Shown here piece after piece: positions 1-64,000 of a DNA stretch of 64,000 bases. How positions within the stretch are numbered: the first letter of the stretch is position 1; each line of letters starts with the position of its first letter. The stretch is from Eledone cirrhosa (lineage: Eukaryota). The notes below the pieces were generated by a model. It searched no databases, was not told the origin of the DNA, and was given only the letters and a program-made list of their open reading frames with translations. Where the stretch lies: contig OZ024752.1 of NCBI GenBank assembly GCA_964016885.1, positions 10,354,001-10,418,000 on the forward strand. Direction: 5' to 3'. The position numbers and the translations under genes are program-made.

Positions 1-68
1 AAGACAAAAGTTATATCGATGAAAATATTTCTTATTAATCCAGTTATCTGATGCATATATATATATAT

Positions 69-260
69 TAATTGTTTCTACTTTAGGCACAAGGCCAGCA
101 AATACCCAGTGCATTACTGGTACTTTTATTTTATCGACCCCGTAAGGATGAAAGGCAAAGTCAACCTCGGCGGGATTTGAACTCAGATCGTAAAGGGACG
201 TAACTATGCTGGAAAGCATGGCGTCTGACCCTCTACCGATACTGCCATTCCACCGCCCTT
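69..260 (-). mobile_element. tRNA-derived SINE, family 1 (full-length short form)
   Basis: Minus strand has A-box-like TGGCAGTATCGG, B-box GAGTTCAAATCC, central GCCTTTCATCCTTACGGGGTCGATAAAAT and tail GCTGGCCTTGTGCCTAAAGTAGAAACAATTA; about 26 copies in the window. Confidence 0.9.
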
Positions 261-391
261 ATATATATATATATATTAATAAAAGGAATTGCAACTTTGT
301 CTGATTTACTCGTTTTATCTACAATCCTTTAAAATTATAATGATATTATAATGAAAAAGTATGGTAGAATATTAAATGTTAAGTGTTAATT

Positions 392-428
392 GAACAAGTA
401 CTTTCATGCTTTCGTAATCTTCAGGTTC
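392..428 (-). ncRNA. minimal hammerhead ribozyme motif (Penelope-type), partly decayed
   Basis: Minus strand: GAAC-CUGAAGA-uuacgaaagcau-GAAA-GUAC-U-U-GUUC; 4-bp stem I, palindromic GUAC loop, imperfect stem II; insert flanked by (TA)n. Confidence 0.55.
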
Positions 429-455
429 TTATTCAGTGTTGACAGTCAAGTTTGC

Positions 456-509
<54 letters not shown>

Positions 510-513
<4 letters not shown>

Positions 514-712
514 AGTTTCAGGATCCCGATATCTGAGCTCCGGCCGTTTCGATATTTAGATGCGAACTGTTCAGATTTACCTATCGAAGAAACGGCCAGA
601 GCTCAGGTGTTGGGTCCTGAATCATTTCATATTACCCATCTCTACTACCCCAAGTATCGTTTCGAGTACTCTGGTGCGTTATGGTGCACCTGGTATCTTA
701 CCACACCCTCTT
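510..712. mobile_element. (TA)n-flanked fold-back insert (arms ~517-550 / 589-622); 3' part shared with 20958-21022
   Basis: TTCAGGATCCCGATATCTGAGCTCCGGCCGTTTC is nearly the reverse complement of GAAACGGCCAGAGCTCAGGTGTTGGGTCCTGAA; ATTACCCA...CACCTGGTATCTT recurs near 20960. Confidence 0.6.
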
Positions 713-720
713 TATATATA

Positions 721-759
721 ATAAATGTGAAGACTAAATCCGAAGAGGGCTCGACAAGG

Positions 760-796
<37 letters not shown>

Positions 797-1075
797 GTAT
801 ATATATATATTATATATATATATTATATATATATTTATTTATATATATATATATATAAACCCGTAGAACAAATATGTATTATAAGAGCAGATTAAAATTT
901 AAGCAAAAAATCGTTGCTTTCACCCTTAACGAGATCTTCTGAAAGTGAGGAAAAATATCTGTAGACGAAGAAGTAAATAACGTTTTTCGAAATAGTTACT
1001 TCTGTTTTCAATTTCAGATGTTCCCGTTCAAGGTCAAAGCAGCGATTCTTTGTTTACACTTTAATCTGTTATTAT

Positions 1076-1080
<5 letters not shown>
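721..1080. mobile_element. (TA)n-associated fold-back repeat family (other copies ~10697-10900, ~29755-29965, ~35665-35815)
   Basis: Arms ~880-944 / 1012-1076; motifs GAAGACTAAA...GGGCTCGA and AATCGCTGCTTTCACCCTTA recur at the listed loci in both orientations. Confidence 0.7.
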
Positions 1081-1109
<29 letters not shown>

Positions 1110-1139
1110 AAAAAGTGTGAAATCATTGGTACAGTTAGG

Positions 1140-1830
1140 TATATTTGAAAAAAAGGAAAAGAATGACTTCACTTGTAGTTTTAAATAATTTGATTTAATT
1201 TTATATTGATTTAATTTATTATGAGTTGGTGGGAAGAATTTTAAAAAATCCTGGTTAACTTTCTTGGAGAACTTTCTCGCATTCGTCGGTGGCGATTGTC
1301 AAACTGAGATTAGGTTGTGTTGTGATGTATGACTATATATAAGAGAGATTTGGATGTGTATGGGGTGTGGGGTCTGGTTTTAATGAGTGTGGGAGTGAAG
1401 TAGTGTAAATGAAGATTTAAAGAAATTAAAGCTTACACACACACACATATACACAAAAAATGGTGAAGGTTGACTGCAAGATAACGGGATAGGAGTGCTG
1501 TTGGGACTTTTTTAATGAGTGTTTAAGAAAGATCTGTAAAAGTCCCCTCCTGCCGGTTCCAAACATCACATGCCGACCCCAGACACATCCAAATCTCTCA
1601 TATATAGAGTCACACATCACAACACAACCTGATCTCGGTTTGACAATCGCCTCCGACGAATGCGAGAAAGTTCTCCAAGAAAGTTCACCAGGATTCTTTA
1701 AAATTCTTCCCACTGAAGTTAACAAAGAACTTACTAGATCTACCAACTCATAATATTATTATATTATAAAATTAAATCAAATTATTTAGAACTACAAGTG
1801 AAGTCATTCGTTTACTTTTTTCAAATATAT
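1140..1830. mobile_element. long inverted repeat (arms ~1140-1365 / 1577-1830), probable inverted Penelope-like terminus
   Basis: Arms are reverse complements with scattered differences; TA-rich tracts on both sides; degenerate core cCGACGA...GAAAGTTAAC. Confidence 0.7.
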
Positions 1831-1882
1831 ATATACAATATATTAACAAATGGAAACAATATTTATAAAACCATATTTATTT

Positions 1883-1938
1883 TATTATACATATTTCAAG
1901 GGCCACCAGGGCAAATTATGGTGCGCTTTCATCAGATA
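1883..1938 (-). ncRNA. type I hammerhead ribozyme motif
   Basis: Minus strand: UAU-CUGAUGA-aagcgcacca...uggug.gcccuu-GAAA-UAUGUA-U-A-AUA; same 3' half as 31880-31946; stem I only 3 bp. Confidence 0.6.
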
Positions 1939-2302
1939 CTTACTCCAATAAGATATTTACTCAAATTTGTTGAGTGCTTTATATCAGTTATAAAAATATT
2001 TTAAAGCTTGTTGTATCCCAACAAATTAAATATAACCTCTGCATATATATATATTTGAGCGACCTTCAATATGTATGTCAACCAATATGTGTGCGTGTTT
2101 GAGGGAATGTTAGTGTGTGTAAAAGAAAGAAAGGGGATGTTGGAAAAAATATAGCAAAATAATGACTGGCGTTCAATTTGCTAGGCTGTTTGAGAGTATA
2201 TCTATGTGTGTGAAAGTATGTGTATGTATGCCTGTGATTGTGTATTTTTGCAAGTGTGTGTGTGGTGTGCGCGTTTATAGATATATATATTCTCATACAT
2301 AA

Positions 2303-2490
2303 TAATTCTTTCTACTTTTGGCACAAGGCCAGCAATTACCCAGTGCATTACTGGTACTTTATTTTATCGACCTCGTAAGGATGAAAGGCAAAGTTAACGT
2401 CGGCGGGATTTGAACTCAGATCATAGAGGGCCGTAACTATGCTACAAAGCATGGCGTCCGACCCTCTACCGATACTGCCATCCACCGCCT
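2303..2490 (-). mobile_element. SINE family 1
   Basis: Same A/B boxes, central domain and tail as 69-260. Confidence 0.9.
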
Positions 2491-2983
2491 CACATAATAA
2501 TGTATGCATATGCACACATATATGTGTACACAAAAAAATTTAGTATATCTAATTAGCACTTTTAAATAGGAATATCAACCGAATACATATCCCCTCATTA
2601 GTATCACTGTAATCAAAACAACAATCAGTTAATTGTGATTCTTTAAAGATCAGTATCACTTGTGTAACGTTCTTTCCACTGTTTTACAACCCACCATGCA
2701 ACATCTTTTGTTTTTGTAAAATGTACTATTAGAATATATACAGCTCATGTATGAACACTTAGTTGTGTCTTTGTAGTCGGCACATGCATGTTAGCTTTGT
2801 TAATTTAATTCATATACTGTTGTACGTGCATGTGCGTGCGTGTATGTGTGTGTAAGTATACATCTATGTATGTATGCGTTTATGTAAGTATGTTAGTGTG
2901 AGTGCATGTCTGTGTTTAAATCGCTATGTAAGCATGTATTGAGGCAGACATGCACACACGCACGCACACACACATAAGTGTGT

Positions 2984-3511
2984 GTGAGAGATAGAGAGAG
3001 AAGAGGGAGAGAAGAAGAGGGAGAGAGAGAGAGGAGAGAGAGAAGAGAGAGAAGAGAGGGCGAGAGAGATAGAGAAGAGAGAGAGAGAGAGATAGAGATA
3101 GAAGAGAGAGAGAGAGATAGAAGAGAGAGAGAGATAGAAGAGATAGAGAGAGAGATAGAAGAGAGAGAGAGAGAGATAGAAGAGATAGAGGAGATAGAGA
3201 GGAGAGAGAGAGAGAAGAGAGTAGAGATAGAAGAGAGAGAGAAGAGAGAAGAGATAGAAGAGAGAGAGAGAAGAGATAGAAGAGAGAGAGAGAAGAGAGA
3301 GAAGAGAGAGGAGAGAGAAGAGAGAGAGGAGAGAGAAGAGAGAGAGGAGAGAATAGAGAGGAGAGATAGAGAGGAGAGAGAGGAGAGAGAGAGGAGAGAG
3401 AGAGAGAGAGAGGAGAGAGAGAGGAGAGAGAGAGAGGGGAGAGAGAGAGAGAAAGAGAGAGAGAGAAAGAGAGAGAGAGAACGAGAGAGAGAGAACGAGA
3501 GAGAGAGAGAA

Positions 3512-3542
<31 letters not shown>

Positions 3543-3910
3543 AAGAGAGAGATAGAAAGAGACAGAGAGAGAAAGAGACAGAGAGAGAAAGAGACAGAGA
3601 GAGAAAGAGACAGAGAGAGAAAGAGACAGAGAGAGAAAGAGAGAAAGAGACAGAGAGAAAGAGAGAGAGAAGGAGACAGAGAAAGAGAAAGAGACAGAGA
3701 GAAAGAGACAGAGAGAAGGAGACAGAGAGAAAGAGAGAAAGAGACAGAGAAAGAGAGAAAGAGACAGAGAGAAAGAGAGAAAGAGAGAGAGAAAGAGAGA
3801 AAGAGACAGAGAGAAAGAGAGAGAGAGAAAGAGAAAGAGAGAAAGAGACAGAGAGAAAGAGACAGAGAGAAAGAGACAGAGAGAAAGAGACCGAGAGAGA
3901 GAGAGAGGGG
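2984..3910 (+). repeat. (GA)-rich polypurine microsatellite/minisatellite tract, ~930 bp
   Basis: Almost pure G/A with GAGAAA/GACAGA sub-units. Confidence 0.95.
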
Positions 3911-3940
3911 GCACGCGCACTGTACTATATTCCTACATAC

Positions 3941-4025
3941 AAAAGTGATTCCATCAGTTAAATCCACAATCGTCTCAGCAAGAAATAACCTCGTAAATAT
4001 CTGCCACATATATCTCTGAAGTAGG
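3941..4025 (-). CDS. candidate internal coding exon of an unidentified host gene (x-LLQRYMWQIFTRLFLAETIVDLTDGITF)
   Basis: Minus strand acceptor ttcttatttcAG, donor GTatgt; 85 bp; only one of three frames is open; non-repetitive sequence. Confidence 0.5.
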
Positions 4026-4310
4026 CTGAAATAAGAACTATTTGCTAGACATCATCACAACAGGAGAATGTTGTGACTTGAGAAATGGAAATAAGCTGGA
4101 AGTTATACCACTATACTTATTCACCTCTAAGTATGTAATGCTTCTTCTGGAAGGTGTCTCGGCTTTCTATAACGTAAGCACGCACGCATAAAGAAACAAT
4201 TACACACACACACAACCATATACACATACATACATACATGTATATACGCACACACATGTATACTTACGTACATATATCATATATATATGCACAGCCAAAC
4301 ATATTTTATA

Positions 4311-4342
<32 letters not shown>

Positions 4343-4349
<7 letters not shown>

Positions 4350-4454
4350 TGAGATTCTACAGGACTAGAACTGTTTCATTCTTTAGAAATCATCAGGAAT
4401 CTGATGATTTGTAAAGAATGAAACAGTTCTAGTCCTGTAGAATCTCATCTATAT
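4343..4454. mobile_element. near-perfect palindrome of two hammerhead-bearing termini beside (TA)n
   Basis: Arms 4343-4396 / 4401-4454 with 4-nt spacer; family copies at ~10983-11080 and ~55150-55492. Confidence 0.8.
4352..4402 (-). ncRNA. type I hammerhead ribozyme motif
   Basis: Minus strand: AGAUUC-CUGAUGA-u.uuc(uaaa)gaa.u-GAAA-CAG(uucuaguc)CUG-U-A-GAAUCU; 6-bp stem I, 4-bp stem III, GUA triplet, weak stem II. Confidence 0.65.
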
Positions 4455-6186
4455 TAAAACTTTTACCGCTGGGTTGAATTGGTCCCTTAGAGGCGGGCGA
4501 GCAATGTGGCAGCGTGCTACTACGTCCGTCTGTGTCAAAAGCATAGCACACTTTTTCTTTGTGCGTTTCCATAAAGCTTATCATCATTCCGTTGGTATAC
4601 ATATATTATAATTTTTCACCCAATAACAACATTCCATTAACTTGAAATCTCGATTACCTTGGGCCATATAAATTATTCTCTTTAATGAGATATTATGTCG
4701 TATTAGTTTCGATTAATGTTTCGCGAAATGCTTTTTTCTGTAGTCGTCACTAAGTTGTGAACTTTAGATCTAAAATAATATTAATCTCTCAATACGGCTT
4801 GCAATTAGTCAATACGTTAAAAACCTCTGCTCCACTGTACCTTATACCTAAGTAAGAGCAGATGCTAATTAATTTGCAAAGCTGTTCCAACAGGATAAGA
4901 CTCACTGTGACACAATTATTATTTCATAAATGAATTCAAATCATACTGGATAAAGTGAAGCAATGGAGATTAACTTCACTTGTAAAATCTTCCAAAAGTA
5001 ACATATAAAGCAGAATCAATAAATGGCGTATTTCTACTGTTTCTCAAATGAAATTATATAGTACAATATAATAATCATCTTTGAACAAAGTAGTTCAAGC
5101 GGCTTTTATCACCCAGAAACATCTTGGAATCTTCCTTCGATGAAATATTTCCATTAGTAGCATATTTTCAAGTTAACTTAATTTCACGAAATGTGTTTTT
5201 AAATATGTATATTACGTATTTATTTTATATTTAAAAGCCATTTCTTCTCATTGACATATATATGTATATCAAATCATTCACCATAATAAAATATAAAATA
5301 CAATACGTTCCGAATTAAAATGATTAAGATACAAAAACAGAAACGTATTCATATTTCATTGATTTGAGGTGACGTTGTTATAACGTGTCAACTTAGACAC
5401 TATATACGTTCATATTGTGTATGTTAGAAGATAAGCTTTTGTGTTTCCTTATTTTTCTTTTAAGATAAATATAATTCCTTTAGCAAAAATGTTAAGAAAC
5501 ATATCTCGCATTGAAATACTTGGCATACATATTATTTAAAGACAATGTTAGCATAGCAATTAACGATACATTTTTCGATAGTGAAGAAAAGAAAAATAGG
5601 AAAGAAATCAACAATTTCAACTGATACAAGCGTAATTTCTCATTACAGAGTCCTCCCCGATTGAGAATGACTGAAAAATGGCATTTAAACGTGTTCCTGT
5701 CGTCAATTATTGAGTCAACTCCTAACCATGCCTCCATTAACTAAATCACAAGATGATTTAAATATTATCTACGTTCTATTTTATTTTTAAGGTTAAATAC
5801 CCAACAGTAATACATTTATTACTGTTCAGATGATTGATCAAACTCACCAGATTTTTTTTTTGTATGCATCTAACAATATTTCCGTATGAAAAATTCCAAT
5901 GAATTCAATTTTGAAAATTGAATAGTGGCTCATCATTACGTTGTACGTATAAACATCAGTAAAAGGAAATGACTATTTTTGTAAATCTAAGAGTATACAT
6001 TTCATGGTCGCATATAATCTGTGCAAAGGCGCGAGTACACACTGACACACAGAGACGTGTTAAGGTGTTGACATTGTAATATATATATCATGGGAGCGTA
6101 ACGCGAAGTTACTGAAGGTTCACCCACCTGAGGTGCTTAGGTTCACTTCAGTATCGAGGTGAAGAGATAGACAGAGTTTAATATAA

Positions 6187-6380
6187 TAATTGTTTCTACT
6201 ATTGGCACAAGGCCAGCAATTATCCCAGCGCATTACTGGTACTTTATTTTATCGACCCCGTAAGTATGACAGGCAAAGTTAACCTCGGCGGGATTTGAAC
6301 TCAGAATGGCAAGGGCCGTAACACGACTATGCGTCAAAGCATGGTGTCCGACCCTCTACCCATACTGCCAACCCACCGCT
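6187..6380 (-). mobile_element. SINE family 1 with ~18-bp TSD
   Basis: Family motifs; flanks AGAGTTTAATATAATAAT / AGAGTGTAATATAATAAT. Confidence 0.9.
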
Positions 6381-6435
6381 AGAGTGTAATATAATAATAC
6401 AAGGACGAATGGTTAAACCCTCATTACGCTTATGA

Positions 6436-6507
6436 GTCCGACGAGATTTTGATTCCACATCGATTGAGATCGAACCTTGAGCTGATCAATAGCGAAACGC
6501 GCGTCAC
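6436..6507 (+). ncRNA. degenerate hammerhead motif (CGCGCG stem III)
   Basis: gu-CCGACGA-gauuuugauu...gaucaauagc-GAAA-CGCGCG-U-C-ac; core U4 mutated to C. Confidence 0.4.
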
Positions 6508-6649
6508 CAACCAATAAATATAATGACTTTAATATTCGACCATGATCTCAGACAACTTCGCACATAACCTTATGTAAGGAACTGTCTGTGATCATGGCAC
6601 TGGGTAATACGCGGAATCGCGTAGCCACTGTCGTCACCGAAATATGTAT

Positions 6650-6780
6650 TACGGCATTATCAAGGACTTTAACATATAAACTACTTTGTATTTCCTTATT
6701 CTAAAAATACTCCGTCATTCCTACCTGGAAAAGTGTACGTTGAGTTCTCGATGTGAATTGCATCAATTTTTACTGTATAT
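6650..6780 (+). repeat. dispersed repeat ending in (TA)n, shared with ~46240-46370
   Basis: GACTTTAACATATAAACTACTT...GAATTGCATCAAT matches the second locus. Confidence 0.6.
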
Positions 6781-6804
6781 ATATAGATCAGAGCAAACAT
6801 CACG

Positions 6805-6975
6805 GACGCTCTATCACAAAATTATTTTTGAAAAGCATTTAGAAATGCGCAACCGGTAAAACTTAAAACCAAAACTGATTACTAACCAATTCAATTACTA
6901 ATTCTCATTTATTCCTAATTAAACTATTTTTCACTGTGAACAATTTGTCAGCATTTTCTATTCCGTTTACCTATG
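6805..6975 (+). repeat. dispersed repeat terminus shared with 40868-41015 (inverted) and 41695-41772
   Basis: ATTCCTAATTAAACTATTTTTCACTG...TTTGTCAGCATTTTCT followed by (TA)n. Confidence 0.65.
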
Positions 6976-7006
<31 letters not shown>

Positions 7007-7786
7007 ACACCTGAAGAGTGGTCACTAATTTGACACTTCTTATTTTGGGGTATGTTAAATTTGGTTCTAGAAACTTTGGGTAACGCTTTTGTTCTGTGTA
7101 TGAAGAAGACGTCCGATTGAATAACGATTTCGTAACTAAAAATAGGTAGTAAATTAACCACTACAATGCTAGTCGGTACAGTGATCCCATCGTTCAATTT
7201 CCCCTCTGAAACGATCGTAAAACAACTATATACCTACGCCTGTCTTCTGTATTTTATTATTCTACGCACAAAAGTATATTTATATGGGGTTTGTATGTGT
7301 ATATGTAAGCAGAAGAAAAGAATGGTGAAAAATAGCTACTATAAAAATGGTGATGTTTTATTGTTTCACCTTTTGTTTCAAATAAAATAGCAAAGAATTA
7401 AATCTGAATTTTATTTGTAGTCCTTGTATCCCGTAGACATACATATATTTTACTTTGGGTAAACTTAGTCACGTAAAATATTAATTTTCCTAAATCGATA
7501 CAGTGGCCATTAATTAAATATTCTGGTTTTGTTCGAGTTTGTCCATATATGTAAAACAGAAAACGACATCTGCTTAGTCTTACAAAACAACCTCAGGTTT
7601 TATGTATTATGATCATATGATAACGTTAGTACATGGAATTTTATTTAACGTTACTATTAAGTTGGCGTGTTTCGAATTTATAATTTTATTGAAATATTAT
7701 TTATCGTTTGATTTTATTCTAAACTTTATATGTTGTAATTTCCATTAGAGATGCAGACGCTTAAATACACTACATTATCAAATTAT

Positions 7787-7970
7787 GGATTGGCAGTATC
7801 GGTAGAGGGTCGAACGTCATGCTTTGACGCATAGAGTTACGGCCCTTGCCATTCTGAGTTCAAATCCCGCCGAGGTTAACTTTGCCTTTCATCCTTACAG
7901 GGTCGATAAAATAAAGTACCAGTAATGCACTGGATAATTGCTGGCATTGTGCCAAAAGTAGAAACAATTA
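7787..7970 (+). mobile_element. SINE family 1 with TSD ATTATCAAATTAT
   Basis: Family motifs on + strand; duplicated flank. Confidence 0.9.
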
Positions 7971-8454
7971 TCAAATTATATGCTTAACATATATATAATG
8001 AATATTCTGAAGGTTTCCGATGCTCCGATAAATACGTCCAATATCAGCAAATATATCACAAGTGTGTTCGATAAAATATTTCTTGTTAGTGGCCATTTAG
8101 GAGTTATGAAACATGTTTTGATTAATATAAAAAAGGTTTAATTATAGGATATTCATAGTGAGGCAGTAGCTTTATACATAAAACATACACACAAAACATA
8201 CACACGCACGCACACATATGTAGAGTTTCTCATTCTGTTTTCTGATGAAGCACTAGCATCCTAAACTTCAAGAATCCTTTGCTACTATATCCAGCGTACA
8301 ACTACAAATATTTCGTCATTGTAACGTGTCATTTGCTCTGATATTTCTGTTTTCGTTTTGCACGTGCGCACACAGACACGCTATATATATATATATATAT
8401 ACATAAAGTTTGTAGTTTACTTGAAGCATCGGATATGGTATTAAAACAAGTCGA

Positions 8455-8806
8455 CGTTTCAAAGCCACGATAGTGGGAGTTTGGACGGAGAATAATTACA
8501 TCGTAAGAAACAGTTTTTTTTTAAAACTTTATTTATATGTCTTGATATCTCGAGAAAAATAACTCTTCTTCCGAGGAAAATAAATGATATATTCCAGTTT
8601 CCGATGCGGCCCCAGTCAGCATGGTATAGCAAGCCACATCAGACACCGGAATTGTTCCTTTATTTTCCTCGGAAGAAGAGCTATTATTCTCGAGATATCA
8701 AGACATAAATAAGGTTAAAAAATAGAAGTTAAAAAATAGAAGTTAAAAAAAAACGATGTAGATATTCTCCGCCCAAACGCACATTGTCGTGGCTTTCAAA
8801 CTTCGA
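8455..8806. mobile_element. (TA)n-flanked fold-back insert (arms ~8455-8610 / 8632-8806)
   Basis: Arms reverse-complementary; decayed core GAAGAAGAG...CTCGAGATATC. Confidence 0.7.
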
Positions 8807-8812
8807 ATTCTT

Positions 8813-8844
<32 letters not shown>

Positions 8845-8915
8845 TATTAGAAAATATTTTTTTTTACAAAATGAAAAAAAAAAAAACGAGATGTCCTACA
8901 CGAGTAAAAGTATAA

Positions 8916-9160
8916 GGAAAAATGATGAAATCCAAAATGCAACTGGAGTCTTTAAAATATTTATTTGGTTCCTTACCGGATTTACAGTTCTTATGCTTTT
9001 CAAAAGTAGAATTGAGATGAAGGGTTTGTGCTTCCTTGCAAAACCCCAAACCGTCCATCTCAATTCTACTTCTAAAAAGCATAAGAACTGTGAACACGGT
9101 AAGGAACCAAATAAATATTTTTAAACAGACTCCAGTTGCATTTTCGATTTCGTTTTTTTT

Positions 9161-9162
<2 letters not shown>
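8916..9162. mobile_element. (TA)n-flanked fold-back insert (arms ~8916-9028 / 9047-9162)
   Basis: Arms reverse-complementary; this explains the mirror-image ORFs 8789..9124 and 8864..9097. Confidence 0.75.
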
Positions 9163-9200
<38 letters not shown>

Positions 9201-9208
<8 letters not shown>

Positions 9209-9875
9209 ATATGAATGTGATGAAACACAGATACCAACACATCTGTATATATATTGCAAAAGAAAATTTAGCCAGATTGAAGTATACTAATTATTATACT
9301 ACAGTTTGTCCATATCGATTTAAAATAATAAATCAACAAAGACGAACTGCATTGCCAAGAGGCTATGATGTTTAGACACATTTAAATTTCAAAATCAAAC
9401 CTGTTCCATAGATAAGTTTAAACTTTAAAATCCAAATATGTTTCGAGTTAAATAAGTGTAGGAATATCATGTCCTGCTCTCCTCAGTAAACATCCAGGGA
9501 CAAATTGATATGCTTCACTTCTAAATAATTTAAAAGACTGCGTGATGCACATGGTTTAACAGTATCTAGCTAGTCTCATAACCGTACTGCTAGAAATAAC
9601 AGTCGTATATATGAGGCGGCTTTCAGCTCAGACTAGGAGCAGTTATTAATAAGGTAATGGATTCTTTTACAATGGAATTAGCTCGAAGGAGGAAAATACC
9701 CACTGAGCCGTGTATAAACTAATATGTATGTGATGAAACACAAATACCAACACATCTGTATATATATTGCAAAAGAAAATTTAGCCAGATTGAAGTATAC
9801 TAATTATTATACTACAGTTTGTCCATATCGATTTAAAATAGTAAATCAACAAAGACGAACTGCATTGCCAAGAGG

Positions 9876-9879
<4 letters not shown>
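9201..9879 (-). mobile_element. partial-tandem element (513-bp period, 166-bp terminal direct repeat) between (TA)n tracts, with hammerhead-like motif at 9431-9490
   Basis: 9201-9366 is nearly identical to 9714-9879; minus strand CUGAGGA-gag...cuc-GAAA-CAUA-U-U. Confidence 0.7.
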
Positions 9880-9922
<43 letters not shown>

Positions 9923-9928
9923 TATATA

Positions 9929-10010
9929 TAAAGGGGTTAGGCTGAAAATGTCTTAGGTTGACTATGAAAGAGTGAAGCTAGAACTGCGACATCTGTCATG
10001 CGTTACTGTA
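9929..10010 (+). mobile_element. mariner-like terminal fragment
   Basis: TAAAGGGGTTAGGCTGAAAATGTCTTAGGTTGACTA resembles the terminus at ~17130-17165. Confidence 0.4.
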
Positions 10011-11530
10011 TATGCATACATATTATTGTTCTATAATATGTATGCATCTGTATGAGTGAATGCATCGAACGAAATATGACGAAGTATTTCGATAATAGAT
10101 ATGTCTAGGGACATATTTTCCCCGATGCCATTGATCAAAACTGATATTTTTTTACATTATGAAGGTATTAAAGTTTGACAATACATATTTTAGAAGTCAT
10201 TCATCACATAATAATGCATTTTTTTTTTTTTTTGCGCTATTCAATACATTCGTGTAAATTCTCTTTAGTATTGGTGATTAATAACTGGATGATATTTTTA
10301 GCATTATGATATCAACAGGAGATCCTAGGCTAAGATTCCATTATTGAAGCAAGTGTCATCTTAAAGTGTACAATGTAAATGGAGCCTTATTTATTTAACA
10401 GATGCAATCTGGTCAAAGCTCTGGTATTTTCTCACGATGAGCTGGACTATGTTTTCCTGAAGGATACATTTTCAAGAAGCATACAGTTCTTAGTTGTGTA
10501 TGTATATGCTGTAAATATTTTACAAATTAAACAAGGTAAATATATATCGTTTCTCAGCAGGACAGGATATGCTTGTCTTGGGAAATATATAGTTAGACAT
10601 AGCTGGCGAGTTTATTTAAACAATCTTCTGTAGTTTATGGAACACAGAAAATCGGCCATTATAAGTGCATATAAATTGTGTTTATAAATAATAAATGCGT
10701 TTGTGAAGACTAAAATCAAAAGAGGGCTCGATAAGGATAACTATATATCAAATATATAAGAACCATAGCGCAAGTATTTATTAAAATAACACATTATAGT
10801 TTTAGCAAAGAATCGCTGCCTTCACCCTTAACGAGATCTTCTGGAAAAAAAAAAAAAAAAAAAAAAAAAATCAATCTGTGTACGCAGAATTAAATATTTC
10901 GAAAAACGCTGCAACGTCGGAAAACGCGGGGGACGACACTTTGGCTCCCAGTGCTGTCTGTCCGTCATACAAATGTTATATACAGGACTAGAACTGTTTC
11001 ATTAAAAAAGAAATCATCAGGGCTTTCTCGATTCCTTTTCAATGAAGCAGTTCTAGTCCCTTAGAAGCCATTTCTATATTCACTTAAACAATGTTTACAT
11101 TATACTAATGTATTGGATATCTCACTGTGGTTACTTCCCATAATGGGCCTGTTATTTTTATCAAAATACATTGTTTCCAATTCCACCCCGCCTGTCCCTT
11201 CAATCTATCTTATTTCTCATGACGGACTTATGTCCCAAACGTTAAGACCCTCTTCCTGCTATTTCAAGCGTTAACCTAATATATTCCTTCCGTATACTGT
11301 ACCGATTATTTTTTTTTCTTCTGTTTATATATATATATATATATATTTGTTTTGTGAGATTCTTGATGCGGAATTGTGTGTTGAAATTAGAGAATCTGTG
11401 AGGAAATAACTCAGAAATGTAATGAAGATACAATTGATAAATTAACCGAGGTATTTATTAGTTAACTATTAATAAATCCGAACTGAAATTCTACTGGCAC
11501 CGCCAATCATTATTAAAACATGGCATGACG

Positions 11531-11701
11531 GGGATTGGCAGAATCGCCATGCCCTGCTGCACAGAGTTACGGCCCTTGCAATTCTGAGTTCAAATCCCGC
11601 CGAGGTTAACTCTGCCGTTCATCCTTACGGCGTCGATAAAATAAAGTACCAGTAATGCACTGGGGTAATTGCTGGCCTTGTGCCAAAAGTAGAAACAATT
11701 A
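11531..11701 (+). mobile_element. SINE family 1
   Basis: Family motifs; flank ATTATTAAAACA duplicated. Confidence 0.85.
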
Positions 11702-13011
11702 TTAAAACAGTATTTCTAGTCGTATTCATCTCTTTTCGAATGATAACATTTCTCCTAAGTCTTGGATAAGATATTCTATATTAAATGGTAAGTTGCTGAA
11801 GACTTTCTACCATCTCCATATATAGAATTCCAGTGAGAATATATTATTGGAGATTATAAAAGAACGAAAGAGGAGCGTATATTTAAACCTAGCCAAGTTT
11901 GGAGATGTTACTTTTCGATTTCCCCTTACATTGCTAGATTATATTTTTAGCTGAACAGTTTACAACTAGAGTGAACTTATAACTGAAATAGATATTATAT
12001 ATATTGACTATAAGTGTATTTAGAAATATTTTGTTTCAGACTTGGAAACGTGAAATTGTAAAGTTTCAAAATATAACCAAATATGTTTGGACTTTGTATT
12101 TCTTTATTTCTAAATATTATAAATAATGGAAAGGCAAGCCATGTGGCAACTATGATATTAAATGAGTATGCGAGCTAGATTTTATACCTGTTTTTCTTTT
12201 AGGGAGATACTTTATCATTAAATCAACTACTTACTATATGATTATCATATATTAGTTACGAATTCATTGTCATAGAAGTGAGGGATTCCGGGATATGTAA
12301 TATGTTAAAGGTTATCTAGTAATTATTTTTATCTAATAGATGTAGTTAATATCTTCATTTAGTTATATAATGGGTCAAGTTTGATAACCTAAAAGGCAGA
12401 GAACTAATTCTTTAAACGGTTGTGGTTTGTGAAATACTTTGTTGTAGATGGAACGGCATATCAAAACATATCCGACAGTTCCTGGGAAATTAGACTTATG
12501 ATTATTAACAGAAAAATCCATTTGTTTACCACCGATTTCTAACCTCTATCGGGGGTACCAAACTGTGTAGATTAGTTATTTATATAGAAGTGTTTGCTGA
12601 TATTTTCGATATTATCATCTGTATGAATAACGATATCATTTTCCTACTTTATAAATGATACATTGCAATTATAACATTTCTAAGGACACCTTATGATTGT
12701 AATTTATCTGAATAGTGGTCGTCCGATACTTAAGATTAACATTACTTTTCAAACAACTAATTTAGAAAATAATATTGTTTAAATAATTCAGTTTATATTT
12801 CTTAAAATATTGATAATGGCACGGCAGGTCAAGTGGTGGCATTTATATCAATATTGAACAGAAGCATACATGCACATTTCTATACACATTACCCTACTTA
12901 CTGCTTTCATAGATTATGTCAGGAAAACTATCATGTAATTTGTTTTTAAACATTCGCAATATTAGGATCAATAATGTCCGTATTGCGTTTGATGTTAGAT
13001 CTTTGTATTTA

Positions 13012-13415
13012 CAGCGGTAAGGTTGTGAGTTTGCTACCCGGATCTGGTAGTAAATTGCCAGTTTGATACCCGGACTTGCCAGTGCGTTGCGAGTTTGATG
13101 CACGGACCTGGAAAAGCGTTGTGAGTTGTGATATGCGGAATTGCCACCAGTGAGTTGTGAGTTTGATCTCCGGACCTTCCAGTGAGTTGTGATTTCATGC
13201 CCGGACTTGCCAGCCCGTTGTTTCCTTGAACAAGAAACAATTTCACCTTGCCCCAACTCAAGGGGTTGAAATGAGTTGCAGCATGACTGGTGACAAGTTG
13301 AATCAGCCTGTACAGCATAGGTGCCATACAAAGGAGGAATCTGCGTGCATGGGTGAGTGCTGGTCTTCCAAAATGTCAGTCTGTCCGGGTCTGTGCATAA
13401 GAGTTGAACATTCTA
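13012..13415 (+). mobile_element. CORE-type SINE with about 6 tandem copies of its B-box segment
   Basis: ~31-bp units GTTGTGAGTTTGAT..CCGGAC, then CCCGTTGTTTCCTTGAACAAGAAAC (CORE-like) and a tail. Confidence 0.55.
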
Positions 13416-14300
13416 GGTAGAAAACTTTTGGTTATTCTTGGCAGATTGAGGTATTTACCTATTACACACAGACACACGTATGTATGTAGGTATGAATGTA
13501 TGTATGTGTATGTGTGCGTGTGTGAGTGAGCGAGTGAGTGAGTGTGATTGTATGTGTGCATGTCTGAGTTTATATGTATGAATGTGTGTAAAATTGCCGG
13601 TGTTTTGATCGTTTCATATGTATATATATATAATATGTGTGCGTGTATTTCTGTGAGTGTGTATGTATGTATGTATATATATATATAGATATATATAGAT
13701 ACACAGATGTGTGTGTGTGTGTGTGCGTGTGTGTATATATATATATGTTTATACACACACAGATGCATATATATATGTGTGGGTGGTGGAGTATGATATA
13801 TGTAGTACAACAGCAACAGACAAAATATCTTAATTTACTCCTAAATAGACGTATCTGCAGCAAGGTGAGGTGCCATGTCGCATGTATATGTAACAACTGA
13901 CACAAAGAATGGTGAAAATTGCTAAATTCATTAAAATGCGTGAAATTAGATAGGAGTCCATTATGAAATAGAGACATGTTGCAATCTGATGACCTCCATA
14001 TTACCAAAGTGGAAGCAGATCTGTATATTGTGGCAATTAGGTATAGGCGAATTTCTAATAATTGAATTTCTAATCATCACGACAATTCGATTTGTTGGGG
14101 TATACTTATATAATAGTTATATGTGTGTGTGACTTTGTATGAGAGCGAGTATTTGTAATTGTGTGTGTATGTGTGTATGTATGCTTTCTCGTAAGTAGTA
14201 ATAATGTATATAAACACGTGTGAGGTGTGGTGTGTGGTGTATAACACTTCACATCTACGTACGTTCTCACACCTACATGAATGTATGTATATATATATAT

Positions 14301-15372
14301 ATAGAGAGAGAGAAGAGTGAGAGAAGGAACAGAGATGAGAGAGAGATAATAGAAAGAGATGAGAGAGAGAGAAAGAGAGAGATAATAGAGAGAAGAGAAA
14401 GAGAGAGAAGAGAAAAGAGAAGAGAGAGAAGAGAGAAGAGAGAGAAGAGAGAAGAGAGAGAAGAGAGAAGAGAGAAGAGAGAGAAGAGAGAAGAGAGAGA
14501 AGAGAGAGAGAGAGAGAAGAGAGAGAAGAGAGAAGAGAGAAGAGAGAGAAGAGAGAAGAGAGAAGAGAGAAGAGAAGAGAGAGAAGAGAGAGAAGAGAGA
14601 GAATAGAAGAGAGAGAAGAGAGAGAAGAGAGAGAAGAGAAGAGAGAGAGAGAAGATGGAGGAGAGAGAGAGGAGAGAGAGAGAAGATAGAGGAGAGAGAA
14701 GAGAGAGAGAAGATAGAGAGAGGGAAGAGAGAGAGGGAAGAGAAAGAGAGAAGAGAAAGAGGGAAGAGAAAGCGGGAAGAGAAAGAGAGAAGAGAAAGAG
14801 AGAAGAGAAAGAGAGAAGAGAAAGAGAGAAGAGAAAGAGAGAAGAGAAAGATAGAGGAGAAAGAGAAAAGAGAAAGAGAAGAGAACATATATGGGGGGGA
14901 GAAGAGAGAGAGAAGAGAGAGAAGAGAGAGGAGAGAAAGGAGAGAGAGAAGAGAGAGAAGAGAGAGGAGAGAGAGAAGAGAGAGAAGAGAGAGAAGAGAG
15001 AGGAGAGAGAGAAGAGAGAGAGAGAGGAGAGATAGGAGAGAGGAGAGAGAGAGAAGAGAGAGGAGAGATAGGAGAGAGGAGAGATAGGAGAGAGGAGAGA
15101 TAGGAGAGAGGAGAGAGATAGAGAACAGAGAGAGAGAGGAGAAAATATAGGGGGGGGCATATAAGTGGGGGGGGGGAAAGAGGAGAGAGAGAAGAGAGAT
15201 GGAGGAGAGAGAAGAGAGATGGAGGAGAGAGAAGAGAGATGGAGGAGAGAGAGAAGAGAGATGGAGGAGAGAGAGAAGAGAGATGGGTGAGGGAGAAGAG
15301 ATGGGGGAGAGAAGGAGATAAAGAAACAAGAGTAGAGAGAGGAAGAGGAGACAGAGAGAGCGAGAGACAGAC
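14301..15372 (+). repeat. (GAGAA/GA)-rich polypurine tract, ~1070 bp
   Basis: Near-pure G/A. Confidence 0.95.
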
Positions 15373-15902
15373 AGACATATAAAAGTTCACAGCAACACTG
15401 ATACACGAACTCGGTCTATTTACAATCACAATCTTCTCGTCATGTTTAAAGGTTGTTTAGTTGTTCGTATGAATGTTTATGGAATAGTAACCAAATAAAT
15501 TCATACAAAAAAGGAAAAAAAAAACGTATTTTAATGCATATTTATACAAACTTTGCGAGGTTTACAATGTTGTACATTGAATAAACTGTAGATGCTTTTA
15601 TAGTCTGATCCAGGCATTGTATAGTCTCAGTCATCTTTTGTTCGATTATTAATGGTGTTCACTTCTCTTCTACAAATATGTTAAGATCAATGAATGAGAT
15701 TGCTTATGGCATACAAATATTCGGTACAAAACCATATAGTCATTGGAAACACGAATTATTCTGACATACTTTAACCATTTTCGGCATTTCACTCATTTTT
15801 GCCCGTTTAAATTATATCAGCGTTATTAAGATTGTCTGGATAAATATCTCTTCGATGTTACACACATTCTTCAGTAATTGAGATTCAGTTCTTTTTATTA
15901 TC

Positions 15903-16250
15903 TTAAAGCATAGTTTGGAAGCTGCAGACTTCCCTTCCCTCCAAAATGGAGCCGGTGGGCCTGGACCGAAGTGACAAACAAAGGCCAGACTCTGTGACCA
16001 GATGTCATTCAATAACAGCTAGCTACTGGCTACTTTAGTAGAACGATGAGTGGACAGTATAACTGGTGTCAAAAATAGAGGCCAATTGATAAATGTTGAG
16101 AAATTATGATATTCATCTTGAGCGAACGTCAAATAATATGAAAATTGGAAATCTTCCCGTTCTACGGTGGTAAACACCTCATCTGGGATTCCATATGTAG
16201 CGACACTTGTGTCATAGCTCATCCGATGGCTTTCGAACTGTTTCCTGCTA
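15903..16250 (+). pseudogene. decayed CRE-clade non-LTR retrotransposon restriction-like endonuclease, split by a ~151-bp insert (16000-16150)
   Basis: Translations LKHSLEAADFPS / MEPVGLDRSDKQRPDSVT | IFPFYGGKHLIWDSICSDT match the EPxGLxRxDGKRPDGxTxxPxxxGKxLxWDxTxxDT motif. Confidence 0.7.
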
Positions 16251-17127
16251 AACAATGTCATTCACAAGTCATTGGCAAACACGATTCTATGCAAATATGA
16301 AAACACCATTTAGTGAGATCGAACCTATAGCAGAATTATTGTGAAAGATGCTACTACATCTATTAAACATTACTCTTTACTAAAATAAATAAAATTACAA
16401 ATACATGCCAAATATTTCCTAGACTACATTACTGTTCGTGACTATTATTGCTTTGGAGGAACATATATAATTAATTTTGAAAAGCTGTCTGTAATTTCTG
16501 TCAGTGTATTTTATGAATGATTGACCAATAAGAGAACCACCTCCTGTGAGGAAGATGGAAACAATAGCATTGTTTCGATGATTTTATTGAGCAAAATTTT
16601 GTTTATTTTTGTGTATCTCAAATCTAAATTATTTCCAATATTAAATGATAGGCTGAGTTTCATGAATTCATAAAATATTCATTGATATCTCTCTACTTTA
16701 ATAACCCACAAAACTTTATTCAGGCAACACGTGTACATCATTGTATCATCAAATATCCTCTCAATGATTAATAAATGCTATACATGACAGTGTTTATCCC
16801 GCATCAGATAAATTATGTAAATTAGGTAATTAGACTGTAAAAAGGGAATGTTTTATTTCGGCTGATGTGTCTGACTTTGGTGTTGTTACGTGGATTAGAT
16901 TTCTGAGACAGGGAGACTGTAAACGGTATGTAGAGGAACATCGAAGTTATATTAGATAAATGAGAAAACAGGTTTGGTTGAGTTCTCCCAGAAGTGTATG
17001 AGTAGTTCTGTACGTACGTATTGGTATTGGTGGAAATGCAAGTGTTAATCCTTGTCTTATAGCTTGTCTCTTCCAAATGTTCTCTAATCTATGATCTATT
17101 GTTGCGTAGATCTATCCAAATTCATAC

Positions 17128-17820
17128 ATAGGTGGGTTGGCTGAACATTTTCATAGTTTGACTAAGATAGTTTGACTAAGATAGTTTGACTAAGATAGTT
17201 TGACTAAGATAGTTTGACTAAGATAGTTTGACTAAGATAGTTTGACTAAGATAGTTTGACTAAGATAGTTTGACTAAGATAGTTTGACTAAGATAGTTTG
17301 ACTAAGATAGTTTGACTAAGATAGTTTGACTAAGATAGTTTGACTAAGATAGTTTGACTAAGATAGTCTCATGGAATGTGACCAACTGAGGTTTAATTCC
17401 AATATTATCTCCCTCGTGTGCCACACACTTCATCCATCGAGGTTGCTCTGGTTGGATCACATTGGCGAAAAAGCGTTCATTCTGTTGGTCAAAAGCATTA
17501 TCAACAGCAATTGTGATGACCTCGAACTGGCTCACAGCCAAGTGTTTTTTTCATTGTCAATATGTTACTTTTTCTCGTATCTATTGTAGCTGTGATCTCT
17601 CAATTCGGAGAAGTAGCGGCTCTAACTGGAGTGACACAGATCTCATATCAGTACCGCTTGGTACGAACGCAATTTCTCGGTTCTTTGTCAACATGTTACT
17701 TCACATACTTTTTCCGTATTATTTTTTGGAGCTGTGAGCTCTCAATCGCGAAACCTTACTTCAAAGACCCTTCGGAGGAACCCTATTTCGGCATCGCTTA
17801 GACCTGCATGGACCCCATTA
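17128..17820 (-). mobile_element. internally deleted mariner-family transposon remnant
   Basis: Minus strand FEVITIAVDNAFDQQNERFFANVIQPEQPRWMKCVAHEGDN matches the mariner C-terminus (FF.xGI..L..RW.KCV...GDY); TIR-like end at ~17130. Confidence 0.7.
17153..17367. repeat. perfect 14-bp minisatellite (ATAGTTTGACTAAG) x15
   Basis: 15 identical units plus a partial unit, no spacers. Confidence 0.95.
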
Positions 17821-18049
17821 CTCGTGTCTTTGTCATTGTTAATTTATGTCTTTTGAATAAGGCGTGTAAATAAATTGATATGCAACTTGATGAATGTGTA
17901 ACGCTGAGTTAATTCTATCTTTAATGTCTATGTTAGTCATTAATTTGTAGAGTCTGTACATCATAAGGACATCCGCCATTAACTTGTGTTCTTATTCTCT
18001 TCGTTAATAAAATTAATTCAGTTCGGATACATATGTGCATTTAAATGAG

Positions 18050-19556
18050 GGAGAGAGAGCGCCAAGAGAAAGTCGTGAGAGATAGAGACAACAAGAGAGA
18101 GAGAGACAACAAGAGAGAGAGAGAAAGAGTCGTGGGAGATAGAGACAACTAGAGAGAGAGAGTCATGGGAGATAGAGACAACAAGAGAGAGAGAGTCATG
18201 GGAGATAGAGACAACAAGAGAGAGAGAGAAAGAGTCGTGGGAGATAGAGACAACTAGAGAGAGAGAGTCATGGGAGATAGAGACAACGAGAGAGAGGGAC
18301 AGAGAATCGTGGGAGATAGAGACAAGTGAGAGAAAGAGAGATAAATAGCAGTGAAGTGAAACAGAAGAGAGGGAGATAGAGAGAATGAAACTGTCGAGCG
18401 AGCGAGTGAGAGCGGGTGAGAGCGAGCGGGTGAGAGCGAGGGGAGTGAGAGAGGGGGCGAGCGAGCGAGGGAGTGAGGGAGTGAGGGAGTGAGGGAGCGA
18501 GGGAGCGAGTGAGCGAGTGAGAGAGGCAGCGAGTGAGCGAGTGAGAGAGGCAGCGAGTGAGCGAGCGAGCGAGAGAGCGAGCGAGGGAGCGAGGGAGCGA
18601 GAGTGGGAGCGAGTGAGCGAGAGTGGGAGCGAGTGAGCGAGAGAGGGAGCGAGTGAGCGAGAGAGGGAGCGAGTGAGCGAGAGAGGGAGCGAGTGAGCGA
18701 GAGAGGGAGCGAGTGAGCGAGAGAGGGAGCGAGTGAGCGAGAGAGTGAGCGAGAGAGGGAGCGAGTGAGCGAGCGAGTGAGCGAGAGAGGGAGCGAGTGA
18801 GCGAGCGAGTGAGCGAGCGAGTGAGCGAGAGAGGGAGAGAGCGAGCGAGAGTGGGAGCGAGTGAGCGAGAGAGGGAGCGAGTGAGCGAGAGTGGGAGCGA
18901 GTGAGCGAGAGAGGGAGCGAGAGAGGGAGCGAGTGAGCGAGAGTGGGAGCGAGTGAGCGAGAGAGGGAGCGAGTGAGCGAGAGAGGGAGCGAGAGAGGGA
19001 GCGAGTGAGCGAGAGAGGGAGCGAGTGAGCGAGAGAGGGAGCGAGTGAGCGAGTGAGCGAGAGAGGGAGCGAGTGAGCGAGAGAGGGAGCGAGTGAGCGA
19101 GTGAGGGAGTGAACGAGTGAGCGAGCGAGTGAAGGAGCAATTGAGCGAGGGAAGGAGCAATTGAGCGAGTGAGGGAGCGAATGAGGGGGCGAGAGAGAGA
19201 GTGAGATTGAGCGAGAGAGAGAGTGAGGGAGCGAGAGAGAGAGTGAGGGAGCGAGAGAGAGAGTGAGGGAGCGAGAGAGAGCGAGAGAGGTCGAGAGAGA
19301 GGGGAGGTCGAGAGAGAGGGGAGAGCGAGAGAGGGGGGAGAGCGAGAGGAGATCGAGAGAGAGGGGAGATCGAGAGAGAGGGGGGAGCGAGAGCGAGGGG
19401 GGAGCGAGAGCGAGTGAGTGAAGGTGTGAGAGAGGCACAGGGAGAGGAAGAGAGAGAGTGTGAGTGAAGGTGTGAGAGAGGCACAGGGAGAGAGAGAGAG
19501 AGAAGCAGAGAGAGAGGCAGCGAGAGAGATAAGAGACAGAGAAAGAGAGAGAGATA
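18050..19556 (+). repeat. composite purine-rich minisatellite tract, ~1.5 kb
   Basis: ~31-35-bp units (GAGTCRTGGGAGATAGAGACAAC) followed by 20-bp units (GAGAGGGAGCGAGTGAGCGA). Confidence 0.95.
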
Positions 19557-19887
19557 ATGCGGTGCACAAGCCATAATCAGGAAGAATGAGGTAATGATAA
19601 AGTGAAATAACGAGATAGAAAAATTATGTTTCTAATGATTGAATGGAAATAACGGAAGGGAAAATGATAAAGGAGTAAATAGAGAACAAAACAAGTTGAT
19701 ATATCGATGAAAATGGCGGAGAAGAAAACCTATAAAATAGCCAGCAGAAAAGTATAGAAGACAAAGAGCCGCAAAAGTGCTAAATTGAATAATGAAAAAA
19801 AAAATAACGATGAGCTTAACCACATTTTGTTTATAAAAAAATGACGTCAACGTTTGTTACGTTTTCTGCCGTGTTAGTGAAAATTAA

Positions 19888-20497
19888 TAATTATTTCTAC
19901 TTTTGGCACAAGTCCAGCAATTATATCAGTACGTTACTGGTACTTTATTTTATCGACCCCGTAAGGATGAAAGGCAAACTTAATCTCGACGGGATTTGAA
20001 CTCGGTCTGTAAAGGGACGTAACAATGCTAGAAAGCATGGCGGACAAGCCTCTACCTATACTGCCAATACAGCGCCCTTGTGTGAAAATTAATTGTTTCG
20101 ACTTTTGGCACAAGGCCAGCAATTAACAGTACATTACTGGTACTTTATTTTATCGACCCCGTAAGGACGAAAGGCAAAGTTGACCTCGGCGGGATTTGAA
20201 CTCAGAATAGAAAGGGCCGTAACTCTATGCGTCAAAGCATGACGTCCGGCCCTCTACCGATACTGCCAATCCACCGCCCTTATGAGAAAATTAATAATGG
20301 TTTCTTATATAGGCACAAGGCCAGCAAATATGGGGAAGAGGAAAGTCGATTAAATCGGCCCCAGTGCGTGACTGGTACTTTATGTTATCGACCTCGTCAG
20401 AATGAAAGGCAAAGGTAACCTCGCCGGGATTTGAACTCAGACCGTAAAGGGACGTAACTATGCCAGAAAGCATGGCGTCCAACTCTCTACAGCCCTT
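19888..20497 (-). mobile_element. three head-to-tail SINE family 1 copies
   Basis: Copies ~19888-20078, ~20090-20282, ~20297-20497 (last is the long-tail variant). Confidence 0.9.
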
Positions 20498-20851
20498 GAG
20501 TGAGAATTATTAATGGTATTTGTTTCTTCACAGAAAATGTGGCATTGATATCACCAGAGAGTATTAGAGGAGATTGTTGCACGGAAATAGCAAACCTGTT
20601 GTCGGTGTGGCTTAGTTTTATGATTTCACAACACAGCAAAATGATTGTGAGAATCATGTTAAGAATTATTACCTATATTACGCTGGTTGACATATATATA
20701 TGTTTCAACGGAACTCAATTTTAGTTTTTCAAATATTTTGAAGAAATTTGGGCTGATAGCAATATCATGTAAACACACATCCATCTCTCTCGCTTATATA
20801 TATGAACATTTTCAAGAATTCGACGGCAGAGCTCAAGCCGTTTCGACGACT

Positions 20852-20893
<42 letters not shown>

Positions 20894-21029
20894 ACCAAAA
20901 GTATAACCAAAAGTTATATATATATATATATATAGGAAAAGCCTCCTGACACTTTTCGTATTACCCACTCTACTACCCTAAGTATCTAGTACACTGGTGC
21001 GTTATGGTCCACCTGGTATCTTAAATCTT

Positions 21030-21075
<46 letters not shown>

Positions 21076-21499
21076 AGCTATATACATATATATATATATA
21101 TATACATATATACAAACATGATGGCTGACCCTGGTTATAAAGTATGGCCATTGCACGATATACCATTGTTAATAATTATTTATTAATTCTATCGTGCAAT
21201 GCCTGTGCGTGAAGATCTTTTTTAAAGTGAGGAAAGACTGTGCACTGAGCCAATCCCACTCTCTGAGCGGCAGTAGCTATAACCCGAAAAGAAGAAAAGA
21301 TCAACGTCATCGGTAACTACTGAGCCGCAGGTTTTATATCGGAGTTATCCCAGTTTCCTGAGTTGTCTTCTCCTAGAAGAATGTCCACTCTCATTGGTTT
21401 AACCGCGACTATTTCGATGTCCCCGCGCATATACATACATATGCACCCATGTATATACACATATACATACATATGTGCATGTGTATATACATATTTACA

Positions 21500-21660
21500 G
21501 ACTTTTGGATGGCCGTTGAATCTTACGAGCTCTTCCGCCCTTTGTCAGGTTTTGTTTTTTGTCCTCTACGGTGTCCAAAATCACCCTCCTCACCAAGTAA
21601 ACTTGGGGTTGCCGGTTTAGTCGCCGACGACCCGACCATGCGACAGGTTGTGCCGAGTTT
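21500..21660 (-). mobile_element. RTE-type 5' UTR fragment, homologous to ~53000-53158
   Basis: Reverse complement aligns with ACCTGTC.CATGGTCGGGTCGT.GGCGACTAAAC...GGCCATCCAAAA. Confidence 0.6.
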
Positions 21661-22374
21661 TCTTTCTTCTGATTACTGAAGCTCGCACATTACTGCACCA
21701 GCTCTTGTAATTCTTGCACAATACTGAACGAGCTACTGCAATTCTTGCACTTAATTCACATTTTCTCAGTTTGTTAATTTTAATTAAGCAGTAATTTTCT
21801 GTGTTTTGAGCCAACAACATTTCTTGACAGCTCTCAATCAGGGCACGTACGTAGATCTAACTAACTAACAATATATCAGACCAATTTAGTGCATCTATTT
21901 AAAGTTTTTAACAGTCTTCTAATTAGCAAGTAATATTCTTATGAACTGGATGGCATTCTATTAAAGTATTGACAAGCGAGGAGAAATACTTTGAAGTAAA
22001 GAACCACAGATATTTTTTACACAGCCTCACGACCAAAAGTAAAATGACTATGTAGATTATGTGTTGTTTTTAAACCATGGAATGTATTGATTAAGATGTT
22101 GGTCTTTTTTTTATTGTAGTGTTCTTTAATTTCCTTCCAGTAGGTAAGTAGATTAACCAAATATACAGTGTGTATCCCGAAACTGTATACATATATTTGA
22201 TGTTGAAGTGTGTGTATATATTTGGACAGCTTCTGTATATCAATATATAACCTACTCTTCTAATCTCTATAAATGCATGTTCGAAAACTAGGAGAACTAA
22301 TGTCTCACCGTATATGGCTATATTCCATACATGGAACCGTATATCCGGTTCGACATTAACTGTAATAAATATAA

Positions 22375-23197
22375 TGCTTTTTGATTTAGGCACAGGGACT
22401 GCTATTTGGGGTGAGGAGGGTAACATCGAATAAATCCACACCAGAGTGTTACTGGTATTTTATATTATCGAGCACTTAAGGATCAAAGGCAAAACTAACC
22501 TCAATGGGATTTGACTCAAAATGCTAATCCACCACCCTTTAGCCGTCATAAATATACTGGTTTCTTATATAGTCATAAGGACAGCAATTTTGGGGACGGG
22601 GTCAGTCGATTAAATAGATCCCAGTGCATCAATATTACTTTATTTTATCAACCCCTTAAGGATAAACGGCAAAGTTAACCTCAGCGGGATTTGAACTCCG
22701 AACGTAAAGAGGCATAACTATGCTGCAGAGCAGGATGTCTGACACTCTACCGATTCTGTCAATCCACCGCCCTTATAATATAATTTCTAGTATAGGCACA
22801 ATGCCAGTCATGTAGGAGGGGGGGGTCGGCTAAATCAACTCCAGTACCTGACTGGTACTTTATTTTACCGACCCCGTAAGGATTTAAAGGCAAAGTAAAC
22901 CTCAGTGGATTTTAACTCAGAACGTAAAGGGCCGTAACTATGCTGCAAAACGTTGTCCGACGCTCTACCGATACTGCCACTCCACGGCCCTAGACGGCAT
23001 AAATATAACTGTTTCTACTTTTGGCACAAGGCTAGCAATTAACCCAGTGTATTACTGGTACGTTATTTTATCCACCCCGTAAGGATGAAAGGCAAAGTTA
23101 ACCTCGGTGGGATTTGAACTCAGATCATAAAGGGCCGTAACTCAATGCTGTAAAGCATGGCGTCCGACCCTCTACCGATACTGCCAATCCACCACCA
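22375..23197 (-). mobile_element. four head-to-tail SINE family 1 copies of differing divergence
   Basis: Copies ~22375-22540, ~22557-22774, ~22783-22990, ~23008-23197. Confidence 0.85.
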
Positions 23198-23502
23198 GTC
23201 GGCATAAATATAATACAATGAAATTAGGATTTCATTTTTCTCAGTCACCGTTAGAACAGAAGGATGGTGATGGTGATGTAAAAGACTGCCTACTGAGGCT
23301 GTTTCCTTGCAAACCAATCGAATATTAATATTATTCGATATAAAACTAACTAATCTATTTATGTATCCGCTATGTTATAGCGAAAAATCAAATTCTAATT
23401 TTGTTTTTAATTTTCAGCAAAGCCAGTCATAAAATCGCTCGGTATGCAAATTAGGATAATCAGCCGATGTACACTTTAGAGAGAACTATATATTTTCAGG
23501 TG

Positions 23503-23760
23503 CAGGCACATGGCCTAGTGGTACCGGTGTTGGGCGTACGATGATAATGTCGTGGGTTGTGTGTTGTGTTCTTAAGCAAAACACTTTATTTCACGTTGCT
23601 CCAGTATACTCAGCTGAAAATGAGCACCAGCAATAGCTGGAGGTTTAACCTGGTGAAGGATTGGCGTTCTGTCGAGGGGGGAGTGTCTTATACTCTCAGT
23701 CGCTTCATGCCATGAAACCGGGATAAGCACCGGCCAAATGAGCCTTCTGGCTTAAGGCAG
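23503..23760 (+). mobile_element. CORE-type tRNA SINE (tail type C)
   Basis: GGCACATGGCCTAGTGGT head; TGTGTTCTTAAGCAAAACACTTTATTTCACGTTGCTCCAG core; tail GCTTCATGCCATGAAACCGGGATAAGC. Confidence 0.7.
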
Positions 23761-24535
23761 GCTTTAGATATATTCCCAGGAGTTATAGTGAGTGACAGAA
23801 GAGAGTTACACAATCTTAAAGGGGAATAACGTTCCTTCAACAATCTAAGAATTGATGTGTTTGGACACAAAGTAAAAATATTTCGTCCTTGTGCATCATG
23901 CGTAATTTCTTAAGATAACGTCTTCACGTGTTATTTGCATTGAGAACTGTCAATCATGTGATATATCTTACTATATAACATGTATAACCAACTACAATAT
24001 AACTCATCTCATTAAAACACACAAAAATCATGCAAGACTTAATATCTCAATGAAATATTTATAACATACAATATAATACACAATATCCATAGCAAACATT
24101 TTCATAACATGTTATTACTTGTATATTTTCAATTATTTCATATAAATAAAAGCATTGAGGCCATTCTTATTGTGTATCCAAACGCCATTCTCTGGGTGAA
24201 AATAATGACGTTGAATAAATGTTACAGATATTAAAAGTCCTTTCAAATTTCTTTCTATTACTATAAATACTCTCTGTTGGTAATCAAGGTCCATGGAGTC
24301 ATTTCCAGATGTCATACATTATGCACTTTATAGAAATTGAATTCTCTCTTAATTATGACAAAACTTCTAAAAAGGATATTTTGGCAACGCGCTATTTATG
24401 TTAATCCGACTGATTATCATTTTCGAGTGAATTTCAAACACTTCATTCATTTACTTCTATAAATAAAGACGTACATACATAGTAACACATATACACACTC
24501 ACGCATGCACGGACAAACACACACACCTGCATAGA

Positions 24536-24573
<38 letters not shown>

Positions 24574-24800
24574 TATATGTATATGTATGTATGTAGCTAG
24601 AAAGTCAAGAAAAGCTGGCCCTAAGTATGACAATATTAAAGAGACCAATTTTATGAACTAGAAACTTTGGGTTGTAAGGAAACGTATTCATGGGTTCTTA
24701 AAGTTTCAAGGCTTGGAATTGATTTAATCTGTCTTGGGATTTTATGACAAGATTCTAGTGTACGTTTCATTATACATATGTACATATGTATATATGTAGA

Positions 24801-24987
24801 GCGATGAATTGGCTGTATCGGTAGAGGGTCGGACGCCATGCTTTCCAGCATAGTTGCGTCCCTTTACGGTCTGAATTCAAATCTCGTCGAGGTTAACTTT
24901 GCCTTTCATCCTTACGGGGTCGATAAAATAAAGTACCAGTAATGCACTGAGTAATTGCTGGCCTTGTGCAAAAAGTTGAAACCATTA
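24801..24987 (+). mobile_element. SINE family 1
   Basis: Family motifs. Confidence 0.9.
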
Positions 24988-25008
24988 TCTATATGTACAC
25001 ATTACACA

Positions 25009-25175
25009 CTTTTGTTAAGCCTTTATTAAGCGTGTATATATATATATAGACCTTTGTTAAGCCTATATACATATAGACATTTGTTAAGCCTATATATATA
25101 TATAGACCTTTGTTATGCCTATATATACATATAGACATTTGTTAAGCCTATATATATATATAGACATTTGTTAAG

Positions 25176-25210
<35 letters not shown>

Positions 25211-25221
25211 CCTTTGTTAAG

Positions 25222-25260
<39 letters not shown>
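25009..25260. repeat. tandem array of GAC[C/A]TTTGTTAAGCC units each followed by variable (TA)n
   Basis: About 7-8 units visible with TA tracts of different lengths. Confidence 0.85.
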
Positions 25261-25268
<8 letters not shown>

Positions 25269-26312
25269 TGTGTGTGTAAACATACTTGTGTTTGCATGTC
25301 GGTATGTATGTTGTACTTTATGTCAAATTGAATATTTAAAATCACGTCATAGATCACACCATGTCTCTCAAGGTTTTACAAATTTGAGTATGACAGATGA
25401 ATATAATTAAACGAATGTGTGTGCATGCCTGCTCTAGTCTGCACACCCCCACTGAAAATGCATACAGAACCCTTGTCCGTAGATTCAGTTTTATGACGCG
25501 ATTGGAAATGTGTCATGAATTATTGCATGGAAGTCTGAAAGCCTTTTATTGAAGAATAGATAATAAAGATTTGAGATAGTGTCGACTATTGATCTTCACA
25601 TGAAAACATACATTTCTATTGTAGTCTAGGAATCAATAAAGAGTTTTCCTTATCAAAAGTAAGACCCAATGAAAATTCATCGCTGCTTTATCAAGATGAT
25701 TTAGATGAAAGGAAAACATGAAGCGAGAGAGCAAGGTTTGTACTTGTGTAAGAGGTATGATCTATCATACTAATAAAGATTCTTGTTAAAGGAGACCGTT
25801 TGATATAAATAAAGGCAATCCATTTCAAACATTAATCTGGCTGAATTTCATTGAATAATTTTCTTCTTTGAATATTTGTGACGGTAATAACATCAGGTGT
25901 TAGAAATCTTAATCGAAGTGAGTTCAAATCTGGTGCCGTTGAATTGATTTAATTTGTCGTAAGAATTTTATAACAGGATTCGCTGTAATAGTATATTTAT
26001 TAGGAACATCACTATTTTGTATTCAGTGAAACCCTTAAGTTCAGAGTTGATCTTATTTAATACGCTCTCTTTACTTGTGTTTGGCTGATGAATATAGTTT
26101 AACAAATTTACTGTTTATGATATAATTATCTGCCCAAATATAGGTTATCAGTATGGTATTATAAATTGCTAACCTAACATGGTTTAACATTAATTAAGAT
26201 ATTAGAAGAACATACTTTTCTATCGGTTACTGCTAGAATAAACGAATGGTGATGGTTACCTAGAAAACAGTGCAACGTGGTTTGCTTGCAAACGAATCGA
26301 ATATTAGCATTA

Positions 26313-27208
26313 TCTATATATATATAAAACAGAGGATGTCTGCCTGTGTGAGTTTGAATCCCTAAAATTCGAGAACCACCCAATCGACTGTTTTCAAACT
26401 TTACACATATAATACTTATGTGTCAGGGAGTGTTCTGAGCAAAAGATATTTCAAATTGTCAATGCCCTAGGGACCGCATTAGGCGATTTAGCGATCTCTC
26501 TATAATTCTTAGTCTTTCTCTTTTTAGATAGATACAAACATATAACGTCGCGCCCTTATATCTGTCTGTATGCCTGGCTGTCTTCATTACGTCACTTCCG
26601 CGCGCGCGCGCGCGTGCAAATCTCTAAAACTCGAGAAGTACCCAACCGAATTTTTTCAAACTTTACATGTGTATTACTTATGATACAGGGAGTGTTATGC
26701 CTATAAACAATTCAACTTTTTGATCTCTTAGGGGCCCGCATTAGGTGAAAAACTACGTTTTTTAAGCTTTTTAGGGTTTTTTGAGGCGTTACGTCAGACC
26801 GATTTCCTTGAAATTGTAACTGTGTATTAGTTAGTCTCTACTTCATACTGTGAGGAAAGAAAATCAAACTGTTTTATGGCCTAGGGCCCGCATTAGGTGA
26901 AAAACTTCATTTTTTCCAGCTTTTTATGGCTTTTTGGAGGCGTTACGTCTAGCCGATTTTCCTGAAATTTCAAGGCATATTATGCACATCAAAAAATTAT
27001 TTTCTTTATCCCCTAACGCCCGCATTAGGTGATAACCTACATTTTTCCTGCTTCATCGAGAAAAATCTTAAAGATTATCCAGCCATCAGAGTATTCGGTT
27101 TATTTTCTTTACATATTGTTCAGGCATGCAGATTTTCCACGATTAGGTCTGTTGGCGGCTCGCGTTTCAAAATACCTTATCCCGTGCAACGCCGGGTACC
27201 ATTGCTAG
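26313..27208 (+). mobile_element. non-autonomous Helitron
   Basis: 5' TCTATATATATATAAAA; 3' hairpin CCCGTGCAACGCCGGG followed by CTAG; inserted between A and T with no TSD; internal repeats (GCCCGCATTAGGTGA x3); empty-site paralog at ~23320-23350. Confidence 0.9.
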
Positions 27209-28032
27209 TTCGATATAAAACTCATTTTTCTATCCATGCTTGAATATAACATTTCATATGTTGGCATATTGAGCTGTTAATGTGAATAAAGCCCAAGATA
27301 AAACTGTTCGAATATATTATTACAAACGGGAAAGTCCATATGGTGATACTTCTTATTCACTGGAAAATTATATTTTCTAAATTTTTATTTCTAAATGCTT
27401 TTTACAAGAAAACTGTGATCAGAGTAAAAAAAATGAAGACAGGAATAAACGCCCTGCAGAAGCCACGTCTGTTATATTTAACAATTCATTAGTAAATACA
27501 TCAAGGACGCAGCATACGGCTTGAGTTAATGGACGCTCTTCTAAGTGTTCTACCCCGTATATTTACCCCTCCCAGCTTATCAGAATTTAAGCAATAGTTT
27601 ACCAACCCCCTCCCACACATTTATCCCCCTCCCCTATTATTTGGGGGCCGAGGGTAGATCCAACAAAACAAAGAAATTAAAAACATCCACGGAATACATT
27701 GAAATAGAAGGCATAAGCTTACTCAAATTAAAACGATACAAAAATGAAATTGATTTATTTGAGGTTTTCATATATACACCCCCATCAAGATCAAATAACA
27801 TTGTAATAAAAACAGACAGACAATGGTTTAATCTGCGCCTTATTTCAGACGAATTTCTCAAAAAATATGAAAATGATGTTATTGTCAGGAATAAATCTAT
27901 CGACATCGAACGCAAATGGAGGAATGTAACCCCGTTGTGATAACCAGGTTCATAGATTTTCTGGATTCCCCGTTAGAGAGAGAGAGAGAGAGAGAGTGTG
28001 AGTGAGTGAGTGAGTGAGCGTGTGCGTGTGTG

Positions 28033-28224
28033 ACAGCTCACACCTATGCCGGTTTAGCTGACCTCCTCCAAGCTATATCTCGTTGGAGGTGTCTTGGGTG
28101 ATTTAATGATAAGCACCCCAGTCCTATCATCTCATTTCTACAGTTGAGTAAACTGGAACAACGTGAAATAAAATGTTTTGCGCAAGGAAACAACACATTA
28201 CCCGGTCCGATAATTGAACTCACA
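28033..28224 (-). mobile_element. CORE-type SINE (tail type A), 5'-truncated
   Basis: ACAGCTCACACCTATGC...GAAATAAAATGTTTTGCGCAAGG; microsatellite tail. Confidence 0.8.
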
Positions 28225-28499
28225 AAAGGTAGCCTTACAGATACTTAAAAGAAAAGTCAATAAAATTATTTCTAAAGGAGTTGGTAAAGACGAAGATTTC
28301 ATTAAGAATAACGATTTGTTCAAAGATAAGACACAAGAACAACTAACAGATGATAAATAAATCTATTAATCTCACACCTTGTGAGGAGATTGGCAATTGC
28401 TTTGTGTCATTCATTGAATTACCTTAGTCAATCGGCCTCAGAAATACGTAATAAACAATAAAACTAGCTTTGTGAATTCGGTTTGCATATGTTGTTGTT

Positions 28500-28740
28500 A
28501 CAGCTCACACCTATGCAGGTTTAGCTGGCCTCCTCCAAGGTATATCTCGTTGGATGTGTCTTGGGTGATTTAATGATAGGGACCCCAGTCCTATCATCTC
28601 ATTTCTACATATCAGTAAACTTGAACACCGTGAAATAAAGTGTTTTTCTCAAGGAAACAACAGATCACCCGATCCGAGAATTGAACTCACAACCTTTCGA
28701 TTACAAGCCCGATGCTCTAAACACTAAGCAATGCGCCTTC
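28500..28740 (-). mobile_element. CORE-type SINE (tail type A), full-length
   Basis: Minus head GAAGGCGCATTGCTTAGTG...GTGAGTTCAATTCTCGG. Confidence 0.85.
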
Positions 28741-28956
28741 CGTATATTTTTAAGTAAAGTATACAACTCCATTCCTATACACCCTACGAGATATGAAAGC
28801 TATGATGAAAGATACACATTTAGTCGAGTGCTTTTTGCTCTTAAATTATGGTCTGCTGATTAGAATCACTGGATCATAAACCCAGCTACCGATTAGTTAA
28901 ACCATACAACGTAAAGAGTATGCGTGTGTGAGTGTGCATGCTTGTATATATAAAAT

Positions 28957-28996
<40 letters not shown>

Positions 28997-29017
28997 CACC
29001 ATATTATATATACAAGC

Positions 29018-29053
<36 letters not shown>

Positions 29054-29684
29054 CTATGTTAAGTATATGTATTAGTCCCGTGTGTATATATCAGTTCATT
29101 TTACATCAGCATATGAAGAATATAGAATTCGATACACATTTACATGTAGAGCTCAATATCTCAAATTCTCAAAGCTGATGATGATTGTGATTATGATGAC
29201 GATTACCATGATTGTTCTGTTGCGTTTATCACTCTAATGCTCGAACATGGCCTTATAACCTTTAGTAAAAGCTTCCTTCCTAGTCATTTCATTTTACATT
29301 TTATAATAACCACTCAAAATACATTGACGTTCAGATTGCTATTTTACCTAGGAAGAACGTTTTTCTTTTTTTGACATAAAATCAAAGCATAGTGTGATTC
29401 AATTTAATACAAGTGGAATATTAGCCACTATGCTGTTATCAGTTCGACAGATTTGACAAAATGCATCGTATGAAGAAATATTAATGAAATGAAATAGGAA
29501 AGACTAATCTTGGAGGTTTTGTAGCATTGTATGTTTTTTCTTATATATTTATTCCTTCAGGTATTTATTCATATGCGAACACCCACGTGTGTGTGCGTGT
29601 GTGTAAATATGTATACTTATATATATACCCACATATGTATATGGGTGTGTGTAAGTATATATACCAACATGTATGTTGTGTGTG

Positions 29685-29722
<38 letters not shown>

Positions 29723-30821
29723 TTATATATATATATATATATATATATAGTAATAATAATAAATTTGAAGACTAAAATCAAAAGCGGGCTCGATAAGGAT
29801 AAATATATATCAAATATACATGAACCGTAGAGCAAATATTTTTTAAAATAACAAAGTTTAAACAAAGAATCGCTGCTTTCACCCTTATCGGGAGTTTCAG
29901 AAGATCCCGTTAAGGGTGAAAGCAGCGATTCTTTGCTTAAACTTTAATCTGTTATTTGAATAAATATATATATATATATATCCAAATTATATATATATGC
30001 CTAAATTCAAGAAATGAAATCGTATCACGTTGTCCACATGTCTGGAAACATCTCTTGCATAACTACAAAGCACTCTTTTTTCCTGGACCTTTCCGACGGA
30101 ATTACTTCATATTTATATATATATACACACATATATATATATATATATATAGTACTCACATTTGTAGGTTAATACTGATTAAGGTAGGTTTAGCCTTCAG
30201 GTCTGTGAATATAGTGAGGTTATATTCTATTGAATAATTGTCATTAGTGAAATTCAATATAATCCCTTTACAATCATTTAGAAAACCTCCATCCACATAC
30301 TCATTGATTATGCTTTAAAAGCGATATTATAATATTAAGGTTCTGTACCATGTTACACCCCAGGACACAATTAGATTAGTTGACTGCTACAATAATATGT
30401 AACCAGATATTCAATAACCGGAGAATGATAAGTCAATAAAGACAACACAGCGTAGAAGATAATGATGAGTACAGTGTTATTATCAATTAACCTGTGAGTC
30501 TACAAAATACTTCAGCAATGCTAGTAGTGTCATTGCTTCTATCTCTCTCACTCGTTATCTCAATTTCTCCCTATTATAAGCAAATGGAGGCCACCTGCTG
30601 GCTGCCATGTTGCTCCGGCGGACAGAAGGACGATTTACATGTTATAAACTCGATGTTGAATATTTATACATGTTAGTCATACTTATTTCCAAAGAATATC
30701 TAGAGTGAGTGAGTGAGTGAGTGAGTGAGTGAGTGAGTGAGTGAGTGAGTGAGTGAGTGAGTGAGTGAGTGTGCGTGTGCGTGTGTGCGTGTTATGAAAT
30801 ATAAGGCGGCGAACTGGCAGT

Positions 30822-30950
30822 CGTTAAGACGTCGGGTATAATACTTTACCGTCCCACCGCATTGCGCTTTCTGAATTCAAATCCCGCCGTGGCCAAATTT
30901 GCCTTTCATCCTATCGAGATAAAAAGAAAGTACCAGTCCAGTACTGGTAC
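30822..30950 (+). mobile_element. SINE family 1, diverged
   Basis: AAGGCGGCGAACTGGCAG...TTCAAATCCCGCC...GCCTTTCATCC. Confidence 0.7.
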
Positions 30951-31232
30951 CGGTTATTCCTTGATAAAAAAAAATCGGCTACGTTCAGGCCTGGAGAGGG
31001 TTGGCTTCAGCCAGTTTTAAAAGTCCCCTCGATACGCCGTCTGACATTGCCTCGATGACTCCACAAGGAGTTATGTGATCTTTAGGACAGAAAAGGTCAC
31101 CGAATGTGTGACGAAAGAGACTTGATAATCAACAACTACACAACCTAACCGATTGGGAGTTTATAATAAATTGAAGAAAGATCCGACAGTTGTCTGTGTT
31201 TTTTATTGGACGCATGATTCTCCCAAAATATA

Positions 31233-31270
<38 letters not shown>

Positions 31271-31708
31271 AATGTAATCTGAGTTTTTCAAATATTAATA
31301 ATAATATTCGATTAATTTGCAATTATGCAAAGAAGCCTCATTTTTAAAGCCATGTCAGTAGAATGGCCCCCTTATTCTTGCTCTTGTGCTGGCATGTAAA
31401 CAGAGCAGCAGACACTGCTTCTGGGTATCACGCTTCATTAGTACAGCTCACTGTACACTTGCCAACTGTCAGAGCTAGTGAACAAATATGCTATTTACTA
31501 AAATATTCAGTGACTGATCGGCCTGATTTGCAGATCGACTGATCAACCAGATTTGCATATATATATATATATATATATATATAACATAGTCACTACTTTA
31601 AAAATGATAGCGTATGGTCTTCAAAATGATTTTAATTAAACATACGGTATATTGCCAAATATACTATGCATACATTCATATATACATCGCTATTTCAGAG
31701 CACCAATC

Positions 31709-31742
<34 letters not shown>

Positions 31743-31825
31743 AAGGTTAAACAAGGTTCAATGAATAAATCAAAGCATAAAGTTTTACAATAGATTAGAC
31801 GCACTCCAGTTTTGGTTTTCCAGAG

Positions 31826-32081
31826 TAATTAATATTAATTCAAAATATCAACATAAATAGACATTCGTGTGATCAAGTATATTTTATTATACATATTTCA
31901 GAGGTACTGAGCTATATTCAACAGTACATCCTCATCAGATAAAATAAGATGATGCATGACATACCCTGACTAAGTAGATGATTAAAATGCAGTAGTTGGT
32001 TAAAATTCAGTCATGACTGCCATGACTGAATTTTAACCATCTACTTAGTCAAGGTATGTCTATTTTTGTTAATATTTTGAA

Positions 32082-32090
<9 letters not shown>
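31826..32090. mobile_element. (TA)n-flanked fold-back insert containing a hammerhead
   Basis: Outer arms ~31832-31862 / 32057-32088; inner palindrome ~31958-32060. Confidence 0.7.
31880..31946 (-). ncRNA. type I hammerhead ribozyme
   Basis: Minus strand: UAUUUUAU-CUGAUGA-gga.u.guacug(...)caguac.c.ucu-GAAA-U(augu)A-U-A-AUAAAAUA; 8-bp stem I, AUA triplet. Confidence 0.75.
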
Positions 32091-32124
<34 letters not shown>

Positions 32125-32210
32125 GTACAAATTAACAAGTATTCTAAAACAATTTGTTTCTCAAAACGGCCTATATGTATTTCATTAGAAAACATGACAG
32201 ATATATACCC

Positions 32211-32428
32211 CAATCGGCGTCGTTGGTCACAGCACGTCGTGCTGTTTTAGCCATAAGATAACGCCATCCCACTGGCTGGGCGGGCAAGCCGGTACCCATT
32301 TCTAAAGCTGAGTAAACTGGAGCATCGTGAAATAAAGTGTCTTACTCAAGCAAACAACACATCACCCGGGCCGAAAATTGAACTCACAACCTTACGATTG
32401 CAAGCCCAATGCTTTAACCACTAACCAT
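32211..32428 (-). mobile_element. CORE-type SINE (tail type B)
   Basis: Reverse complement of 44985-45210. Confidence 0.8.
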
Positions 32429-32446
32429 ACATACATACATACATAC

Positions 32447-33759
32447 ACCGGAAACTTCCACATCAACAGTGACATAAACCGCCTTTACTTGAAATGTAAG
32501 CAGGGAGGCAGAGGCCTAACATCAGTCCAGACAACATTTGAATGTCGCATCATATCTCTCCGACATCATCTACGAACCTCGAAGCGTAGGAGCCCGCTTC
32601 TCGAGCAAGTCTATATGCATGAAACATAAGATCATGAGAGTTGGGAAGGAACTCCTTGAGAGATATTCCCTGTGTGATAATCAAAAAACTCATACCCAGG
32701 GATGTCGCTCAGCAGTATCGCAGTGAATCCATGGAGGAAACACTGCATACCTATCAGCAAAAAATCATGCATGGATATGTTGCCAGGAAGTTCCAGAGTG
32801 AGAGTAATACAGATAAGGAAAGTAGTCTATCTTGGACCAACAATCGCTATATTGGGGCCCACTCTTTTGCAATGCAAGAACAGGAGATTAGCACGAAATA
32901 CCTAATTCACAAAAGAGATAGGGATGCAGGCAAAACACCTAGATGTGATAGCAAGTGCAGCCTCTGCAGAAGTAACATCGAGGATATCACCCATGTCATC
33001 ATCAGCTGTCCAAAGATGTCATCGCGGTACTATCTACCTATGAGGCATGATGTAGTGGCCAAACCACTGTACGATGCAGTTCGTAAAAAAGATAGCCCGA
33101 TAATAAACACATTAAAAGCTACAACAATGTGCAAAACATCAATGTACATAATATGAAAGAGTACTGGTGGAATGTTCCAGTAAAAACCCCAATAAAATGC
33201 AGGCATAACACACCAGATATTATGATATGGGACAGGGAGAAGAAAACATGCAAAGTAGTGGAAATTAGCTGCCCAGCAGATGCCAATATAAGATTAGAGA
33301 AAAGGAGAATATTTATGCAGAACTGATGGGAAATATGCAAATACTCCACTCTGATTACACTTTCAGATGTATGCCTGTGGTTATTGGGGCACTGGGATAT
33401 GTTAGTAACTGCCTCAATACAATTCTTGAGAAGCTGGGCTTCACAGGAACAGAAAGAATACAACTAGTTAGGAAACTACAAGTACAATCCATTAATGGAA
33501 CAGTAAAAATATGTAAAACATTCCAAAAATGTTGCATCTAATAACTGCATATACACATGTACAGATACAAAGCATATACACATGCACACATACAACTCAA
33601 AACATACACACCCATACATACAATAACATCCATATCTACACATGCATGCATACATACATATCTACCTAGTTGATGTGTAAATTCCAATGAGAGAGTCTTG
33701 TGTCTGTTAGAAACCGACTCTCTCTCTATTGGGAAAACTTTGTTAAATTATAAAACCAG

Positions 33760-33762
<3 letters not shown>
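32447..33762 (+). mobile_element. 5'-truncated R4/Dong-clade non-LTR retrotransposon (RT thumb, CCHC knuckle, RLE), frameshifted
   Basis: RLYLKCKQGGRGL; CSLC...HVIISC; RHDVVAK; PDIMIWD...VEISCP; PVVIGALG; stop at 33541, 3' UTR, (CATA)n upstream and (CA)n downstream. Confidence 0.9.
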
Positions 33763-33807
<45 letters not shown>

Positions 33808-34186
33808 TATATATATATAAGTCTTCTAGAAGGTTTTTGAAGCATCTATGCTCTAGTGAACCGTCAGATTGTGTATCAAATTAAAGAGATTATAAGACAC
33901 CACATTTGAAAGACGATTTGCACTGAATCACGTGCTGGTATTTCTGATACAGAACGCATCAACGGATATTATTGTCTAGATTACAACAAGAAAGGAAATA
34001 CAAACTTTAGACTTTTCATTTCCGTATTCATTTCTCACACAACTCTGATATACAGAGACATATACCAATGTTGCAATATCCATTTATGTTCTCTACAAAT
34101 CACAGAACGAGTCAACTCATCACAAGATCATTTTATTTTAATCATTAGATACACGAGGACGATATAGTTGCAGTATCGGTGGAGCG

Positions 34187-34381
34187 TCAATCAACGTAGT
34201 GTATGGCTTAGAGTGGCGGCTATTTATGATCCGATATCAAATCCTGCCGAGGTTAACTTTGCCTTTCATCCTTACGGGGTCGATAAAATAAAGAAAATAA
34301 CAGTAATGTACTGGGGTCGATTTAGTCATCTTTCATTCTCCCAAATGTGTTGACCTTGTGTCTAAATTAGAAACCAATTAA
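34187..34381 (+). mobile_element. SINE family 1 (long variant, diverged)
   Basis: GCCTTTCATCCTTACGGGGTCGATAAAAT and tail. Confidence 0.75.
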
Positions 34382-34733
34382 TGACTATATATATAGAGAG
34401 AGACACACACACCGTATTTCCCGGCGCCGAAGACTGCCCTCGTTGTGCAACGAAAGATTTATGTAAATTATGTAAACTATATATATATATATGTGTCTAT
34501 ATTGTATCTGTATTATTTTTGACCGCCGGTCAGTCAATGGCAACATTGAGGACCGAGTAAGTTAGATCACAGATATAATAAAAGACAGCGAGAAGCGAAA
34601 ACCAACCAAACAGTGAGTGTGTTCTGTTATTAATTCTGGCAATATTACGCAAATATGACCCTCCCCAAGTATAACAATATCTGTTTCGACACACGATTTC
34701 AGATAAAAAACCTCGCAAAACTATATATATATG

Positions 34734-34789
<56 letters not shown>

Positions 34790-34881
34790 AATATATATGT
34801 GTATGTATATATACATCTGTGTGTGCGTGTGTGCGTGTGCGTGTGTGCGTGTGCGTGTGCGCTAGCGTGCGTGCGTGCGTG

Positions 34882-34913
<32 letters not shown>

Positions 34914-35352
34914 CATACATCTTTTAAGGGGGAAATGAGAGGGGGGGAGACTATACGTGACTGGAATAAAAATATATAATTGCTATTGATGTACAACAAA
35001 TACTTTTATATGACATCTATAAATTCTTGAGTGGCGGTCTGATCGTTTATCTCAAGTTGTCATATTTAAAATTTAATGGAAGTTCTATCTCTTTGCTGAT
35101 AAAATAGACCTCATCTTTTCAATCATTTATCAGTCGCTCACGTGTATCGATGATAGATTCGTCCGACTAAGCACTTTGTTGCAAAATAGTTCATTCTTGA
35201 AAGCCCCAATTCTTACCGTTCGCTCAGCTATGACAAACCTTTGTATATACGTGTATTTCAATTCGACATTGAGAGAGAGACAGAGAGTGAGAGAGAGTGA
35301 GAGACAGAGAGTGAGAGAGAGACAGAGAGCAAGAGAGAGAGAGAATGTGTGT

Positions 35353-35392
<40 letters not shown>

Positions 35393-35476
35393 CAAACTGG
35401 AGTAACGGAGTCAGAAACTCGCGTCAGACCCTGTAATTCATGACCTCAAAGGAAAAGCAATCCTGGCCTCTTCAAT

Positions 35477-35636
35477 TATAATGTAGAGAAGAAAATACAC
35501 GAGGGAGAGTGTGTGTTTTTTCGATTACAGGGGATACCACTAACGTATGTATCTCCTTCATCTTCTTAGTTTATAGCGTAACCGAAAAAACACATACACA
35601 CACTCTCTCTCGTGTTTTTTCTTCTCTATATTATAT
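35477..35636. mobile_element. short (TA)n-adjacent fold-back insert
   Basis: Arms ~35477-35532 / 35577-35636. Confidence 0.6.
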
Positions 35637-36163
35637 ACATATATATATATATATAAACACATATGAGTTTCAGAAGATCCCGTTAAGGGTGAAAGCAGCG
35701 ATGCTTTGCTTAAACTTTAATCTGTTATTTTAATAAATATTTGCTCTACGGTTCTTATATATTTGATATATATTTCGAGCCCTCTTTGGATTTTAGTCTT
35801 CAAATTTATTATTATAACCTTTAACAGGTCTCAACCAGTATTGGCACATGCCATGTCTCACGTAATAGCACCATCTGGCTAAATGCTTCGTATGAGGATT
35901 GGGACACCATGGCCCACTCAAGTAGAGTTTACAGACATATCCGAGCGTAGGAAGTTCATCCGGGATTTATTGGCGAAATTTGTCCAAAGAGCTTTTGAAT
36001 GTTGTGTGGTCGCTTTCCGTTTTAATGTGTTTTGAGTAATGTTAAAGAGATCGGAGCCAATTGAGGTGAAATAATTGTGCCGTAATGTTATGATTATATA
36101 TATAATAGAAAAAGACGGGGAAGTGACGTTTACATTTGAAAAATATTTATTTTGTATCGACAT

Positions 36164-36247
36164 GTTACGCGCGTTTCGCAGACGATTGGCTCAATGTGAC
36201 CCATAGAAATTATGGATCCGACTCCAGTATCGATCTGCTCGTCTGAC
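36164..36247 (-). ncRNA. degenerate hammerhead motif (CGCGCG stem III, long stem II)
   Basis: Minus strand: gu-CAGACGA-gcaga...ucugc-GAAA-CGCGCG-U-A-ac; core U4 mutated to A. Confidence 0.45.
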
Positions 36248-36947
36248 TGGTGATGTGACAAAAGATATATTTGTATATACACACTGCCTGTGTATAGAGT
36301 TCTTGCTTTGGTACCAGGACCAGTATTTCACCACACGCACAACACACATTCATATACCGCGACATCAAGTCATGTTTGCAAACTGTTTCACAGCTGTTGT
36401 AGGGAGTGATCGGTGATGTATAGTGATATTACCGTCAATGGTTGACCGTTGGCCATGAACATGACCAAGCCAAAGCTTCTATTGATGTGATCAAAGGTTA
36501 ATGTAGGTCCTTGCTTTGGGTGATTCTCATACAGGTAATGCCCAGCATGCTTTAAAGTCATTAGATATGAAAACTGCTAATGCATTTCACTTAGTGCATA
36601 TATGGTGATAAGCCATCGCTTTTAAAATTTATAGATTTGTGCCTATCATTATTTTCTGTTTTAAATAATGGCATTTCATGTTTTCCTTCCAGCGATTTTC
36701 ATTTTTATAATCTTATGCTTTGATAGACATCCTTGTGGTTATTTTTCAGGACAAATATTGAGTATTACACCAACCTATTGGGAGCAGATATAGAAGCAAT
36801 AGCATTTCAGCTGCAGATTTTAGGGCAATTTAAGCATATATAAGTTTACATTTTCTAATGTCATCTGTCTATTTAAGACGGTCAGTTATATGAGGCAGAT
36901 GTAACTGAAATTTATATTCAGATAAGCAGCTTATGCGTATTATTGTT

Positions 36948-37695
36948 GTACATTCGTGCGCCAAAATTTGGTGAACCTCTCCATAACTTATTTGAAGGTG
37001 TATTTCAGCTGGAATTTGTTTTATGTACGTAGTATCTGGTACACAAGTTTAATGGTATTACAATTATAACTAATATTGTAAAAATAATTAAATTAGTGTG
37101 TACAATGCTCAGATGCACTACAACTCATCAAAGGTGCATATATAGTATACTGTACAAATGTCAGCAAAGTGAACAGTGTACGAGTCATAATATACACATA
37201 TACATACGTGCGTGTGTAGAGAGGCGGAATATCAGGTGTAGTGTTGGCAAAATATCTGCCGAAATTGTCAACAGGGTCACGTTACCAGTATGTTCCATTT
37301 TTCTATCAACTTCCGCAAGATGTCGACCCATTCCAAGTTAACTGAAGCCCCCTCACATAAAGTCGTTCAAATAAAGAGTGATAGACTCACTCTCTCGGCC
37401 ATTTCAAGAGAAGATATCCATTCTCAAAGTGTAATAGCCAAGATATTGAAATTGCATAATGAAACCAACCCATTAGCGTCTACAAAGAAGGCTGGCTGTC
37501 CATGTAAAACAAGTGAACCGGATGATCCACAGAATGACTATAGGAAACTCGACACTGCAGCTGGAATATCTCGATAAATCTGTACTAATTTGGGCAAGGA
37601 AGTGTCTCAGTGTACAGTCACATCATCTGGCAGAAGATGGATTGAAAGCCCACTCCCAACGATCAAACCTCTTAACAGCAATAAAAATAATATTA
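36948..37695 (+). mobile_element. Tc1-family transposon 5' remnant (paired-like HTH region)
   Basis: MSTHSKLTE...LSAISRE...SVIAKIL...KAGCPCKTSEPDD...EVSQCTV...EDGLKA...KPL matches the Tc1 N-terminal pattern; TIR-like TACATTCGTGCGCCAAAATTTGGTGAAC. Confidence 0.7.
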
Positions 37696-37977
37696 TAAAA
37701 CTAGAGAAAGACTCACACATACATAGTTTCTAAACATGCACACTCGAATGCGTCATATTATGGTGAATACTCTGCTGTAATTTATATAATATATTTCATG
37801 TTTATTAAAAGACTACTTTGATACTGGCACTTAGGTTTTCACTGATTATGTAACATAGGTATAACTGTAAAACCTGCGTTCCTAGGATGATTATGATTTG
37901 TTGTTATACATTCTATTATATCAATCTTTAATATTACTTTCACTGAATTCTCATTGGATCTTCTATAACTTTGTATG

Positions 37978-38304
37978 CAGTCCCGGATTTAATGGGTGGG
38001 GACCAAATGGGCAATTGCTCAGGGCCACCGGATGGGAGTTTCATCACCAGAGACGGCCATAGCAATTTATTTGGGCCCTCATCTGAGCTATTTTGTCTTA
38101 GGATGGTTAGAATTTTCTAATTTAATATCTGTATGTAACGCTTCAATTCCAATTACTTGCGCCAAGGTAACTTTGATATGTAAATTCTGAGTACGGTGGT
38201 GGGGTGGTGGGTGATGTGAGTGGTTGCTGCGTATTTTATTTTCTGTGTGAGGGTCCCCCAAACCTGAAGGGCCCGAGGCGACCCAAGGTCTAGATCCCAC
38301 CCTG
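37978..38304. mobile_element. hAT-type MITE
   Basis: TIRs CAGTCCCGGATTTA / TAGATCCCACCCTG; 8-bp TSD TTTGTATG / TTTCTATG. Confidence 0.8.
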
Positions 38305-39034
38305 TTTCTATGCTAAATTTTGCTATTTTTCTGATACTCTACAATACAGCAATTGCAACTATCCTCGGACAATACCACATATACTTCACGAAATTTCTCC
38401 TTGAATGGAATTTGGTATAAATTTGTTAATACATTATACTGCATTACTCTGCACTCTTTACTCGTTATCAGATCTCATTCTTCCTCTTGTACATTTTATG
38501 AGACAATAAGTAGCATTCTATCTTCTTTCCTTCCATCTTACCAGAATCGTATTTACCCAAATGTATATATCGTATTAAATCGCACCAAATAATATTACAT
38601 ACCATAGAATGCTTTGCTATAGTCTATATGGTTCTCGTTAATTGATCCCCGCAAGTCACAGGTATACTATATTAATTGTACTCATAATTATATTTACGTC
38701 AATTAAGTTACCGTCAGTGTTAGCTCTAATCACCTAGGCGAATTCTGCTTCACAGCAAAGTGCAATATTTCAATTAAATAGATCTCATTAGCCATCATCA
38801 CGATGTCTAATTTGTACATTAGTGGCAGCAGATATATGATGGCCAGAAAAGAAAAAAAAGCCAGTTATTCGGCCGCTTAAAATGCAACTAACTGCAGCCG
38901 TATTCAGAATGTTATCACTTGATGGGCATTTAATGACATATCGAATTGATAATGTACGAAATACAGATTGTGAATAACAGACGTACTAATGAAACCTAGA
39001 GTTCCTTTGAGTATAACAACAACAGTATGTATGT

Positions 39035-39716
39035 TCTTCTGGTTTTATATTTCACAAAGTGTTATCAATATAGAGAGAGTCGGTTTCTAACAGACAAGAC
39101 TCATTGGAATTTACACAACACCAACTAGGTAGATATGTATGTATGCATGTATATGTAGATATGGATGTTATTGTATGTGTGGATGTGGATGTTTTGAGTT
39201 GTATGTGCTTTCTATCTGTACATGTGTATATGCAGTTATTAGATGCAACATTTTTGGAATGTTTTACATATTTTTACTGTTCCATTAATGGATTGTACTT
39301 GTCATTTCCTAATTAGCTGTGGTCTTTCTGTTCCTGTGAAGCCTAGCTTCTCAAGATGTGTATTGAGGCAGTTACTAACATATCCCAGTGCACAATAATC
39401 ACAGGCATAAATCTGAAGGTGTAATCAGGGTGGAGTATCTGCAGATTTCTCATCAGTTCTGCATAAATATTCAACTTTTCACTAATCTTTGATCTTATAT
39501 TGGCATCTACTGGGCAGCTAATTTCCACTACTGCGCATGTTTTCTTCTCCCTGTCCCATATAATATCCGGTCTGTTATGCCTGCATTTTATTTGGGGTTT
39601 TTACTGGAACATTCTACCAGTACTCTTTCATATTATGTACATGGATGTCTTCCACATTGTTGTAGCTTTTAAGGTGTTTATTATCGGGGCTATCTTTTTT
39701 ACGAACTGCATTGTAG
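39035..39716 (-). mobile_element. second, shorter copy of the same R4/Dong family (RLE + 3' UTR)
   Basis: LYNAVRKKDSP...KEYW; EISCPVDANIRSKISEKLNIYAEL; 3' end matches ~33700-33762. Confidence 0.9.
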
Positions 39717-39796
39717 AGTGAGTGAGTGAGTGAGTGAGTGAGCGAGCGAGCGAGCGAGCATGTGCGTGTGTGTGTGTGTGTGTGTGCGTGTATGCG

Positions 39797-40038
39797 ACAG
39801 CTCACACCTATGCAGGTTTAGCTGGCCTCCAAGGTATATCTCGTTGGAGGTGTCTTGGGTGATTTAATTATAGGGTCCCCAGTCCTATCATCTCATTTCT
39901 AAAGCTCTAAACTGGAGCAACGTGAAATAAAATGGCTTACTCAAGGAAACATCATCCTGTCCGAGAATTGATCTCACAACCTTTCGATTGCAAGCCCAAT
40001 GCTCTATCCACTAAGCCATGCTCTAAACACTAAGCCAT
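39797..40038 (-). mobile_element. CORE-type SINE (tail type A)
   Basis: Matches 28500-28740. Confidence 0.85.
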
Positions 40039-40867
40039 ATGGTAGATATGCTGCTTATTTCTTAAAGATTTTCCTGTATTTGCCATACAGGAGGCCCTAA
40101 ATACTATTACCCGTCCAGCGTTATATATTTAAATATAGGTGTTATCCTTACTGTGGTAAGGATACCACCCGTATTTGAAGGAAACGTTTTAGACAACATA
40201 CAACCGAAACACCATTTTGTTCCATTCTTTTCGGCAACACAATATGTTGACATCATCAAACACCCTTTGTCGATTTTAGTGCCAGGGAAATCTTAATTCC
40301 AACCACATTTCTGCCAATGGTTTCAGAAAATGTGTTATTTATAATTTGTAATATTTTTTTTTCTTTTCTTTTATAGAAAAGATTTAGCTGACTTCGTATT
40401 TTAACAGAAGTTGATTTTATGCTCCGCTTTGTTATAATACATTTATGACCAGTAGTGAATTCCTTATATCGATTTTCGTTTTTGTTATAACCTTCGCTAT
40501 ACTTCAATTTGTTTAACTGCCTTCTTTCTTCTCCATTCCTTCCCTTTATATTCCTGCATCTATTGGAACACTTTTAAATTTCCCTTGCGCCTGATTTTAT
40601 TTAATCCTTTTATTAGTGTACACGTAGGTATTTGTCTTAAATCAATATTTCTATTTATATTGTCCATTAAAAAATTCTTCTTTATGTTTGTATTTCTCTC
40701 TGAAAAAACCTGAGTAGGTATTAAAGCCTTTTGACGTAAGGACACGTTTATATTCAACTCTCTCTCATAGGGAACAAGTAAACGGTAGGTAACAAAAGCA
40801 ATATACAACTAAGATTGTATATATATATATTTAAAAAAATAGGTGTGACACACGAGTTGTGATATAT

Positions 40868-41772
40868 TAGTAAAAAGGAAAAGAAAATGCTGACAAATTG
40901 TTCCCATGGAAAAATAGTTTAATTAGGAATAAGTATAAATTAGTAATAAGTATTAGTATTCAGTTTTAGTTTACCCGTTGCGCATTTCTTATGCTTTTCA
41001 AAAATAATTTTGAGAGTGCTCCTGATTTTTGCTCAGTTTTGGAAATTCTTCCTGTTTTATGTGAAAAAAGTGGCTTGGAAGTTATTAAAATTTGGTTGGT
41101 TGTTGAACGTCACGTGAATAAGCACTATAAATTTCGCGCCAATTCGTGTTGCAAAAATTGTTGTAGTCAAAATAATTTTGATTGGTCGGTAGAAGTCACG
41201 TGAATGTTTAAATTGATTTTAGCGCGAACTGGTTTCGCGCCAAATGTAGGTTGTCGAAGAGCGTTCTTTTCCGCTTGATTGAGTTGCAGCCATGTTGAGA
41301 GGTCAACGGTTCAGGTGTCTATTAAAACAAATATATGTGCGTGCGGGCGTGCAGCAAGGTGGTTCATTGTTGTGATAATGGAAATGAATCGGTCAGTAGG
41401 AATGTGTGTGAGGGGTGGGGGTTATTCTAACATGTTGAAACATTCAGCTCTTGTCTTATACGGAGAAGTGTGTGCGTGGACCAGTATTTGTGTGGTACTG
41501 GTAAAAATGGCGTACATTATTCGATATTTTCAGTCATTTGCAAAAACGGTTCTCTCAAAAGAACATCAATAATTTCAGGGTCTTTTGTTATTGATGTTCT
41601 TTTGAGAGAATCGTGTTTGCAAATGACTGAAAATATCGAATAATGTACGCCATTTTTACCAGTACCACAAAAATACTGGCACACACACAAACACTACTAA
41701 TTTATACTTATTCCTAATTAAACTATTTTTCACTGGGAAACATTTGTCAGCATTTTCTTTTCCTTTTTACTT
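40868..41772. mobile_element. TA-flanked element with outer inverted termini (40868-40945 / 41695-41772) and inner palindrome (~41481-41572 / 41587-41680)
   Basis: Reverse-complement matches read directly; terminus shared with 6805-6975. Confidence 0.75.
41109..41241. promoter_or_regulatory. cluster of E2F-like, USF/E-box, CCAAT and TATA-like motifs inside the element
   Basis: GTCACGTGA at 41109 and 41195; TTTCGCGCC at 41132 and 41233; ATTGG at 41181; TATAAA at 41126. Confidence 0.4.
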
Positions 41773-41936
41773 ATATATATAGAGAGAGATTTTAAGTATA
41801 TGTTGGTTGTATACCAACACCTCAGTATGAAATTGGAGCACTCGACGAAGTGCGCAGGTTGGTTTGGTTACTCCTGAGTAATGTAAAATAAAATAAAATA
41901 AATAAGTCAAATGTTTAAAATTTAGCTTCGTTTATT

Positions 41937-41991
41937 ACTGCTAAATATATTTCGGTGACAGCCATCTTTGGCTGTGACCTCTTCAGGCAGT
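41937..41991 (-). ncRNA. type I hammerhead ribozyme (inverted copy)
   Basis: Same as 42483-42537 with one change in stem III. Confidence 0.7.
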
Positions 41992-42482
41992 CCGAATTAG
42001 TGTGGTATAGACAAGTACATATGTTGTTGAGGTGTATAACCTTGTCAATACTCTGATGTGTCCAGTGTCCTGGTTGGGTTGTTATTTCACTGAGGAACTG
42101 GAATCTTGACATTTTTTGTTATTTTGTTCCTTTACCATCTTATTCCTTCTACCATTTTATCAATTTGTTTAGCTAACTCCAACAATAACAACACTACCAA
42201 CACAAGAATTGAGGTCAGATGTACCTAACAATAACAAGAACAACAACTACAGATTGGCTTGCCTCAGAACGAATTTCTATAGACTTTTGAATGAGGAATG
42301 TTCTAAAAATTGACCAATGAGAGGAGAAGAGGCCCTTTGACACTGAAATTCGTTTGTTTGAATTCATATGATTCCAGTTCCTCAGTGAAATAACAACCAA
42401 ACCAGGAACTGGGCATATCAGAGTATTGACAAGGTTATACACGTCAACAACATCTGTACTTGTCTATACCACACTAATTCGG

Positions 42483-42537
42483 ACTGCCTGAAGAGGTCAC
42501 AGCCAAAGATGGCTGTCACCGAAATATATATAGCAGT
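42483..42537 (+). ncRNA. type I hammerhead ribozyme
   Basis: ACUGC-CUGAAGA-GGU.c.ACAGCCA(aaga)UGGCUGU.c.ACC-GAAA-UAUAUA-U-A-GCAGU; predicted cleavage after 42532. Confidence 0.85.
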
Positions 42538-42568
42538 AATAAACGAAGCTAAATTTTAAACATTTGAC

Positions 42569-42613
<45 letters not shown>

Positions 42614-43057
42614 CCACAATTTATATGGTTCGTTGATTATTCAACCAATACAATTTTACAATAGATTAGAAGTACTCGACAAATAATTTTTCTGGAATAT
42701 TTAATATTATTCAAAATAGTAATAAATGAATAAAAATATATATATATATTAATAAGTACATAGTCTACGTGGGTAAATGTTTTTCGTCGTAACCACATAC
42801 TTCTGTGCTGGATTCTTGCTATAAAACTGGTTAGGTCAAACAATCGTAGGTGAAAGTCGGTAGACAGAAAGGATACGCATGTCTGTACTATACAGACGGA
42901 ACTACATATCCACAGAGAATCAGATACACCTGTCTGTATGTGCCCGCTTGAATATCAGTATTCAAGAGTGATTACGTTATCATATTTGTACCACCACCAC
43001 AACAATCGCTGGTAAAATAATAATATACTACAACATCTACTACTACTACTACTAATA

Positions 43058-43611
43058 ATAATTGTGTCTACTTTAGGCACAAGGCCAGCAATTACCCAGT
43101 GCATTACTGGTACTTTATTTTATCGACCCCGTAAGGATGAAAGGCAAAGTCGACCTCGGCGGGATTTGAACTCAGATCGTAAAGGGACGTAACTATGCTG
43201 TAAAGCATGGCGTGCGACCCTCTACCGATACTGCCAATCCCCCGGGTCAAATAATAATACTACTACTAATAATAATAATAATAGTTTTACTTTAGGCACA
43301 AGGCCAGCAATTTTGCGGGAGGGGATAGTCGATTAAATCGACCTCAGTGCATTACTGGTACTTTATTTTATCGACCCCGTAAGGATGAAAGGCAAAGTTA
43401 ACCTCGGCGGGATTTGAACTCAGAACGTAGATGTCCATAATTATGCCGCGAAACAGAGTCCGACGCTCTACTGATACTACAACTACTACTACTGATTATT
43501 ATAATAGTAGTAGTAGGTTGACTTTGCCTTTCATCCTTACGGGCTCGATAAAATAAAGTACCAGTAATGCACTGGGTAATTGCTGGCCTTGTGCCTGAAG
43601 TAGAAACAATT
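43058..43611. mobile_element. SINE family 1 cluster: two minus copies (~43058-43245, ~43282-43480) and one partial plus copy (~43515-43611)
   Basis: Family motifs within (TAA)/(TAC) microsatellites. Confidence 0.9.
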
Positions 43612-43659
43612 ATAATAGTAGTAATAATAGAGGTGGTGGTAGTAGTAGTAGTCGCAATG

Positions 43660-44025
43660 AGAGAGATGGAGAGCGAGACTGCCATAAACACTGAGACTAG
43701 ACACATAAGGAATGGAAGCATAATATTATAGGGAATGTGATCCACTGGCATTTACTCAAACTGAATTTAATATCGCTCTGAGAAGTGTTATGAACATATG
43801 CCAGAGTGGGTGATATGAGCGAGGAAGGGAGCTGTGGAAATTCGGGATACGAACAAATAAAAACAACAGGACTGGCCTGACTTGGTGATTTTTGACAAGG
43901 AAAAACGTTTTTGTTAGATTATAGATATAGCTGAGACCTTTGACACAAGAAGGCAACAGCAGGAGAATGAGAATATTAACCGATACCAGGATTTAAATTG
44001 GGGGAAAAAAGGATTTGGGACTGTC
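43660..44025 (+). pseudogene. decayed RLE region of a different R4/Dong-like family
   Basis: HKEWKHNIIGNVIHWHL; WPDLVIFDKEKRFC*IIDIA.TFD...ENINRYQDL. Confidence 0.7.
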
Positions 44026-44099
44026 ATGAGATGGACTGTTGCGCGTGGAAAGGGATGGCAATATACATACATGTCCATGGCTCATTCATATCTCGGCAA

Positions 44100-44245
44100 T
44101 AAGCAGGAAAAACATATATACAGGTATGTGGTTAGAATGTTTCAGGAAAGAATCACTGGTCAGATTTTACGGGCAAAACCAACCAGAAGGAACCACAGTG
44201 GTAGACCCCAAGCAAGATGGTTGGATAATATCCATGACCTCTCCG
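44100..44245 (+). pseudogene. RTE-clade LINE C-terminal fragment
   Basis: YVVRMFQERITGQILRAKPTRRNHSGRPQARWLDNI. Confidence 0.7.
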
Positions 44246-44984
44246 ACTCTCTCTGCGAAGTGCGAACACAGAAATGAAAGTACAACAGCATCGTCAGTTA
44301 AAGATGTTCAGCACATATTAAAGGAGAAATCACGAACAACAGAAACAAATACAAAAAGTCAGGAAATACAAAATATGAATAGAAAATAAATAAATATACA
44401 AATATCGGAAAAGAAAATGCGGCGATAAAACTAACACATGCAAATAGAACAAATGAAATAACAAGTCTAAATTAAACCTTAGAACAGGCAACGAATATTG
44501 GCAAAGGAAAATCAAACGCATACAACACAAACAAAAGTAGAAATATATGAGTATACTGGGATTCACGAAATAAGAAGAGTAAATGTGGAAATCATGACAA
44601 CAATACTCTGAAGATGGCAATAATCCAGGAATTGGAAAAAAATAATGAAATATGTCTCAATAGACGAACAGCTGTTTATTCCAACATGGATAATGAAAAT
44701 ATTTAGAATATATCACCATAAATCAGGTAAGGAAGCGATTGGGGGCGTATGCAATTATATAAACAAAATTAGATTTAGAAAGCTAAGGGGACTTGTACAA
44801 TTATGAGGTTAATAAAATATCCACCATTGGAATGAAAATTTACATAGTGGAGATAATGGGCATGTAATAAAAATAGCTACGAAAGAAACAAAACGAAAGA
44901 TTGTGTTTGTCTTCAAAGAGTAAATCTAATAAAATGTAATGCAGGCATAAAAACAAGGATGGATGGACGGACGTGCGTGTGTGT

Positions 44985-45210
44985 GAAGGCGCATGACAGT
45001 GGTTAGAGCATTGGGCTTGCAATCGAAAGGTTGTGAGTTCAATTCTCGGACCGGGTGATGTGTTATTTCCTTGAGCAAGACTTTATTTTACGTTGCTCCA
45101 GTTTACTCAGCTGTAGAAATCAGTACCGGCCTACCCGCCCAGCAAGTGGGATGGCGTTATATTATGGCTAAAACAGCATGACGTGTTCTGACCAGTGCCG
45201 CCGATTGGCG
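44985..45210 (+). mobile_element. CORE-type SINE (tail type B), full-length
   Basis: GAAGGCGCATGACAGTGGTTAGAGC...GTGAGTTCAATTCTCGG; TTCCTTGAGCAAGAC. Confidence 0.85.
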
Positions 45211-45576
45211 CCCGACAGACTGGTCGGTCAAGGTGGTCAAGGTGATTATCAAATCGCATTTGAACAGAAGCCCCCTCAATTCAATATATACATGGACAAA
45301 TTGACTATCATATGGATCATTTTGCATATATGTACTCTGTGCTTTTGCATTTATTCATTATTGGTTCTTTACTTTTGTGTACTTTATATCATTTTATTTT
45401 ATTTGTTCCATGTGATGGAAATTATGACCATGTACCTGATGACTTCTACCTTTCATACCGTAGTTTACCCTCCGTTCTACTATACGGTATTATCGCTCAG
45501 TATGTGGTGAGTGTAACTGACATGAGTACCCCTTTCAGAACTTCTTAAACGTCTCTCTGCATATTATTTACTCACT

Positions 45577-45607
<31 letters not shown>

Positions 45608-46370
45608 ACTCACCTCAATCCGGATTCTCACTTGAAACATTTTTTTTTAATTTCTAATTGTTAATTTTTTAATTTTTCTGTTTTTTAATTTATAGTTTCT
45701 GATATCTGATTTAGGGTCTTTGGTTTTAATTTTTTATTTCCAACTCACTCATAACTTCCAATGTGAAACCATGATACCTGGAATTAAGTATATTTTCTCT
45801 TAGGGGTTGATGGTCAGTTGTACTGTCCATGCTTGGTGAGAGCTAGTATTGTGACCTGTAAAAACTAACACACTCCCATCCCCACTGGTTTTCGGCTGAC
45901 TGCCGCAGACGGGATGGGTAGCAGTAAACTATGGTACAGGCCTGAATGGGTCATTGTTTGGCTAAGAGGGTGAACTGACTAAACGAATTTCGTTGAAATC
46001 TGCGGTAGCTTATGATCAACTACCTCTGAACCTGCGCCTGCGCAGACCGGTGTGGGTGAATTGGTACTCACAGGGGAACGGATGAAGAATCCACAAACAC
46101 ACTCTTCGTACGTTCCCATGTCGATTCAATTTGGATTGCCTCGTAAACATAACCTTATTATGTAACAAGCTGTCTGACGATGTCGCGACACTGGCACACA
46201 GAACAGTGTGGACACTGTCGGCATTGAATTATATATCACAGCATTATTATTAAAAGACTTCAACATATGAAACTACTTCGCTTTTCCTTATTCGATATTT
46301 ACTCCGTCACTCCTATGTGGAATAAGTACGTTGAGTGCTTGATTTGAATTGCATCAATGTTTACCCTAAG

Positions 46371-46404
<34 letters not shown>

Positions 46405-46405
<1 letters not shown>

Positions 46406-47795
46406 AACAACCTCACCACCAGAAACAGCACACTACCAACGTTCTACCAACTCATTAAATCCTACAAAACCTGTGTTACTCTAAAGATAAGACCAATTGT
46501 CTTGAGTATAGAAGGACCCTTCTATAAAATCTCCTGGTTACTCTCCCAGATCCTCAAGCCGATACTTGCTACTTTTACTTGATATGTCAGCAGCTCCTGT
46601 TTTTTTTTCAGATACATAGATGATATCCTCATCCTCACATTATCCCATGAAGAGGCCGACATAATATCTACTGTATTTTCAAACACATAAATTACGATTT
46701 ACCACAGAACACCCCGATATAACTGGTTCCTGCTGGACTTGCTACTAAGAGTAACAGAAGAACGTACTATATATACCTACTTCAATAGGAACCCGGTTTG
46801 TGCATTATAGAGCATCCCTTCCCCATTGGTGCTAAAACCGGATACATAAGAAATGAACTTACACGTATCTGGAATAAATGTAGCGAGGCAGGGCACCAGC
46901 TCACTCACAGTGCACACTTCATTAAATGTACTGAAGCCGAACGGATACCGAATATCCCCAGTGAATCGACTGAAGAATCGAAGGCGCCGCAGGCATAAGA
47001 CCTTCTCTAATACCTGCTTCATGAAATTATCACATTTCAGCGAAAGCATAACCACAGGTATCCGCAGAGTTATCATAAAACAAGGTCTTGAGATACAGTG
47101 ACCACACTCCTACCCTTCACTGCATTGATACATGTTTTAAAAGCAATCGAGAGACAAAAATCAATGCTCGCTGACTAACTGCCCTATCCACTATACAGGT
47201 ATGTGCCAGAGTGCACGTGATATACCGGATTGAATGCAACAAATGTAAAGAGTTCTACATTGGTAGCACGACACAAGCACTTCATACTCGCATTGAAGAA
47301 CACGTCAACTCACGCGCATCTTCATTTAAAAACATTGACAAATGTAGAACATCAACCAAAATATTACCGTTACCATTAAAGATAGTGATAGAAATGTGGG
47401 CAGTTTAAGAATTTAGGAAGCCTTGCTCACACGTAGACTCAACCTTCAAATAAATAATATATTAGAACTCAGCACACAGTACTTGACATAAAAGACACAC
47501 CCACAGGCACACAAACTAAACATCTCATACATAAAAAGAAAACTGATTTCATGAAATACTATAATCTCAAAGAGAGGAAATTGGAACATTATCCACTGAA
47601 AGTTCCTTAAATCCCGATGAAGGGACTTTTAGGTAACAAAATATTGGACAGAATAAAGAGCAACAAAAAACAAAAAGATTGCCGGGTAACTTACTTTCCG
47701 TTACCTCATCTTACAGTCCATGTTACATTGTTTAGCCTTCTATCACTTTCAACGTTTTATGTTCAAGGAAACTACATGCTTCAAGGAAACTACAA
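46405..47795 (+). mobile_element. decayed Penelope-like retroelement (RT + GIY-YIG endonuclease + 3' region)
   Basis: LPTFYQLIKSYK...KIRPIV...WLLSQILKP; FRYIDDILI; GYIRNELTRIWNKCS; Cys-rich linker; VIYRIECNKCKEFYIGSTTQALHTRIEEH; possible decayed hammerhead at ~47612-47650; (TA)n on both sides. Confidence 0.85.
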
Positions 47796-48632
47796 CACAC
47801 ACACACATATTATATATATATATATATATATAGAGTGTGGTATACATGCGTATGCATATATATATATAATTACATATATTCACATGCATATACACAAACT
47901 CGTGTATATACACATCTAAGGCCTTGAAAAGCTTGTTGAAAACACAGGCCAGACCAGCTTGGCGCCGCTTTTGTGTGTGTTCGAGCGTGCGTGCGTGTTT
48001 AATCCACAACAAATAACATTGTCAAAACAGCATGATGAACATGTCCCTGTTGCATTCCCGCATTAGTTATAATTTGTTAATAAAAAACGTCGGGTATTTA
48101 TGTTACAACCTAATACATGAATATGTTTGTGTGAACTTGTTATTTTGGTAGTACACATATAATATAATCTAATTGATTCAGAGAAGAAATAAGAGATAAT
48201 ATGACGGTCAAATTACTTCTCGTTAATTCAGATCCTATGGCTTTTAATTTTCCCATGCGTTAACCTAGAAATTGACACTTTACTCAAAATATTCATTCAT
48301 ATAATAATATATTACCCTCAGATATCCTAACGTCCAAAACAGTAGTTATTCCTTTCATGACTCTACATTTTGACATTCTTGTATATTCTTCCGTATCATA
48401 AGTAATATAAAAAAAATCGCCACGACAAATATATATATATATATATGTATATGAAATACGTCCCTTCACGCACAAGGCGCCAAGGTACGCATGTATTGTC
48501 CAACCAAGTGCCAATGTGGTTCAATGGCGGGTTAATAAATTAACGAGCCAGAACAAATATAAACAAGGTTTAGTAAATAATGAAAAAGTTTCAAAATAAA
48601 TTTTAAAAAAATTGACTTTACCTACTATAGTT

Positions 48633-48716
48633 ACCTTTACCGATCGGTTTCGAATCCCAAAAATAAAACGGAGACCATACGGCCTTCGTTGCAAAGAAAG
48701 ATTCTCGTCAGAAGGT
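48633..48716 (-). ncRNA. type I hammerhead ribozyme (inverted monomer)
   Basis: Exact reverse complement of 49272-49355. Confidence 0.85.
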
Positions 48717-49271
48717 TCTTTTCATTCAAAGAATATAAAATTCCTGAATTTAAATCACAAACTAGCGCTATCAAAAACTGTTCCTGGGATGAGAGTGGAT
48801 GATGTAGAACAGGTTTATCAAGGGCCGTAGCAAAGATAGAGGCAAAAGGAGGTAGGTCAAACTAGCCACCGCTATTGCTAGCAGCAGTCGGAATGACCCG
48901 TTTTGTTCTCAACGTTGTTCTCATTATTTACTAAACCTTGTTTATATTTGTTCTGGCTCGTTAATTTATCAACCCGCCATTGAACCACATTGGCACTTGG
49001 TTGGACAATACATGCGTACCTTGGCGCCTTGTGCGTGAAGGGACGTATTTCATATTACTACTACCTCCACTAACGTTGAGAACAAACCGGGTCATTCCGA
49101 CTGCTGCTAGCAATAGCGGTGGCTAGTTTGACCTACCTCCTTTTGCCTCTATCTTTGCTACGGCCCTTGATAAACCTGTTCTACATCATCCACTCTCATC
49201 CCAGGAACAGTTTTTGATAGCGCTAGTTTGTGATTTAAATTCAGGAATTTTATATTCTTTGAATGAAAAGA

Positions 49272-49355
49272 ACCTTCTGACGAGAATCTTTCTTTGCAAC
49301 GAAGGCCGTATGGTCTCCGTTTTATTTTTGGGATTCGAAACCGATCGGTAAAGGT
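49272..49355 (+). ncRNA. type I hammerhead ribozyme (monomer 1)
   Basis: ACCUU-CUGACGA-GAAUC(43 nt)GAUUC-GAAA-CC(GAUC)GG-U-A-AAGGU; GUA triplet, predicted cleavage after 49350. Confidence 0.88.
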
Positions 49356-49752
49356 AACTATAGTAGGTAAAGTCAATTTTTAAAAATTTATTTTGAAACT
49401 TTCATTATTTACTAAACCTTGTTTATATTTGTTCTGGCTCGTTAATTTATTAACCCGCCATTGAACCACATTGGCACTTGGTTGGACAATACATGCGTAC
49501 CTTGGCGCCTTGTGCGTGAAGGGACGTATTTCATATTACTACTACCTCCACTAACGTTGAGAACAAACCGGGTCATTCCGACTGTTGCTAGCAATAGCGG
49601 TGGCTAGTTTGACCTACCTCCTTTTGCCTCTATCTTTGCTACGGCCCTTGATAAACCTGTTCTACATCATCCACTCTCATCCCAGGAACAGTTTTTGATA
49701 GCGCTAGTTTGTGATTTAAATTCAGGAATTTTATATTCTTTGAATGAAAAGA

Positions 49753-49836
49753 ACCTTCTGACGAGAATCTTTCTTTGCAACGAAGGCCGTATGGTCTCCG
49801 TTTTATTTTTGGGATTCGAAACCGATCGGTAAAGGT
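49753..49836 (+). ncRNA. type I hammerhead ribozyme (monomer 2)
   Basis: Identical motif; predicted cleavage after 49831. Confidence 0.88.
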
Positions 49837-50235
49837 AACTATAGTAGGTAAAGTCAATTTTTTAAAATTTATTTTGAAACTTTTTCATTATTTACTAAAC
49901 CTTGTTTATATTTGTTCTGGCTCGTTAATTTATTAACCCGCCATTGAACCACATTGGCACTTGGTTGGACAATACATGCGTACCTTGGCGCCTTGTGCGT
50001 GAAGGGACGTATTTCATATTACTACTACCTCCACTAACGTTGAGAACAAACCGGGTCATTCCGACTGTTGCTAGCAATAGCGGTGGCTAGTTTGACCCAC
50101 CTCCTTTTGCCTCTATCTTTGCTACGGCCCTTGATAAACCTGTTCTACATCATCCACTCTCATCCCAGGAACAGTTTTTGATAGCGCTAGTTTGTGATTT
50201 AAATTCAGGAATTTTATATTCTTTGAATGAAAAGA

Positions 50236-50319
50236 ACCTTCTGACGAGAATCTTTCTTTGCAACGAAGGCCGTATGGTCTCCGTTTTATTTTTGGGATTC
50301 GAAACCGATCGGTAAAGGT
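50236..50319 (+). ncRNA. type I hammerhead ribozyme (monomer 3)
   Basis: Identical motif; predicted cleavage after 50314. Confidence 0.88.
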
Positions 50320-50603
50320 AACTATAGTAGGTAAAGTCAACTTTTTAAAATTTATTTTGAAACTTTTTCATTATTTACTAAACCTTGTTTATATATATAT
50401 ATATATATATATATATCGCCACGACAAATAAATATATATATTAAAATATAAATATGAATAAAATAGATGTTCTTTTGATCAATTAAATTTTATTAATACA
50501 TATATTTTAATATTAATAACTCTGGAAAAATATTCACTGCAGAGTGCTTCCAATCTACTGTAAAACTCATTCTTTGATATACTCATTGAATCTTGTTTAA
50601 CTC

Positions 50604-50638
<35 letters not shown>

Positions 50639-51272
50639 GACGAGATTAGAGGAAACGATGTGTTGCGTGCTATCTAAATTATTTATCTGTCCCGATATTT
50701 CGAGATAAAATCTCATCTTCGGAGGTCTTCAAATGTCTTCCCATTTTCTATACCATACATAATACCTACAAGCAAACTATAACTTTAAAATCAATAAATA
50801 TAGTTTCCCATTATCTCACTAGATATCACTCCATCTCGAATCACATTTCGCACAGAAATGCCCCGTTTCTTTCTTCTGAAACAAATCATGGTCTCTAATT
50901 CCTCTAATTGTGCTCATCTATTATATAAAGGAATGATCCGCCATAACATTTCTGCTAATTAATTTTTCAAGCACAATTTTGAGAGATAATAGATATAGAT
51001 ACACGTCGCTGTAGATAAAACGATAAAAAATTGTCTGCCAACTGCATTAAAAAAAAAGTAAATTCAATTTCTTGGTATTTTAGATTCTACTATTGATTTT
51101 TATTTCAATACACAGAATTTCATAGTATTCTTCAACGCCATCGCGAGAACGATTGATCTTGATGTTACAATATGCAGACGATAGATATCTTCCTAAGTCA
51201 TACAATTCATTTTCATATTATATATTAATCTTGCATATTTAAATTGATTTATTTTCAGTATTTTTAATTATA

Positions 51273-51306
<34 letters not shown>

Positions 51307-51689
51307 ATTCAAATTCTCTTCGTCTAATATGCGTTTTTCTCGTGTTACAATGAGGTTTTTCCTTTAGAAGTAATTTTGTGATTCTAACATTAAAGGATGC
51401 AACATCCCCTCCACCCATACAGCACAGATCGATACCGTAGTGAGATTCTGATTAATTAACACGTTGTAAATGATTAGTTTTGTCGGAGATCAAAGTAAGA
51501 AATAATTATATATTTCTGTCGAGAAAATAATGAGAAAAGAAATATATAAATAGAAGACGTAAAAGAATGGATGGAGATATTGAGTGAAGGTGAGTAATTT
51601 AGTGTGAAAGTAAATACATGGATAACATGTAGCAATAACTAGGCAACAGACGAATTTATAGGAATGGTGAAGTATAATGTGGAACAAAG

Positions 51690-52180
51690 ATAGAGAAGGT
51701 GAGAGAGAGCGAGAGAGCGAGAGCGAGAGAAGGGAGAGAGAGCGAGAGAGCGAGAGAGCGAGAGCGAGAGAAGGGAGAGAGAGCGAGAGAGCGAGAGCGA
51801 GAGAGAGCGAGAGAGCGAGAGCGAGAGAGAGAGCGAGAGAGCGAGAGCGAGAGAAGGGAGAGAGAGCGAGAGAGCGAGAGAGCGAGAGACAGCGAGAGAG
51901 AGAGAGCGAGAGAGAGCGAGAGCGAGAGAGCGGAAGAGAAAGTGAGAGAGTGAGCGCGTGTGGAAGAGAAAGTGAGAGCGCATGGAAGAGAAAGTGAGAG
52001 AGCGCATGGAAGAGAAAGTGAGAGCGCATGGAAGAGAAAGTGAGAGAGCGCATGGAAGAGAAAGTGAGAGAGCGCATGGAAGAGAAAGTGAGAGAGCGCA
52101 TGGAAGAGAAAGTGAGAGAGCGCATGGAAGAGAAAGTAAGAGAGCGCATGGAAGAGAAAGTAAGAGAGCGCATGGACGAT
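51690..52180 (+). repeat. purine-rich tract: (GAGAGC)n plus 24-bp minisatellite GCGCATGGAAGAGAAAGTGAGAGA x ~9-10
   Basis: Direct reading. Confidence 0.95.
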
Positions 52181-52526
52181 AGAGTAAAGTAGAGGGGGAA
52201 GAGGTTGAGTGAAGGGAATATTAGAGAGAATACACATTGAGAGATGGGCAACAAGAGGTTACTTAAAGAGAAATCTGAGAATCTGTGGGGTAATAATAGC
52301 GTAACATACTTCTAGAATATGAAGGAAAATTGACAAGGTGGAATTAGCTCGGAATATAACGAGAGAAATAATGGAAGAGATAAATATATACAAGAAAATA
52401 TATGTCACATGATGTAAAGAAACAGATGTATATACAAAACATGGAGGTCAATTCATGTATCACTTCCTGAGCTGTAAATGGGATGCATGTAGCGTGCAGT
52501 AAAAGGACAACTTGTCAATTGAATGA

Positions 52527-52605
52527 TAATTGTTTCTACTTTTGGCACAAGGCCAGCACTTATGCAGTACATTATTGGTACTTTATCGATCTCGTAAGGA
52601 TGAAA
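52527..52605 (-). mobile_element. SINE family 1, 3' fragment
   Basis: Tail motif plus part of the central domain. Confidence 0.7.
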
Positions 52606-52716
52606 GAATAATGAAACGCAATGAAGACACACACACACCACATATATACACACAAAGAAAAAAAGAAAAAAAGAAAGCAAAAAGGAAAAAAGGAAAAATG
52701 AAAGAAAAAAAAAAGA

Positions 52717-52752
<36 letters not shown>

Positions 52753-52916
52753 ATATATCTATATATATGGTGAAGGTAGATAGTTCATTGTTTTACGACC
52801 GTTTCAGACGGTCGATTGATCGATGTATCGGCTAGTATTGTAGTGATTAGGTTACCTTTCCCAGTCTTAAAATCTGTTCAACTGGCCGTCTTTTTCATAC
52901 ACGCACACACACACAC

Positions 52917-52962
<46 letters not shown>

Positions 52963-52965
<3 letters not shown>

Positions 52966-53510
52966 AGCTCACCAGTTGGTGCTACTGGTAACATGTATCC
53001 CAGTATAACCTGTCTCATGGTCGGGTCGTTGGCGACTAAACTGGCAACCCCACCAAGGTTTCTTGGTGAGGAGGGTGACTTTGGACATCCTGCAGGACTA
53101 AAAACAAAACCTGTCAAAGGGCAAAGGAGCTCTTAAGAGTCAATGGCCATCCAAAATCACCGGGAGAGATGACCCCTTAGCCTTTGTCAAGGCAGAATTC
53201 TAGGAGAAGGATAACTCTGATATAACACCTGCAACCCTGATGGTATCCAATGATGTTGACTTGTTCTTTTTGGTAAATATCATCTTGGTTATGAGAGTGG
53301 GACTGGCTTTGTGCAATGCCTTTGCTCACTATAAAAGCTTCACGGCACAGGCATTGCTTTATATCTGGAGATCTCTCTGCACTTGTCATCACATGGTACC
53401 ATGGGCCCAGCACTGTGTGTCAATAATTGTCACAGGTGTAGTGTTTGTACCAGAGTTTTCAAGTCGCTGGCTGGACTAAAAAGTCACACTCGTTCAGCGC
53501 ATCGGTAGGG
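52963..53510 (+). mobile_element. internally deleted RTE-clade element: 5' UTR joined to 3' end with C2H2 zinc finger
   Basis: 5' UTR-like GGCGACTAAA and CTAGGAGAAGGATAACTCTGA; 53431-53508 encodes HRCSVCTRVFKSLAGLKSHTRSAHR*. Confidence 0.65.
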
Positions 53511-53935
53511 GTTCTCCTACATGGATATAAAGTAGTGGCCGTACTCGAAAACGAGTTGGCAGCCACCATATATATATATATAATATATATATAATATATA
53601 TAAGTAGTTCCACAACTGTACCAAGTGCTCTACTACTACGGATATAATCCACCAGCGTTCTACTATATATATATATATGACATGTGGTTGTCCTAAATAA
53701 ATGTTTGTGATAACAATAGTGAATCACTAAGTACCAGTTGAGAAAACCGTGTGAAATATTCTTAAGACTGTCTCTTAAAGGTGCCATCATATAGGAGTCG
53801 TTTTCATTGAGCTAACGCACACGGACCTACACATATATACACACTCACATACAGATGGATAAATATATTGATGTTTTAGTGATAGTACGCAACTCCAACC
53901 ATTTCGAAAACTAATATATTGTCCACCTCATAATA

Positions 53936-54825
53936 TAATTGTTTCTGCTTTAGGCACAAGGCCAGCAAATACCCAGTACATTACTGGTACTTTATTTTAT
54001 CGACCCCGTAAGGATGAAAGGCAAAGTCAACCTCGGCGAGATTTGAACTCAGATCGTAAAGGGACGTAACTATGCAGGAAAGCATGGCGCCCGACCCTCT
54101 ACCGATACTGCCAATTCACCATGGCCGGATTCGTAGAATCCTTTATAGTGTCGGACGCCATACTTTGGAGCATAGAGTTCAAATCCCGCCGCGGTTAAGT
54201 TTGCCTTTCATCCTGACGGGGTCGATAAAATAAAGTACCAGTCACGCCCCAGGGTCGATTTAATCGACTTTTACCTTCCCGAAAATTGCTGATCTTGTAC
54301 CTATATAAAAAACCAATATAATGTATGGCCAGGTCCAGTAGCCTGATTTTCGACATGTAGATACATTTTGATTATGGCGTGAAATGTAAACGTCATTTCG
54401 ATCATATCATATCGAATGCATACAACAAAAGCAGTCACTTATTTATCCATAACTAATATAAATCAGTGAATTGAGAGAGTGGTTACATCGTAGGATAGAA
54501 CCCTTTCCGATATTTGATCTGAGAATCTAAGTTCAAAACACGTCGCAGTTAAATTTCTTCATTTCCATTTTAGTATTGAGAATTGATCATTCCTCATTAT
54601 ATCTAGATTGGCAGTATCTGTAGGGCGTTGGACAATATGCTTTGCGGCATAGAGTTACGGCCTTTAATTTTTGAGTTCAAATACCGCCGACGTTAACTTT
54701 GCCTGTGATCCTCGCGGTGTCGATGAAATAAGTACCAGTAATGTACTGGATTCGATTTAATCGACTTACCCAACACCCACCACCCGAAAAAATAAATTGC
54801 TGGCCTTGTGCCTATATTAAAAATT
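53936..54825. mobile_element. SINE family 1: minus copy ~53936-54120, plus copies ~54125-54318 and ~54606-54825
   Basis: Family motifs; first two are head-to-head. Confidence 0.85.
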
Positions 54826-55149
54826 GACATATTTTTGTCAGTTCCTCTCTATCATTCTCTTTTCTTCTCAGGAATAAATCAGCCGTTTTGATTTGAGAGA
54901 TTGTCAGAAAGAGACCCACGAGATTTCAGAATTCCGAAGTCATGCTATGTATCCCAACATCGTACCTACGGCTCCCCAGGTTTTACGAGAAATATGTACC
55001 GAAATTGCAACCCGACGTAAATATTTCGATTTTTTAAAATCAAAGCAAACATTAAAATGTTATATATTGCCGTGCGTGTGCACGCCAGGTTCAATCAGGG
55101 CTAACCAGAGTAAGTTAGGTAATCAATACATAGTAGTATAAATATTTAA

Positions 55150-55492
55150 TATAGAAATGGCTTCTACCGGACAAGAACTGTTTCATTCAAAGGAAATCAT
55201 CAGGAAAGCCGACTGTCAATGTGATATGATGGTCTTTATACATTTGTGGTTGGTAGGGGAAGGTGGTGATTAGGATGGGTGGAGGTCATTGGCTGTATCA
55301 CTGTATATTTCTCTAAATATAGTTTTTCAAAGAATCCCTATTCTTTATATCCATCAGGCAAGGACCTCCATCCATCCCAATCACCACCCTCCCCTACCAA
55401 CTGAAAATGCATAAATACCACCATAATACATTGACAATCGGCTTTCCTGATTATTTACTTTGAATGAAAGATTTCTAGTCCTGTAGAAGCCA
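55150..55492. mobile_element. fold-back insert of the 4343-4454 family; hammerhead motif at 55159-55210 (minus), decayed copy at 55440-55491 (plus)
   Basis: GGCUUUC-CUGAUGA-u.uuc(cuuu)gaa.u-GAAA-CAG...-U-A-GAAGCC. Confidence 0.7.
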
Positions 55493-55521
55493 GCCACCTC
55501 TCCCCCCCCCCACACACACAA

Positions 55522-55573
<52 letters not shown>

Positions 55574-55645
55574 TGTGTTAAGAACTCAGGGTAGTCTCTT
55601 ACAATTAAATAGCTCTAAAAAAAAAATCTTTACCGAGCCGTACAA

Positions 55646-55888
55646 TATAATTGAATAAACAAGAGATAACACTAAGATAAACATACATGTGTTCGAATCG
55701 TAAGGACTAAAATTTGCTAGGGTGAAAAAATAACTACAGCAATATAGTTTGTTATCCTTAACTTTAAATATTAAAATAAGAAAAATTAAGAAAAATAACA
55801 GACCTATATTGGGCAAAAAGGCCTTTGGTCCTTACGATTCGAACACATGTATGTTTATCTTAGTGTTTATCTCTTGTTTATTCAATTA

Positions 55889-55890
<2 letters not shown>
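55646..55890. mobile_element. (TA)n-adjacent fold-back insert
   Basis: Arms ~55646-55711 / 55823-55890. Confidence 0.7.
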
Positions 55891-55934
<44 letters not shown>

Positions 55935-56089
55935 GAAACTTTCGCCGTATTTTTGACTAAAGAAATTTTAGCTAGAGAGTAGAGATTAAAACCCACTCAG
56001 AAATGGAAAAGATCAATATTGACGTACATGGGAATCGTACCCACATCTTTGCTTATCCGGACCCTCTGCTACCATTACACCAAAATATG

Positions 56090-56468
56090 TGGAAAATTCG
56101 ATTGAATCGACTCCAGTGCATTACAGGTAGTTTATTTTATCGACCGCGTAAGGATGAAATATAATGCTAACACCGGCGGAATTTGAACTCAGGACGTAAA
56201 GGGCCTTAACTTAGCTACGAAACATGGTGTCTGACGCTCTACCGATACTGGCGAAGAACCACCCTTGTATTGTATATAATTATTTCTACTTTTGACACAA
56301 GGCCAGCAATTAACCAGTACGTTACTGGTACTTTATGTTATTGACCCCGTAAGGATGAAAGGCAAAGTTAACCTCGGAGGGATTTGAATTCAGACTAAAG
56401 GGAAGTAACTATGCTGGAAAGCATGGCGTCGAACCTTCTACCGTTACTGGCAAACCCCCACCACCCTT
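56090..56468 (-). mobile_element. two head-to-tail SINE family 1 copies
   Basis: Each followed by CACCCTTGTATTGTATATAAT. Confidence 0.85.
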
Positions 56469-57119
56469 GTATTGTATATAATAGATATAATTATACTCTA
56501 CAATGCTTTACGATATTTCTTTTCTTAAACCTCTCGAATGAAACATCAACAATTCATATTCACAGCATTCGGGTGTTATATTCAATACTATATTAAATAT
56601 AACTGACAAGACTCATTAACGTCTGACATAATCCAAGACATGGAACGGAAATAATGAAATCACCCCAGGCAAAATACACACAAGAAATGTGAGATTGGTA
56701 TCTCTGGCGAGTACTAGAAATTAATATATTTGATGTATCTCAAAATAGGGCTAATGGCATTAGATTGACTTTAATATGTATTTCATTTACAAATGTGTAT
56801 TTACAAACGTATCTTCCTAATAATTCATTTATTATGAATGCAAGCTTGATAGAACTGCTTCAGCCTTCACGCATATGAATACATAAAGAATGTCATATAT
56901 GATTATCAATGCTACCCTATTCAATTAATTTTGATGTGTGCTTCTGTACAGAGATATAAGATTTTACTCGTGGAATATAGAAAACATTTCAACATTTATC
57001 ATTATTCCATGTGATTCACTTCCCTAATCGATGTTCGTGTTAGTTACATTTACAGTAGAGTTCCCAAACATGTTAAGTTCACGGTTTCAGAACAGGCACC
57101 ATTACTGTTTAACGACTAA

Positions 57120-57264
57120 AGGCAGTAGATTGGCAGGCTTTGTAACAGAGTTATGCCGCTTTACGTTGTTTTCACATACCAAAGTCAACTTTGCCTTTCA
57201 TCCTTACGGGGCCGATAAAATAAAAGCACCAGTAATACACTTGTGCTAAAAGTAGAAACAATTA
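57120..57264 (+). mobile_element. SINE family 1, diverged
   Basis: GCCTTTCATCCTTACGGGGCCGATAAAAT and tail. Confidence 0.7.
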
Positions 57265-58982
57265 TTGTTTTACCTCTATAAAAAATATAATAAGTGAACA
57301 GAAACGAGAGAAAATTCCAGATATTTTACGAGAGGTATATTATATAATATCTTTTTAAATAGGTGTTTTCCATTATAATAATTTAATGTCAGATTTGGTT
57401 AAAATAATCTTGATATATGTTATGCTTTAATCTTATCTGGCTTTTAAACATATTTTCCTAAGCAACGAATACGCAGTTTAAATAAGTACTGTTTAATGCT
57501 AAAACTTTTACGAGCATCATCATTATTAAATCTATAGCAAAGAGTCCTCTTTTCAGTCAATGTTTCACTACAGTTTCTAATATACATTGATCTACGTGGT
57601 CTCAAACTCTAAATAGCTATCTAGTTGAAATTGTTCTTTGGAAATCAAGTATTGAAAAATAACATTTAGCTACATAAGGAATATTACGTTAATATATCAA
57701 ATGGAATAATATGGTTTCTTATATAGGTACAAGGCCAGATCAATTTGAATAATATGAAAAACATATGTTATTTAAAGCAGAACATTATTCAACGTGTTTC
57801 AGTGAAGCAATTGCTGAAGAAAATAAGTAGTTACAACGGAGCCTTGGTTGAATGTTGCCAAAAGGGACTGTGTTTTTTATGGTAATGATAATTATACAAC
57901 TGAATAAATAGTGGTGTTTTAAATAACGATATACATATACAACAGGTCCGAACACAACGGACCAAACTCCCACCACAGTAATTTCCTCTATATCTCTATC
58001 GTTCTTCCCACGTCTCACTATCAGAAGATAGGGGCCCACACGTTGGCTGCTAGGAGAATTAGAATAAAGATTCGAAATTACACTGACCAAAGGAAAATAA
58101 ATAAATAGAAAGAAATATATTTCTAATAACGCTATAGATGCGTAAAATTGGAAAATATAGGAGTCACAGAAGAATGTGAGGGGTGATGCGCTCTGGTTCT
58201 AAGGCCTATTTCCATTAATCTGTAGTTGAATGTTTATCGTATACGAAGGAATTAAATTTATAAAATTGAAATATTTGCGTCTTCCTTGCTTGTGTTTATT
58301 TGTTATCCTGCTCTATGGTATTGTACACTATTAATGTACAGATTATCTGTACAATATATACTTTATCAAATAGAATATGAATTAAAAGAACATTTGAAAT
58401 TAAGGTGCAGACAGGTTGAGACGGAATTTCTTAGATACTGCGCAATCATCTGAGAGAACACAACAAATTCAGCACAGACCACATTCAGATAAAAGCTTTC
58501 AGAGCTTAATTGCAAGAAACACACGACACCTAACACTGTAGTCAACTGAGACGATTTCTTTACTCTCCATATTCTGTCGCAATTTTATACCACGTCCAGT
58601 CCCGTCCAGGCATATCCAGCCATGACAGGCTAACAAAATCGTATTTCAAAACCTTGTTTCTGTCTCTACTTTTGGGACCTTCACAAATTACACATACACC
58701 GTTTGGAATTCACTTTTCAACATCAACATAATTTGGGCATGTATCACCTTGTAGAATTATATATTTTCAAGTCGAAAATCACCTACCTTGATTTCAGCAA
58801 CTTCACTGCGTCTGGAAATAGTTTGATAGCATCTTATCCTCCAGTAAATCCACGAGTTGTATACGATATCAACACTGAAAGAAGATGAAATACTATATGA
58901 TATCAACACTGAAATATGATAAAATAATATATATCAACACAAAGAAGATAATATAACATAACGTATTATGTGTACACTATTA

Positions 58983-59500
58983 AATAAAATAAATTACCAG
59001 TAATACACTGAAATAATTGCTGGCCTTGTGCCAAAAGTAGAAAAACTGTGTACACTATTATAATATTGTTTTCTGATTTAGGCACAAGGCCAGCCATTTT
59101 GAGGGAAAGGGAAATTCGATTCAGTGACTTAGTGCTGCTTTCTTTTATAGACGCTGTAAGGATGAATGGCAAAGGTAACCCAGGCAGAATTTGAACTCCG
59201 AACATAAAGGACTAACTATGCGAGAAAGCATGTTGTATGAGACTACCGATACTGCTAATCCACGAACCTTACACTACTGAAAAATGGTTTCTAATTTAGG
59301 CACAAGGGCAACATATTTGCGAGTTGGGTAAAGTCAATTAAATCGACTCCATTGCGTTACTTTATTAGATCGAACTCGTAAGGATGATAGGCAAATCTAA
59401 CCACACGGGGATTTGCACCTAGAACGTAAAGAGACGCAACCATAGTATACAAACCATGATTTCCTACGCTCTATCGATACTGTCAACCCAGAGTCCTTAC
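58983..59500. mobile_element. SINE family 1 cluster (plus 3' fragment and two old minus copies)
   Basis: Family motifs; repeated flank TACACTAT. Confidence 0.75.
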
Positions 59501-60559
59501 AATATTAAAATAATAGTATCTACTATCTATTGCATTTTAACACAAAGCTAATTTCTACAGACCAGAAGTATTTGTTCTAATGTAGAAGCTATCAGTGTGA
59601 GAGAGAGGCCATGTTGAAACCAATCTTTAAAAAATACTAAGATTGGAAGTTCGATATATGGTTAAAGGTCTACCAAATATAAATAAAATCTTTGAGTACA
59701 TGGAAGCTAGGAAAAGATTCAACAGAAACCTGTTTTACAGCCTCCCTTGTTTGCTATTTTCCTTTTCTTGTGCATAATCTGCCTCCCAATGGCCTTCAAT
59801 ATTTGATTTTGTTTCTTGTTTTTCTTTTTTATTGTCCCATTAACTTTTTCATTAGCAACTGTAAGGAGTACTCGATACTTCAAGTCTGTCATGGATTACT
59901 AGCTCTAAACAGACGTTTAAATTGATTAAATGATTAATTTTCTAAGCAAAATTAAACGTTAACAAATCTGTGGCTTAAACAGTTACAATTTCTTTTCAAA
60001 TATTCCGACAAATCTAAAACCTATAATATTAACTAAATGACCTGGTCGATTTTAGTCAAGTGAATGATTTAACAGAATAAATCATAAATACACACAATAT
60101 GTTTCATATTGCTTTATAAATTCACTTCTAACAAATGTAAAACAAGAAAAAATTAACAATCAACGAACATTGTTAATTTCCAAAAGACCCAGCTGAATTA
60201 AAAGGTAACGAAAGTGAAAACCCGATTAAAAGAATTCAAATTTCTGCATTAATTTGCATAATGAAAGCAACGTAATAAACAACCTATTATTCTAAAGCAC
60301 GACATTAAGCATTCAATAGCACATTATGTAATTCATGTGTAAAGAAAGAAATGAATAAGTTCAGTGTTGCAGCTGACACTTAAAAGTGTAAAAATCTGGT
60401 AATTATTCACAAAACCTGATAAAGTTTAATATATACACAAAAATCAATTTTTACAATGAGAAGAGCACAGTATTAAATAATCGTGTAAACTTAGAATAAT
60501 ACATAGCTGAATCCGTTCTAAAATTGTTAGGATATGCGTATGTATTTTAGCAGAGGTGG

Positions 60560-61135
60560 CGTTTTCTTCTAGTGAGGCTAAACACCGCCAGTTGCAGACT
60601 GCGCATTAACATGTGATATCTCTCTCCACAAAGTCTGATCACCAGCAGCAGAGTTCAAAGAGAAAAGATCAAGTCCTCTCAATAAATTGACATTATCAAG
60701 CCATTGTTTCGGCTGCTGGCCTCTGCTTCGCCTACCAGCCAACCTTCCTTCCAGGCATAACCTACTCACACCACGAGTTGATTTTTTATGACCATATAGT
60801 TTGAGTACTCTTGACTTGATAATTGATGTAATTGCTGTTTGGTAATGTTGAGCAGCTCACTGATACAGATACGGTCCCTGAGCCACTTGCCAGTCATAAG
60901 TCTCATGGTGTGGTTCTGGAATGTAGAGAGCTTTTGAAGTGACCTTGTCTTCCAATTAACACAGTCAAGGCCATATAACAACTGGTAGGATATAAGTATC
61001 AAAGATCTTAGACTTCAAATGATAGGAAACTCGTTTTGATGTTAGTACTTTCTTGTGTTTGATCATAGTTTGTGCCCGAGATATAGAAACTCCGTAACGG
61101 GAGTAATTTTCTGATTGTAGAAGGTGAGTAGGGGG
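60560..61135 (-). pseudogene. RTE-clade LINE 3' region
   Basis: ITPVTEFLYLG; LLYGLDCVNW...LSTFQNHTMRLMTG..LRDRI; LEGRLAGRRSRGQQPKQWLDNV...AAGDQTLWREI. Confidence 0.85.
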
Positions 61136-61619
61136 CGTTTTACAAAAAAAAAAAAAAAAAGGATGTTGAAACCGTACGTATGTTTATGTCGTTGACGACC
61201 CGGCGTAAATGTCGACACATCGTAAGCCCCTGCGAGTATTATATTGCAAATTATCATGCATAAAATATCCAACCGTTTCAATATTATTTCCGCAACATGA
61301 CCCTTGATAAGTATTCCCTCTTGATATTGCCGTATGGTTTATCTGTAACATCCTACCGAAGCTTTATCCTGAAAAAAAAAACCGCGTTGACCAGACAAAC
61401 AGAGTGGGTCGTCTTAATAGATCCCTGAAGGCTCGGTACTATACCCCCCCCCCCACACACACACACTTCTACAGCCTATAGATATGTGATAGACCAAAAA
61501 CAATTACACTAGCTATGCAGATGCTCTCTCCTTTCCATACTCCGATAGAGTCTGCACTAACGTATAGAGTTTACTAACAGTACACAGGACCAGACTGGAA
61601 ACATATTTATTTCAAGACC

Positions 61620-62490
61620 GGGAAATTAAAGCTGAGCATGGCAGAGTTGACAGAAACGGTATCCCTCAAAAATACCAAGAAGGTCAATCACCTGTTCATC
61701 ATTAACCTTGTTGGCACAACCCTCTCTACAAAGCCAATCCGATGTACAACGGAGTGAAATTTGAGCGACAGCTGATCTGCAGATCAATACCCCTCGACAG
61801 GTTCATTATGTGGTGTATGTACATCCATCTAACGTACCGATACCCTAGCCTTTGTGTACGATATGGCAGAGCAGTCCCCATCCCCTGCATGGTGCAGTAG
61901 CCCTCACAATAAGTTATATACCACACTGAACGAACCCTTAAGACTTATCCTACATTCTTTTGTAGAGTGTATCACATACCTAAGTTGGGAATCAAGGCTT
62001 GAATAGACCCCAGTCATCCGCTCTGTGACAGTGGAGGATTCCTCCTCACACTGCCATTTATCTTGTCCCAGAGTAAACTGCGAGACTAGGGCTTCAACAT
62101 GTTTCAGACGTGGCCAGCTAGCTGGCAACAGACATCCTGGCCAGCCTAAATAGATAGTAGCCCTAATACCGCCCTGGCCCAAGTTCTAACATACCCCGGA
62201 AGGAGTTGGTATCCTTAAATCGGCTACGCACAGGTATCGGCCGTTTTAATGCAACCAGGCACCACACGTGGCTGCATCAATCAACAGCTGGCCAGTGTTA
62301 CTCACTAGATCAGACTGCTCAGCAGATACTGTATGACTTCCCAGATATCCGAGTAACTATCGTGAGCTAGTTACACCGTCTGGGGGACTTATAACCACCA
62401 CCCTTGCACGGAAGACGAAAAAGACGACGGAGACAGACGACGACCGACGCCTACACAGACGTCGAAGAAGAAGTCTCAGCTGGAGGGAAA
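61620..62490 (-). mobile_element. probable RTE-type 5' UTR / decayed endonuclease region (possibly the same element as 60560-61135)
   Basis: GC-richer block; motif AAATCGGCTACG also at ~30971; weak endonuclease-like translation. Confidence 0.4.
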
Positions 62491-63076
62491 TAATCCTGTA
62501 CGAGCTGGTGGAATGCCAAAAGAGTCGGAAATAGTTTTTCAATTGTTTGTATGGGAATTTATAATATACAAATAAATTCTTGAAATATACATTCTACTTG
62601 GAAATGTACATCAATTACATTTTAATGCTAGTTATTTTATACAAACTACTAATAATTTCGAATAGTTTCAGATTACTATTCAAATGAAATGCGTGTATTT
62701 ATGTCAAATATTTACTGCCTTAAAAGTTGCCTAACCCGGATTATGTGATACAAAATACCTCACCACCATCACGAGATTAAGCGACATTCACGACTGGAAT
62801 GAATTAGAATTTCATGAGATAACTCTTGTAACAGGTTGGACCTAGTGTCCAATTGATAAATAAAACTGCATGCGATTTCAGACAGTGAACTAATGTTGTT
62901 AAGGATATACTATTAAACAAATAACACTGAAGTTGCTATAATCTTCGGAAATCTTTATAGCCTCTCACTTTGATTTACTAAACGATAGAAAGTTACCAGT
63001 CATGCGAAACTGTTTTGTTCGACGTGTAGATTTTCTGTTATATGCTTGGTTCTAGATTGAATATTAAATTGTAAAT

Positions 63077-63255
63077 AATTGTTTCGACATTTGGCACGAG
63101 GCCAGCAAATACCCAATGCATTACTGGTAATTTATTTTATCAACCCCGTAAGGATGAAAAGCCAAGTTAACCTCGGCGGGATTTGAACTCAGAATGGAAA
63201 GGGCCGTAACTCTGTGTCAAAACATGGCAGTATCGGTTAGAGGGTCGGACGCCAA
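63077..63255 (-). mobile_element. SINE family 1 with small inversion of its head; TSD GTAAATAAT
   Basis: Family motifs; TGGCAGTATCGGTTAGAGGGTCGGACGCCA appears flipped at ~63224-63254. Confidence 0.8.
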
Positions 63256-63275
63256 GTAAATAATGTTTTGTTTAA

Positions 63276-63499
63276 AGGATACCATAATGTGAATTGGTAG
63301 GTAAATGCTAAAGATATAAATATAATGTCGGTATTGACATTGCAGTTTCTTTATATAGAGCTCAGAATTAATGTCGTCCATTTATATTTTTCGTAAAGGA
63401 TTGTACCTCGAAATTGAAAGGAGTATAATGAAGCGCAAGGAAACATTGCAACATCATACTTATGTTAACATTTACCTCCAATTCACATTGTAGTACCCT
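63276..63499. mobile_element. MITE with ~40-bp imperfect TIRs
   Basis: AGGATACCATAATGTGAATTGGTAGGTAAATG / CATTTACCTCCAATTCACATTGTAGTACCCT; TTAA on the left flank. Confidence 0.65.
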
Positions 63500-64000
63500 T
63501 CAGACACGACACTATATTCTACGTTTTACACAATGTATGAATCAAACTACAACAAGCATTTAATTTAGTATTTTAGAAAATTACAAAAGAAAAGTGGTTT
63601 AAATACCGGAATATAGTTTACGAAGGAAGTATACATCTTTAAAATTACCATCAAATTAATGCCAATAACAAAAACGCAAAGTTACTCATTAATAATCGTA
63701 GGAATACATCCCATTTTCGAATATATGTGAATTTTTATCCATCTATTTTCCAAATTCGATGCGTTGTTTGCTTGAAAATGGTTTAAAGTTGATACGTGTA
63801 TTACCCGAGTCTCCACAGCTTTTAATTATTTGTAAATCGCAAAGATGTGTCCTACATTTTCAGAGTCACTAGATCCTACAGAAATACATTTATGTGTGTG
63901 TTGTGGTTGTATTTCGTGTTAAACATTTTCTTTCCTCTTTGGGGTATATAGAATAGAATACAGTTAGAGTATTGATCGATATAGATTGTGATATTCCAGT

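Follow-up and report, generated by a model that had tools for sequence, protein, structure and literature searches.

Tandem hammerhead units with an inverted 5′ arm in Eledone cirrhosa: a probable non-LTR retrozyme with Penelope-type insertion ends

The insertion in the window and its ribozymes

The stretch of Eledone cirrhosa DNA analysed here (the window, 64,000 nt of contig OZ024752.1) carries a tandem array of non-coding units, each with a hammerhead ribozyme motif. Its parts are listed below by window position. Unit positions count from the ribozyme cut, position 1 being window 49832.

48416..48431, no strand: left copy of the target-site duplication, 16 bp, matching the right copy (only two occurrences in the 64-kb window)
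48432..48448, no strand: left (TA)n, spacer between the duplication and the inverted arm, from the sequence
48449..48916, minus strand: inverted arm, 468 nt, unit 205-483 then 1-188; its outer end is site B (188)
48449..48556, minus strand: PLE-type tail, 108 nt, unit 81-188, at the outer end of the inverted arm only
48633..48716, minus strand: type I hammerhead of the inverted arm, from the motif scan; predicted cut 48638/48637
48905..48925, no strand: inversion junction with a short local duplication, from the sequence
48918..50394, plus strand: direct arm, 1,477 nt, made up of unit 51-483, two complete units and unit 1-80; its outer end is site A (80)
49272..49355, plus strand: type I hammerhead 1, from the motif scan; predicted cut after 49350
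49351..49831, plus strand: complete cut-to-cut unit, 481 nt
49753..49836, plus strand: type I hammerhead 2, from the motif scan; predicted cut after 49831
49832..50314, plus strand: complete cut-to-cut unit, 483 nt, the reference for unit numbering
50236..50319, plus strand: type I hammerhead 3, from the motif scan; predicted cut after 50314
50395..50414, no strand: right (TA)n, spacer between site A and the duplication, from the sequence
50415..50430, no strand: right copy of the target-site duplication, 16 bp, the second of the two occurrences in the window

The 16-bp repeat occurs exactly twice, at both boundaries and with (TA)n inside each copy, so the whole is one insertion with a target-site duplication. 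The array is one retrotransposon insertion, and its reading as a satellite was not borne out. The first-pass annotation had described a tandem array of ~482-nt units with type I hammerheads, including an inverted copy. This was confirmed by TRF (period 483, 3.1 copies, 99% matches at 48921-50394) and by a motif scan, which found four identical copies of the hammerhead motif in the element (cores at 49277, 49758 and 50241 on the plus strand and at 48711 on the minus strand). While the repeats and ribozymes stood, that reading had missed the target duplication, the TA tracts, the inverted 5′ arm and the two fixed ends of a Penelope-type insertion. The three tandem monomers that it counted (481, 483 and 483) correspond to 3.06 units in the direct arm, with spacings between copies of 481 then 483, but the arm is composed of 433+481+483+80 nt and only two units (481 and 483 nt) are complete from cut to cut. 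The inverted monomer is likewise present, 93-100% complementary to the direct units, but it measures 468 nt and lacks unit positions 189-204. The junction between the two arms would fit the end joining of two cDNA ends. A read-through RNA over the inversion (window 48449-49536) would form a ~470-bp hairpin, on which editing or small-RNA silencing would be likely to act.

As annotated, the ribozyme strand has no coding capacity: the longest ATG-started ORF of the circularised unit spans 13 aa on this strand and 44 aa on the opposite one. The proposed cut sites after GUA also agree with the sequence, the GUA ends lying at 49350, 49831 and 50314, and three consecutive units of the window each carry a complete type I hammerhead. 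Core and stem I are intact in 36 of 43 distinct young sequences and in 28 of 44 that are older or partly deleted, and the ribozyme stems are kept over a range of 67-100% sequence identity. Across 39 family hammerheads, 94.5% of stem cells are paired; two-sided changes fall in 21 cells, 19 of them at a single stem II pair (G-C/A-U/U-A). None of 500 shuffles gave a covariation as high, in a test that is inflated by kinship among the sequences and reflects mostly one inherited pair. Stem III has 4 bp and a 3-nt loop in the older subfamilies and is a perfect palindrome in the young ones.

The active monomer fold of the window sequence has a predicted weight of ~1.5% and lies 2.1 kcal/mol above the minimum, and the palindromic stem III of two units is predicted to form a duplex of -16.6 kcal/mol. 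Such modelled pairing between units fits the dimeric model as given in the available text of Cervera 2014 (PMC4209133). Self-cleavage of unit transcripts is predicted, as are unit-length linear and circular RNAs from the array. Among Xenopus retrozyme dimers in vitro, 1 of 9 is reported to have cleaved and 8 of 9 did not (bioRxiv 10.64898/2026.07.22.740005). Folding of the whole unit is no better than that of shuffled sequences (z -1.19), and the hammerhead region behaves likewise (z 0.03). The expectation that Rfam type I models would recognise these ribozymes failed at both the gathering and the E-value thresholds, probably because of their 43-nt stem II loop.

The family and its outer ends

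An 18-nt motif of stem III and stem I gave 1,252 exact matches in the ~3.0-Gb genome against none for the reversed control; hence, the hammerhead repeat is not a product of chance. A search with the unit yielded 1,254 candidates, and the best 40, which were scored, contain full units 98-100% identical on many contigs. The mis-assembly that the annotation had named as a possible refutation was thus not borne out. A variant motif, taken from public runs, had 1,058 matches in the genome and retrieved sister subfamilies of 75-95% identity. The window copy is older than at least two sister subfamilies, one of 485 nt (the L132 group), with 100%-identical copies on seven contigs among the best 40 candidates, and a 483-nt variant 3% from the window (the L211 group), both with arrays of up to nine near-identical full units. 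A distant family of ~466 nt shares the long-loop hammerhead design and the core of the tail region, with ends near 86 and 195 (L182 6695-7510; L062 6500-7420). The family and diverged relatives are also present in contigs of four independent public runs, the window's unique left flank lying outside their coverage. Copies are dispersed, have no LTR ends, and have fixed-site ends joined to microsatellite; the family is young, non-coding and recently mobile. One apparent 660-nt family (L126) was rejected as an ordinary unit carrying an insertion, presumably SINE-like. Two retrozyme copies also carry an LTR-type element (a 366-bp solo repeat at L101 1529-1894 and a 2.2-kb form with two repeats at L131 3227-5451), as independent insertions that both lie between unit positions 48 and 94.

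Simple repeats, mostly (TA)n, adjoin the primed ends in nearly all loci that were read, which points to a bias towards microsatellite or AT-rich targets, and target duplications measure 12-16 bp. In the window and at locus L025, (TA)n stands between the element and a duplication of unique sequence, on a side that bears no TA tract in the reconstructed empty site, which suggests that TA may have been added during priming or in an earlier tract-making event. A convincing unique-sequence duplication with TA inside was found at these 2 of 39 loci, other automatic calls being short or simple, and the end at L207/L208 lies directly in a CATA-type repeat, a counter-example to de novo TA. A general de novo (TA)n tail is thus not established. 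On the right flank of L091, ~44 nt of the left genomic flank recur inverted between TA tracts, suggesting that target DNA was copied during insertion. TA tracts in this genome gather the ends of many PLE-type families.

The outer ends follow a two-site rule. The young set comprises 39 distinct insertions (40 clusters, with one duplicated pair counted once). Thirteen are plain 5′-truncated tandems, with ends at 80 (8), 74 (1) or 188 (4), and every inverted insertion (26/26) pairs an outer end at 80 with one at 188-193. No inversion pairs 80 with 80 or 188 with 188 (p about 1.5e-8 under independent ends). Mixed ends recur in 6 of the 7 inverted insertions of the 485-nt subfamily with ends read, in 12 of 14 of the older subfamilies, at L211 and in the distant ~466-nt family (L182), while L139 (82/41), L120 and the second insertion at L133 are exceptions. 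The stretch between sites 80 and 188 is a PLE-like tail, here 108 nt long; the one-end tail, inverted 5′-truncated copy and partial tandems occur in all 26 inverted insertions.

Sites A and B are predicted single-stranded A/U stretches beside conserved hairpins. The structure of the tail region is conserved with little covariation, positions 97-114 having been chosen through the search motif. Priming by AUAU alone was rejected, as a third AUAU at 388 is never an outer end. An AUAU-set site B was also rejected, since the 485-nt subfamily ends at 188-194 with its AUAU near 180; site B is fixed by position rather than by AUAU alone. Short arms (<=110 nt) make up 9 of 26 B arms against 1 of 26 A arms (p 0.011, among loci picked by best score with one long arm required, which biases this test). 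Four B arms stop at 79-89, adjoining site A (p 0.003), as expected with both primers on the same RNA. The two arms overlap in the template, and both can exceed one unit (8/26).

Several of these features are familiar from known elements. Metazoan non-LTR retrozymes (coral, mussel, axolotl), so far as their published accounts go, share the non-coding tandem units with a type I hammerhead per unit, a GC content below 45-50%, a visible target duplication >4 bp and co-occurrence with PLEs. Here the unit has 481-485 nt and a structured 43-nt stem II loop that Rfam misses. The annotated "comparatively long monomer" does exceed the 170-400 nt given for metazoan non-LTR retrozymes by Cervera and de la Pena 2020 (PMC7229834), but it falls within the 51-972 bp of a vertebrate survey (bioRxiv 10.64898/2026.07.22.740005). 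The inverted 5′ arm, the two fixed ends and the microsatellite targeting are undescribed for retrozymes in the available text of these two sources, and the word "inverted" occurs 0 times in the main text of PMC7229834. A plant-type LTR retrozyme has a type III hammerhead and a 4-bp duplication, in contrast to the type I hammerhead, 12-16 bp duplications and tandem units seen here.

The insertion anatomy is closer to that of PLEs, for which Craig 2021 (PMC8557442) describes partial tandems, an inverted 5′-truncated copy, a (TA)n bias and a tail of 30-40 bp, often at one end only. Frangieh 2024 (PMC11167929) showed that this tail reaches from one internal RT start site to a second, and that cleavage and extension take place on both strands of the target; a dimeric protein is predicted there. 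The retrozyme thus shares with Poseidon PAc of Anolis and with Neptune/Naiad elements, as these are described there, the partial tandems, inverted 5′-truncated copy, one-end tail, AT-rich or (TA)n targets and two internal starts downstream of the hammerhead. It differs from such PLEs in having no ORF, a 108-nt tail (30-40 in PLEs) and up to about 10 full units per arm. Its starts are also A/U-rich with 2-4 nt of possible microhomology, whereas those of PAc are reported to lie in an AC-rich stem-loop without homology.

In the twin priming of LINE-1, both target ends prime on one RNA, resulting in a 5′ inversion. Here, in contrast, each of the two priming sites has a fixed, internal position, and the template stretches copied into the arms overlap. 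A literature search, mostly of open-access main texts, returned nothing on strict pairing of PLE start sites or on a cephalopod retrozyme, and the main text of a 2026 Octopus repeat annotation (PMC13282606) contains neither "ribozyme" nor "retrozyme". The annotation's proposal of a young non-LTR retrozyme with a palindromic stem III is supported by these sequence features, on which the element would add a member to a known class with an unusually informative insertion anatomy. Taken as a whole, the element is probably best explained as a Penelope-like retroelement that is non-autonomous and belongs with the non-LTR retrozymes.

The copied template

Units within an insertion are strikingly alike. 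At the sites diagnostic of subfamilies, none of 25 within-locus pairs of full units disagree, compared with 877 of 1,249 between-locus pairs, and private variants are often common to both arms (L014, L020, L090, L098 and L219/L220). At locus L132, nine full units and an inverted arm are alike except for one 2-nt homopolymer indel and 1-2 substitutions. The array of L211 comprises eight full units plus a truncated one, and 436G is present in every one of them; the best 40 of 1,638 candidates include no exact match besides L211 itself, and three sister loci are without the variant. Such homogeneity is most simply accounted for if one unit-length template had been copied repeatedly. Meanwhile, some older loci carry private variants in only part of their units (377 and 441 at L098, 193 at L012, 197 at L030 and 237 in the window), and the outer piece of L092 deviates from its other units. 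Part-shared variants are not predicted by a single monomeric template, so multimeric templates or later gene conversion are needed for them.

These observations bear on the rival that survives best, which we nevertheless consider unlikely. It also has a retrozyme mobilised by a PLE, but copied from a linear, uncleaved read-through transcript or a multimeric circle, with long arrays coming from mother arrays or from DNA expansion after insertion and with the ribozyme in a side role. Precedent comes from PAc, for which the available text of PMC11167929 reports that the ribozyme is dispensable, that dead ribozymes are tolerated and that unprocessed, uncleaved RNA is the main substrate in vitro. 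The part-shared variants at L098, L012, L030 and in the window are in register, the predicted active fold is a minor species and arrays of 5-9 units could be mothers of shorter ones, all as this rival would have it. L132 and L211, however, lack an equal or longer mother among their best 40 matches, although a long mother array could be absent from this assembly, and the variant of L211 is found in its 5′-truncated unit as well as in all full units. Linear copying with loss at the 5′ side could only shorten arrays, yet the newest subfamilies have the longest ones. Conservation of the ribozyme stems across so wide a range of identity also argues against this rival.

Penelope-like elements and the proposed mechanism

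The genome holds 10,595 GIY-YIG PLE candidates, and remnants of such elements also lie around the insertion in the window:

46370-47600: decayed, frameshifted Penelope-type element, with GIY-YIG at 47175-47405 (Pfam 1.4e-6) and a 76% DNA match to an RT-bearing copy in L140
41890-42580: short inverted repeat with a (TA)n end and another hammerhead-like motif (core 42488), also in L133 and L064, probably the termini of a different PLE-type family
272-459, 8841-9167, 31938 and 34652-34759: further PLE-family fragments and one more hammerhead-like motif

The decayed Penelope with the GIY-YIG fragment at 47175-47405 lies ~1 kb beyond the target duplication, and the fragment was therefore rejected as a part of the element.

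Autonomous Neptune-type PLEs of this genome follow the pattern of the retrozyme: three families each display two TA-joined ends, which lie ~80/146, 158/219 and 119/160 nt past the cut of the family's own ribozyme. Their tails are ~40-66 nt long, against 108 in the retrozyme, and the classifiable inverted pairs (6 of 6, among 12 rows listed) are mixed. The Neptune family of L061/L062 has 150 scored copies with 97-100% amino acid identity and a minimal hammerhead with the same stem I as the retrozyme and a palindromic stem III. Its first end also lies ~80 nt after the cut, and its tail is ~66 nt long; the L061 family and the retrozyme share only the ribozyme stem motifs and the ~80-nt spacing. 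We tentatively put forward this young family as a possible donor of the reverse transcriptase. In many L061/L062 copies the open frame measures exactly 775 aa. Upstream of it, a frame with an ATG opens a short way past the pLTR, and a conserved split or frameshift is possible. Their ribozyme core is a U3/A8 variant.

The retrozyme unit itself, compared by nhmmer with 99 PLE loci of the thousands of candidates in the genome, matched only neighbouring retrozymes, and neither RT nor GIY-YIG reading frames of the autonomous kind occur, there being no ORF in the unit or adjoining any of the 39 young insertions. Among these loci and insertions, the monomer was accordingly not found to be the terminal repeat of an autonomous Penelope, the case that the annotation had set against itself. 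Homology to a pLTR is reported in 24 of 57 Xenopus retrozyme families (bioRxiv 10.64898/2026.07.22.740005); in contrast, none to a pLTR of known type was found here.

It is very unlikely, then, that an autonomous PLE has the monomer as its pseudo-LTR and that the arrays are truncated partial tandems of that PLE. The insertion anatomy is indeed PLE anatomy as described in PMC8557442, and in L133 an older family member, represented by its ribozyme end and positions 1-188, comes after a PLE 3′ part. However, units follow one another head to tail up to nine times with no ORF between them, and 0 of 39 young insertions adjoin one. L133 was also rejected as an autonomous partner: it is a chimera (1870-3461) in which ~100 nt of another small hammerhead repeat lie between the PLE 3′ part and the retrozyme end and tail, the PLE family in question carries a pLTR, a ribozyme and ends of its own, and a retrozyme monomer is joined to the ORF in 0 of 49 further loci of this family. 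The chimera suggests template jumps between different RNAs, and at most hints that retrozyme and PLE RNAs meet the same RT. The least credible account is that a satellite spread at the DNA level, through extrachromosomal circles or unequal exchange, or that assembly went wrong at (TA)n tracts: most copies do lie within long simple repeats, where assembly is harder, but the fixed 3′ ends with variable 5′ truncation, the target duplication, the strict A/B pairing, the locus-specific haplotypes and the presence of the family in independent public runs all speak against it.

Returning to the preferred reading, the element is very probably a non-LTR retrozyme that moves by means of a PLE reverse transcriptase, and we lean towards a full model that combines twin priming at two sites with rolling-circle copying of a monomeric circle. 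In this model, a tandem locus would be transcribed through at least two hammerheads, which would cut best as a dimer via the palindromic stem III, and a host ligase would circularise the unit-length RNA. The RT/GIY-YIG protein of an autonomous Neptune-type PLE would then bind the conserved 60-190 region and cut both strands of an AT-rich target. Of the two target 3′ ends, each would prime at a different site, A (80) or B (188-194), and each cDNA would circle the template across the ribozyme junction, for up to about 10 turns. Joining of the two cDNA ends would leave an inverted 5′ arm and a tail on one side only, while failure of one primer would give a plain 5′-truncated tandem.

Circle-templated tandem cDNA was proposed earlier for metazoan non-LTR retrozymes, and earlier publications describe these retrozymes with their circular RNAs and name PLEs as the likely helpers (PMC7229834; bioRxiv 10.64898/2026.07.22.740005). 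The making of tandem and inverted PLE insertions is, by contrast, called still undefined in PMC8557442. As a more speculative proposal, an asymmetric twin-primed rolling-circle reverse transcription might operate, in which a PLE enzyme, dimeric and related to telomerase, would dock on one small RNA circle. The two ends of a double-strand cut would be primed at two obligatory sites, 108 nt apart, and both subunits would copy around the circle; the enzyme may also add (TA)n reiteratively at the primed ends, making new landing sites. If true, this would explain the PLE tail, the inverted pLTR and the tandem form in one mechanism.

The class itself is known; hence, the value of these findings is mechanistic rather than that of a new kind of element. 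The countable end rule (26/26) and the near-identical arrays make the mechanism testable in vitro with a 483-nt RNA, and the family is small, still moving, as its 100%-identical copies indicate, and shares its genome with young Neptune-type ORFs. That animal retrozymes move as circles by means of PLE enzymes has been argued from co-occurrence, from pLTR phylogeny and from the detection of RNA, to which the insertions described here would, if the model is true, add genomic evidence for retrozyme circles as the template of transposition.

Follow-up and report, generated by a model that had tools for sequence, protein, structure and literature searches.

The repeat array at 48416-50430 of the window (the whole 64,000-nt stretch of Eledone cirrhosa DNA analysed in this study) probably represents one insertion of a non-coding tandem repeat with a hammerhead, a non-LTR retrozyme, likely made in trans by an RT/GIY-YIG protein of a Penelope-like element (PLE). 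Its two outer ends are the two standard termini of a genome-wide family and not a chance permutation. A tail at one end combined with an inverted, 5'-truncated copy is known from PLEs, and the locus has this configuration, in this case on a non-autonomous retrozyme whose tail measures 108 nt. It is a real, young, non-autonomous hammerhead retroposon with an unusually clean PLE integration signature. The retrozyme, the tail, the inverted copy and the TA targeting are each known; the combination is new, and the rule by which the ends are paired is strict.

Structure of the insertion

The insertion consists of an inverted arm and a 3.06-unit forward array of a 483-nt hammerhead repeat, with a 16-nt flanking duplication, as read from the window sequence and by alignment (Table 1). 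Units are numbered from the first base after the predicted cleavage site. In the window, TRF gave a period of 483 with 3.1 copies that are 99% alike. The inverted arm covers 467 of the 483 unit positions in the alignment and is a monomer minus 16 nt in permuted register, just as the initial annotation had described it. The forward array, which had been placed as starting about 52 nt past the cleavage site, aligns from 48918 (unit 51) across three junctions to 50394 (unit 80); because of a 4-nt insert, it probably begins in fact only at 48921 (unit 54). This agrees well with the earlier placement, and the observation that neither outer end lies at the cleavage site also holds (unit 80 and unit 188-196). 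The additional bases at the inner junction would be a templated insert and a probable end-joining scar, and an 8-nt palindrome is present at 48910-48917. No ORF of at least 100 aa was found over 48416-50430.

Table 1. Features of the two-arm insertion in window coordinates.
Feature	Position	Strand	Basis
Target-site duplication, left copy, 16 nt	48416-48431	+	exact match to 50415-50430
(TA)n tract, 17 nt, one interruption, within the duplication, adjoining the B end	48432-48448	.	sequence
Inverted arm (B arm), unit 205 to 483 and 1 to 188; outer 3' end is the fixed long end of the family	48449-48916	-	alignment
Putative type I hammerhead of the inverted arm; predicted cleavage after 48638	48633-48716	-	core motif, stems
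Inner junction: GTTC insert plus TCA, repeat of 48905-48911 in the adjoining arm	48917-48923	+	sequence
Forward arm (A arm), 3.06 tandem units of 481-483 nt, beginning at unit ~51-54 and ending at unit 80, the fixed short end	48918-50394	+	TRF, alignment
Putative type I hammerhead 1; predicted cleavage after 49350	49272-49355	+	core motif, stems
Putative type I hammerhead 2; predicted cleavage after 49831	49753-49836	+	core motif, stems
Putative type I hammerhead 3; predicted cleavage after 50314	50236-50319	+	core motif, stems
(TA)10 tract separating the A end from the right duplication	50395-50414	.	sequence
Target-site duplication, right copy, then a short TA run (50431-50442)	50415-50430	+	exact match to left copy

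A CUGACGA/GAAA/GUA core can be read in every unit. The elements follow the hammerhead order of stem I (ACCUU/AAGGU), CUGACGA, a long stem II, GAAA, a short palindromic stem III and GUA; in hammerhead 2, stem I has 5 bp, stem II carries a long insert and stem III is short and palindromic. Across four related families stem I is altered on both sides, which is covariation. Rfam gave no match at the gathering score within the window, and the minimum-energy fold lacks the active hammerhead form (z -1.1). The assignment to type I is thus made from the core motif and stem covariation, with Rfam silent, and a self-cutting hammerhead in the unit is predicted. Animal type I hammerheads are described as having a short palindromic helix III and acting as dimers (PMC4209133). 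None of 100 insertions of the 483-nt family bears an ORF, and the RT/GIY-YIG ORF that an autonomous PLE requires is absent from both the locus and these insertions.

Outer ends and their pairing across the genome

A genome search with the whole unit gave 174 matches, with 40 of 1305 candidates scored. The 100 insertions comprise 40 collected via the whole unit, and hence blind to the ends, 40 via an exact A-end pattern and 20 via a B-end pattern. Matches below 90% identity were left out of this main-family census, 10 entries among the first 30 loci duplicated insertions already in the set and were dropped before counting, and internally rearranged arms were excluded from unit comparisons. At L015 and L016 (G000:C3:254.78 Mb) a whole two-arm insertion is tandemly duplicated at 3.4 kb spacing; L016 was kept among the 100 and excluded from the divergence, end and junction statistics.

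In the 40 end-blind insertions, 66 of 68 arms have their outer end at unit 80 (A) or at unit 188-196 (B). All A-class ends lie at unit 80 (82/82), B ends lie at unit 188 in 62 of 74 cases and otherwise at 190-196, and A and B are 108 nt apart on the unit. Exact patterns yielded at least 250 A ends and at least 80 B ends in the whole genome, both of them minimum numbers, since frequent variants close to the B end escape the patterns. Both outer ends fall on ATAT motifs, and the equally good TTTTATAT motif at unit 382-389 gave 0 ends in these genome-wide exact-pattern counts. A hairpin is predicted just 5' of each outer end, with weak z values of -1.4 and -2.0. TA runs of at least 10 nt adjoin 81 of 81 A ends and 67 of 73 B ends.

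Sixty of the 100 insertions have two arms, all of them tail-out. Fifty-seven pair an A with a B end, none is A+A or B+B, and three have one off-site end. When loci had been chosen by their A end (n=40), the partner arm was B in 23 of 23 cases; for loci chosen by their B end (n=20), the partners were seven A, two off-site and no B. A single arm only is present in 35 of the 100 insertions, and a very short arm of the opposite type was recognised in 5 of the 40 that were otherwise classed as one-armed. The initial annotation had interpreted the locus as a circular permutation and had proposed to plot the ends of all genomic copies on the unit, with shared, fixed termini at the cleavage site as the outcome speaking against it. 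The termini are fixed, though not at the cleavage site, and each two-arm insertion has one of each, so that the permutation has to be given up.

Target site and TA tracts

The reported 16-nt duplication proved to be exact: ATCGCCACGACAAATA is found at 48416 and 50415, with no extension on either side, and no third match exists in the 3.0-Gb genome (reversed-pattern control, 1). The chance of a 16-nt match near both junctions is about 8e-7. Both (TA)n tracts are enclosed by the duplication. Among 59 two-arm insertions, a duplication of unique sequence is visible in three (L001, L024 and L087; 16, 12 and ~38 nt), and the remaining duplications are hidden in TA or absent. A relaxed duplication search was swamped by TA noise (null 23/300), and the three unique-sequence cases alone were used. 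In all three, the B arm follows the 3' end of the duplication, at a short TA run of the target; a TA tract separates the A arm from the first bases (AT) of the duplication.

In the window the left copy of the 16-mer is preceded by an A run and no TA tract. Because no such tract precedes the left copy, the tract at 50395-50414 appears to be new. At L024, 0 of 19 relatives of the host repeat have TA at the A-side position. Judged from these flanks, the A-side TA tracts of both loci look newly made. TA tract length is alike at A and B ends (p=0.76); in single-arm copies it is 35 nt at 3' vs 16.5 nt at 5' junctions, a weak difference (p=0.025). It is tempting to suggest that TA is made de novo by reiterative synthesis on the AUAU start motif, for which the three cases and the weak length trend fall short of proof. 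No paralogous empty site for the window locus is present in the assembly. The one usable empty paralogue among all loci belongs to L017, and its target already held a short TA tract. TA tails belonging to other PLEs or retrozymes are often the place of an insertion (L022/L070/L071, L023/L026, L015/L050, L034/L037, L072).

Evidence for one event per insertion

The earlier reading of the locus as one insertion event stands, with a single duplication framing two abutting arms that share their haplotype. In 45 insertions the A and B arms are concordant at 353 of 356 subfamily-diagnostic sites, as against 34% disagreement in shuffled A/B arm pairs. Sequences diverge by 0.53% inside an arm, by 0.91% from one arm to the other and by 2.14% between insertions. 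The inner ends are scattered, with 118 distinct positions among 154, and the arm-arm junctions show an overlap of 1-9 nt in 33 of 59 cases, are blunt in 14 of 59 and carry short inserts in the remainder.

Related retrozymes and an intact PLE with the same rule

At least two further related retrozyme families with 486- and 485-nt units have conserved end positions (L113-L152, L054, L072, L107, L186), and a degenerate pattern gave 294 hammerhead matches to sister and related families in the genome. The unit of the sister family is 486 nt long and 71% identical, with ends at 82 and 190-198. In its 42 loci, all nine simple tail-out pairs are A+B, two rearranged ones are also A and B, and two have one off-site end. 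Apparent A+A and B+B pairs in the sister families were an artefact of an internal TA motif and were gone after alignment.

The same genome harbors an intact, ORF-bearing PLE family with frames of 742 and 749 aa; the Hydra-type representatives L157, L174 and L196 have 742-847 aa. Its order is hammerhead, short end, long end 90 nt further on and then the ATG, and the Hydra-type ends lie ~50 and ~140 nt after the cleavage site. Exact patterns counted 2256 short and 1772 long ends. Among the first 100 short and the first 100 long ends, a short and a long end lie within 8 kb of each other in 43 pairs, of which 43 are tail-out, and there are 0 short-short and 0 long-long tail-out pairs. The likeness to inverted Penelope termini noted in the initial annotation is supported, with tail-out A+B pairs in the retrozyme and the same rule in an intact PLE. 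This PLE matches the Hydra clade by DKT, CxCx5C and a C-terminal endonuclease, motifs that were read by eye. PLEs of the Hydra clade are reported to insert into (TA)n (PMC8557442). At L157, L174 and other loci of L153-L182, the Hydra-type PLE is young and intact (~750 aa, copies 91-99% identical, thousands of ends), and its 90-nt tail is placed in the 5' UTR.

No autonomous element sharing the unit sequence was found in 50 loci of two Hydra-type families (best E 0.62), and no autonomous partner in 40 sister-family loci. No pLTR homologue of the unit was found in the two Hydra-type families, in a genome that holds many more PLE families. A degenerate hammerhead-pattern search for a partner returned sister retrozymes alone. 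PLE fragments beside sister arms (L122, L127) were considered as partner and rejected; they belong to families that have their own hammerheads and no similarity to the unit.

Proposed mechanism and alternative explanations

Behind the fixed ends, the one-of-each pairing, the tail-out orientation, the scattered inner ends, the shared haplotype, the duplication and the common rule in a PLE, we infer a course of nicking and priming, an enzyme and a form of RNA as follows. A PLE protein would nick both strands of a TA-rich target, and nicks staggered by ~16-25 nt would provide two 3'-OH primers, each of which may pair with the AUAU just 3' of the predicted hairpin. One cDNA would begin at unit 80 and the other at unit 188 on multimeric retrozyme RNA, the template likely often being a linear, partly cleaved multimer. 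The cDNAs would break off at differing positions, in some cases at a 5' end cut by the ribozyme, and would be joined head to head via microhomology or templated inserts; gap filling and repair would then give the target duplication. A TA-targeting PLE, for instance one of the Hydra type, probably drives the reaction. Points against a PLE reading are the missing autonomous partner of shared sequence, the few visible duplications, the one-armed insertions (35/100) and the length of the tail, 108 nt.

More specifically, and as a tentative proposal, the reaction might be an obligately asymmetric twin priming, in which one protein dimer binds one multimeric RNA and its two RT domains begin at two different fixed starts, one per nicked strand. 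At least one domain would first stutter on AUAU in a telomerase-like manner and thereby write new (TA)n. Retrozymes would hijack this reaction and would both target and seed TA microsatellites, with no circular intermediate needed. In L1 twin priming, two target-primed cDNAs are likewise joined by microhomology within one duplication. There, one primer is on the poly(A) end and the second site is variable, whereas here both sites are internal and fixed.

An alternative to which we give limited credit retains the PLE machinery and the two fixed starts and has the tandem units made from a monomeric circular RNA that is copied round and round. The homogeneity of the units speaks for it: 200 variants are common to all units of an insertion, of which 7 are locus-private, and the nine near-uniform units of L055 show two single changes. 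Retrozyme circRNAs are documented and have been proposed as RT templates (Cervera and de la Pena, 2020, PMC7229834), and arrays that are always 5'-truncated require a way to regrow. However, eight variants are present in only some units, five of them locus-private (0.19 expected). At the window locus, 237T occurs in two adjacent units of four and is absent from the third unit and from the inverted arm. In L018 two markers are in register across the arms (A1=B2, A2=B3), and therefore three different template units in order are needed. In L059 and L066 an arm runs across one junction and ends at the following predicted cleavage site. Inner ends at -4..+1 of that site number 9 of 154 (1.9 expected), and 9 of 53 in a local test (p=0.004) for an interval that was picked post hoc; this excess fits run-off from cut linear RNA.

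The partly shared variants could also be explained by gene conversion or unit duplication after insertion, and the proportion of 200 all-shared to 8 partly shared variants fits a single circular template equally well. At L010 and L031, private variants are found in units 1 and 3 and not in 2, as a dimeric template or a two-unit duplication would give. Altogether, linear, partly cleaved multimers are favoured in some of the events; a circular template is not required but may occur, and rolling-circle copying may have taken place at some earlier generation. The permuted register had been taken as a sign of rolling-circle reverse transcription. It is no evidence for a circle, because any multimeric RNA with internal start sites gives junction-spanning arms, and the same caution applies to junction-spanning retrozyme copies elsewhere. 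The free start register of a rolling-circle product is not seen; the register is fixed.

With priming of both strands from a multimeric template as the preferred reading, the second arm would be a cDNA of its own. It might instead be a fold-back, self-primed copy of the first. Such a copy would share the haplotype, in 46 of 56 pairs the whole of one arm lies within the other, and near-palindromic junctions are seen in L024, L070 and L092, besides the palindrome at the junction in the window; self-priming has been discussed for palindromic PLE junctions (Arkhipova et al., 2013, PMC3846280). Fold-back copying is nevertheless not the rule, because in 10 of 56 pairs neither arm lies inside the other. 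The two arms of L053 have no overlap in sequence at all, and inner ends are mostly tens to hundreds of bases apart. We therefore regard this origin of the inverted arm as very unlikely.

The initial annotation had explained the locus by a circular or multimeric RNA that TA microsatellite DNA primes at AU-rich stretches in general, with permuted copies as the product. Part of it is retained, namely priming on both strands at TA-rich DNA, which is supported by the TA runs into which nearly all A and B ends extend and by the ATAT at both ends. Its generic AU-rich spots did not survive, since the ends are fixed at two sites and TTTTATAT never serves as an end. Free choice moreover predicts A+A and B+B pairs, of which none was seen, and in its full form we consider the explanation scarcely tenable. 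Equally hard to uphold are two independent insertions in one TA tract, a DNA-level inversion or an assembly artefact: elements do pile up in each other's TA tails and L015/L016 are tandemly duplicated, but one duplication frames both arms, which abut within a few bases and agree in haplotype, and orientation and pairing are strict at 57 loci on many contigs.

Relation to known retrozymes and PLEs

Metazoan non-LTR retrozymes were defined by Cervera and de la Pena (2020, PMC7229834), who proposed circRNA templates and mobilisation by PLEs. They have been tied to PLE pLTRs via co-occurrence and homology (Li, Clavereau and Pollet, 2026, 10.64898/2026.07.22.740005), and PMC8969392 repeats the retrozyme and PLE points of these papers. 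The family described here, with its unit of 483 nt, resembles them in that the short units of its tandem array each carry a type I hammerhead, that it lacks an ORF and an LTR, has a low GC content and is dispersed, that its duplications, when present, exceed 4 bp (16, 12 and ~38 nt) and that it co-exists with PLEs. It differs from the accounts available in PMC7229834 and 10.64898/2026.07.22.740005 by its inverted two-arm insertions and fixed internal ends; the word 'inverted' occurs 0 times in the accessible text of PMC7229834. Whereas the PLE link of these papers, in the text available, is co-occurrence plus pLTR homology, it is here the integration signature, with no pLTR homologue found in the two Hydra-type families.

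PLEs are described as inserting into TA targets with duplications of 8-10 bp; a truncated copy stands in inverted orientation, and a tail of 30-40 bp is often confined to one of the ends (Craig et al., 2021, PMC8557442; Arkhipova et al., 2013, PMC3846280). As in PLEs, the insertions analysed here are 5'-truncated and form partial tandems, an inverted truncated copy is found at the 5' end, an extension is present at one end, a hammerhead lies near the end, and the targets are (TA)n. Unlike PLEs as portrayed there, the family has no RT/GIY-YIG ORF, and its tail is 108 nt vs 30-40. The one-of-each pairing is strict here (57/57 with both ends standard), where for PLEs it is given as 'often'. Like the Hydra-clade PLEs, the family has TA targets, a hammerhead and two fixed ends, one per arm, as was the case in 43 of 43 pairs of the PLE in this genome. 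L157, L174 and L196, in contrast, are autonomous and have no sequence similarity to the unit.

For the Poseidon element PAc, cutting and extension of both strands were reported in vitro, with RT beginning at two internal positions that delimit the tail of genomic copies (Frangieh et al., 2024, PMC11167929). As with PAc, two internal starts downstream of a hammerhead coincide with the genomic ends and the target is AT-rich. The PAc starts are 30-40 nt apart, at an AC-rich stem-loop without homology to the target, whereas the starts here are 108 nt apart, at AUAU able to pair with TA DNA. In the PAc assay the start sites were described as used without a strand difference, and therefore the strict one-of-each pairing is not predicted by it. 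Insertion of PAc is stated not to need ribozyme cleavage (PMC11167929). We found no report of fixed, obligately paired retrozyme ends in the literature searched, to which the older PLE papers that first described the tail, and supplements, may add.

The formation of tandem and inverted PLE insertions has been described as undefined (PMC8557442), and the mode of movement of animal retrozymes has been stated to be unresolved (10.64898/2026.07.22.740005). The young family in this genome provides a genomic read-out consisting of two exact starts, a one-of-each rule, one template haplotype per event and a rule common to an intact PLE. The link between PLEs and retrozymes thereby becomes a mechanistic prediction that is open to the existing in vitro PLE assay.

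Further PLE-related sequences

Several other PLE sequences were noticed in the window. A putative decayed Penelope-like fragment with many stops lies at 46420-47700 (+), in which RT thumb and GIY-YIG-like motifs can be read by eye, and type I hammerheads of other PLE families are present at 42488 (+), with TA shortly after the cleavage site, and at 31938 (-). A probable PLE fragment with a hammerhead-like motif, also read by eye, is located at 50640-51200 (-), 200 nt to the right of the insertion. Elsewhere in the genome, L066, L068 and L089 contain a further hammerhead family, in which short and long ends are separated by ~90 nt and form tail-out pairs, and L068 has an endonuclease-like fragment between the short and the long end. 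The single-arm insertion at L042:2820-3850 is flanked by an inverted, not direct, 67-nt duplication of the host sequence.
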